Assembly: GCA_951406725.2 (NCBI GenBank)
Contig: OX597830.1
Location: 72,850,001 to 72,914,000, forward strand
Length of the DNA stretch: 64,000 nt
DNA from: Octopus vulgaris
Lineage: Eukaryota
Direction of reading: 5' to 3'
Shown: positions 1 through 64,000 of the stretch, in pieces
Numbering within the stretch: the stretch's first letter is position 1
Layout: each line of letters opens with the position of its first letter
Program-made: the position numbers and the translations under genes
Notes under the pieces: model-generated
Told to the model about the DNA's origin: nothing
The model's database searches: none
What the model saw: the letters and a program-made list of their open reading frames with translations, nothing else

Positions 1-740
1 TATACATATACTAAAGTGTATGCATGTACATATGTATTTACATATATCTCCTCTCAATTCACACCCGCTCACTCAGATCTGCATGCATGTGTGATTTACT
101 ATATTAATAACTCTGCATATATATACATATATATATATAAGTATATATTGGCGTGCATGTGGACGTGTGTTATGGTGTATCCCATTGTTTCCTCTCAAAC
201 ACATCCTCTCCTAAATTAGATAATACACAACAAATAAAAAACAGATTACGAACCAATCACGTAGCATGATTGAGATAATAAAGAGGTTCAGTCAGAAATC
301 AAGAGTGTGAGCAAAGTGAAAGTAATTCGCTTCAGCACTGTTTGGCGCGGGAAAAAAAAATAACAAGGACAAAACAAACATAAAACATTAAAAAAAAACA
401 CACGCATCCCCCATCACCAAACACTTATGTTACTAGCGACGACGGTGCAGAGTGATAAATGCGAAAATGGAATGATCAAGTACTTTAGCATAGTAAAAGC
501 GCAATTCGATACGAGTTAAGTGATATAAAAAGGATATAATAAAACGATAGATATCATTGATATTGCAATAGGTTTATGATTCTGCTGACAGAATATATAG
601 CTCCTTTTGAGTTTCTTTCTATACGTGTCCTAATTTGAAGTCACTTTGTTCTATTGTTAATAGGTTGTTTTTTTTTGTTCTTTCATATACACATAGAAAC
701 AAAAAACAAACATTTTTGCATAATATGCACACAGGCACAC

Positions 741-759
741 GCATACATATATATGTATA

Positions 760-834
<75 letters not shown>

Positions 835-938
835 GTATATATGTGTGTATAAATATATATTTATATTTATATATATATATATATATACATATATATATAC
901 ACATATATATATATACGTACACACACACACACACACAC

Positions 939-986
<48 letters not shown>

Positions 987-1013
987 CACGCACACACACT
1001 CATACGCATACAC
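741..1013. repeat. Compound (TA)n/(CA)n microsatellite
   Basis: Visible dinucleotide tracts; they produce the overlapping YIYI/THTH pseudo-ORFs. Confidence 0.95.
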
Positions 1014-1559
1014 ACAGAAACGTATATATGCTTTTGTAGATTACGTATATTCACAAATGTATATGTTTGTGCATATTTATGCTTATGTTTTGTATTGTAA
1101 TTCTCCTTTTATATATGTGTGTGTGCATGCGTGTCTTCATGCCTGCGTGCTATGTGTATACATGCATACGCGCGTGCGTAGTACTACTTTTTCTCTGGTT
1201 TATTTTCAGGTGCCAATCCACAGAAAATTCTAAATCTTCATATTCCGGGTAGCATTATATGTTTGAATCTAACGGTTTGGAGATGGGTTTTTGGAGAAAT
1301 CTTAACGTCTAATTATTTTTATAGCATGTTGACTGATCGCTATAGCGGCTATAGACTTAAACTTTCTGGTGAGAAATATCATTGGCACCACTAACAAGAC
1401 AGATTGTCTCTACGCATGAAGCCTCTTTGGCAACCAACCGTGTTTGGGATTCTTTATACATAGTCTATATATTTAACTTGATCCAAGGAGTTCCATTCAC
1501 ATTCATTTAACTTGTTTTTTATTTTCCTTTCATTTTTACTTATTTTCTATACCCATATT

Positions 1560-2170
1560 TATTTCTTTATTGCCCACTGAGGGTTAAACATAGAGGGGAC
1601 AAACAAGGACAGACAAACAAGGACAGACAAACGGATTAAGTCGATTACATCGACCCCAGTGCGTAACTGGTACTTAATTTATCGACCCCGAATGATGAAC
1701 GGCAAAGTCGACCTCGGCGGGACTTGAACTCAGAACATAACTGCAGACAAAATACCTATTTCTTTACTACCCACAAGGGGCTAAACACAGAGAGGACAAA
1801 CAAGCACAGACAAGCGGATTAAGTCGATTACATCGACTCCAGTGCGTAACTGGTACTTAATTTATCGACCTCAGAAGGATGAAAGGCAAGGTCGACCTGG
1901 CGGAACTTTAACTCAGAACATAACTGCAGACAAAATACCTATTTCTTTACTACCCACAAGGGGCTAAACACAGAGAGGACAAACAAGGACAGACAAATGG
2001 ATTAAGTCGATTATATCGACACCAGTACGTAACTGGTACTTAATTTATCGACCCCGAAAGGATGAAAGGCAAAGTCGATCTTGGCGGAATTTGAACTCAG
2101 AACATAACAGCAGACAAAATACCGCTAAGCATTTCGCCCGGCGTGCTAACGTTTCTGCCAGATCACCGCC
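1560..2170 (-). mobile_element. tRNA-derived SINE family A, head-to-tail trimer
   Basis: Three ~185-230 bp units with the core (sense) GGTCGACTTTGCCTTTCATCCTTTCGGGGTCGATAAATTAAGTACCAG. Only one unit has the GGCGGTGA..TGGCAGAA head. Flanking duplication TTCTATACCCATATT at 1545-1559 and 2180-2194. Confidence 0.9.
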
Positions 2171-2629
2171 TTTATTATCTTCTATACCCATATTATCGTC
2201 TGTATTGCCTAGCATTTGTATATTTCTTTAACATAGTAAATTCTGATTGGAGGTGGCTTTAGCTGTTATTTTTAAACATTCGAACGACATTCTAGCGTCA
2301 CATTCATTGGTCGTTCAAGAATCGCTCATGTTGTTATTGATACGCTGTGTGTTGTTGTTGTTGTTGTTGTTTATCGTGGTTTATTTCCACATTATTCCTG
2401 ACTATACAAATGTATGATCCAAACACATTTCAGCTGTAATCTTCCCGGGTTTTCCCACAGTCATGCTACGTGTATTGTGTATAAGATGCTTCCGTATTGT
2501 CGTTTTGGCGCCATCTGCTTGGTATCGGTGATTAGATGCTAACTTATTTGACATCATACGTTTAAATGCTGCTCTCTTTCTCTCAATCTACCCCGCTCTT
2601 AGGAACCACTTTGAAGAATTTTAAGTCGA

Positions 2630-2679
2630 ATAGATAAATAGATAGATAGATAGACAGACAGATAGATAGATAGATAGAC

Positions 2680-2778
<99 letters not shown>

Positions 2779-2809
2779 AACAGATATAGATATAGATATA
2801 GATAGATAG

Positions 2810-2840
<31 letters not shown>

Positions 2841-2852
2841 TGTATGTATGTA
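2630..2852. repeat. (GATA)n then (TATG)n microsatellite
   Basis: Direct inspection. Confidence 0.95.
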
Positions 2853-3129
2853 TTCACACATGTGTATTTTTGCTATGTGTGTGTTACAGCGAGATAATGG
2901 TGTATGTTTGCCTTCGGTGTCAAAAGCAGCTACCAAAAGAGGCTGAATGCCCAATTAGATATGTCAAAACCAAATAGCAGAGCCCAACGGTCTCATTACG
3001 ACATGTAAACTTTTCTTGATGTTGTATTACGTTTGTATCTCATTCTCTTTTCCAAAATGTTTCACAAGTAAATTTAATTAGTAGGAATAATACCTGGTAT
3101 TTGGGAGCGAGTCTCCCCAAATCTCAAGA

Positions 3130-3490
3130 TTCTGCCTTAGGATTCTTTTACAACAGAGGAAGGCACTCTTCTGCAGGATCGACAACAAGTGACTCAATAT
3201 TACTTTCTCATAGATAGCTTTTCGAGTATAGTTTAAAGTGCACCGGTTTGCATTTGAGCAACTGTTGTCTAAATCTCCCACGATTTTTCCAGTTCCTCGG
3301 CTAGGTTCCGATATTTCTCATCAGTTTCAATTTCATTGGTATCAGCTCTCTTATCATATGGTATGGCAAAGTTTACGATCTTACAATGTTTATTTATTTC
3401 GTCTTTTGTAATCATATTTGGTTTTCTTGCTTCAATAGTATAGTTAGTCTTTAAGTGGAAGCCACATAAAATTCTGTAATCATTACTATT
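3130..3490 (-). mobile_element. Decayed C-terminal restriction-like endonuclease region of an R4/Dong-like non-LTR retrotransposon
   Basis: Minus-strand translation gives ILCGFHLKTNYTIEARKPNMITKD..CKIVNFAIPYD..EKY..LAEELEK and LQKSAFLCCKRILRQNL. This matches the ILWDF.IQTD..I.A.RPDI...D..IDVAVP..EKY.DL...LQK.ALLGTA.ILR pattern. Frameshifts and stops present. Confidence 0.7.
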
Positions 3491-4327
3491 TTGCTAGATT
3501 TCCAATAATTTTACTTCAGAAACTTAGCCAATACACACTACCGGTTAATAAATCAGACATATATATACCTTACAGCAGACATTCACATATAAATAGAGCT
3601 CAGTATCCGTTGATGCATATGTAACAGTATCAATGAACTTTTTCCAATATGGCTGCTAGCAAATACGCTGTCATCAAGAAACTAGTTAGATTAAAACAAT
3701 CAATATTTGTGCATAATTTCAAATACGTGGTATAATTCAAATTACATCACACATGCTTGATATGAAACTTAACATGTCACACGGAATATATCCTCCAATT
3801 GCTGTGCTTGGCTTTAACGAGACTGGCGTCAGTTTTCAGCGGAAATCTAAATACTGACAAAATTATAATTTATAATTAACGTTATCAAATGGGAACAAAG
3901 AATATCTAGTTTTTCTACTCGAAATGGATGAATGCAAAGGTATATGTCATACTTATGAAGTCTGCACTCCTGCCAGACAGCTATGACATGTCTGAATATT
4001 ATCTATTGTTGGGGCACTATCCTTCCTCGTCTCTCTCTATTACTCTTTTCCTCTTGCTTTGTCTTAGATTTCTCCCACCTTCTATAAATACTCATATGTA
4101 CATACGCATATACATAGATACACGCTCTCTCCCCACTCTCTCTGTCTCTCTCTTTTTATATCTATCTATCTTTCTATCTCTCTCCCTCTCTCTCTCTATA
4201 TATATATGTATATATATGTATTGTTACTTATATATATATATACACATAAAGCACATATGGAAACGGCAACGTGTAGCCCAGACATGTTTATCACACACAC
4301 TAACACACATATATATATATAATGAAC

Positions 4328-4900
4328 ATCATCATTGTTTAACATCCGGTTTCCATAGGTTGGACGGTTTGACTGGGGACTGGCAAGCCAGTAGGCTGCG
4401 CCAGGTTTCAATCTGTTCTGGCAAGGTTTCTACAGCTGGATGCCCTTCCTAACGCCAACCACTCCGAGAGTGTATTCGGTGCTTTTTAGGTGCCACCGGC
4501 ACGGGAGCCTTTCATGGGGCGCTGGCATCGACCATGTTCGAGATGTGTGTTTTACGTGCCACTGCATGGGGAGCTAGTCAGGCGGCACTGGCATTGACCC
4601 ACGCTTGAATAGTGCTTATTAAGTGCCACCGGCACGTGTACCAGTCAGGCAGCTCTAGCATCCACCACAAATTCAATTTCCATTTTGATCTTGATTTGCC
4701 TTTGATTTTTGATTTTTGATTTTTGACTTTACTTGACTCAGTAGGTCTTCTCAAGTGCAGCGTATCACCCGATGATTGCCGGGTATTTTTAAAATGGGCT
4801 GGTTATGCGACACTGGTATAGGCTACAGCTGCGATCTCACTTTACTAACCGGGTATTCTCTACCACAGCATATCTCCAAAAGGCTCAGTCTCTTGCCTTT
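4328..4900 (-). mobile_element. 3' end of an RTE-like LINE with internally repeated 3' UTR
   Basis: (CAT)n tail at 4328, motif TTTCTACAGCTGGATGCCCTTCCTAACGCCAACC, and three imperfect copies of TT..GTGCCACCGGCACG. Clade assignment is from pattern recall. Confidence 0.55.
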
Positions 4901-5262
4901 GCATCTCTGATCACGGGCAGATGTATTGGGGGAGTATCATAGCCATGTGCTGAGAGGAATCCATTGGGGTTTGGATAATTCACCTTTGAAAACATAGTTG
5001 TTTCGTTTAACATCCTTAAACAACCCTCATGCAGGAATCTTTTGGGCGGGTGTGGATACTCGACCTGAAGAAAATTCTAATTGGGTCCCACCTGCAAGGT
5101 CATGTGCTGTTTATCTTGATATGAGATCACCATGTCGCGCACATATGATTGTAATGCATGTGCCTGGTGTACACTTATCAGACGGGTAGTCATGGTGGGT
5201 ATACTGAGCTTCGTATATTTTACTCCAGTGTCACTTTGATGGCATGCACTGCTCTCTCACTC
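4901..5262 (+). mobile_element. Retroposon family D, 5'-truncated, ending in (AAT)n
   Basis: Colinear with 28309-28668 and the reverse complement of 22632-22858; ends CTCTCTCACTCAATAATAAT. Confidence 0.85.
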
Positions 5263-5611
5263 AATAATAATAATAAAAATAATATTAAGTAATCTTTTTA
5301 TTACGTAACTTTAAGCTGCTAGATTCCAGCTCCCATCGTTTATTTCTACCAAAATTACGGCATGTGCTGAATCAAACAAAATTCGAACTCATTAAAAATT
5401 CATATTTCCGTTTCCAACCCGACATCATGAAACAGCGTCGGCTTCTGTTTATGTTAATGCTTCCGCAGTAGGATTCATAGCTTACACTACTGCCACAATA
5501 CACTAAATAACACACAAGCGAAGCAGCGACAGCAGCAGCAGCAGCAGCAGCAGTATTGCAAGATATGTTCCATTGATCTTTGTTGGATCAAGAAGAACAG
5601 AATAAGCAACA

Positions 5612-5647
<36 letters not shown>

Positions 5648-5868
5648 ATCTTAGCGGTGGTGATAGTAGCGGAAGGTGCGGCAGTAGCGGTAGTAACCTA
5701 TATTGTTTAATTCGATTTCTAAGCATTATATGTGTTAACGGCTATTTCAATCGTTGCAAGTTTCCATATTGCCTCCCGCTATAATTTCTGACTAACATAC
5801 AACACAAGTATCCATGCAAATACATACATACATACATACATACATACGTTCGTACGTATATATGTATA

Positions 5869-6263
5869 CTAGCAGTATCGCCCGGCGTTGCTCGGGTTTG
5901 TAAGGGAAATAACTGTATAAGCATTTTTAGAGATGTAAAGTATAATAACCATCTCAATATGGCTAACCACAAAGGAAGGTGTTACTGTAGCTTTTTACGT
6001 TCTGAGATTTAATAATACATTTTAGAGAGTTACTTCCCTTATATAATAGCAAAAAAAATGCATTAAAAATGGGGGAAAATGGTGGTAATTTTTTTTTTAA
6101 ACCGTAGACTCATCGTAGACGCGCGCTAATACCCAGAAGGGCTCGATATGAATCACGACTATAAGATACCCGCTTTTGGTTACACTGCACCGCAAAATGT
6201 GGGAGTAGTTAGGAATCTAAATCGTAGGAGACAGACACACAACTTCACTTTAATATATAAAGA
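5869..6263 (-). mobile_element. Non-autonomous Helitron
   Basis: Minus strand begins TC(TTTATATAT) and ends CTAG, with subterminal hairpin CCCGAGCAACGCCGGG ~8 nt before the end. Inserted between A and T, no TSD. Confidence 0.85.
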
Positions 6264-6287
6264 TATGTATGTTATATGTATGTATAT

Positions 6288-6708
6288 ACTCTTTTACTCT
6301 TTTTACTTGTTTCAGTCATTTGACTGCAGCCATGCTGGAGCACTGCCTTCAGTCGAGCAAATCGACCCCGGGACTTATTCTTTGCAAGCTTAGTACTTAT
6401 TCTATCGATCACCCTTGCCGAACCGCTGAGTAACGGGGATGTAAACACAGCAGTGTCAGTTGTCACGCGATGTTGAGAGGAAAGGGACAAATACAGACAC
6501 ACAAATATATACACACACACTTACATATATATATACATATATACGATGACCTTCTTTCAGTTTCCGTCTGCCAAATTCACTCATAAGGATTTGGTCGGCC
6601 CGAGGCTATAGTAGAAGACACTTGCCCAAGGTGCCACGCTGTGGGACTGAACCCGGAACCATGTGGTTGGCAAGCAAGCTACTTACCACACTGCCACTTC
6701 TAGACCTA
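6288..6708 (-). mobile_element. tRNA-derived SINE family B, full length
   Basis: Head with A/B-box-like GTGGCAGTGTGGTAAG..GGTTCAGTCCC, CORE-like ACCTTGGGCAAGT, internal (TA)/(TG) tract, tail ..GACTGAAACAAGTAAAAGAGTAAAAGAGT. Matches other copies in the window. Confidence 0.9.
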
Positions 6709-6792
6709 TATGTATATGTGTATGATATTGTTCAGTTTTATTCGAAAAGTTCTTCCCAAAAGAGAAAGTGTCGGTTTCATGTGTATGTAGTT

Positions 6793-6992
6793 ATGTATGT
6801 ATGTATGTATGTATGTATGTATGTATGTATGTGTGTGTGTATGTATGTATGTATGTATGTATGTATGTATGTATGCATGTATGTATGTATGTATGTATGT
6901 ATGTATGTATGTATGTATGCATGCATGTATGTATGTATGTATGTATGTATGTATGTATGTATGTATGTATGTATGTATGTATGAATGTATGT
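6793..6992. repeat. (TATG)n microsatellite
   Basis: Direct inspection. Confidence 0.95.
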
Positions 6993-7169
6993 ACATTGGT
7001 GTGTTTCCGAGTGTGTGTATCTGGTTGAGTACATATACTCTTGATTGTATGCTTATATGCATATAAAAATATGGACATGTATATAAATTTCTGTTAGTAG
7101 ATTTCCCATATATACGTGTATATGTGTATAAAATATGTATAGTCAGACACACACACACACACACACACT

Positions 7170-7206
<37 letters not shown>

Positions 7207-7403
7207 GTATATATATATATATTTCTTTATTGCCCACAAGTGGCTAAACATAGAGGGGACAAACAAGGACAGACAAAGGGATTAAGTCGATTACAGTGCG
7301 AAACTGGTACCTTATTTATCGACCCTGAAATTACATATTGAGCAGTGATCTGTTAATTTTTTTTTCATTTTTCTGAATTCGTTATTAAATATATTTTCAT
7401 ACA

Positions 7404-7595
7404 TAAAGGCGTTGAGCTGGCAGAATCGTTGACGTGCCGAGAAAAATGCTTAGCGGCATTTCTTCTATCCTTACCGTCTGAGTTCAAATTCCCTCAAGGT
7501 TTAGATTGCCTTTCATCCTTTCGGACTGTGGCCGATGTAATCGATTTATGCCCTCCTCCAAATTTCGGCCTTGTGCCTATAGGAGGAAGGCTATT
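7404..7595 (+). mobile_element. SINE family A, diverged (a 3' fragment on - lies at 7222-7330)
   Basis: GGCGTTGAGCTGGCAGAATCGTT..GAGTTCAAATTCC..GCCTTTCATCCTTTCGG. Confidence 0.8.
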
Positions 7596-8035
7596 TTCTG
7601 ATTTATAAATGTGTATATGGGCAAACTATTAACAATTTTTTTACGACAATGAATATGCGTTGATAGAATTTCAGGAGCCCTTAGGAGATAGCCAAAGTAA
7701 TTATGTTAATAATCATTACATTGTAGAGCTAGCGACCCTGAATCCATGCCGGAGTTAGGTGGCGATTGCTTTTTGGAACTGTTGGAACTGAAAGTTGCAT
7801 AGGAGCAATACAAGAGAAATTTTTTTATCACATATTTAAATATATTTTTTATAAGTATATGTGTGTGTATGTGATTACGTACCCTTATATGAATGTATGT
7901 ATGTATGTATGAGTGTATGTATATGTGTGTGTGTTGGTATGTATGTATGTATGTATGTATGTGTGTGTGTGTGTGTACGTATAATTCATTTGGGAAAGAG
8001 TAAGTCTCGAAACACATAAGGTTACAAATAATACC

Positions 8036-8263
8036 TATTTCTTTACTACCCACAAGGTGCTAATCACAGAGAGGACAAACAAGGACAGACAAACGGATGA
8101 AGTCGATAATTCAACCCCAGTGCGTAACTGATACTTATTTAATCGACCCCGAAAGGATGAAAGGCAAAGTCGACCTCGGCGGAATTTGAACTCAGAACGT
8201 AGCGGCAGACGAAATACCGCTCAGCATTTCGCCCAGCGTGCTAGCGATTCTGCCAGCTCGCCG
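8036..8263 (-). mobile_element. SINE family A, full length with 15-bp TSD
   Basis: TSD GTTACAAATAATACC at 8021-8035 and 8264-8278. Confidence 0.92.
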
Positions 8264-8952
8264 GTTACAAATAATACCATGTATATATTTGGAAACCTTT
8301 TTTCGATAGAAAAAGTTGAAATCTGCCCGTGAGACTAGAACCCAAAACTATTGTTTATAGCTTTAGAGGCTTCAAGATTGTTCCTAAATAAGAAAGAATG
8401 ATTTCAAGTTCTCTTAAAAGTTTATAGATTCTTTTGAGATCAGCAATGTGTGTGTGTGTGTAATATCCAAATATATATTTTCTTCTGGTGGTAGGTAAGA
8501 ATCAACGAATATATATATATGGTAATTAAATTAATTTTGAACTCCAAATCAAAACTTTAGATCGTTTAAGCAAATATTCTATATTTTGTATCCGAGATTA
8601 TTGAATTCGTTACATCTTAATGAAAGTTATACATTGACAAAAATAACATAGCGGCAAAATTTGTAGTGAGATGTGTTGAAGTTTTAAATTCCTCAGTAAT
8701 TAACCTATTACAGAATTACACGGATGCAATGAGTTTCGTTTTTAGAGAAATACTTGTCACAGGATTTCTGTATAATAGGATACAGAAACATATTGTTTTG
8801 CAAAGTACATCGTGGAAGAATGCGGCGTCTCATTGCAGACGTGCGCCAGATGATCGCCATCGCTGGCCTAAACTGTTGATAGTACGACAGACTGTCAATT
8901 CAGTGACCTTTGTATGATTTCATTGGTGATGGTCATTATAATGGTTTGAAAT

Positions 8953-9365
8953 GGGTGGCGAGCTGCCAGAGTTGTTAGCATGCCTAACAAAATTATTAAT
9001 TGCATTTCTTCTGATTTTACATCCTGAAATTTAATGCCACCAAGATCGACTTTACCTTTCGCCCATCATGGTCGATAAAACAAATATTATTTAAACCCTG
9101 GGGTTGATGTAATCGATTTTCACCTCGCCCCAGAATTGCTGGTCTTGCACCAAAATTTAGAAATAACTATTATTGGTTTTAAATTTTGATGGAAGATCAG
9201 TGATTTGGAGCAAGGGATTGAGCCGGTTACATTGCTTCCCATGTTCAACTGCTTCTTATTTAATTCGCCCCGAAAGGCAAATTCGACCTTGGCAGAATTT
9301 GAACTCAGAGTGGAAAGCCGGACGAAATGGAGCGAAGCTTTGTGCCTGTGCTAGGTCGCCACCTT
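8953..9365. mobile_element. Two diverged SINE-A copies, tail to tail
   Basis: + copy ~8953-9160 and - copy ~9195-9365 share the family core. Confidence 0.75.
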
Positions 9366-9443
9366 TGACAGAACTATTGATATGTGGCTTTTGTTTGAGT
9401 GTATTTACGTAGGTGTATTTCGATTCGATTCTGAGCATGTAGT

Positions 9444-9666
9444 ACTCTTTTACTCTTTACTCTTTTACTTGTTCCAGTCATTTGACTGCGGCCATGCTGG
9501 AGCACCGCCTTTAGTCGAGCAAATCGACCCCGGGACCTATTCTTTGTAAGCCCAGTACTTATTCTATCGGTCTCTTTTGCCGAACCGCTAAGTGACGGGG
9601 ACGTAAACACACCAGCATCGGTTGTCAAGCAATGCTAGAGGGACAAACACAGACACAAAAACATAT

Positions 9667-9699
<33 letters not shown>

Positions 9700-9872
9700 C
9701 ATATATACGACAGGCTTCTTTCAGTTTCCGTCTACCAAAATCCACTCACAAGGCTTTGGTCGGCCCGAGGCTATAGCAGAAGACACTTGCCCAAGATGCC
9801 ATGTAGTGGGACTGTACGCGGAACCATGTGGTTGGTTAGCAAGCTAATTACCACACAGCCACTCCTGCGCCT
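9444..9872 (-). mobile_element. SINE family B, full length
   Basis: Colinear with 6288-6708 and the reverse complement of 60870-61297. Confidence 0.92.
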
Positions 9873-10617
9873 ACAATGCCTTATATTTCGAAAGAGACAT
9901 ACAGGACTGCGTGCGCAACAGATATCGTGTGTTTTTGAATGTCAAGCGTGATCAATAGCATGATTTTGGACATCAAATTTGATGAGAAGCATCAGAAAAT
10001 TCAGACAAAAATATTCTTCATTTATTGGAATTATCTTCGTTTAAGAGAAGCTAAAGCAATTCCTAATGGTAATTTCATCCGAAACCCACTCCGAGTGAAA
10101 TGGGAAGATTATTTCAAATACCATTTTTTTTTTTTTTCTGAATTATTACAAACATTTCCCGCGAAAGATTCTTATTAAGATCATTACCAAAGGCCATTGT
10201 TTTGTTTTGAGATCTTAGTCTCTACTGAGGACGTTTTCTCTGCTAATTGCTGAGTCTATTCCAATAAAATCATTAAAATTATTTGACAATTCGTAATAGA
10301 GATCGTTATGAAAATAAGGTGGCAAACCAGCATAATACTTACTGGGCCGGATGAAATGATTGGCGGGTTTTCATCCTTTCGCTGTCTAGCACCGGTGCTG
10401 ATGTCCAAAACTGACCATCTCAACTACAAAATTTGTAGGCGTTTCGCCATTATCAGAAAGAATTATCCATAAGAATAAATGAATGATTTGTTTCTAATTT
10501 AGACAGAAGACGGAGTGGTTTCTAAGTTGGGTATAAAACAATTGAATAGGTTATAGGATTTCACAGTACATTAATCCCGAACCTAGAGGCGTGCATGGCG
10601 GGATTTCATCTCCGGTA

Positions 10618-10675
<58 letters not shown>

Positions 10676-10829
10676 TATGAGTTATAAGAATTCTTTAAGA
10701 CTCAAGGCACAGCAGCATTTAAGAGGCCGTTCACGTTAAGTATTATATGTGTGTGTGTATATGTATATGTGTGTATTTATACGTACATGTATATATATAT
10801 ATACACATACATATATATGTGTATATATG

Positions 10830-10891
<62 letters not shown>

Positions 10892-11342
10892 CACGTATAT
10901 ATGTACATTATTATATATGTACTTATCTATCTATGTATACACACATATGCATATATACATGTGTGTGTGTGTGTGTGTGAATCTGTGAGTTTAACGATAT
11001 ACCCTATGTGTTGTTGGGTTGCATAATTACATTAGACCAAATTTCTAGCATTCAACGTGCAGACCGAACTAGAAGTTGGGGCACCATTTATGACTTTTAG
11101 CTGTAAATAATTCTTTTCAACAGAAGAATGTAAGGATCGTTGTTGGATTCTTGGTTATGATATGTAATATTTTAATCTATTTTATTGTGCTCTGTAGTTG
11201 AGTTTAATAATAAATAGATCAACAGACAATTGAATCATGTAACCAGTCAACAATGGCATTACGTTTCCAGGTTACTGAGCTCGAAATATTTGGTAATATT
11301 ATACTTTTCCCTTATATTCTATTCTGTATTATTTTATTCCTA

Positions 11343-11426
<84 letters not shown>

Positions 11427-11435
11427 AAGATAGAT

Positions 11436-11516
<81 letters not shown>

Positions 11517-11772
11517 TATAGATATATAGATATATATATTACTGTATGTGTGTATCTGTGTGGTGTCGAATGTGTTTGGGTGTACGATTTATTTTCTATG
11601 TGCTTATCTGTTACACATGGATACGATTCAATTATTCATTATATCGATATCACTGAAAATCATGTGTCCGGTTCCTTTAAATGGTCTGTGACCATTACGT
11701 AATATGTGTATGCATATGAATAGCATATCTTTGTATATATATCTACGTATGTACCTACGTGTATTTGTACGC

Positions 11773-11838
<66 letters not shown>

Positions 11839-12078
11839 CTGTGTACTTAACGTTCGTATCTACGTGCGTATTTTCCCGTTCGTATGTAATATACGGATAT
11901 GTTTTAGTTTGTATTTATATTTTTCATATACCTTCACTGTTGTGGCAATGCTGGATCATCACTTCCATATTTTGCCATTTTCAATCAATGACTACGTATT
12001 ATGCTGAATTGCAAACCATTTATTCATATGAAAAAAATATTTTGCATACATTGAATTCAAACATCGTGTAAACAAATT

Positions 12079-12122
12079 CACTTCCTGAAGAAACCGCCGA
12101 GAGGAAACTTGAAGTTGCAGTG
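12079..12122 (+). ncRNA. Degenerate minimal type-I hammerhead motif
   Basis: CACTTC-CTGAAGA-aaccgccgagag-GAAAC-TTGAA-GTT-GCAGTG. Stem I 5/6 bp, stem III near-palindromic, stem II poorly paired. AATAAA follows at ~12138. Confidence 0.5.
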
Positions 12123-12979
12123 ACCACTAACATAATTAATAAATCTTACGGTGCCAATACACCTTGTAATATGTGTTGTTTTCCCTATATTTTATTGATT
12201 AACAACACTTAGTATTACGCATATATGCATATGTTGGTAGTTTCTTTGTGACGAGAGATCATGAAGAAGAGAGGTTCACCCTCATTTAGTTATGTAAAAC
12301 GATACTTGATGCTGTAGATATTTTCGTCCGGCCTACACTTAATTGTCTTAATGTAAGTGTCAATCCACCTCATCTGATTCCACGCTGTAGGCTTAGCCAC
12401 ACAGTGGTCAAGCTGACTAAAATTGCGGTGTAGGTTTCTGAATTGGCGTGACATTCACTAAATAGATTTGCCTAAAATTGCTGGAGAGCTCCACGTACAC
12501 ATGAATTATCAGAGGGTTACGAAAAGTGGTACCTGGACAGGTTAGTGTATCCACTCCTTCATTTGCTGCCGAGGTTCGATCCCTTAGTCGCTTCGTCTCC
12601 TTTCTCACGGCACTCACAAAACAGGGAGAGTAAAAGTATAAATGTGTCTTGCACATATATTTATGAGTAAGAATTAGTCAAAAGGCGTTTACTAAACACA
12701 CACAGATAAGTGCTCTGTCCGATCAAATGCATAAATCCGATATCAACAACGGGAGGACGGAGTCCAGGCAAGCAACAATTGACCATGGGCAATTTACTTG
12801 TCGGGCTATGTGTATGTATAAATATATATATATATACACGATGGGCTTCTTTCAGTTTCCGCTTATCAAATCTATTCACAAGGCTTTTGTTGGCCTGACG
12901 TTAGACAGTTGCACAAGGTGCCATGAAGTGAAACCGAGTGGTTTGGAAGCAAGCTTCTTACCTTACAGCCACTCCTGCG

Positions 12980-13022
<43 letters not shown>

Positions 13023-13119
13023 TACGCTGGAAGAGGTATGATAGAAACTGCTCCTACGTCTGCTTTATTTTAGTATTCCGGTATAAGCGTGAACTTATAG
13101 CTACTCCGAGAGTGGGCGA

Positions 13120-13521
13120 TATTATTGTATGATATCCATGAAATTTTGTTCATCAGCTCATAGGTGTGAGATTCTATGCGAAACGTTTTTGACTAAGTTC
13201 TTGGAATTTATCTAGGGTGCTTGAACTGTGAGTGTATATTATAAAGGCATTAATATACTTTTGTGGAATGAATAATGAATTACTGAAAGGTAGAGTAACA
13301 CCATGTTTGAACTGGAATCCTATGTAATATGTTACATTAGGTTTTTGAAGATAAATTGGTGCGCTTTTTGACAGACCAGTATTACGCTTGTCTGAAATCT
13401 TCGGAATGTCAGCAAAGGCAGAATTGTTCAGTGAAGTATGGTGAGGTATTAGTAAAGTATTTCTGAATGAAGATCTATCATCTGCACATCTATTGAGCTT
13501 TGTTTCTTCTTCAGTAGCCAC
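13120..13521 (-). mobile_element. Probable decayed Penelope-like reverse transcriptase fragment
   Basis: Motif order RCADD..NNSAFADI..YLQKP..FSNSLFIPQKYI..(shifted) FHGYH parallels PLE RT RYVDD..NN.LPFLDV..VYRKP..FNS.HP..YK..NGYP. Confidence 0.45.
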
Positions 13522-13558
13522 AAATTATGTTATTGTTTGTGAAACTCTCTCTCCCTCT

Positions 13559-13626
<68 letters not shown>

Positions 13627-14017
13627 ATATATATATACACATATATATATGCATGTGTGTCTGTGACTATGTATAAACATTTGTATATACATATGTAGCT
13701 TTATGTGTATATATATATAGATATAGCTGTAGATATAAATATATACATATCAGTGTATGTATATATACGTATATAAATTCACATTTAAGATTTTTACATC
13801 AAAATTCAACGCTCATAAAACACCCAAAATCCAGACCTATTAAAGAAAATAATGTAATGTCTAGCAGATATCGATCTCTTTACACAATATAGGCGAAAAC
13901 AAAAGAAAAACAAAAAGATTTTGCAGGACAAACAATTTAGTAGACACATAAATCTCTCCAATTTAGTACAATTCATTACAAATCATTTCATTATTATTAT
14001 TATTATTGTTGTTGTTG

Positions 14018-14130
<113 letters not shown>

Positions 14131-14812
14131 TTGTCAATTTTCTAATATAATGAACCAAATAATATTCGTGCCAATGACCGAGTCCTTAAGTAGTCGTCCG
14201 GTGCGCATTAAATAGAAACCAGATTTCCCGAAGGATTATGAACACAAAGTCACTTGGCAGTCTCGTGTTTGCGGATTCGGTTCCGCTGCACGGCATCTTA
14301 GCCAAGTGCCTTCTACACTCGTAGAATTCCTTGTGAGTTAATTAGATGGGAGAAGATGGAATTCCTTAGTGTGTGTGTGTATATACATACATACATGTGT
14401 GTGTGTTTGTAAGTATGTATACATGTATGTGCATGGTTTTGAGTTGATGACACTGCATTAAATAAGACGGTGTTGACTAGATTAAGGACTTCCTTGAGGC
14501 TGAGATTCATCTGCGAGATGGTTCCCTACCTGTTGACATTTGCCCTATGTGCAGCATGGAAGGAACTGATTTCCATACGTCCTTTAGAGGCACCACTAAT
14601 GATTGTTACTAATTTACTGTAGGTTAAGTCGGTTAAAATGATTGGCTATGCTTACGAGGAACTACTTAATTGAATCCATAATTTTCTACGGTATATAATG
14701 TTAGATATTTTGTTTTAAATTATGCTATGGTTGACAATAAGGGAATCCTTTTTAAAATACAGATATAGGTGAAGATGGCGTGCTGGCAGAATTGTGTACC
14801 AGAATTGTGTAA

Positions 14813-15029
14813 AGGCGGTGAGCTGGCAGAATCGTTAGTACGCTGGGCGAAATGCTTAGCGGTATTACATCTGCCGCTACGTTCTGAGTTCAAGTTCCGC
14901 CGAGGGTCCTTTTCGGGTCGATAAATTAAGTACCAGTTACGCCCTGGGGTCGATGTAATCAACTTAATCCCTTTGTCTGTCCTTGTTTGTCCCCTCTATG
15001 TTTAGCTCCTAGTGGGCAATAATAAAATA
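14813..15029 (+). mobile_element. SINE family A with TSD, nested in the head of an older SINE-A
   Basis: AGAATTGTGTA duplicated at 14801-14811 and 15030-15040. The flanks rejoin as GGCGTGCTGGCAGAATTGTGTACCGTGCTAGGC. Confidence 0.88.
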
Positions 15030-15221
15030 AGAATTGTGTACCGTGCTAGGCAAATTACTTGGCGACATTTCGTTCATTTTTACGTTCCGAGTGCAAGGTT
15101 TATCTTACATTTCAAACTTTCGCAGTCTATGAAATAAATACTGGTTGATTTAAACGACTTACCCCCTACCCCGAACTTGCAGACCCTGAGGCAAAATTTG
15201 AAACCCATATCAAGTTGTGGG

Positions 15222-15432
15222 AAGGTGCGCTGATAGAATCGTTATCCACCGGGCAAAATCCTTAGCAGCATGCCGTCCGTTTTTGCGTTCTGGGTTCGTG
15301 TTCTGTCAAGGTCGACTTTACCCTTCAAAGATTCTGGGTCGAGAAAATAAGTAGCAATCAAGTACTGGAGCCAATGTAATCGATTTACACCTCTCTTGAA
15401 ATTGCTCACCTTGAACCAAAATTTGAAACCAA
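15222..15432 (+). mobile_element. SINE family A, diverged
   Basis: Family core visible. Confidence 0.75.
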
Positions 15433-15830
15433 TAACAAAGAATATGCCAGTTATTTTAAAGATCAATCTCAATACGATTCAAAGTTGTGAAATAGGCTTT
15501 AAGAAATCGCTTTCACGAAAATCCAGGGCTAGATGCAATTTTGAAAAGTTCTCCCCGACTCATATTTTATATAATTGTATGAGCAAAGAGATTGGGCAAT
15601 ATATCATCTGCACGTGACGTTTCTCGGTTTGAAAATTGACATAATAAATTCACCGAGAAAATGATCCAGTATTGTTCTAGTGACAAGAGATTTTCAACAG
15701 AAAATAAAAAGATTTCCTATACGCAGAGAGATATCACTTTGTTTGTCCATCTAGTTTATATACTAAGGGACAAATGAAATTTGAACTCGAATCCTGAACC
15801 TAAGCATTGAAAAAAAAAAAAAATTAAGAG

Positions 15831-15950
15831 ACTTACGGCCATATCACGTTGAAAGCACCCGTTCTCGTCTGATCACCGAAGTTAAGCAACGTCGAGCCTA
15901 GTCAGTACTTAGATGGGTGACCGCTTGGGAAACCTAGGTGCAGTAAGCAT
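15831..15950 (+). pseudogene. Full-length 5S rRNA copy, probably retroposed
   Basis: 120 nt ACTTACGGCCATATCACGTTGAAAGCACCCGTTCTCGTCTGATCACCGAAGTTAAGCAACG..GATGGGTGACCGCTTGGGAA..GTAAGCAT. Terminal helix CTTAC/GTAAG; box A and box C recognisable. Solitary copy with no oligo-T terminator downstream. Confidence 0.9.
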
Positions 15951-15962
15951 AGCACATTGTTA

Positions 15963-16022
15963 TAAAGGCGGTGCTCCAGCATGGCCGCAGTCAAATGACT
16001 GAAACAAGTAAAAGAGTAAAAG
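15963..16022 (+). mobile_element. 3' tail of SINE family B fused to the 5S copy
   Basis: TAAAGGCGGTGCTCCAGCATGGCCGCAGTCAAATGACTGAAACAAGTAAAAGAGTAAAAG matches 61238-61297. Confidence 0.92.
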
Positions 16023-16544
16023 AGAGACCGCAGGGCCTTCAGTACTTCGCTAACCGATGCTACTAACCCGCTATATTCGCTAACAGCGTAACTTAGATAT
16101 CCAAAGAATGGTATTACGAAAATGTTATGCCTGTTCTGTTACTCTTACGTTCACGGTAGGTATTCTTTTCACTTGTGAACATACCAAAATCCTGACCGCA
16201 CTCACATAACACTTATTTTATGTTCAAATTAAATATAAACACACACACACACACACACACACATATCGAGGCTTATATACAGAAATATGGACTCGAATAT
16301 AGTAACATTTAGCGCGCACCAGTCGAACTGCCGCTTCAAGACTGGAATGCTATCGCGAAGCAGTTACGATGCTATAACTTCAGTAAAAAAAATACTCATA
16401 AACCATTGACTGCCTACCTTCTTTATCATTACAATTTTACATCACCGTCTTTCTTGGTTCTTTCACTTTTCTCATACCCCCCCCCTTTACACATTCTATA
16501 AAATAGTACCTGTTAGCCTTCAAATGAAATCTACGTGTGGGTGT

Positions 16545-16938
16545 ATTCTTTTCTACACTAGGCACAAGGCTCCAAATTTTGGGGGATGGTCCAGTCGATT
16601 ATATCAACCCCAGTACGCAACTGGTACTTAATCTATTGATCCCGAAAGGATGAAAGGCAAAATCGACCTCAGCGGAATTTGAACTCAGAACGTAACGGCA
16701 GACGAAATACCTATTTCTTTACTACCCACAAGGGGCTAAACACAGAGGGGACAAACAAGGACAAACAGATTAAGTCGATTACATCGACCTTAGTGCGTAA
16801 CTGGTACTTAATTTATCGACCCCAAAAGGATGAAATCAAAGTCGACCTCGGCGGAATTTGAACTCAGAACGTAGCGGCAGACGAAATACGGCTACGCATT
16901 TCGGCCGGCGTGCTAACGTTTCTGCCAGCTCACCGCCT
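16545..16938 (-). mobile_element. SINE family A dimer with two different tail types
   Basis: Unit 1 tail TTCTACACTAGGCACAAGG, unit 2 tail TTTCTTTACTACCCACAAGG; junction GAAATACC|TATTTC at 16711. Confidence 0.9.
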
Positions 16939-16971
16939 TAATGAGTTTATATATTGTTTGCAAAATAATTT

Positions 16972-17372
16972 ATATTGTGACCTCCTTTCGTCATGAAGGA
17001 GCATGGGATTGCACCTAGAAAGTTACCCTCGAGGCACAAGTCTGGGAAATGTTGTTTATAGAAGTCCAGCAGTCACCCACGCATACCAACCTCCCTTCTC
17101 CACGTCATCGATGTTACCCAAGGGAAAAGCAGAGGCCTATCCTGCTTGGCACTAGTGACGTCGCAGCTCTTGTGACAAGGCTGGCTCTTTCTAAATACAA
17201 GTACAACAGAAAGAGCGAGAAAAAGGTGTGAAAGAGTACAGCAGGGTTCACCACCCACCCCTTCCCGGGTCTCGTGGAGTTTCAGGTGTTTTCGTTCAAT
17301 AAACGCACACAATGTCCGGTCTGGGAGTCGAAACCTCGATCCTACGACCGCGAGTCCGCTGCACCTCCACAG
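16972..17372 (-). mobile_element. tRNA-derived SINE family E
   Basis: Head region is the reverse complement of 26047-26162; tail region is the reverse complement of 56700-56890. Confidence 0.8.
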
Positions 17373-17399
17373 TATAATTTATAGTTGATTATAAATATA

Positions 17400-17743
<344 letters not shown>

Positions 17744-17943
17744 ATTAGTTGAATGAATTATTTTATTAAGAATAATTCGAAAGATAATCGATACCTGGGT
17801 AGCAATTTCACATCATAAAGAACACGGTTGAAGCTACGTTCCTAGGGCATAGACTACGTGTCTTCGTGCGGAAATTTGTATGTTTATTTTAAAATTATAA
17901 GTATATGAAAGAATGGAGTTGAACGACTAGTTAACAAATATCC

Positions 17944-18034
17944 TTTATTCTCGACATATGTTTCGAAGGCTGCATATTCCTAATTCCGAAGGAATAAGGA
18001 GTACATTATGCAGATTTCTCATCAGGAAAATCAA
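17944..18034 (-). ncRNA. Type-I hammerhead ribozyme, left arm
   Basis: Reverse complement of the motif at 18259-18349: TCATCAG at 18019-18025, GTTTC at 17960-17964. Confidence 0.8.
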
Positions 18035-18158
18035 GGAACTTATGTCGACATCAAAATGCACAAAAAACTTTTAGCTGACCGCTCTCAAGGAGCCCATGGT
18101 GATAATGAATGTCTCTTTATAAGGAATGACGTCTAGATTCTTCTACATTCAGCCACTC

Positions 18159-18177
18159 TGACGTCACTCCTTATAAA
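18159..18177 (+). promoter_or_regulatory. CRE-like TGACGTCA plus TATAAA, mirrored on - in the left arm
   Basis: TGACGTCA at 18159-18166 and TATAAA at 18172-18177, ~90 nt upstream of the hammerhead core. Motif match only. Confidence 0.4.
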
Positions 18178-18258
18178 GAGACACTCATTATCACCATGGG
18201 CTCCTTGAGAGCGGTCAGCTAAAAGTTTTTTGTGCATTTTGATGTCGACATAAGTTCC

Positions 18259-18349
18259 TTGATTTTCCTGATGAGAAATCTGCATAATGTACTCCTTTTT
18301 CCTTCGGAATTAGGAATATGCAGCCTTCGAAACATATGTCGAGAATAAA
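18259..18349 (+). ncRNA. Type-I hammerhead ribozyme, right arm
   Basis: Stem I ATTTTC/GAGAAT; core CTGATGA 18268-18274; stem II GAA..CTGCATA/TATGCAG..TTC; GAAA 18329-18332; palindromic stem III ACATATGT; predicted cut GUC after 18340; AATAAA 18344-18349. Confidence 0.82.
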
Positions 18350-18403
18350 GGATATTTGTTAACTAGTCGTTCAACTCCATTCTTTCATATATATATATAT
18401 ATA

Positions 18404-18551
18404 TAGGCTCGAAACGTTAAAGACTTGTTTCATTTATATTTCCTGAGCGCCATATTAATACAATTGTTTGTTTGTATTCCACCTGCCTTCGTCTTTTGTT
18501 TATTTCCGTAAACCTGCCTTCGTCTTTTGTCTATTTTCATAAAGCTTCCCG

Positions 18552-18552
<1 letters not shown>
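18404..18552 (+). mobile_element. 5'-truncated copy of hammerhead-bearing pLTR-like family H1
   Basis: TAGGCTCGAAACGTTAAAGAC..GAGCGCC..CCTGCCTTCGTCTTTTG matches the reverse complement of 55358-55465; sits between two (TA)n tracts. Confidence 0.7.
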
Positions 18553-18587
<35 letters not shown>

Positions 18588-19403
18588 AGAACATTAAGTT
18601 CAGACATTTACACACATGTACAAGGAAATGCAGGTGGTATAGGTAGTCGTTACATTTTATTACAGTTATCAATGTTTCAGTTTGCGAATTCCCCCATTTA
18701 ATCTTTCTCAGGTCGATAAAATAATTACCTGTTGAACTCTGGGCTCGATGTAATTGGCTTATCGTTTTCCTCGAAAATGCTGGCCTTGAGCCTAAATTTG
18801 AAACCATTATTGTTGTTATGCCTTCTCACTACCGTATCACATACCTCTTTGAACGCGGGGTTGTTCTATGCCTTGATTATAATAGTTAATACAAACTAAA
18901 ATAAATTATCAATCAATACTCACTTCCCTACCATATCGAACAGAATTCAAGTTCCAAACGCTACTGGTTTCAATTTTATTTCTATTTATTTTCTTTGAGT
19001 GGATTACATAATTAAAATTTCTTCTTCTTCTTCTTCTTCTTCTTCTTCTTCTTCTTCTTCTCTACATCTTTAAATCTAGAAAAGGATGCCATGCAGTAGT
19101 AGCTGTTCCTTTCTTGTACACATTGAGTTCAAATCCCAGAGTACCACCGACATACGGTTGCACCTATATCAGAGATTTAAAAAGCAATGCAAATATATTT
19201 AGTATAGGCTTAAGGAGAATGATCAACTGCGACCGACCTTCATAAATCATATTAAGGCGACAGAATCATGAACAGAGAAAATGCATAACTGCATTTCTAA
19301 CGGATCGTAAAGATCCGTGTTCAAATTTCACCGAGGTCAAATTTATGTTTCATTCTTTTAGGGTCGATAAAATAAAGGATCGGTTACGTATGGTCTCGGC
19401 GTA

Positions 19404-19733
19404 CAGTAATCACTCGCAATATCGCGGTTCACTTATCACGCCCTCAGTACATCGCGCATTCTTCTGGCTAATATATGTAAATTCATATCGCAAACTTCTC
19501 AGTATATCGCGGGTAGATGAGTAAAGAAAGAATCACACATATTGTATGGAAAACGAAATTCGGGAGGCGAGTGTGTGTAATTGTTCAATTAATAATAAAT
19601 TGAATATATTCAAATTATAAAAATGAATTTAAAAAATATACAGTAGAGTACTGTTTCTTCCTCGCGGAATTTCACTTATCGCGGAGTGGGGGTGTTGGAA
19701 CGTAACATCCGCGACAGTCAAAGGGGATTACTG
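19404..19733. mobile_element. pogo/Tigger-type MITE nested in a SINE-A (19255-19770)
   Basis: TA-CAGTAATCACTCG ... GGGGATTACTG-TA; TA TSD; SINE-A sequence resumes at ATCGACT. Confidence 0.85.
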
Positions 19734-19869
19734 TAATCGACTTTTCAACCCCCTCCAAAATTGTTGGCACCCCTGTCAAGTGGGGATGTTTAGACGACGG
19801 TCACTTATATGACATGAAAACCAGGTAAGATTTAGCACTCAAGACAAAAACGATTTCTCCTCAGATATA

Positions 19870-20068
19870 GGTTTCTAAAATTTGGGGGAAGGGATTAATT
19901 GAATTACATCGATCTCAATACTCAACTGATACTTATTTTATCGACAACGAAATGCTGTAATCCAATGTTGACCTCATCGAAATTTGAGCTCAGAACGTAA
20001 AGACGGACAAAATGGCATTAAGTATTTTGCCCGGCGCGGCGGTAAAGATTCTGGCCGTTCGCTGCCTT
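19870..20068 (-). mobile_element. SINE family A, diverged
   Basis: Family core visible. Confidence 0.75.
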
Positions 20069-20150
20069 GACAGTCTCAGATATTGAAACGATAGAAGCGT
20101 CCCTGTTGCTGATGTATGCTTTGCTGGGACTATTTGGCCTAAATCTATCT

Positions 20151-20496
20151 CAGTGTTTTTCAACCAATTTTTTTTTATCTATGGACCCATTTGTTTACTA
20201 TCTGATTCTGGTGGACCCCCGTAGCTATTCGATGTTCAGAAACTAAATTTTATAGGTACTTCTTTCAAAATTCCTGTTTTGTTATTCACTCATTCACTTG
20301 TTTAAGTGAAACTACGTTAAAACTTTGAGAAAGAAACCTAACAGTTTTTTTTTCAAATACATACTTTTAAAATCTAAAATTTTAAGAACCTTTAAAATAC
20401 TACTGTGGATCCCCAGTTTACTATTTTGCTGGCGTTGACCCGAAAAATATTATAGGGACAGACAGGAGTCATATGGATCCTGGTTGAGAACTACTG
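20151..20496. mobile_element. hAT (Charlie-like) MITE
   Basis: TIRs CAGTGTTTTTCAACC and GGTTGAGAACTACTG; subterminal TGGACCC repeats; the 8-bp TSD is only partly preserved (ATCT). Confidence 0.75.
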
Positions 20497-21352
20497 ATCT
20501 TGCGCAACCTGTAATTACCAGTCAGCTTGCTTAGAACTTGCCTAGGGCTATAACAAAAATTACAAGAACAATAACAAAATCCAGCAGCTTTGCTTTCAGT
20601 GTTAATGCCAATGCATACCAGACATTCATATCTTTGAAATTATAGTTTGCAGCCTGAGTATTTTTTCTTGTCTATTCCAATATGTTACACGGGGGTGGTG
20701 GTGTTAAACTTACGAGAACGCCTACTTGCCTGTTTTTCAAACTCGGTGTAAACCTCCAGCGTTTTATAATTTGTCCTTATTATATACCCCCTCAACCGTC
20801 GCCTTCGTGGTTCTAGAAGAAATCTTTAGATTTGTTGCTGTTGTTGTTCTTGTTCTTGTTGTTTAGCTAGACCACCTACATTACACGTCAGAATCAGTTT
20901 TATGAATCCATCGGATAGACGCAGTCACGATAGCTGACAAATTACTTTATGAGGTACACAAATTTATTCCGCTTGGCTCTATATCACCTCTTAATCTTAC
21001 AGAATACACGCTTACATTAGGGGAAATCTGTGTGTGTGTGTGTGTTTGCATGATTGCACTTGTCTGTATGTGTTTGCTTGTGTGTGTGTGCTTGTGTGTA
21101 TGTGTGTGTAAATGTAGGTGTATAGTTGGTTAAGTTATGCATCTGTACTTCAGTATGTGTCCACATGTCTTTCACCTATTGGTAGTAATCCGGCCAAACA
21201 AGGATGGGAATGCAAACTTTGTTACTTCCGTTTGCCTGTCTGTCTGCCTCTTTCGCTCTCTACTTCTCTCTCGTTCTCTCTCTCTCTCTCTCTCGCCTGT
21301 TTTCTTTCTCTCATAAACATAGTCTAACATACCTACAGAAGCGTGCGTAATC

Positions 21353-21421
<69 letters not shown>

Positions 21422-21482
21422 ATATATATATATATGTACATATATATATATATACATACATACATATATATATGTACACAAT

Positions 21483-21547
<65 letters not shown>

Positions 21548-22019
21548 GCGTATGTAAATAAGGAAATACAAACCAGACAGGAAGCAGTGTTGTTATGAAG
21601 AGAACAACATAGTGTTTCAGTCTGCGTCATTCGTCAGAGAATATCAAAATATAAGAAAGCCAAGAATGAAGTCTATACCTGGTCATTTGAGTGGCTAGAT
21701 ACAGTAGTCTAGTTACTCTCATATAGCCCTTGTTGTCTTAAATATAAAAAAAGATGTAGGACTTAGAGTATGTAACTGAAGACATATCCCAAAGAATACA
21801 ACAGAAAATTAAATGGGTCGCTCCCATTATGAATCTTAAGCCTTCGAGTTATGCTTTAACTTCAGGCAAGGTCTCAAGTTGTAAAGGTAAGAGCAGTATG
21901 ACTTGATAAAGATTAACATCATGGTGATGTGAGGGGCCAAGTTGATTAAATCGAACCCAGTGCTCAGTAGGTACTTATTTAATAACAACAAAAAACAACA
22001 ACAACAATAATAATAATAA

Positions 22020-22533
<514 letters not shown>

Positions 22534-22555
22534 GTTATTATTATTATTGTTATTA

Positions 22556-22595
<40 letters not shown>

Positions 22596-22631
22596 ACTAT
22601 TATTTTATTATTATTATTATTATTATTATTC

Positions 22632-22858
22632 TTGAGTGAGTGAGCAGTTCATGCCATCAAAGTGACACTGGGGTAAAATATACGAAGCCCAATATACCCA
22701 TCATGACTACCCGTCTGATAAGGGTACACCAGGCACATGCATCACAACCATATGTGCGTGACATGGTGATCTCATATCAAGATAAACAGCACATGAGCTT
22801 GCAGGTGGGGCCCAGTTAGAATTTTTTCAGGTTGAGTAGCCCATCCCGCTCAAAAGGT
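22632..22858 (-). mobile_element. Retroposon family D, 5'-truncated, inside (ATT)n
   Basis: Reverse complement of the 3' part of 28117-28668; (ATT)n on both sides. Confidence 0.88.
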
Positions 22859-23594
22859 TTATTATTATTATTATTAATATTACTATTAAGAAGAAGAAGA
22901 AGAAAAAGAAGGATTAACATCGAATATCGAGCTTGTTCAGAATATACTAAATCGTACGATGGTTAGATATTCTCTATGATTACTAATTCTATAGGTATTG
23001 GCAAGGGGTTACATTTGGGACTAGTCGACCATGGTAAATGTTGCTTGGACAGAGGTTGCATTGAAACATTGGACTCCTTTTCAAAGCACAGTCTGTTTCT
23101 GTAGCTCGTCGCCCTGATGTCCAACGCCTTCATCACAGTTCGGTAAAATAACCTCAGTAGATACCATGACTATCTCAAAGAATTTCTGCTATCATACCGC
23201 ACTTCCCATCATATCCAAAAATTATACTCATATAAATGCACACACGAATATGCGCACACACATCCCCAAATACGCTGGTACACACACATTCTTGCACGCA
23301 CGCATGCGCACACGAACGCAAGTAACAACACACACGAACAGACACACACATAAACATGGAGAATGCAAGAAAAATAGCCGATTAATCATGAGAGAATTTA
23401 TATTGTGTCTAGTTATTTCCAAAGAATTAAGAATGTAAATACGTATATATTTATATGCATAGGTACGTGTATATATATATTTATATATGCACACAAATTA
23501 TTTGCATCTATACAAACGTATATCTATATACATATATAAATATATGTAGATACATATAAATATATGTATAAACGTATATGTTTACACACAAGTA

Positions 23595-23633
<39 letters not shown>

Positions 23634-24387
23634 TTGCGCGCGTGATTTTAGCAGGAAACAAATTTTTATTCCTATTATACTTCATCACTTATATATTTCT
23701 CTATGTAATGTAAATGTATGTAACGAGGAGAATAAATAGCCAACATGTCATCATTATATACAACTCGTTGATATATGAAGTAAATTTGCTGTTGATTTAT
23801 ATTACGCGCCACCAACAGCACCAGCAAAATCATGATGCCTCCCCCTTTTTTCCATTTTCTTTTTTTTTTTTTCTCCAATTCATATTATTAGCATTTTTCA
23901 TTCTGTACGAAGTATGCAACTGTCGAAGGAAGTTGCCTCGTCTTCGGCCTAAAGATATTTCGGTGTTAATTAGATAATTTACTATGTTGTTTTTACTTAA
24001 AAAAAAGTAAGTCTGAATGATCAACCCGCGAGAAACAGTACACAAATCTCCCTCACTTCACAACCTTTTATTTTTTTTTATTTTTTGGTTCAAGAAATAG
24101 AAATGATGCTTTTGACCATGTGTCCGGGGTATAACGTATTTTATGAAAAGTAAGTGAAGTCAAACAATAAACAATGCTTGAATTCTTAAGGCTGAAAAGT
24201 TTTTGAGATTACAGGTGCATTTCATCTTACGGGCGTGCAAACAGTTTAAGTACAACTAACTTCACTTCCGAAATATTGTTCCCCACGAGAAATTAGAAAA
24301 TGAGTCACGCCAATGCTAACCATGTATTGGATTCGAAACCGGGACTTTCTTAACCATTCAACTACTCTGTGCATGAAATTGATATAT

Positions 24388-24681
24388 TTTCTACACTTGG
24401 CACAAGGCCAAAAATTTTGTGGGAGATTGCCAGTCGATTAGACCGACCTTTGTATGCAACTGGTACTTACTTTATCGACCCCGAAGAATGAAGAGCAAAG
24501 TCGACCTCGGCAGAATTTGAACTCAGAACGTACGAACTGACGAAAGACCTATTTCTTTACTACACACAAGGGACTAAACACAGAGAGGACAAACAAGGAC
24601 AAACAGATTAAGTCGGTTATATCGACCCCAGTACGTAACTGGTACTTATTTAATCGACCCCGAAAGGATGAAAGGCAAAGT
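24388..24681 (-). mobile_element. SINE family A dimer (mixed tails, head missing)
   Basis: Junction GAAAGACC|TATTTC at 24549. Confidence 0.85.
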
Positions 24682-24689
24682 CTTTATCC

Positions 24690-25123
24690 AGATTTTCCTT
24701 TAAGCATTTACTAACGAAACCTAGTGCTTCAATTGTTATTGGTATGAATATGAATTCATAGTTTGCATATAGAAGCAGGAGGTTTCGAAGCAGTTGTCTA
24801 TAGATATCTTCTTTTTCTTTGATTTTCATAGAGATATTTATATCTGCAGGACAGTTAACTTCTATGATGGTACATACCTTTGCCCCTCTGTCCCAAATAA
24901 AAAAATATCCGGCCTGTTATGCTTCTTATATTTGACAGAAGTTTTGATGGAAATATTCCACCAGTATTCCTGGAGTTGGTGTTTATGAATATATTCCAAA
25001 TCAGAGGGATTTTCCAAGTTTATTTCAGTACAGTCTTTTTTGGAGATGGCATTGTAAATTGTTTTAGAAACAATATCGTACCGCATAGAGAGGTAGTACC
25101 GTGACGACATTTCAGGACAGCTA
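24690..25123 (-). mobile_element. Decayed CCHC/RLE endonuclease region of an RLE-class non-LTR retrotransposon
   Basis: SSCPEMSSRYYLSMRYDIVSKTIYN..YWWNISIKTSVKYKKHNRPDI, then after a frameshift CTIIEVNCPADINISMKIKEKEDIY..IPITIEALG, i.e. the RHD..RPD..E..K..Y RLE pattern. Confidence 0.8.
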
Positions 25124-26046
25124 CTGTATATGTATGTATGTATGTATGTAGGTATGTATGTAGGTACGTAGGTAAATAGGTAGGTATACGTAGGTACGTA
25201 TGGATACATACGTACACATGTACATACATACATGCATACATACATACATACATACATACATACATACATACATACATAGAAATGTCCATATGTAATAGTG
25301 TTGCATGTAATAGTGTTGCATGTAAAAACGTGTTTCGGAAAATCTGAGTTTAAATGTGTTCTTCGTGAAATTAAATTATTCTGGGGAGAAAAAATTTAAA
25401 CTAAAAGCTATACAATATATTTGCAGGGAGAAAAAAAAAGAACAGCCTGAGTGGTTTTAGTCCTTATTGGAAATCACTGACACATCTACTCTGCTTCTAC
25501 GGCACAATTTTTTTTTCTGTCGGTGAATATACTGGATAAAAATTTGTTTGCATTTCTCCAAATTTTATGAAACGAGCAATGTCAGATGAAACTTGCACTA
25601 ATGCAAGGAATATATACTAGATGGCAGGATACGTGTGTGTATGCGTGTGTGTGTGTGTGCATGAGTGTATTTATGCACATATACACCTGTTACATGAGTG
25701 TGCGTGGGTGTGAGTGTCTGTATACAGATAAACACGTTATATATGTGTGTATATACATACACTCATACCCCTATAGAGATAGAATTAAGGACACGCATAC
25801 ATGCATATACATATTAATATATTATTTACAAGGCTCTTGGGGAATTATAAATCTGTATAATTTTAGCTCGTGAGGAGGAAGTGAGTAAACAACTTTATTA
25901 ACGAAATTGCAAATTTGCAGCATGTTTTACCACTAATAAACATACAAATTTTCATGTGATTAATAAGTTATAGAAATATATGTTTCCACCGATTTTCAAT
26001 TTTAACCCAGGTCATTAGTATTATGTCCCACCACTTACGAAATAGT

Positions 26047-26162
26047 GGAAGCGCAATGGCCCAGTGGTTAGGGCAGCGGACTCGCGGTCGGAGGATCGCG
26101 GTTTCGATTCCCAGACCGGGCGTTGTGTGTGTTTATTGAGCGAAAACACCTAAAGCTCTACG
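26047..26162 (+). mobile_element. tRNA-like head of SINE family E
   Basis: A box TGGCCCAGTGG and B box GGTTTCGATTCC, followed by SINE body rather than a tRNA 3' end. Confidence 0.85.
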
Positions 26163-26385
26163 TTTATTATTATTATTAACTCTAACGTTTATTTATTGGA
26201 TTTGACTTTCTATATGTATATATATAATTATATATACACTTATATATATATTTATATATACACGCATATATTTACATATTCTGTTGTTCCTGGGAAAGAG
26301 GCATTATCTTTTAGTACCTTATTATTCAACAAATTCACCGGTTTTTTCCACTCATTTATTACTTAACAGACCCGTTCAGTTTCCA

Positions 26386-26433
<48 letters not shown>

Positions 26434-26434
26434 A

Positions 26435-26493
<59 letters not shown>

Positions 26494-26496
<3 letters not shown>

Positions 26497-26755
26497 GTAA
26501 TATGACGTGCGACAATTATTCCGTTGCCATAATAAAACTACGAGTTTCGGATGTCGGGGCGGAGATCTGCTATCGAGGCAGATAACTTTGATAACTGACG
26601 AGATGTCGGAGCAAATTTCCGCCCTGACCTCCGAAACTCGGAGTTTTATAATGGCAACCGAATAATTGTCACATATTATATTTCAGATAAATTCCTCTAT
26701 TTGCACAAAATCGAGGTCTCATTCATTCTTTTGTTGTCATACTATTACTATTAAC
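26494..26755. mobile_element. Penelope-like inverted-repeat module with hammerhead (family H2)
   Basis: Arms ~26511-26570 and ~26611-26670 are reverse complements; (TA)n on both sides; tail shared with 39030-39130. Confidence 0.75.
26589..26651 (+). ncRNA. Type-I hammerhead motif, slightly degenerate
   Basis: ATAA-CTGACGA-GATGTCGG..CTGACCTCC-GAAAC-TCGGA-GTT-TTAT; core at 26595-26601 and 26633-26636. Confidence 0.68.
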
Positions 26756-26913
26756 ATATATATATATATTATACTATGGAGTACTGAAGTAGATTCGATA
26801 GCCAGTAGGAAGCAGGAAGGATTAAAAAATCCAGGCAGGTATTCATAAAGCACTCTGTGTGAAAGAAATTTGGTTATATTTATACATTGAGACACATACG
26901 CAATTCGTGTGTA

Positions 26914-26989
<76 letters not shown>

Positions 26990-27274
26990 TGCGTGCGTGT
27001 GTAACTCTAACACGTATGGTACAAACTGTAAGCACGCATTTAAGTCTTCTGCAATTAAGTTTGAAATAAACATTAATACAAAATTAATATAGCACTCGTT
27101 AAGTTGTTAATATATCTATAATGTGCAATTAAGACGAGACTCAACGCTTTAGGGGCTGGGAATAGGAGATGGATTTTCCTTGCCCGCTGCTTCGCAATTT
27201 ATAAACTTGTTGAAAATATGACACATGCACACATACACACAGACACAAACAAGCACACACGTGCACACACACAT

Positions 27275-27336
<62 letters not shown>

Positions 27337-27438
27337 CATATTTCATGTATCTATCAACCAATATATATGTAATAGGTACATATATGTGTGTGTTCGCGCC
27401 TGTACGTGTATATATATCTATATCTATATCTATATCTA

Positions 27439-27488
<50 letters not shown>

Positions 27489-28116
27489 ATTAGAGCGATT
27501 AATAGATGGATAAGTATACATACATATATATTATAACACACACATATTTAGGTACATAGATACATACATACATGCATACATAGTGTCTCACTTTGTGCAC
27601 AAGTATGCTTGTATATATGTACACATACACACATAAATACATTGTTCTTATGAATCTTTAATCAATACTAAAACCCTTTTCTCAATGAGTATTAATCATA
27701 AATCATTTTCTATTCTAAATATTTTACTTGGAATATATAAGAAGAAATTAAGACTAATTTAAATTGAAGACAGAATATATATATTCTTACAGCTATATAT
27801 ATTCGCATCAATTTACTCGCCAGATATATTGGTCTCTTTTCGAAAAACCCAAATGTCGATTCCCATGAAACAAATACCGCAATACGAATAAACATCCAGT
27901 TCCTCTTGTATTTATTCATTATATTGGAGCAATGAAAATAGTAATCAAGTGTCTCGAACATCAATCAATTCTACGTCAGTAACAGTCTTAGAAGAAGGTA
28001 GGACTCATGTAATGCAAACTTCATAAAAACAAAAACAACAACAACAACAACAACAATAATAATAATAATAATAATAATTATAATAATAATAATAATAATA
28101 AAAATAATAATAATAA

Positions 28117-28668
28117 GTGCCCTGATGCAGTACCAGGCAGTGGATCTCATGGCTCCTGATCTTAACTGATTGGAAGTGTTATCATGTACATTGTTTTGTC
28201 TTGGTATAAAAGATGGGCTACAGCAAATATTCTGCTCAATACCACAGATTTTTGTCAGTTGTTTGACCTTAACCAGTTGACCATGTCCTTTAGTGGCTGA
28301 CGATATGTGCATCTCTGATCATGAGTAGAAGTAGTGGGGGAGCATCGTAGCCATGTGTTGAGAGGAATTCTTAGAGGTTTGGATAATTCACCTCTGGAAA
28401 CATGGGTGGTTCGTTCAACATCCTTAAACAATCCTTATTCGGGGACCTTTTGAGCGGGATGTGCTACTCGACCAGAAGAAAATTCTAACTAGGCCCCCAC
28501 TTGCAAGGTCATGTGCTGTGTATCTTGATATGAGATCATCTTGTCGTGCACATAATGTGATGCATGTGCCTGGTGTACCCTTATCAAACGGGTAGTCATG
28601 ATGGGTATACTGGGCTTCGTATATTTTACCCCGGTGTCACTTTGATGGCATGCACTGCTCTCTCATTC
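28117..28668 (+). mobile_element. Retroposon family D, longest copy, inside (AAT)n
   Basis: Flanked on both sides by (AAT)n; contains both shorter copies. Confidence 0.88.
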
Positions 28669-28684
28669 AATAATAATAATAATC

Positions 28685-29770
28685 GTTTCTACCGAAGGCA
28701 GAAGGCCTTGAAATTTTGAGGGAGGTGTCTAGTCGATTGTATCGATCCCAGCACTTGTACTTATTTCACCGGCCACGAAAGGATGAAAGGCAAAGTCGAC
28801 CTCTGCGGAATTTGAACCCAGAACGTGCTGACGATTCTGCCAGCTCACTGTCTGGCCACCTTCTATGACAATGATAATAATAATCCTTTCTACTATAGGA
28901 ACACGACCATGAATATGGGGGAGGAGGATTTTTGGTCATATCGAGCCCAGTGCTCCACTGGTGCTTATTCACTGGTACATATTTTATCGATCCTGGAAGG
29001 ATGAAAAGCAGTCGATCTCGGCGGAATTTGAACTGAAATAGTTTTAAATTTTGACACAAGGCCAAAAAATTCGGGACGCAGAGTGGGTAAATCGATTATA
29101 TCGACCTCAGTGAATAACTGGTATTTATTTTATCAACTCCTGCTAAAGGATGAAAGTTAAAGTTGAACCCGGCAAAATTTGAATTCAGAACCTGAAGACG
29201 GACGAAATACCGCTAAGCATTTCACCGGCGTGCTAAAGATTCTGCCAGCTCGCCACCTTCTATAATAATCATCATCATTTATACTATAGGCACAAGACCT
29301 CAAATTTGGGGGAGGGTCTTAGCCGATTACGTCGAACCACTGCTCCACTGGTATTTATTTCATCGACTCAAAAGTAAGAACGGTAAAGTCAACCTTGGCG
29401 GAATTCGAACTTAGAACGTTGAGACGCTCGAAATGCTCTTTAGCAGTGCTAACCATTCTAATTATCATTTCTTTATTGGCTACAAGGACGGAACACAAAA
29501 CACGGTATTCGTTTATAAAATATAATTAACGAATAACATGTATTCTTTTCTACTCTAGGCATAAGACCCGAAATTTTGTGGTGGGTGGCAGCCGATTAGA
29601 TCTAACCCAGTGGCAACTGCTATTTACTTTATCGACACCGAAAAGGTGAAATGCTAAGTAAACCTCGAGGGAATTTGCGCTCAGCACGTAAAGACAGACG
29701 AAATAACACTAAGCATTTCGCCCGTCGTGCTAATCTTCTACCAGCTAATCTTCTACCAGTTCCCCGCCTG
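28685..29770 (-). mobile_element. Cluster of about five same-orientation diverged SINE-A copies
   Basis: Repeated GGATGAAAG..GTCGACCTC..GGAATTTGAAC cores at ~28780, 29000, 29150, 29380 and 29650. Confidence 0.8.
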
Positions 29771-30061
29771 ATATGTAACATGTGTTGAGGTGTCAATTTC
29801 TCAATATATGTTGCATATATTGAGTGGCTAGCATTGTTATTTTATTAGTTTAGTGCACTACATGCGTAACTAGGGGTACAACTGAGAAGGAAGTTCTGGA
29901 AATCCTGATAAGATTTATAAAATATTAAATTCATTGATATTTCTACGGTATAAACCACTGTCCTATTCAAATCTGAAAGCACCTGCGCTTATTACTATGA
30001 TCGACATATAAACACATACACCCCTCCAAACACACACACACACACACACACACTCATGCGA

Positions 30062-30097
<36 letters not shown>

Positions 30098-30134
30098 ATA
30101 TTATGTCTCTCTCTCTCTCTTTGTCTTTGCATTT

Positions 30135-30296
30135 TCTTTTACTTCAGTCATTTTACTGCGGCTATGCTAGAGCACCGCATTTAGTGGAACAAATCGTCTT
30201 CCAGGACTTATTCTTTGTAAGCCTAATACTTATTCTGTTGGTTGTTTTGCCGAACAGCTAAGATACATGCATACATATATACATACATACATACAT

Positions 30297-30339
<43 letters not shown>

Positions 30340-30528
30340 TGCATACATGCACTCCCTTACATACACGACGAGTTACCACAAAGTTTTCTTTTATGAATTT
30401 CACCGACAAACCATTGGTCGGCTCATGGCACTATTAGCAATCAAAATCCAAAGTACCACGAAGTGGGATTGAACCAACAAACATGTGGTTGCAAAGCGAG
30501 CGATTTAGCCTCACAGCTATGCCTGCAT
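30135..30528 (-). mobile_element. SINE family B, diverged
   Basis: Tail, core and head remnants are colinear with 9444-9872. Confidence 0.7.
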
Positions 30529-30999
30529 GTATGTAAAGGAGTAGTGTCGAGGAATACTTAATTATCAACCAGTCAACCAAAGTATAGGTTATTTCCATCC
30601 TATCCAGATTATATTAAAATCCACAGAAATATGAGTGACGTTTATATTATAGGTTGTCGTCGTAATAATCTCAGCATTTTCCATCGTCATCCAGTTGAAA
30701 CATTGGCGTTACCATAGCCGCGGTGGTTATAGTCGTCTTTTTCGATATTATCGCAGTTGTTAAAGTTGTTATTGCAGTTAATGTTGTTATTGTTATCGTA
30801 TAGCCATTACAAGTCTCTGATCGAGAATTCATATTAAAAAAAAAAAAGCCCTTCAAAGTATTTACGGTATCCGCGACCACATATTAGCATACAATATTTT
30901 ATACGTTTCAGGGGCTTAGTTGAAAAAATCGGCCCCAGCACTAATACTTTCTCTAATCCTGGTATTTATTCTATCAACCTATCTTAGCCGTGCCGCTAA

Positions 31000-31208
31000 A
31001 CAGGATGGTCATAGATGGAATGGGTTTAAGAATATAAATATCCTTTAGTCAAAGCGTACGTAGGGTCAGACGACAACAGAAACTCATTGGGGTATATATT
31101 TCTAGACATGCTAGAAGCTCACTAAGATACCTTGTAGCGACCCTGTTTAAAATGTTCTATTCTTCTCATTTCACTGCTAAATTTATTTCCGTATTTATTT
31201 GATACTAC

Positions 31209-31245
<37 letters not shown>

Positions 31246-32246
31246 TGTGTTGCTGTTAATTAAATTTCTTTGTTATTTCGTTATCTCAGTCATCGTCTTT
31301 CTAATTCCCTGTTCTGCTTCACACAACCTCCACCATCGTCAGCAGCAACTTCATCAACATTGACGTCGTCGTCGTGGTCATCATGATCATCATGATTATC
31401 ATCATCGTCATCATCATAGTCATCATCCACATCCTCATCATCATCGACAACTTTGACAAAGATAAACCCAGTGATGCGCATCGTTGCTGCTTTGCTGTTC
31501 ATAATTCGTCATCTTTCTACATTTTTTTCAATAACATCATCTTAATGATAATAATAAGAATAAGGATGATGATGATGGAGAAAGCGGTGGTAGCGTTGGT
31601 GGTGGTAGTAGTGGTGGTGATGGTGGTGGTGGTGGTGGTGGTGGTGGTGGTGGTGGTATGAGGGCTGCGGTAATGGTGGTGATTGTGGTGATAACGTTGA
31701 CAATGACGATGATAATGATGACAAAGGTGATGATGATGATGATGATGACGACAACAAAAACGACGATCATCACTAGTATGATGGCTATCGCTGACATCGT
31801 CGGCGTCATCAACATTCTGTTACAGTGCAACCCCCCTCCCCCACCCCACCACTATCAACACGCCACTCTCGCATGTTAATGTACCAATCTTTCAAACACA
31901 ATATCTGTTGTCAGTTTTATGAAGCCGGTGCTATTGGTACCTCACACCACCACCCCAATTTACACATACTCACAAACACACACATACAAACACACACACA
32001 CAGACACACACGCACACATGTAGGAGTCGAATAAAAATGCTCTTGGTGTAACATGTAAGAGTCCCACAGCTCACAGCATCTTAGAATTGAAAGAGTACAT
32101 CGGGTAATGTACTTATATAGAATGGAAAAAGACAGGATGGTCATAGATGGAATGGGTTTAAGAATATAAATATCCTTTAGTCAAAGCTTACGTAGGGTCA
32201 GACGACAACAGAAACTCATTGGGGTATATATTTCTAGACATGCTAG
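31000..32246 (+). repeat. 115-bp direct repeat pair (31000-31114 and 32132-32246)
   Basis: ACAGGATGGTCATAGATGG...TCTAGACATGCTAG occurs twice with one mismatch seen. Confidence 0.93.
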
Positions 32247-32299
32247 CTCGTCCATCTTTAATGCACACATACGAATAAACACAGAAAACATACTTATAA

Positions 32300-32551
32300 T
32301 CATACATACATGCATGCATGCATACATACGTACGTACGTACATACATACATACATACATACATACATACATACATACATACATGCATGCATGCATACATA
32401 CGTACGTACGTACATACATACATACATACATACATACATACATACATACATGCATGCATACATACGTACGTACGTACATACATACATACATACATACATA
32501 CATACATACATACATACATACATACATACATACATACATACATACATACAT
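32300..32551. repeat. (CATA)n with a higher-order CATG/CGTA pattern repeated three times
   Basis: Direct inspection. Confidence 0.9.
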
Positions 32552-33693
32552 GAAGCTGAAGATCAGTGAAAAAGAGAATACCTACGTTGAACTAATGAGT
32601 AATCTGTAGTTACTCAATCCAGATTACAAGTTCAGGTTTATACCGGTAATTATTGGGTTCCTGGGATAAGTAAATACCAATCTTGAGTAATTACGCTACT
32701 CAAAGCCAGAAGAGAGGAAGTTAATTCGAAGGCTACAGATCCAATCTATCACTGGAACTGTAAAAATTCATAAAACTTTCCAGAAGTTTATTATTTAATT
32801 ATATATGAGCATGTCTAGATATGCAACTATATGCATGAGAATACATACATGAAGCAAAAGATGCAAATCTGCACATGTATATAATACATACATACATGCA
32901 TACATACATACATACATACATACATACATACATACATACATACATACATACATACATACAAAAATGCCCAGTTGTTGATGTTGAAATTCCAATGAAGGAG
33001 CCTTGGATCTAGGTTAGAAACCGACTGTTTCCCTGTTGGCAAAAAATCTTGAAATAAAACTGAATAATGACTTACACACCTGTACATTAGAACATGTGCG
33101 CGCGCACATGCATATACACGCATTTATAAACTCACACATGTGTGAAAAAACTATAGACCAAATTTGTTTAATTTCTTCTAACTTGTAAAGGCATTTTCAC
33201 TGCAGTTTACAGGGAGAAAAAAATTCATACTTATGGTTAAAGGTGTATATACACCATTATCGGCTCTGAGGAGTTTTTACTGGAATATTTTCAGATGCAG
33301 ACGTGTAGTTGTATGGTAGGAACCTCCATTCCCAACACATGGTCCCGGGTTCAGTCCCATTGCGTGGCACATTGGGCAAATACCTTCTAATATAGCCTCT
33401 GGCTGACCAAAGCCGTGAGTGGATTTGTTAGACGGTGATTGAAAGAAGCCTGTCATATATATACATGTATATGTGTGTGTCTTTGTGTCTGTGTTTATCA
33501 CACTCGAAAACTAGGGTCGATGTAACAGTCTTAGCCTCTCCATCGAATTTGCTGGCCTTGTGCAAAAATTTGAAACCAATATTGTTATCATGTTTCGTTG
33601 TTTTTTTTTTTACGAGATATAACAACTTTCGAAAATGTTCTCATAGTTGATATCGCTGATTCCTTTATACCTACATTCATTGTATGTATATAT

Positions 33694-34140
33694 ATAGGGG
33701 TGATATATATATATATATATGGTATAGTAGCTATATATACCAACCACATCTTTTACTTGGTTCAGTCATTTGACTGCGTGACATCTTGGGCAAGTGTCTT
33801 CTTTAGTCGAGCCGATCAATGCCGTGACTTATTCTTTGTAAGCCCGTAAATATGTATAAATATATATATGTGTGTGTGTGTGTGTTTGTGCGTCTGTGTT
33901 TGTAAACCCCCTAGCATTGCTTGACAACCGATGCTGGTGTGTTTACGTCCCCGTCACTTAGCGGTTCGGCAAAAGAGACCGATAGATATATAGTACTGGG
34001 CTATACAAAGAATAAGTCCCGGGGACGATTTGCTCAAATCCACTCACAAGGCATTGGTCGGCTCCGGGGCTATAGCAGAAGTCGCAGATGCTACGCAATG
34101 ACTGAAACAAGTAAAAGAGTATCACAAGCCACTCCTACGT
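33694..34140. mobile_element. SINE family B, interleaved +/- mosaic
   Basis: Alternating blocks match sense and antisense SINE-B; (TA)n on both sides. Confidence 0.8.
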
Positions 34141-34554
34141 ATATATATATATATATATCGTTCGTTGTCGAAAAAATGTTCTATGAATAACATATAACTA
34201 GCTCTTTTACCGTATATTGAAATCGTCGCTCACATTATTTTATTGAGGACCATATGCAGTTATCTAAATTTATATTAATTCAATTTTAAATATGTTTATA
34301 TTAATATTTTTCAGAAGATTTCTATATTTGAAAGTGATCGACTATATTGAATTTCGATTGTGAATAACAATGAGCTTGAATTCCCATATATATTTATTAG
34401 GTTTACTACATTAAGAGAATTTAATCATAACTAACAGATCTCATAACATTTATTTATATGAGAAACAAATCTGGAACGTTGATGAGTTTCATTATTAGTG
34501 CTGAATTCAGAAATTGTCTGGAATATTTTTTCAATATATTTCTAACAGCCAACA

Positions 34555-34775
34555 ATATTGGCTTCATATTTTGGCACAAGGCCAGCGAATTCGGAGGAAG
34601 GTATCAATCGATTACATTGATCCCAGTGTTCAGGTGGTATTTTTGCTCTCGGCCCCGAAAAGATGAAAGGCAAAGTCGACCCTGATGGTAATAGAACTTA
34701 GAATGTGCAGTCCAAAGAAATGCGGCGAACCATTTATCCCGGCGCGGTAAAAATTTTGCCATATCAGGGCCTTAT
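34555..34775 (-). mobile_element. SINE family A, diverged
   Basis: Family core visible. Confidence 0.75.
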
Positions 34776-35409
34776 TAACAGCCAATGATATTTCAAGCTA
34801 TTACACTTTTTTTTTTTTTTGTAAACGTAGCTCAAGCCTAATCGAGCATACGTATGAAGAGAGACATTCAGACTGTAAAACGCCCGCCGTTTTCATGCAC
34901 TTACTATTGTCAGACTACATTATTCAATGTCTCGTTCTTTTTCAGGAAAGAATGGCTTTACTCCAGGGAGATATAGCTGCTATTTCTGGCACGTCATATA
35001 GTTATATATAAGCCTACCTTAAGCAAGTCGTAACATTTCTCGTTGCTCCAGTCTACTAAGATGTAGATTCCTGGAGAAGCTCTGCTTCTGATCAGATATA
35101 AAATCCTCCAAATTACATTAAATCAGGTGTGGAAAGCTTGAGATGTCCTTACGGCTACACAGGTACCTAAAACAATACAGAGAATGTAGAATTTACTGTG
35201 TCATGCTGGCTTACCAACGCTGGTGTTTCTGCTCTGTATATATCCACCTTTGAGAACATGTCTATCTAGAACTTGCTGCCAACCCAGCCTCCAGTTAAAA
35301 GTTGATTCTCTTTTTTTTTTTTGTTTTAAATAAAAGACCCCGATAAAACACATAGGATAACTTAAGGCTACGAAACTCTGCGTCTACACTCGAGATGGTG
35401 GGGTCTTGA

Positions 35410-35572
35410 AAGAAACACTTTGGACTCTACGTTTTACTAGATCTGAACAAGAGCATAATCATCAATTTCCGATATGTGTGGCCTTATGGACACTGGTCAA
35501 AAGATAAGGATATCCGGACAAATTTAGGGATATAGTCAAATAATTTCCAGATGGTATGTGTACCATAATCCC
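35410..35572 (+). mobile_element. Decayed RTE-clade RT fragment
   Basis: LYVLLDLNKS..ALWTLVKR*GYPDKFRDIVK*FPDGMCT resembles RTE FVDLTKAFD..ALW..L.K.GCPDKF..IV..FHDGM. Confidence 0.65.
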
Positions 35573-35733
35573 TCTTGGGCACTTTTGTGGTCTGTCTTTT
35601 CAGTGTTAAGTGTTTCCAATCTACTTACCTGACGGACTAATCTGAAATGAAGTACCAGTTAAGTATTGCGATTGTTATAATCGACTATTCTCCCCTCTTC
35701 TAAACTAATTGCCTTGTCCCTAAATCAGAAAAG

Positions 35734-35801
<68 letters not shown>

Positions 35802-35816
35802 TATTATCATTATTGT

Positions 35817-36255
35817 AAAGGCAGCTGACTGGTAGAATCGTTAGAACTCCGGACGAAACACTAAATGGCATTTCGTCCATCTTTACTTTCTGATTTCAAA
35901 TTCCGCCGGGGTCGTTTTGCCATTAATACTTTCGGGGGTCGATAAATTAAGTACCAGTGAAACACTGGAGTCGATGTAAATAACTTGTCCCCTCCCCACA
36001 AATTTGAAGCCTTGCGCCTCCAGTAGAAATGATTATTATCTGGAAGGCGGTGAGCTGACAGAATCGCTAGCACGTCGAGTGAAATGCTTCGCCGTATTTC
36101 GTATTTCGTCACTATGCTCTGAGTACAAATTCCACCGAGGTTCACTTTGCCTTTCATTCTTCCGTGGTCGATGAGTACCAGGTAAACACTGGGACGATGT
36201 GATCGACTAGTCCCTACCCCGCCGGATTTCTGGCCTTGTGCATATAACACAAAGA
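35817..36255 (+). mobile_element. Two tandem SINE-A copies
   Basis: Heads at ~35818 and ~36045. Confidence 0.8.
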
Positions 36256-36340
<85 letters not shown>

Positions 36341-36341
<1 letters not shown>

Positions 36342-36596
36342 GGAAACTACCACCTGTGTCATCTCTTGTGAAAGATAGGAGAGTCCAGTTTGCTGGACAT
36401 TGTTGTAGAACTGAAAAAGAAGTAATTTCTGGAAGCTATCTACTCGCGATACCAGAGGGCGCACACTCTCCTACCCTGATGTAATCTCCAGGGATACAGG
36501 CATCCAGCAACAAGACCTCCGTAACGCCATGATGGACCGTGAAGTCTGGCGTAGCATGGTAAATTCCATTGTCTCGACCACGGTGGAACGATGATG

Positions 36597-36600
<4 letters not shown>
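36341..36600 (+). mobile_element. 5'-truncated RTE-like LINE 3' end inside (GTA)n
   Basis: GKLPPVSSLVKDRRVQFAGHCCR..RGRTLSYPDVISRDTG..AMMDREVWRSMV, an RTE-type C-terminus; (GAT)n tail; (GTA)n on both flanks. Confidence 0.8.
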
Positions 36601-36664
<64 letters not shown>

Positions 36665-37170
36665 GCACAACACTTTACTCAAAACAAATTCACGTTTAGG
36701 AATGTCTTTGACTCTTCCTAAGTTTACACGGACTTAATGAGTTTAGGAAGAGATCTATGTCACGTGTTGATTTTTATTACACCCACACACACACACACAC
36801 TTACACACACATACGCACACACAAGCACACCGGTACACACGCAAGCACACACGCACATGCACTCAAGCACACACGCACATATACTCAAGCACACACACAT
36901 ACGCATGCACACACACACAAACGCACACACATGGGTACACACGCACACACACATTCACCCACATATATATATAGACTTCTCAATCTTCCCCATAGTCTTT
37001 TCTCAAAGACGTAGGCTTTAGCTTTCCATTTGAATTCTCAACGACTGTTGTGTATTGTTCTGCACATCTATCACTAAATGTAATATTTATTACATTTTCA
37101 ATGAATTCTGACAGTTTCTTTTTCTTCTCGAAATTATCACCAGAAGTAACAACCGCACACACGCACACAG

Positions 37171-37201
<31 letters not shown>

Positions 37202-37357
37202 GTAATTACACCACGTACAGTAAGGGAGAGACCTTCGGTAACTAGTCAGTTTCGCTTCATCAAATTGAGATTTCTCTTCCTCATCTTTTATCTCAACGAA
37301 CGCATCTCTGTTCCTCTCACCTTGTGGACTGTATATTTTCCCTGTCATATTTATTTG

Positions 37358-37415
<58 letters not shown>

Positions 37416-38655
37416 TGTTTGTGTGCATGTATGTATGTATGTATGTATGTATGTATGTATGTATGTATGTATGTATGTATGTATTTGTGTTTGCAGGCGT
37501 CTGTGCGTGTGCCTGTAATTTAAGTTTATTTCTAATCATTTCTTTTTACTTTTTCTTACAATTTCCACATATTTTTATTTTTTATTATTTCCTACTTCGA
37601 ACAATCTTTCCAACTTTTATTATATTGCTTGTTTGTGTCTTAGTTAATTTATTTATTTACTTATTTATTATTTCAATTTTACGTTTTTACCGTTAGCCTC
37701 ACACCCACCTTCACCGCTTCCTGCCTATCTTAAACACTCGCTAACTCATTCTTTCTTCATTCCTTCCAATCTCGAACACTCTTTGTCCATTCTATCACAC
37801 CATAGTATGTCTTTCTTCATTTCTTACTTCCTTACTTTGTCTTTCTCTCTTACTACCCTCTCTATCTTTCCTTTTCTCCTCCCTACCTCCCTGTACCTTC
37901 ATACTTCCTCTTCTTCCTATCTAAAACTATCATCCGTTTTTCTCGCAGATGCAGGTCATTGGCTGCAATGCTGTATCTTCTGACGCCATTTTGCTTCAGA
38001 AGAAATTTATGAACAGACAGTGATTCGGGGATGGAGGTGGAGCGTGGAAGGTGTAGAGATACAAGCTAGAGGAAGTGTGTAGTAAAGGAAAGAAAGATAA
38101 CTCTATATACCTACCCCTTCCCCGCTTACACTTATTAATGAACTGTCATAGAAATAAAGTATATTACTCGACATTATAGCAATTTCACTTTTCCCCATTA
38201 TAAAAACGAACATGCATCTTAGAGTAATCAGACATATTCAAAATGGCTACTAGATGCATAGTAACGTCTTTGTTTTTATTTTCCCTGCGTTTTTTTTTTT
38301 ATATATATATTTTATTTTGACTTTTAGAAATTTATCTAAACGGGGGAAAAAGCCGATTTTGTAGGTCTTTCCTTACGGGGTTTATAAGAAGTGTGTTTAC
38401 TCTTAGATTTTTCTATGCGTGTGGCATCCTTCTGTTAATGTTCGTGATATGATAACGTTTTCTAAGTCGGTTATTGTAAAGATACAACTCTAAAACAACG
38501 TCTCGTTTCACCTACTTGTAAATTACGTGGTATAAATCGGCTTTCCAACTAGGTACTTTCGGGTTCGTACCACTGCACGGCATGTCTTCTTCTATAACCC
38601 TGGACTTGTAAGTCAATTTGGTAGAAAAGAAGTTTAAGTAACAGCCCGTTGTGCA

Positions 38656-38725
<70 letters not shown>

Positions 38726-38787
38726 CGTGTAGAGAGAGAGAGAGAGAGAGAGAGAGAAGTGCATAAGTGCATGTAAATGTGTGTATG

Positions 38788-38828
<41 letters not shown>

Positions 38829-39479
38829 GTCTGTGTGCGTATGTAAATTATACGACCGCAGATGGTTTCTATCTTTTGTAAGACTTATGTTTTGTATATT
38901 ATACCTTTGATATGTTTTCATGCCTGTTAGAGCAACTTCCTTTTATTCAATGTTTTTTTTTTCATAGCGTCTATCATTAAAAAGCCGCTGAAAATGCCTC
39001 GAAGCTCTTGGCTTAGACATTTGAAGCGCTGAGTTCTATTATGGCAACTTACTGATTGTCCTATAATATACATATATATACATTCCTCTAATTACATAAT
39101 ATCAAGGTCTCATTCTTTTGTTGTCAATTTTAATTATTATTATTATTATTATTATTAATATATATATGTGTGTGTGTGTGAATGTATGTATGTATTTATA
39201 TGTATGTATATACATACACACATATAATGTATGTATGTAATCATGGACTGATCAAAACAGTTTGCTTCCAATTCCTTGGTATCCTGAGTTTCAAGCCTAT
39301 TTATGAGAATCAGTATGTGTGTCTGTGTGTATATTTGCGTTTGTTTTTGTACCCCTATTATTGTTTGCAGCCGGTTTTGGTTAGTTCACGTCGCCGCGAC
39401 CTTGAGGATTTCTGCAATATATGGAGAGACTGACTGCTTATTTCTATCAGACTAGTCATGTAAAGTATACACCTTGTGA

Positions 39480-39585
<106 letters not shown>

Positions 39586-40574
39586 GTACACGTATTGATT
39601 TCTTTACGACCTCAGTAATTTAGCAGTTTGACAAAGATACAGATAGATCAAGTTATAGGCTTGAAAATAGAAGTACTGAGGGTCCATTTGTTCGATTAGG
39701 CCCTTGAAAGCGGTGCCCCAACATGACTGAAAACCGATATCTGAAAGAAGTAAAACATAAAAGATAACAGAACATATAGGAACACTCAACCATCGAAACA
39801 TCCAAATAATAATCTGCTACGAGGCTGAAGCATCAGCGAAAAGCGCAATATAGTTCTTGACTTGCTGGGAGCAGCAGAGCAGTCTCTTTTTAGTTATTCT
39901 GCGATATCTGGGGAAAAAAGGGGGGAAAAAAGGATCATAATATTTTCTACTATTTAATCATGAATACAAGAAAGAGAGAGGATGAACAAGGCTGGAATGG
40001 ATTTCAATGAATCGCTTCCCGTCGCGGCTAAAGTAAAATTACCCAAAAATAATAGTAGTACTAGGATGCGAACTCTGGTGTACCTCGACGTGCCAAATGC
40101 ATGGAGGGCTCCTTGTAAAGTAATTACATCGTTTTGTGTCTCCAATATTTGAAGATATAGAGAAAATCTTCCAAGTCTGATGGTGGAATGGGTGTTTGCT
40201 ATGATTCCTGACAACATGTATCAGATGTATTTGGTATAACATCATTGATGTATGTTCCATTGATATGATAAGGGATTGGATAGTGCGTAAGTGACTTTTT
40301 TTTATGGTTAAAAAACAAAATCGGAATGATAAGATCCCTTATCTTTTAGGTTACGTTTCAAGAAAAGCCAATTCTTTAAATAGCGAAACTGATTGGACAA
40401 AATTACTTGCCTTTAAGTTTACGCGTGTGGTATACGGAAGTGAGATGTCTTTGGATCGTTGTTTATTTAATTTTATCAGTAATGTGTTTGTGTGTGTGTG
40501 TATATATTTCTGCGTGTGTGCGTGTGTGTGTATATATTTCTGCGTATGTGCGTGTGCGCGTGATGGGGTGGAGG

Positions 40575-40739
40575 GGAGGAGGAGAAGAAGAAGAAGGGGA
40601 GGAAGAAGAAGAGGAGGAGGAGGAGAAGAAGAAGAAGAAGGTGAAGTAGGAGGAGAAGAAGACGAAGAAGAGAAAAGAAAAGGGTGAAGGAGAAAAAAAA
40701 AAGAAAAAGAAGAAGGAGGAGAAGAAGAAGAAGAAGAAG

Positions 40740-40771
<32 letters not shown>

Positions 40772-41018
40772 GAAGAAGAAGAAGAAGAAGAAGAAGAAGA
40801 AGAAGAAGAAGGAGGAGAAGAAGAAGAAGAAGAAGAAGAAGATGAAGAAGAAGAAGAAGATGAAGAAGATGAAGAAGAAGATGAAGAAGAAGAAGGTGAA
40901 GAAGAAGGTGAAGAAGAAGATGAAGAAGAAGAAGAAGAAGATGAAGAAGAAGAAGGTGAAGAAGAAAGAAGAAGAAGAAGAAGAAGAAGAAGAAGAAGAA
41001 GAAGAAGAAGAAGAAGAA
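40575..41018. repeat. Long (GAA)n/GGA/GAT polypurine-rich tract
   Basis: Direct inspection. Confidence 0.95.
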
Positions 41019-41727
41019 ATAACAAATATACCTTTTGAAAAGAATTCCTATCAACACAAGATCTTCACGTACATGTTGCATTGAAGCAGCTATTTTAAAC
41101 TGTTGGTGTATATTTATTTCTGTGTTGTTCTGATTTAAATGCTAGTTAGAACCATTCCATAGAAACATATCCTTATTCAGAAATGCCTAAATATTTAAAT
41201 TCGCAATATGCTATATTAGCGATCAAATCCAAGGATGGATTGGAATCTCCCCCGGCAGACATGTTAAACGAAATCTTTTTTTTTTTTTGCCGTTGTGGGT
41301 ACTTATGCTACCATAAATGTTACTTTTGCAACTAAGGGCTGTCCCGACAAAAGGTCCTAAACTGGCCATAAACTAGTTGCACAGATTTCGGAAATAGGTA
41401 ACACAAGCGTCAACATGAAGAACATCGTTGATTATGTCGTCCCCTTAGCAAGCAAGCCAACCACTGTTTAACGTTCCTTGCATTTTGCTGTGACTCCTCG
41501 AGCCGTTCTAATAAACCTGAAAGTGCTATCAGAAATAAAGCAATTACAAATTTAGCAGAATCATGTGGTCTTAGATTCTGCTCTCTTTTCCCTACAATAT
41601 ATCACTGCTAATCATAAATAACACCAACAGTGAAACGCCCAGCTTGTAGTTACGTGAAGTCTCCAAGTGAGAATTGGATCAGTTCGTTTAGAACAAAGAA
41701 ACAATAATGCTATCAATAATAATAATG

Positions 41728-41799
<72 letters not shown>

Positions 41800-41801
<2 letters not shown>

Positions 41802-42235
41802 TTCTACTATAGTTACAAGGCCTTAAATTTGCGTGGAGAGGTTAAGTCGATGACTTTGGCCCCAGTGCGCAGCTGGTGCTTATTTTATCGAATCCGAAAT
41901 GATGAAAAGCAAAGTCGACCTCCGTGGATTTTAAACTCAGAGCGTGAAGACAGACGAAATGCCGCCTTAGCAATGGGCACGATGTAATTGTTGTATCCCT
42001 ACCCTGCCACCGAAATTTCTGTTTAGTGTTTTAAAATTCTTAAAAGAGGTGAGCTGATAGAATCGCTAGCACACCAAACAAAGTTCTTAGCACCATTTTG
42101 TCCGTCTGTACGTTCTGAGTTCAAATTCCGTGGAGGTCCACTTTGCCTTGCATCCCTTCGGGGTTGATTAAATAAGAACCAGTTGAACACCGGGGTCGAT
42201 GAAATTACTGTCCATGCGCCAAAATTTTAAACCAT
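41800..42235. mobile_element. SINE-A copies, - (41800-41970) and + (42045-42235)
   Basis: Family core visible in both orientations. Confidence 0.78.
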
Positions 42236-44064
42236 TATTTTAAAATTCTTATATAAAATAATAAATGCATAAATGAATGTCTTTGTGTTTTGTTGAAAGG
42301 CTAACATATGTCTTCCCTGCTGCAGTAGTTTAAAGTTGTAGTTAGTTATTACTATTGTTGTTGCAATAATTAACAACAATGATATTGATAACGTCAAGCG
42401 TATTATAATCAAAATGCAAAATCAAAATATATTTGAATCGGAAATCACTCGGAGACAATAAACAGTATAGTCAAATTTCTGAAATCTCTTCTGATATCAG
42501 CAAGATAATGTTTCGAACTCCTTTGATGGGAGTCGGTATGTCTGAAGATATATAGTGCAGGATTACTATAGAGATCGTTCACCCTATTACACAGACCGTA
42601 AAGAGAGGGCGCCACCGCCGAGCAGTTTGATCTTGCCGAACTGAATCTGTGACCCGCTTGTAATGGGTTCACAATAACATCATTAATTTCCGCTTTCAAC
42701 ACACGCAAAAAGTATTTGGAATATGAGCAGCCCACTCACTACCGCTCCTATCGATGTTCAGCTTATGAATATCAACTTTATACCTCATGTTGCTGTTCTT
42801 GTTTTGTCTTTGTTAAACCCCGATAGAGCGAGCATTTCAGCCGTGACAATCCCGTCATTGACTCGCAGTGCGTAGTGCAACGAAGAATCATATTACCCAA
42901 AGTGTTGTCTCGTAAGACAGTAGTATGACATATTTTGAGTAAGATTTAGCTGTTTTTGTTCTTCTTTGCATGTTGAGCAATAGCATAGACGTTTCCTCCT
43001 GTGTGGGCAGTCACCCACCTTTGAAGATTACTCGATGACAAGGATATGAAATTTTGACAAACGTACGGCTATATGATAGAACTGTGTGTTTTTGTGAGTG
43101 TGTCTGCGTTCGTACGTGTGTGTACTTATATATTAAACACATAAATGTAGGTATTTGTATGTGCATTCATGCAATCGTGCATGTATACTTTGTCTGTGTT
43201 GTATCAGAGGTACTTACAAAGACAACGCGCGTGTTGTGTTTGTCAGTGCGTGTGTTACGATGTGATTGGCAGTGAAAAACAAAAATATGTCTGAGCCGAA
43301 TACAGAGACAATATGTCCAAACAAAATGTTAATTAAACAGGCCTGATTCAAAGAGAAGTTGACTGAAACAATTATATTCCTGTTTATAGTCACCATTTTG
43401 TTCTTTTTGCGAGTGAAATTTTATTCTTGAAGGAGGCACAGGTATAATAATTTGGTGGAGGGGAAAGTTAGTCGATTACATCAACCTTGGTACTAAATAG
43501 TTACATTTTTTTAACGATTACGGAGGAATGGAGTGCAAGGTTAATCTCGGCAGGATTTGAAATTACTGTGTAATGTGACCATAAACGATGTTGCAACGCG
43601 TTTAATCCGACGCTCTAAGGATTCTACAAGATCTATGTGTTTGTTACAGAATTATGAAAAATTACATTGCCAAAGAAGTGTAACTGGAGCTCGAGGCGAG
43701 AAGATGCTATTGCCTCTCCAAGAAGCATGATGTGAAGAGGTGCAAAATATGTTCTACTCTTATGCTTGTTAATAATAGCGGGAGAGGACCCTTAACAAAC
43801 CTGAACGAGGAAAGGAAATTTGGGGTCTATGTGTGTATATGTGTTCATGTATCTACCCTGTCTAAGTTTGTACGTTCAGATGTAGGCGGTGTGGAGAGCT
43901 TTGTCATGACACAGAACAAAAAGGTTAATTTAGCCATTCGATAAATTAATATCGCTAAAATTCTTCATAACTGATATATCTTCTAAACGATATGGAAGCC
44001 TAAATTTCCAGTAAGTCAACCCTGGAAAAGTAAAGAACAATATAAGATTTTCCACAAGTAGTAA

Positions 44065-44101
<37 letters not shown>

Positions 44102-44690
44102 CTCTCTCATCAGCTATTTTCCTGGGGGTTTTTTCTCTGTTATCCTATCTGTTGTTGAGAATTTTATCAGCCCTCTTCTCTTCTCTTCAAACTTGCTCTG
44201 TTTTCTTTCTTCTCTCTCGCACAACCACCTCAATCTCCCCCCTCTCACACACAGCTTCTTTCTTTCCTTGTCCTTCTCTCTCTACTTCTCTATTTCTCTT
44301 TCTCTCACTCTCCCTCTACTCCCTCTCTCTCTCTCTCTCTCTTCGACCTTTGTTCATTTTACTCTGTTTATCTTCTCTGTATCACTTTTATAAAATATTC
44401 ATAACCACCATCAACACCACCACCACCACAACCACCACCACTGCCTCCACAACCACCAACCTACTCCTCTACGCAATGTTGTAATTATATTATTTTCTAA
44501 TATTCTATCTTGTCCCCCAAAATTTAATTTCAGTATTTATTTATTACATGAGTTTATTAAATTTTTGTAGCGGGTGAGAGTTGGGCAGGCGTATGACGGG
44601 GAAAACAAAAGGTGACATCTTAATTTTGGCTTAACTACTACTACCACCACCACCATCACCACCACACCACCACCACCACCACCACCACTT

Positions 44691-44742
<52 letters not shown>

Positions 44743-45055
44743 AGCCACAGCTGCTGCTGCTGCTGCGGCCGCCGCTGCTGGTGGTGCTACAGCGTTCTTA
44801 TTTTCTCTTGTAGTCACTCTTGTTCTTGAAATTTCAGGAATCTCCTAATCGTTCTTATTGCTTATCTATACAGTTTCGTTTTGACTTTCAATCTTTTTCT
44901 TTTTTAAAAAATAGGACTTATTTTCTCCACTATCACCCATAATGTCCTCCTTACAATGATCATCATCATCACCATCATTATCATCCGGCACCACTTGTAT
45001 TCTCCTTATTCTTTATTTCCTAATTAGCACCGCCACTTCATGTATTATCACTAAA

Positions 45056-45448
45056 CTAACAGTATCGCCCAGCGTTGCTCGGGTTTGTTTCGACCCTTTA
45101 GAATTGGAATTTTTGAAAAGTAAAAATTTTGCATTATGTAGCTTGTTATTCTCTTTAAGTGAACATTTTTCTGGTTGAAATACACCGATAAATGGCGACA
45201 CAGCAGTAAAAAAAATCGTAAAAAATAGGGATTTTCATAGAAAAAGAAGCACCTTTTTGATGTAAATAATTTTTGATGTTAACATGGTCCGATTTCAATT
45301 TTTTTCTTCTATGAAAGGAAGAGCAAGCCTTCTTATATCATACTCTCAATTTTGGTCAACTTACGACGCAGGCTCTTGGAGGAGATAGTGTTAGTTGAAG
45401 GCTACCAAACCTGCCATATACAGACAACTTCAGCTTTATATAGAGAGA
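45056..45448 (-). mobile_element. Non-autonomous Helitron
   Basis: Same terminus as 5869 (ACTAACAGTATCGCCCAGCGTTGCTCGGGTTTGT on +). Other end CAACTTCAGCTTTATATAGAGAGAT gives 5'-TC on -; A|T target. Confidence 0.82.
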
Positions 45449-45574
45449 TGTAATATTATCTTCACTTTATAGTTTTTCGTTCTTTTTATAAATTTATATT
45501 CAGGAATTCTACGCATCTAAATCAGCGTTATAAACGAATTCAACTGTATGGCACTTGATGAAGGCGCTACTTTG

Positions 45575-46304
45575 TGACATCTTGCGCAAATGTCCTTGAG
45601 CAGACCAAAGCCTTGATAGTGGATTTGTTAGACGGAAACTAAAGGAAACCTGTCGTATTTCCTTGTACATATCTGTGTGTCTTTATGTCTGTTTCTTCCC
45701 TACATTGGCTTGACAACTGGTGTTGCTTTGTTTATGGCCCTTTAACTTAGCGGTTCGGCAAAAGTAACTGATAGAATAAGTATTAGGTATGAAAGATAAA
45801 ACGAAATGTACTGGGGTCTGTCTGGTGCCCCAGCATGGCTTCAATCAAATGACTAAAACAATTTAAAGATATAAGATAAAGATAACCCTTTTCTGCTATA
45901 AGTACAAGCTGGAGTGACTGTGTGGTAAGTGGCTGGCTTACTAGCCACATGGTTCCGAGTACAGTCCCACTGCGTGGCACCATGGGCAACTATCTTCTAA
46001 AGCATTTTGAGTGGATTTGGTAGAGGGAAACTGAAAGAAGCCCGTCGTATATATGTATATATAAGTATATATACATGCGGGTATGTGTATCTAAGTGTAT
46101 GTTTGTGCCTCTATTTGTCCCCCCCCCCCACCATCACTTGACAACAGATGGTAGTGTGTTTACGTCCCCGTAACATAGCGGTTCAGCAAAAGAGACTGAT
46201 GGGATAAGTACTAGGCTTACAAAGAATAAGTCCTGGGGTCGATTTATTCGATTAAAGGCAGTGCTCCAGTATGGACGCAGTCGAATGACGGAAACAAGTA
46301 AAAG

Positions 46305-46305
<1 letters not shown>
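45575..46305 (+). mobile_element. Two tandem SINE-B copies (older 45575-45880, younger 45911-46305)
   Basis: Both colinear with 60870-61297. Confidence 0.85.
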
Positions 46306-46358
<53 letters not shown>

Positions 46359-47154
46359 TGCATATATATGTATTAGGGATCACTGAGTGGATCCCTTGTG
46401 TGCTAAAAATAGACGTCAAACTATCTTACCACAAAATTTGTGTTCTTAAATTAGCAAGACGCTAGATGTTTAGGAGCTAGACAAATGAAAACAAAAAAAT
46501 ATAGCACTTAATTCTTTCGACATGAACAATTCTATAATTATCTGTGTCTGACACAACAATGGAACTGGACACCACCCGTCTCCGTGAGAGGATACGAATG
46601 TATAGAGTTCCTGTATTATGCATTTTAACTTCGATTCAAACGCCCTCGTACTAGCGTGCTAAGCCAGAAAATAACTGCAATGAATGATATTCAGCAGTGA
46701 ATCAACTGGCTAGAGAACACAGATATTTGAAATTAGACAATAAGAGTAGAAATTAATATTAATAAATATTATTATTAACTAATATCAATTTCCAGCAGTG
46801 GTCAGCATGCTTAAGGAACGTCCGAGGATCGTGAATTCTATTTAAATATAAACAATATGAGAGACCACTATGTGGATTCCTTGTCTGTTAAAAATAGACC
46901 TGAAACGGTCTTACCAAGAAATCTATGTTCTCAAATAGCAAATGCTAATATGTATGTATGTATGTTTTATGTACATGTACACGCAGTTTTCTATGTGGGT
47001 TACTGTATGTTTCTGTAAAACTGGGGACTTCGTACAAGTAGTAGGAAATCTTGCTAATTCAGATTAAATAAAGTTATTCCACTTTCCCTACTAGTATCTA
47101 GTGCTTTTCGCCGTTACTTTTTATCCTCCCCACATACAACCTGCTTGCATGGAT

Positions 47155-47215
<61 letters not shown>

Positions 47216-48499
47216 TGTATTGAGAGAGAAAATTATAGATTGAGATAGAAAGATAGAGTAAGGAAAATGAAACCACAAAAGAGGGAGTGAGACGAAGTAT
47301 TATTGTTAGGTACCATTGAATCTCTACAAATTGCTGATCGAATACATATATATCTCAAGAAACCAGTTGGACATTTATTTGATTAAGAAGGGAGAGTTTT
47401 CGCTTTTTGCATTTTATCTCGTATATGTTAGACGAGAAATGCCATTTTAAACCAAGTTACACGGAATATTGACACCGAGAGAGATTGTTCTAAATGATTC
47501 ATGCTAGGTAAATTTCCCTTTAAAAGAATCCTACTTTTCTGGGTCATAAATTAATAGGCTCTTTTTATGAAAGGTTAATTAACTGGCTTAACCTCAATCA
47601 CTAGATTCGGATCGAATTCCACTGGCTTGTGAAACCGAATCCGAGGTATTGTATAACCTGATTTTATACTTTATTTTGAGAAAAACTAGCGGGGTGTGTT
47701 TGGCATGGTTTCAACATTCACTAGTTTGTGGTGAAATATAATAGAACGGCATGCGTGGTTTTTCTGTTATAATCTTGTTTCAAGATCTGATTTCGTTTTC
47801 AGGGCAGTGCTTAGAAATTATTTGATCGAATCCGACAACATGAAAAGTTGAAATTGATTCTTTCGAGTTTTAGAGGGGAAAGCAACAACAACAACAACCA
47901 CTACAACAACAAATCCACATTGCACATCAGTAAAATACTGTAAGAATGTGTTATTTCTTCTTGCAAAATATAATAGAGGTGGAGGATGCTTTCTTATGCT
48001 ATGTTATTGTAGAATAACCTCACCGTGTAGTACTAAATAAGTGGGGATTTCTTTTTGTGGAGATAATAAATAACAGTTGAAATTACAGAGATAACTATTA
48101 CAGAGACCACCTAATCTAGAAAAGTAGACTGACAGTCATTCTGCAGTAAAACCATTTAGTTAGACACTCGGTAAGCGATTGTTATGCGTTTCGATCCTCG
48201 TCAGTGCGCCAGTCCTAATCTGGTAATTATATCTCCTAATGTGTTAGACTAATTGTAAAATGGCTGAATTGATATTCACAAATATTTATTTTTGATTTGA
48301 AATGTTCTTAGAAATCCCAATATACTACTGTTCGCTCAAAAGAAGGGAAATACATAAACGGTATGCATTTCCCAAGTTATTGAAGATGTAGTTTACTGTA
48401 GTGTGAAATATTCGATTTCGTGAAACTGTTCGCCTTGCTATGAATGAGGACGTACGATGAGAGCAGACTGATATATACATACATATATGTAACTACACG

Positions 48500-48665
48500 T
48501 GGGCCGTCGTCGATTTTCCTTCTTCTTTGGACTTTTCCCTCTCTCCCCTTCGACGAGGAGCTATGCTCGAAACGTGAAGAAAATATTTTCGTCTCATCAG
48601 GCGTCCGTTCTATTTTTTTACCTTTCGTTTTTTATTCTTTTCTTGAATCGTTGGCTCACTGAATT

Positions 48666-48670
<5 letters not shown>
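48500..48670 (+). mobile_element. Family H1 copy with degenerate hammerhead
   Basis: TCGACGA-G-GAGCtatGCTC-GAAAC-GTG at 48550-48576: perfect stem II, mutated core and cut site; (TA)n follows. Confidence 0.6.
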
Positions 48671-48730
<60 letters not shown>

Positions 48731-48951
48731 CAAACTCAGGAAAATGATTCCGTCAAAGGGGTGTGTGAGACATCCAATTCACTGGTACGTCAGTGGAATA
48801 CCATATAAATGTGGGTATAGTGCAAATTGCAAACATAAAATTTAATAAAGAGATACAATTGACAATCCAATACTTAAATATATATTATAATATAACATAA
48901 TATAACATAAGATAACATAAGATACCATAAACAGTTATTAAAGCATGAAAA

Positions 48952-49041
48952 GGCCAACAATTTGTTTCGACTTATTTTTTATATATAAATTTCTACAATT
49001 TTTCATTTATAAACAATTCCCTAATAAGCCTCATCAGAACC
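48952..49041 (-). ncRNA. Type-I hammerhead motif with long stem II insertion
   Basis: Minus: GGTT-CTGATGA-GGCTTATT..(AT-rich loop)..AATAAGTC-GAAAC-AAATT-GTT-GGCC. All three stems can form. Confidence 0.72.
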
Positions 49042-49089
49042 AGAGTTTAAAGATAGACGAAATTCCGTGTGAAAGGACGGCTGGAGTTT

Positions 49090-49240
49090 CGTTCTCTTTC
49101 CATTTTTTTCTTCTTAATCTTTTCCGTCGAAGAGCGTAAAAAGACTTTTCCATTTTTTCCGAGCGTCAAGTTAAAGTAATACACCTGCTAGCTGTTCCTT
49201 CACCTGTCTTCGTCTTTTGTTTTCTGTGAATTTGAATGAT
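49090..49240 (+). mobile_element. Family H1 copy with the GAAA core deleted
   Basis: TTCCGTCGAAGAGCGTAAAAAGAC versus intact CTGTCGAAGA.CGTAGGCTCGAAACGTAAAAGAC; the deletion lies between two CGTA. Confidence 0.7.
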
Positions 49241-49292
49241 GTACTTATGGTGTGTGTAAGGTATGTGTATGTGATGTGTGTGTGTGAATCTG

Positions 49293-49324
<32 letters not shown>

Positions 49325-49979
49325 CATGTATGCATGTATGCATGTATGTATGTATGTATGTAGGTGTGTATGTATGTATGCATGTATGTATGTATGTTTG
49401 TATGTATGCATGCATGTATGTGTGTGTGTATGTATGTATGTATGTATGTATGCATGTATGCATTTATGTATGTATGTATGTATGTGTGCATGTATGTATG
49501 TATGTATGTATGTATGTATGTGTGTAAGTATGCATGTATGTATGTATGATCCTTGAATCGACCGGTTTGGGTGGACTGAAACTGAACAGAAAGATGTCGG
49601 GTGGATTGTAACTGTAAATCAAAAGGAGACAAATCTATTGATCGAATAAGTGAATCTTCATTACTGAAGGACGGAGATCCACCCAAATACATAGACACAT
49701 ACATAGAAACATACATATATACATAGATATATCGATGCATACATACACATATATGTTTATATGTGTGTGCTTCTATATGTGTGCTTGTGTGTGGATATAT
49801 ATGTATGTATGTATGGGTGTATTGTACGCACGTACGCATGTATGTATGTAATGTATACATGTATAAACCCAACCCATCGGTTTCGATTGTTCACTCGCGT
49901 GCCTACATATCACTGAATTATTGCGTGATCGAGTGCGCGTTATACTGAGTTTAAGGGTATTTACCGACATAGTATATAT

Positions 49980-50209
49980 TTCTTTTTACTACCCACAAGG
50001 GGCTAAACACAGAGGGGACAAACAAGGACTGACAAACGGATTAAGTCGATTACATCGACCCCAGTACGTAACTGGTACTTAATTTATCGACCCCGAAAGG
50101 ATGAAAGGCAAAGTCGACCTCGGCGGAATTTGAACCCAGAACGTAACGGCAGACGAAATACGGCTACGCATTTCGCCCGGCGTGCTAACGTTTCTGCCAG
50201 TTCGCCGCG
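49980..50209 (-). mobile_element. SINE family A, young full-length copy
   Basis: TSD TAGTATATAT at 49970-49979 and 50211-50220. Confidence 0.92.
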
Positions 50210-50212
50210 TTA

Positions 50213-50359
<147 letters not shown>

Positions 50360-52130
50360 GACGAACTTTTATTTCTAATGGTTTAGTAAACTTTCTGCAG
50401 TAATGCCGAATGAATTTGAAAGTTAAATGGTGTCTATTATAAATATGGTTTATTGATATAAGTTGTTACTGGTCCAATCAAATGAACATATGCACTGCTT
50501 TAAAATCAATTAATGATTTTAATGCGTCTCATTTTATGTTTTACAATCGTAAAATATGAATTTATGGATTTCAGCTGATATGCGTTTGCACACTTTGGAT
50601 TGTGCTTTATTTTCTTTATTTTGCGAGATTTGCTCAGACATTCAAACTAAACATGAAGCCATATTATGGTCACTGTCTCTTAAAGCACACCATACTTTCT
50701 TTAAAGAATAGCTCGCTGAACATGTACTACGAGTTACACTCTTTTTGAAACAGAAGTTCATTTGTTCGAACGTGTTCGTCGTGGTTTCAATAGCTTTGAT
50801 CTTAGACTTAACACGTTGCCTCCCACACGTGAGTTGTGGTGGTATGTTAGCGATTCCTGCACGACCCACCAGCAGGTCGTTTTTTATTTTTTCCCCTTAG
50901 CGCTCTCTGAGAAATGGTATGCTCCAGTTTCTTTCATTTGTGTTTTTGCTATACTCAGAGAACAATATTTTATAGATTATATATATTTTTTCGTTGTTCT
51001 TTTGATTTCACCATTTAATGAGGTAAAATAAAAGATTGAGTATCGAGAAAATTTTATTTGCCAATGAAACAAGAAGAGCAAGTTCTTTTAGAAAAAAAAA
51101 GTGATAGATATTCCAATGGAAACAGAGCGGAATGAAAAAATAAACAGCGAGAGAATAAAACAAATTAGAAACCAAAATATTTCGTTTTGAAAAAATTTCG
51201 AGATATTCCAATAGAAAATACCAAGAGGTTTTACTTGACTACGGGTGGGTCGTGCGGTATCCAGGATGTGATATGAATTAGGGCATCACAAGACCCGCCA
51301 GTGGGACGTGGATATCTAACACTACTTGTGTGATCCGTGCCTCACATATGGTATAGTGTAAAGTTTTTAACGCTGCTCGTATCAAAATTATCATACTGGG
51401 ACCCTGGGATAAAACGTAAAAACGTAAAAATGCCGCTCGAGAGCCAACGTGTTAACGAGATTTAAACTGGTACTAAACAGTAATGCTTATTCACAAGGAA
51501 ATATTTGCAATCGTTCTCTATTTTGTGTTTATCTTGTATATTATGTCACTTTATTAATGTAGCTAGCTGTTTATTTTTCTTATGACAATCGTCTGTGAAT
51601 AAATATACGAAACTTAATATATGGAGTTATCGTTCGTTACTCAGCTTAACACTTATATTTAAGGGTATTTACGTATGTTTCTATTCTTATTGTCACTTCT
51701 ACTCCTTTCGAATGTGGTATTGTTTTGATTTTTAGCCAGTTGGAGGATAACTGGAAAGTAGCTATCACCTTTCCAGTTCTACCGTGATTAGTGAGTTACA
51801 TGCGGTGAATGTACAGCCTTCACGCATGTACAGTAATCTCGATGGAGAACTAATGCGAGTGAGAAGAGAACCGGAGGAACAAGCTTCATATGCCTGAAAC
51901 AGAGCTAACTCTTCTAAAGGCAACCAACGTGTACCTGGTGGCTTTCCATCGCGTGACAACTTACTCTTAGAAGTAAAAGTTCTTTCTTACATGAACTTCG
52001 CACACAGGGGGACGTTCAATTCCATTTCGCATCTCATTGGACCTATTTCTTGTGATACAGTTACAGCAGCTGACAACATCAATCTTTAATTCATCTTGAA
52101 TGATGTATATTTCTTTTTGTTTTTTACGAA

Positions 52131-52181
<51 letters not shown>

Positions 52182-52599
52182 CATTCTTCGTAAAAAGTAT
52201 TCTACCTATTATATACATTAATATTATTTTTGTAATTTACTTAATCTTTACTTTTTATTGTCATTTCAATTTTAACTTTTCTATTATATGTAATTTTCTA
52301 GATGGTGTAATTTAATTATTCATTTTGAATTCATAAAAGGTGGTTTCTTTCTAATATTTTATATATATATTATATTGTGCGAATTTGATTTAGTATTTCT
52401 AAATTGAATTCTTTTTTCTTGTAAGTTTCGGATATTATTCCGTCAAATAATAATTATTATATATATGTAGGTTTCGCAAAGGTCTTTGTACCACTTCAAA
52501 TAAAACTTAACGCTTTCAAGCTAATGGTGATTTAATATTACTTTTGCAGTCATTATTACTATATTTGTTTTGCTCCTGGTTGCATTTATTGATCAGAAC

Positions 52600-52950
52600 T
52601 ATGTTCAGGAGTCTTCCAGCTGTGATCAAGCTGTTGCATTTTTTTTTTACCCCAGAACTTTGTTTCGGAAACTACGTAATGGAATATACTTTTCTTTCTC
52701 TGAACCACTAGAATACAAATTGAGAGTAACTTAGCTGCAACCCTAAGGAAGACAAATAACCAATTTATGTGCTTGTTAGTTAATGAGGGCATTGAAATGA
52801 AAGGGTTACAAAAGGAATTTCAGGCCAACTTTTACAGGAAGTATACGTTTGGCGTTATCGGATGTGGCTCCTACTGAGTAAATAGACAGTAGTTAGTTAC
52901 TCAGGAGGAAGTACCAAAGGAACCTGGGTATTTTAACTACACCAGTTTGA
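52600..52950 (+). mobile_element. Possible very decayed piggyBac transposase remnant
   Basis: Scattered peptides ..FF..NFVSETT.., ..EMKG.., FG/YRMWLL resemble piggyBac ETN.YA, EMK.F, FGIK.W. Many stops and shifts; weak. Confidence 0.2.
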
Positions 52951-54220
52951 GGAACATATTCATGAATATTAGGTTTTTTCTTCTTTTTTTTAGGTTTCCA
53001 TTATATAGTCTCATATAATCGTGGAGCAAGAAGATAGGCCAATGATTAATAATCGTTCTAGCCATGATAACCCGTCTTTCTCTCGAGTATATCTTAGGTT
53101 ATCTCGGATTAAATTTCATTATGTACCAGTCTTTGTTTAAGTTAATGGGCTTCAAATTGTGGAACATTTATCTACTATTCTTAAATGGAATAAGCGAATA
53201 CATAAGGGCACCATGTTTTATTCCAGATAACGACGGATTATGTAAAATAGAGAACACAAGACATATTTGTTTGTTGGAGGGGGCTTGCTTGTAGCACTCT
53301 TGATCTGAAATCAAGCCATTGCTATAAAGTTATTTTGATCTGAGATAAATTTTGGAAAAATATTTCATGCCGCTCTAAGATCATTTTGAGATCTGCCGTG
53401 AACCACACTTGTGCATTCGTTCTGGCAATGTCGATTTGACAGAGGAAGTTAGCTTATGTGCAACTCAAACATTTCTATCACTATAAACAAATTACGTGAG
53501 TGGTTGTTCAAGAAATAGCGGAAACCTAAACTGAGGCTTAAGGACGTGAGAGTCCGTAACATATTTATAAGTTCCGTTCATTACGAACTTCCTAGTAAAT
53601 CTTACACTGTTCTCAGTATTGAGCCACCCTGCCAGTAAATGTTTCATTGTTTGTTTAGAGCTTGCTTTAGAATAATAAATTCAAATGAACATTTATGTTA
53701 AAAAAATATTGGCCAAGGGGAATAACTCGATACATATACACACGCACACATGGATACACTCTAAGTGCCGAACCATGCATAACCAATACATAAATCAACA
53801 TTATTTTGCCATCTCTGACAAATAAAGGGCAATTTAATTTAGCATGTTTGTATCGAATAATATTTAAAGATAATTACTGTCTTTACGACAGCCCTGATAA
53901 GAATACTAACCATATATAGAACTTCTTCGTGATTATGACATATCTTAAGATATATATTATTTTTTTAAATTGTCATATTTTTTTACGTTTCTGTTATTCC
54001 CTTTCTGGTTTTCTTGTTGGCTCTCCTGTTCAATGGACTAGTAAGAACAATCAGTCCCAACCCATCACAAGAACACTATAAGACGAACAATAAAAACGGC
54101 AGTCTTATCATCTCGACTGGAAGAAAATGGGATTTTATCAATACTGCCATAAAAGTGTACAGAGTATCCGAGAAGTATTGTTACAAACAAATAAACAGAT
54201 AAATAAACAAATAAACAAAA

Positions 54221-54509
<289 letters not shown>

Positions 54510-54816
54510 GCGAATGAGATGAGAAAGACGTGAAATGATTGGGCATGGAACGGTAAACTGTAATTAGTATTTATTGCAAATAACAATTATCTGAGAAAGA
54601 AATAATTTTCTAACTGAATTCATTCAATTCCGAAGCTGCTCTGGATTTTGTTGGACATTAATGAGTAAGGGTTAGCAGGAGAGCAGTAAGAGGTGGAGCG
54701 AAGCAGTAAACCAATTAATGAGAGAGGTGGGGAAACAGACGAGATATAAAGAGAGGACTGGATGAACGAAGGGGAAGCAAATTCTGATCTCTAAAAAAAA
54801 AAAAAAAAAACCAATG

Positions 54817-54848
<32 letters not shown>

Positions 54849-54850
54849 TT

Positions 54851-55172
54851 AGAAGGAGGAGGAGAAGAAGAAGAAGAAGAAGAAGAAGAAGAAGAAGAAG
54901 AAGAAGAAGAAGAAGAAGAAGAAGAAGAAGAAGGAGGAGGAGGAGAAAAAGAAGAAGGTGAAGGTAAAGAAGAAGAAGAAGAAAAAGAAGAAGAAGGTGA
55001 AGGTAAAGAAGAAGAAGAAGAAGAAGGTAAAGAAGAAGAAGAAGAAGAAGAAGAAGAAGAAGAAGAAGAAGAAGAAGAAGAAGAAGAAGAAGAAGAAGAA
55101 GAAGAAGAAGAAGAAGAAGGAGAAGAAGAAGAAGAAGAAGAAGAAGAAGAAGAAGAAGAAGAAGAAGAAGAA
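54851..55172. repeat. Long (GAA)n tract
   Basis: Direct inspection. Confidence 0.95.
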
Positions 55173-55325
55173 CCCTTCGAAAGATTCTTCTGATTTGAGG
55201 AGGCTTGTTGTCACTAAACATCAGGATAAAATACTCGCTAACTAAATTGTCATGTGCTAACGTAATAAAGAAATACTAATAAGTCTATATTTATACATAC
55301 ATACATACATACATACATACATACA

Positions 55326-55357
<32 letters not shown>

Positions 55358-55446
55358 GTAAGAATTTACAAAAGAAAGAAGAGACGAAGACGGTTGTGTA
55401 AACAACAAACAGACGTTTTAGTTTGACGCTCGGGAAGTGAGAAAGT

Positions 55447-55482
55447 CTTTTACGTTTCGAGCCTACGATCTTCGACAGAAAG
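55447..55482 (-). ncRNA. Minimal variant hammerhead motif of family H1 (element ~55358-55530)
   Basis: Minus: CTTT-CTGTCGA-A-GATCgtagGCTC-GAAAC-GTA-AAAG. Core variant CUGUCGA; stem III reduced to palindromic ACGT. Confidence 0.6.
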
Positions 55483-56577
55483 GAACCCAGAAATAAAGAG
55501 GGAGAGAAAACAGAAAAGGCTAGTGATCTATCATGGCGCTCACACAGGAGAGTTGGGAAGAAAGGGAAGTAATAAAGTAGTGGTGATCGCAATACGAAGG
55601 TGCACGTGCGTGTGTATGTGAGAACGTGTTTGTGCGTGTGGAAGGGAGATGGTGACCTTGATGTGTACGTGTGTGCACGTATGTACTTAGTTATAGTTTT
55701 GAGTGCTGTCTGTGTCTGTGTTATAGTTTTGAGTGCTGTCTGTGTTTGCATTTGTTTACAATTGTACATATTGCTAATGCTGTTGTTCAACTCCTAAACC
55801 ATAATTTACATTCTTCTTCTGAATTATAGCGAAGAAAATATATGGCGTTGCACCGATTTTACGCTTTATGACGTGGTGTGATAATGTTCGGCTGTTGAAA
55901 CATCTACTGACTGTGTATGTATGTATGTATGTATGTATGTATGTATGTATGTATGTATGTATGTATGTCTGTCTGTCTGTATGTATGTATGTATGTATGT
56001 ATGTATGTATGTATGCATGTATGTATGCATGTATATATGTATGTATATATTCATGTATGTATGTAGGATTGCATGTGTATATTTGTGCGTATGTGAGCAT
56101 ACACACACATGCTGATACATACATTAAGCTGTCAAGCTGATACGCTCGTATAATCAGTCATCACACAAATATCAATATACATGCATACATACACACGTAT
56201 ACTCCCTCTCTTTTTCACACACGCATACACACATAAATACATGCACAGTCACACATAAACTCACTAACTCAGGAGTTATCGGCGAAATCTAACTCAAATC
56301 ACATCTTACCATCTTAAATGATAAAACCGTAGATTAGGCAGTTCTAGATTTAGAGATAAATGTGCAAAAGTGTGAAGGTGCTAGCCGCACTAAATAGCCA
56401 CTCGTGTTTGTTATGTTTAACGGAATATTGAATTCATATCCTCACTCGGAATCGAGTTGCAGCCATCGCTTATGTATGTATGTATGTATGTAGTCATGTA
56501 TGCATCCTGGTGTGAGTGCGTATGTGTTTGTGTGTGTGTGTTTTACTCTTTCTCGTTTTAATACAGAATATAGTTTG

Positions 56578-56890
56578 ACCGCTGCATGCTTTTAGTGGTC
56601 AGAGCGTCGGGTTCACAATCATGAGGAACACAACATGCAATCATGAGGCTGTATGTTGTGTTCTTGTGCAAGAAACTTTATTTCACACAGCTGTTGATAT
56701 GAGTTGCGACGTCACTGGTGCCAAACCTTATAGGCCTTTGCATTTCCCTTTCATAACATCAGTGGCCTGGAGAGGGGAAGCTGGGCGACTGCTGATCTAC
56801 CATAAACAACAAACTTGTCTGGACTTGTGCCTCAGAGGGTAACTTTCTCGGTGCAATCCTATTTTCATTCATGACCAAAGGGAGCCTTTT
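56578..56890 (+). mobile_element. SINE family E, diverged
   Basis: GCGACGTCACTGGTGCCAA..GACTTGTGCCTC..GGGTAACTTTCT matches the reverse complement of 16990-17170. Confidence 0.75.
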
Positions 56891-57418
56891 TTACTTTTTA
56901 TTTTGACCGGTCACCTATTTCGTAGGAAGGTTGTGAAAGAAACCACCTTTTACTCTTCGTCATCCATTAAATCTTAAGAACGTGTAGCTGATTTTTCACT
57001 GACTTAGGCATTGAGATTATTTGTAGTGCATGAATTAAGGATTTGCGTTCTTTCCCCAAGAACCAAAGTTCGGCCGATAATATCTGCCTGCTTTCACTTT
57101 GTATAAGTATGTTCATGTGTAATGTGCCCCAAGTTTCAGTTTTTTTTAATGAATTCATGCAAGAATATGTGTGTGTGTGTGTGTATTTGTGTGTTTGTAT
57201 GTGTGTTTGTGTATGTGTGTATGTGTGTGTGTTTTTTTTTTGTCATTAGACTTCAGCAATCAAGCACGGCTGCGTCTATACATACGCACACATATAAAAT
57301 GTATATGTATCTATGTATCAAGATATGAGTGTGTTGGAAATGGGTGTTATAAATTAGTAACAATTAGGTGGATTTTCTTGTTGTTGCTATAGAAAAAAGA
57401 AAAAAATATATATATTGC

Positions 57419-57897
57419 TTAATCCTTTAGTATTCAGATTATTCTTTCAACTATAAGACATATTCTTTCAAAATATTTTTGAGTTAATCATGCATTATCT
57501 CAAAGCTTCGAGATTGCAATGATGTGATTATATATGATTTTAATGACAATCCCAGGTAGGTCTGAGAGGACAAATCTGGCCAGTTTAAAAGGCGGCGAGC
57601 AGGCAGACACGTTAGCGCGCCGAGCGAAATGCTTACCACTATATCGTCTGTCGTTACGTTCTGGGTTCAAATTCCGCCGAGGTCGACTTTGCCTTTCATC
57701 CTTTCGGGGTCGATAAATTAAGTACCAGTATCGCACTTGGGTCGATGTAATCGACTTGATCCCTTTGTCTGTCCTTGTTTGTCCTCTCTATGTTTAGCCC
57801 CTTATGGGCAATAAAGAAAAGAAATCAGGCCAGTTTAAATATAGAACAGGTACAATATTTTGGACAAGGTATGGCCGGTTTAAATACTGAAGGGATC
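57419..57897. mobile_element. piggyBac-type MITE remnant interrupted by a SINE-A
   Basis: Ends TTAATCCTTTAGTATT and AATACTGAAGGGAT are imperfect inverted repeats; TTAA at the left end. Confidence 0.55.
57590..57821 (+). mobile_element. SINE family A, full length, 18-bp TSD
   Basis: AAATC(T/A)GGCCAGTTTAAA at 57572-57589 and 57822-57839. Confidence 0.93.
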
Positions 57898-58519
57898 GAG
57901 AGAGTAATTACGTATCGAAGTCATATGGCCTAGTGTTTTCGCAACTGGAGTCTCTATATAGACTTCTGTGTTTTATTCCTGTTGGAAACTTATATTCCGT
58001 CCTTAGAAGATACATATTATTACAGGATGTTCCCGTTCCATAAGCTGTGAAAATTATGCATTTAGTTTACAACAATTTCCAGTTAGCTTCGTTTAGCGCG
58101 ACATTTTGATACGAGCTAAAATCTTCAAGCATGAAGAGTGATACGTCTAGCAGTGGACAGCTATATACTATCTTTAACATTTATCTGTTTTTCATTGTGA
58201 GATTAAAAATAAATTATTGTAAGTTTAGCTTGTATCTTTATACACACAATATATATTTATATCTCGGTGAAATGAATGTATGCAAACAAAATTAAACTAT
58301 TAAATTGATACAAAAGTATGTAAGAAGTTGTAAAGTGTCAAATGTGATGGTTATATATTTTAGCAATATTAAATAGACAATAGTATCACATGATAACAAG
58401 TGTCTGGAGAGAAAAACGTAGTTGAATGCTTGTTCAAGCAAAAACATGATTTTATTGTATTGGACGTCTGATTAGTGTTTACATAGTGTGGGAGGAATCG
58501 AATGTATGTATGCTCGTTG

Positions 58520-59095
<576 letters not shown>

Positions 59096-60356
59096 CCATG
59101 TGTGTATGACTATATAGTTGAGGGTTCTTATTTATGAATTTTTTTTATTCTGAATAGTTTGCTTTTTAAACGTTTTAAGACGAAACATTTTACTGCTTTA
59201 GAAATAAATTCATAAATGTTATTGAAATTATTGATTTTTCAATTATATTAAGTTCATACAGAATACATTGTTTAAGTTTGGATAAATAGAAACACACACA
59301 ACCATATATGTATATAGAAATATTGAAACAAATATATCATGTGTATATAGTGTATGTGAGTGTATGTATGTGTGAGAGTATATGCGGTTGAATGTCTTTG
59401 CATATGTGTGATTATATGTATGTTTTTATCTATCTATCTATATGTCTGTCTGTATGTATGCATGTATGGATGGATGTATATATATACATACATACATACA
59501 TACATACATACATACATACATACAAAAAAGCATAAACATACACAGACACGCATACCAGGTGGTCCGTTACCAGAGCTGACCGAATGTCTGATGGAATTCT
59601 TTTTGATGTTTCTTCCGGCTCTCTGTAATGTGTGCCCCAATCCAGCTGAGGTCCACTTTCTTTCTTTCAACGTTTCAGAGAAAAAAAATAACCAAACACC
59701 ATGCCATCGCCGTTGGGAGCCCTGTCTCTCTCTCTCTTATTAGCATATTATTATGATCACCACTGAGCGAAGGCTGAAAGTTTGGAGCAGGTGTCTGCGT
59801 CAGCTTGATGTTCGCATGAGCATCTGAAACCATTAGCGCAGTAAGAGAAAGTGATTCTTCGATAGTTGCTACCTAGAATGAAGCCGTAGTCACACACTCA
59901 CACACACACACACACACCTGATGACTAAAAACATACAATTAATCCATTAGACATTTTCTTTTTCTGGCAACAGCCATCTGTGAAGTGTTTGAACCTCCCC
60001 TATAGGCATATTAATATACAAACACTCATACATAGCAATTCGTGTCCACTCTTGACCACTTCTCTATATTTCCCACACTTAAGGACCAACGTCATGGATT
60101 TGAGTATGTTCTCAATATGCAAACTGTTACATTTACCGTTTTCTGTTTTAGCTGATTGCTTTATTACTCTTTTGTGAGATAAATAGAAAGGGGGGAATAA
60201 GGGAAGAAAGAAACAAATGCCATTATATTACATATTTCCTATTTAGTATGATGAATAATATGGTCATACAGTTCTATATTTAAGAGATGAGGAATTATGT
60301 ACGTTCTTTACATTATTTACATTTGTCGGATATTTGTCCTCATCTTGTTAGTTTTT

Positions 60357-60402
60357 AACACAACGTTTCGACTGATATACCCTCCAGCCTTCTTCAGGTG
60401 TC
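60357..60402 (-). ncRNA. Minimal type-I hammerhead ribozyme
   Basis: Minus: GACAC-CTGAAGA-A-GGCTG..CAGTC-GAAAC-GTT-GTGTT. 5-bp stem I, 5-bp stem II, palindromic AACGTT stem III. Confidence 0.78.
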
Positions 60403-60449
60403 TTAGGAAAATTTCGAACCCGGGTTCTCATTCCTAAGGTATTTTTCGA

Positions 60450-60489
<40 letters not shown>

Positions 60490-60570
60490 AATGTTGTTGT
60501 TGTTGTTGTTATTATTATTATTATGATTATTATTATTATTATTATTATTATTATCCAGGTCACTACCGAA

Positions 60571-60620
60571 GGACATATGTCATAGTGGTTAAGAGCGCAG
60601 GCTACTAACCCCAAGATTCT
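60571..60620 (+). mobile_element. 5' half of a tRNA-like SINE head
   Basis: TGTCATAGTGGTTAAGAGCGCAGGCTACTAACCCCAAGATTC: A-box and D-arm pattern, truncated before the B box. Confidence 0.6.
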
Positions 60621-60869
60621 CGTCTTCCCGATTAAGCATAAATACTCTTATCGGGTAAAATCGCGACGTTACTTTGTTCTGACTTCCTAATAGAATTTTC
60701 TTGACAGAAGTATTGGATTGATTTGTAATTGCCTTTCTCATTTGGATGACCGTTGGCCCACAAGGACTTCATCTGCAATTCGACGGGTCTTGTTTTCAAT
60801 CCTGCGGTGTGTCCAGCCACCATCCTCACAAGAGAGAAATACAGCTACCTTGTTAGGAAGATAGTTTAG

Positions 60870-61297
60870 AGGCATAGGAGTGGCCATAGGCGTAGTAAGT
60901 AGCTTGCTTACGAATCACATGGTTCCGGGTTCAGTCCCACTGCGTGGCACCTTGAGAAAGTGTTTCTACTATAGAATGGGGCCGACCGAAGCCTTGTGAG
61001 TGTATTTGATAGACGGAAACTGAAAGACGCCCGTCGTATATATGTATATATATATATATGTATGTATGTGTGTATGTATATGCTTGTGTGTCTGTGTTCC
61101 CCCTCCCCACCAACGTCGCTTGACAACCGATGCTGGTGTATTTACGTCCCCGTAACATAGCGATTCGGCAAAAGAGACCGATAGAATAAGCACTAGGCTT
61201 ACAAAGAATAAGTCCTAGGGGTCGATATTTGCTCGACTAAAGGCGGTGCTCCAGCATGGCCACAATCAAATAACTGAAACAAGTAAAAGAGTAAAAG
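60870..61297 (+). mobile_element. SINE family B, full length
   Basis: Head GGCATAGGAGTGGC..GGTTCAGTCCC through the tail AAGTAAAAGAGTAAAAG. Confidence 0.92.
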
Positions 61298-61875
61298 TGT
61301 ATACGCATATATGTACACACACACACACTCACACACGCACATGTATATATGTATGCAGGTGGGAAATGAAGCACGCGAGTATGATGTGCAACCGCCTGCG
61401 TGTGTGTGTGTGTGCGTGTGTGTATGTGTGTGTGTACAAGTGTGTAAGTGTAGTAATCATTTTGTGTGTCCTTATTTATGAAGATGTCCATATTAATGTC
61501 ATATTGAATACAATCGTCTCTAGTTGTGTGAATATCAATGTATCTAAGTGTCTAGACAAACATTAGCAGCACAACCAATGAAAGTATTATGAATTTATCC
61601 ATTTATTTCCAGCCTCTTTATTGCATGAATTTTTTCTTCTGTCTTCATTGTGAGTTTTTTTTTATATACACACACATATACATACATATAGATATATATA
61701 TATATACACACAAACATATATGTATATGTGTGTGTGTATATATATATATATACATAGAGGGAGAGAAAAAGATAGAGAAAGACATAAAATAGTGAATATC
61801 AAATATAAATTTTACATAGAGAGTAGGTGTTAAAAATAATATAATAATAAAAAAATTGATAATAATAATGATGAT

Positions 61876-61911
<36 letters not shown>

Positions 61912-61918
61912 AATGATG

Positions 61919-62006
<88 letters not shown>

Positions 62007-62345
62007 TAATAGCAATGGCGATGATAATAAATATAATAATAATAATGATAATACTAATAATGAGGAGGAGGAGGAGGAGGAGGAGGAGGACGGGGAGGAA
62101 GAAGACATGGAAGAGAAGGACAAGAAGGAGGACGATGAGGAGTGGAAGGATGAAGGGGAGTAGGAGAAAAAGAAAAGAAAAGAAGAAATTTATTTAATAG
62201 CTTTGATAATGATACTAATAAAAATTATGGGCGAATAAATGTGCTACCATCGATGTTTTTACATGATTGCATCGCTCTATATATATCTATATGTATGTAT
62301 ATGTTGATACATCTATGTATATACATATATATATCTATATGTATG

Positions 62346-62413
<68 letters not shown>

Positions 62414-62549
62414 CATATAAACATACATACATGCATATATACATATATATAAATGATGCGTCCTTGCTTTTTCCTGTCCCTCTTTGTATCTGTTGAGATG
62501 GTTTATTGTCGTCTGTTACGTTTTTCTTCCATTGTTGGTATTCATATGT

Positions 62550-62631
<82 letters not shown>

Positions 62632-62748
62632 ACAGTTAATAGTGTCATTGAGACCGAAAGGTGTCAGGTAATGCTGAATATGTGCTATAGACAGACCATA
62701 GTTAAGTTCTAGATTCGGTAATATTGCGAATAAAGGGTTCAACGTTGG

Positions 62749-62774
62749 TTGTTTTTTATCTTATTACGCAAAAA

Positions 62775-62806
<32 letters not shown>

Positions 62807-63052
62807 CATACTTATATATATATATATATATATAGAAGGTCTTACGGCTGTTTCTAGGATATATATTAATAATATCCCTAACTATGAACTTTCCTCTCAT
62901 ACCATCTCCGATGAAGGGATATTAATAAATATCATAGAAACAGCTGTAAGACCTTCTATCTATAAATGCTCTTATATCTATACAGCCTTGTTTTTTTATC
63001 TTATTACGCAAAAAAAATTATTATTATTATTATATATATATACACATACTTA
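62749..63052. mobile_element. Penelope-like module: inverted arms, variant hammerhead, ~65-bp flanking direct repeat
   Basis: Arms 62832-62879 and 62915-62959; TCT-CCGATGA..GATATT/AATATC..GAAAC-AGCT-GTA-AGA at 62905-62951; direct repeat 62749-62814 and 62988-63052. Confidence 0.7.
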
Positions 63053-63384
63053 CTTGTATTTTTTTAAATGCACCATAAATGTTCAATATTAATGAAATCT
63101 GGAGACTGGAGTGGCCAGATAAGAATGTTCAACTTCACTAGAATGTTCTTCGTGCCATTCAGTCAGAAGTTCTGATAACCATGTCTGGGTTCTCCTGGTG
63201 CATGGTGAAGGAGGAAGAGGAAGAAGGAGGAGGAGGATAGTGATGCTGATGATGATCAAAATGTCGATGATGTCAACGGAATGATGACGACGATGGTGAC
63301 AATATTAACAAAGATATAGATATTGTCATTGGTATTAACGACGAACATGATAATCTGTTTTGATAATGAAGGAAATGTTAACTG

Positions 63385-63430
<46 letters not shown>

Positions 63431-63480
63431 AACGACAAATGAGAGCGTTAAGAAACATACAGACATGTTGAGGGCTGTAT

Positions 63481-63700
63481 ACTCTTTACTCTTTTACTTG
63501 TTTCAGTCATGTGACTGTGGCTATGCTGCAGCACCGCCTTTAGTCGACCAAATCGACCCCGGGACTTATTCTTTGTAAGTCTAGTACTTATTCTATCGGT
63601 CTCTGTTTGCCGAACCACAAAGTTACGGGGACGTAAACACAACAGCATCAGTTGTGAAGCGATGTTGGGGGGACAAACACATACATACAAGCACACACAC
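63481..63700 (-). mobile_element. SINE family B, 3' half
   Basis: Colinear with 9444-9670. Confidence 0.88.
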
Positions 63701-63707
63701 ACGCGTC

Positions 63708-63747
<40 letters not shown>

Positions 63748-64000
63748 TGAAGACGACAGATATATAGATAGATAGATAAATGGATAGATCAATAAACAGA
63801 CAGAGAGAGGCAGAGAGACAGATAGATAAGGTGGGAGAGAGAGAGAGACGTACATGCAGAGATCGAAATATACTGACAGTTATATTTATTGAAAGACTGC
63901 TTGTCTGATAGGTAGATACTTACATCTTGAAAAGCAATCTAAATAAATAGATTGCTAATTAGGTAGTTAGATTAGTTATAGCAAGATAAAATGGCCGATA

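Follow-up and report, generated by a model that had tools for sequence, protein, structure and literature searches.

Two truncated Hydra-like Penelope ends lying back to back in TA repeats of Octopus vulgaris

The palindrome described here very probably arose as one insertion, in which two 5′-truncated ends of a Hydra-like Penelope element were set back to back within TA repeats, likely through two primings. Both arms consist of family sequence, stop at fixed 3′ ends of that family (+51 and +212), are bordered on both sides by (TA)n and meet at a junction that is unique. Taken alone, the locus is an ordinary side product of Penelope-like retrotransposition, left by an unusual variant family. 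Coordinates are those of the window, i.e., the whole stretch of 64,000 nucleotides that was analysed, and element positions are numbered from C17 of the hammerhead (18340 on the plus strand, 17953 on the minus strand).

The palindrome and its parent family

The original prediction had described 232-bp arms with about three mismatches and a shared set of motifs, all of which we recovered. The inverted-repeat arms (17902-18133 and 18160-18391) pair with three mismatches (17995/18298, 18109/18184 and 18126/18167) and 26 nt between them, and each contains GACGTCA, TATAAA (18172 on the plus strand, 18121 on the minus strand), CTGATGA (18268 plus, 18025 minus), GAAA, ACATATGT, GTC and AATAAA, the last at 18344 in the right arm, 3 nt past the predicted cut at 18340. 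The octamer TGACGTCA is complete in the right arm only, the left arm holding seven of its eight letters. Copies of the element elsewhere extend through the 26-nt "spacer" and into the 160 nt left of 17902, from which we take the true insertion to be 17741-18391, flanked by (TA)n on both sides. The 26 nt between the arms are thus part of the right copy, whose family sequence starts at 18132; likewise, the TA sequence expected beyond each arm does follow the right one, whereas the left copy continues 160 nt past 17902 to 17741 before (TA)54 is reached. The features are as follows, the likely start at 18106 being inferred from the truncation hot spot of family copies.

17633-17740, no strand: (TA)54 target repeat, left flank
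17741-18133, minus: left copy, element −180 to +212, stopping at the "long" end of the family; 93-97% identity to six family copies
17741-17901, minus: tail of ~160 nt, left arm only (tandem copies L113, L115, L116, L117, L119)
17941-18037, minus: predicted type I hammerhead of the left arm, C17 at 17953
18106-18133, minus: left promoter-like stretch, with a 7-of-8 CRE, TATAAA at 18121-18116 and likely start at 18106
18132-18133, no strand: inversion junction with 2-nt microhomology; the 23-mer across it has one genome match
18132-18391, plus: right copy, element −208 to +51, stopping at the "short" end of the family; 98-99% identity to six family copies
18159-18187, plus: CRE octamer at 18159-18166, TATAAA at 18172-18177, Inr-like CTCATT, likely start at 18187
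18256-18352, plus: predicted type I hammerhead of the right arm, C17 at 18340, with core 18268-18274, stem II 18275-18328, GAAA 18329-18332 and palindromic stem III 18332-18339
18392-18404, no strand: (TA)n target repeat, right flank

Judged from their longer relatives, both arms are the 5′-truncated 3′ ends of a 3.5-kb Penelope-like element encoding a reverse transcriptase (RT) and, at the C terminus, a GIY-YIG endonuclease. In the genome searched (2.8 Gb in 227 contigs), the right arm matched 40 scored places, out of 1,954 candidates, at 98-100% identity; most of these matches extend upstream of the arm, "spacer" included, and downstream of the arm many of them run into the 160 nt also found left of 17902. 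The longest copies reach an ORF of ~880 codons that encodes a YRDD reverse transcriptase, then Asn-rich sequence and finally a YIG endonuclease at the C terminus, and RT and YIG motifs lie upstream of the arm in L031, L113-L119 and L253-L256. The original prediction was right about a Penelope-like pseudo-LTR. None of the copies read retains an intact ORF, the longest open frames measuring 833 and 804 aa. In L113, L115, L116, L117 and L119 the tail passes straight into the 5′ UTR and the start codon of the ORF, an arrangement that corresponds, by its sequence, to the partial-tandem form of Penelope-like elements. The family therefore displays what characterizes endonuclease-bearing (EN+) Penelope-like elements, namely one ORF joining a Penelope-type RT to GIY-YIG (by motifs and 27 homologs) and a hammerhead pseudo-LTR with partial tandem and inverted 5′-truncated copies. 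Searches of Pfam and of PDB sequences gave no significant RT or GIY-YIG match, hence the domains are identified by their motifs and by their resemblance to the Hydra alignment in print; a single-sequence structure prediction of the endonuclease reached a pLDDT of 39, too low to be of use.

The endonuclease is encoded at at least 150 places (79-100% identity), and a 30-mer of the hammerhead has 719 genome matches, set against the single match of the palindrome junction. A hand count of the first 100 hammerhead matches listed gave 21 back-to-back pairs, 16 of them less than 300 bp apart. Some insertions recur close by, in two or three copies each, as in L329, L330 and L331 (G000:C7, 99.99-100.18 Mb) and likewise in L028/L029 and L180/L181, which likely reflects local segmental duplication. 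A few kb from another copy of the family, L033 carries at 5989-7072 (minus strand) an unrelated second Penelope-like fragment; its endonuclease shows a Cys linker together with a CCHH-like pattern. Within the window no host coding ORF is evident; a near-complete 5S rRNA match (15831-15949, plus strand, 100.7 bits) is its sole Rfam match at the gathering score, and a dispersed SINE-like repeat occupies 16588-16900 and 19893-20015 in three copies that resemble one another at 73-84%.

Junction geometry and the origin of the palindrome

The sister palindromes all have breakpoints other than that at 18132-18133; their outer ends follow a common rule. Among 77 distinct back-to-back junctions in L070-L199, both 3′ ends could be classified in 60 and 17 were left unclassed; 57 of the 60 join a short to a long end, and the three exceptions comprise two short-short and one long-long junction. 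The short end lies ~50-75 nt past the cut site and the long end 212 nt past it, the commonest 3′ ends being +212, +57 and +74, and (TA)≥4 occurs within 24 nt after 169 of 192 3′ ends compared with 5% of window positions. The family tail thus bounded measures ~155 nt, against the 30-40 of the literature on EN+ Penelope-like elements. In 32 of 37 pairs the arms are nearer to each other than to other copies, and in the five exceptions one arm appears short within the compared stretch. Both arms of 17741-18391 share a variant found in only 6 of 99 arms, which together with the likeness within pairs points to one source, and their three differences are rare private states (found in 1 of 141, 2 of 101 and 1 of 93 arms). 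Since the right arm alone has −208 to −181 and the left alone +52 to +212, the fold-back of a single cDNA cannot give this geometry. The palindrome had also been claimed to be young; with the rate of 0.0036 changes per site per million years given in the available text of PMC13282606, the three differences in 232 positions correspond, very roughly, to ~2 million years, in agreement with that claim.

The back-to-back arrangement itself is already known for Penelope-like elements, as far as the accessible parts of three papers go: inverted 5′-truncated copies with a one-sided tail have been described (PMC8557442), opposite-strand hammerhead pairs 100-700 bp apart come from truncated copies (PMC4209133), and a Penelope-like RT uses two internal start sites that bound the tail, with both strands cleaved in AT-rich targets (PMC11167929). 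We infer an extension of the two-start-site model in the latter text, whereby the GIY-YIG domain would cut both strands of (TA)n and each DNA end would prime a cDNA, one 3′-OH priming at +51 to +74, in the AT-rich stretch that lies ~50-75 nt beyond the hammerhead, and the second at +212. The two cDNAs would then run through the uncut hammerhead and beyond the start site, halting at −208 and −180, and their far ends would be joined by the 2-nt microhomology. As both arms begin upstream of the likely start, their template was a longer read-through RNA, in all likelihood the one bearing the ORF. Junctions repeatedly contain short palindromes, as in L155 and L164. In L022, near 1755-1780, a copy folds back at a palindromic hexamer that is also present at the 18132 junction. 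The near-strict pairing of short with long ends constrains how inverted pseudo-LTRs and their tails form.

The palindrome had originally been regarded as a non-autonomous, retrozyme-like unit, and it is true that each arm keeps a CRE, a TATA-like box, a likely start and an intact hammerhead core, that short copies beginning at −153 show pseudo-LTR-started RNA to be retrotransposed, and that animal retrozymes are reported, in the available part of 10.64898/2026.07.22.740005, to derive from pseudo-LTRs. An independently replicating palindromic unit should nevertheless recur as such, and the junction is found once in the genome, every sister palindrome differs in its breakpoints, both arms begin upstream of the likely start, and the locus lacks the head-to-tail repeats of one fixed hammerhead unit, amplified as such, that define non-LTR retrozymes. 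This interpretation is largely refuted and we consider it very improbable; the palindromic copy codes for nothing and is most likely a dead end. It has its promoter-like motifs and hammerheads by descent from the pseudo-LTR.

Two further explanations seem to us extremely improbable. Were the palindrome a fold-back read or an assembly artefact, its arms would not be expected to differ at three positions, each a rare private state, nor to carry sequence absent from each other between different flanks, nor to obey in their asymmetry the rule followed by 57 of 60 family junctions. No contig from four public runs spans the junction; this gap proves nothing, as the insertion may be private or filtered, and contigs can show neither ends nor strand. 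Alternatively, a TA hot spot might have received two separate insertions, or undergone inversion or repair at a later time; TA repeats do attract the family, and three or more pieces indeed lie together in L100, L101 and L102. Neither TA nor host sequence is found at the junction, however, the arms share a rare variant, and independence predicts short-long pairs in about half of the cases instead of 57 of 60. A single insertion made by two primings accounts for these observations and is the reading that we retain.

Hammerhead, likely RNA start and the first base of sister copies

Each arm carries a CUGAUGA/GAAA/GUC core with helices I-III, and stems I and II fold as originally proposed (z −2.4 and −2.6). 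Core and stem III hardly vary among 30 copies that had been chosen with a core-like pattern, and over 29 distinct rows two compensatory series were found in family copies, as the original prediction required: one stem II pair occurs as G-C, G-U or A-U (13, 6 and 5 rows) and a second as C-G, U-G or U-A (19, 2 and 7), although this covariation amounts to two well-supported events in related sequences. The Rfam search proposed alongside failed to return any hammerhead match at the gathering score or at E ≤ 10, the 54-nt stem II likely exceeding the Rfam hammerhead models; the ribozyme call therefore rests on core motif, folding and covariation. Matches to Rfam miRNA families merely reflect the hairpin and were discarded. 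Stem III of the monomer is predicted to be open (pair probability 0.01) and two copies are predicted to co-fold into an active dimer, in keeping with the dimer-type hammerhead that had been suggested. As the opposite-strand copies are complementary, the two arms could dimerise only as separately made RNAs, and a read-through transcript is predicted to form a hairpin of about −414 kcal/mol hiding both hammerheads; as first suggested, such dsRNA might feed ADAR or Dicer.

The promoter-like motifs proposed for the arms, a CRE and TATAAA, are found in both. The CRE is kept across subfamilies, TGACGTCA itself being present in most copies of the older ones, where a TATA-like box stands ~28 nt before the A of CTCATT; in the youngest subfamily, to which the palindrome belongs, a 13-nt deletion brings this box to 15 nt. 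Arms starting exactly at that A (−153) number 15 in a sample of 215 drawn from pattern matches, many of which required the −135 to −115 stretch, against a mean of 0.65 per position in −250 to −135. A G precedes 9 of these 15 arms compared with 27 of 177 starting elsewhere, and reverse transcription across a cap is marked by an additional G at the truncation peak. A search for a G before the −153 start gave 53 matches; of the 30 examined, all were flagged as truncated by script and 29 by eye, L290 being a point change, and many of the G's are also shared with the partner arm. Copies thus pile up at a likely capped start at −153, which would place the starts of this locus, likely, at 18187 (plus strand) and 18106 (minus strand). 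Should the arms fire, the predicted 5′ fragment would be ~153 nt long, in place of the ~140-nt self-cleaving RNAs first proposed. The idea that the youngest subfamily starts instead near −137 did not hold, only three arms beginning there against 15 at −153. We also rejected AATAAA as an obligatory polyA signal, given that it forms part of stem I, reads AGTAAA in some copies and is passed well beyond by the templates; a sigma-70 scan stayed at chance level and has no bearing on a eukaryote.

Arguing against cut RNA as a template, the majority of arms extend over the cut site, and in a first sample 20 arms had their start between −30 and +60, none of them at +1. On the other side, a search for a base other than C before +1 gave 89 matches. 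Inspection of 75 arms in 70 loci flagged 30 as truncated; of these 30, seven proved on visual check to be point variants and three represented one duplicated event, leaving 21. The same rules applied to a control at +4 (66 matches, 30 examined, 12 flagged) left seven events, and the scaled comparison of ~25 with 15 is a modest excess. More telling are 62 insertions in which each arm starts no more than a few bases from the cut, compared with 19 in a like-built control ~35 nt upstream. Both arms begin exactly at +1, with one to five extra letters between them, in five among the 50 listed of these 62 insertions, and other symmetric non-palindromic joins, judged by eye, amount to one (at +4) among the 50 listed and none in the control. 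L335, L336, L338, L339 and L341 are tiny two-armed insertions of this kind, both arms of which start from the first base past the predicted cut. The excess at +1 has to be read in the light of palindromes at or beside the cut site, which favour microhomology joins there, of junctions nearer to the priming site, which may be commoner anyway, and of the RT, which could stall at the helix junction without cleavage.

By these counts, the pile-up at the predicted ribozyme cut is weaker than that at the −153 start. We lean somewhat towards hammerhead cleavage taking place in vivo, and the sister insertions likely record both the RNA start and the predicted hammerhead cut in the living animal. It is tempting to read the hundreds of two-armed insertions of the family as a fossil 5′ RACE that would combine a capped start at −153, in vivo cleavage with the cut RNA serving as template, obligatory paired priming 155 nt apart and linker-free (TA)n targeting; we regard the chances of this composite reading as evenly balanced.

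A Hydra-like protein and its relatives

The protein shares with the Hydra clade, as described in the available text of PMC8557442, a single ORF with RT and C-terminal GIY-YIG, RW and DKT motifs, the absence of CCHH, CxxC and CxH motifs, a canonical hammerhead near the 3′ end, (TA)n targets and tandem or inverted copies, and the alignment excerpts from the supplement resemble it. The RWK-type and DKT motifs read RIRWL and SDKT, K being replaced by L; CxxC and CxH lie around the conserved E and N, and (TA)n insertion is that of the 169 of 192 3′ ends given above. It differs from the clade in its length (~3.5 kb, against less than 3 kb for Hydra), in reading RWL for RWK, and in having an Asn/Ser-rich stretch of ~150 aa where the CxCx5C linker is described. 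This linker between RT and endonuclease is absent from all four long frames and from L113, and is present in all 22 homologs that reach the endonuclease, the other five of 27 being too short. In an RT tree (26 unnamed rows, midpoint root, four rows left out) the family falls together with P0001, P0002 and P0008 at 100/100, and since P0001 and P0002 both carry the linker, its loss is the likelier reading. The element, as its motifs and tree position suggest, is Penelope-like, operates in the manner of Hydra and is likely of Hydra descent; lacking the linker, it is filed as Hydra-like and not as a typical member. Identity with Hydra-1_Obim, an octopus family in the portion seen of the PMC8557442 supplement, was ruled out by the N-terminal protein sequence and by differences in the hammerhead. 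The zinc-finger linker is credited with (TA)n targeting, and the targeting kept intact here argues that it is not required for it. P0008 and P0026, relatives found in Argonauta and Octopus bimaculoides, bear in their source records the name "GATA zinc finger domain-containing protein 14-like"; they are apparently Penelope-like RT fragments that were misannotated.

Like Poseidon PAc of Anolis carolinensis, as far as it is presented in the accessible text of PMC11167929, the family has two internal priming sites bounding its tail, AT-rich targets and cDNA made mostly from uncut RNA. The tail measures ~155 nt here and 30-40 in PAc, both ends here fall on TA-like RNA letters matching the target while priming in PAc needs no homology, the hammerhead precedes the start codon by ~270 nt instead of overlapping it, and some genomic copies begin at the predicted cut, where no RNA ends were found in PAc. 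With Penelope of Drosophila virilis, going by parts of PMC2377424 and PMC4209133, it shares inverted terminal copies of variable length, a promoter in the pseudo-LTR and a hammerhead with a small palindromic helix III; that element has a TATA-less internal promoter and a 34-bp tail, in contrast to the CRE and TATA-like box upstream of the likely start in the octopus family. Animal non-LTR retrozymes (10.64898/2026.07.22.740005, available part) resemble the palindrome in being non-coding, in their type I hammerhead and in their pseudo-LTR ancestry, and differ as head-to-tail repeats of a fixed unit from what is a one-off back-to-back truncation product. The literature searched, with most subscription papers, Repbase and Dfam outside its scope, describes neither this family nor the loss of the linker nor genomic copies that begin at the cut site of a Penelope hammerhead. 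The ~155-nt tail, the Hydra-like protein without linker and the copy pile-ups at the start and at the predicted cut therefore go beyond that literature as far as its available text extends. The accessible text of PMC13282606 reports 31 recently active Penelope-like families in an octopus, among which the present one may figure.

The only A>G difference in the possible RNA contigs, at 18193, also occurs in a DNA run and is the commonest base of the family, so that A-to-I editing was ruled out at this position. Heavy A-to-I editing is characteristic of this animal group. Scaling the 21 pairs per 100 matches listed to all 719 gives roughly 150 young double-hammerhead inverted repeats in the genome, all of them potential sources of dsRNA.
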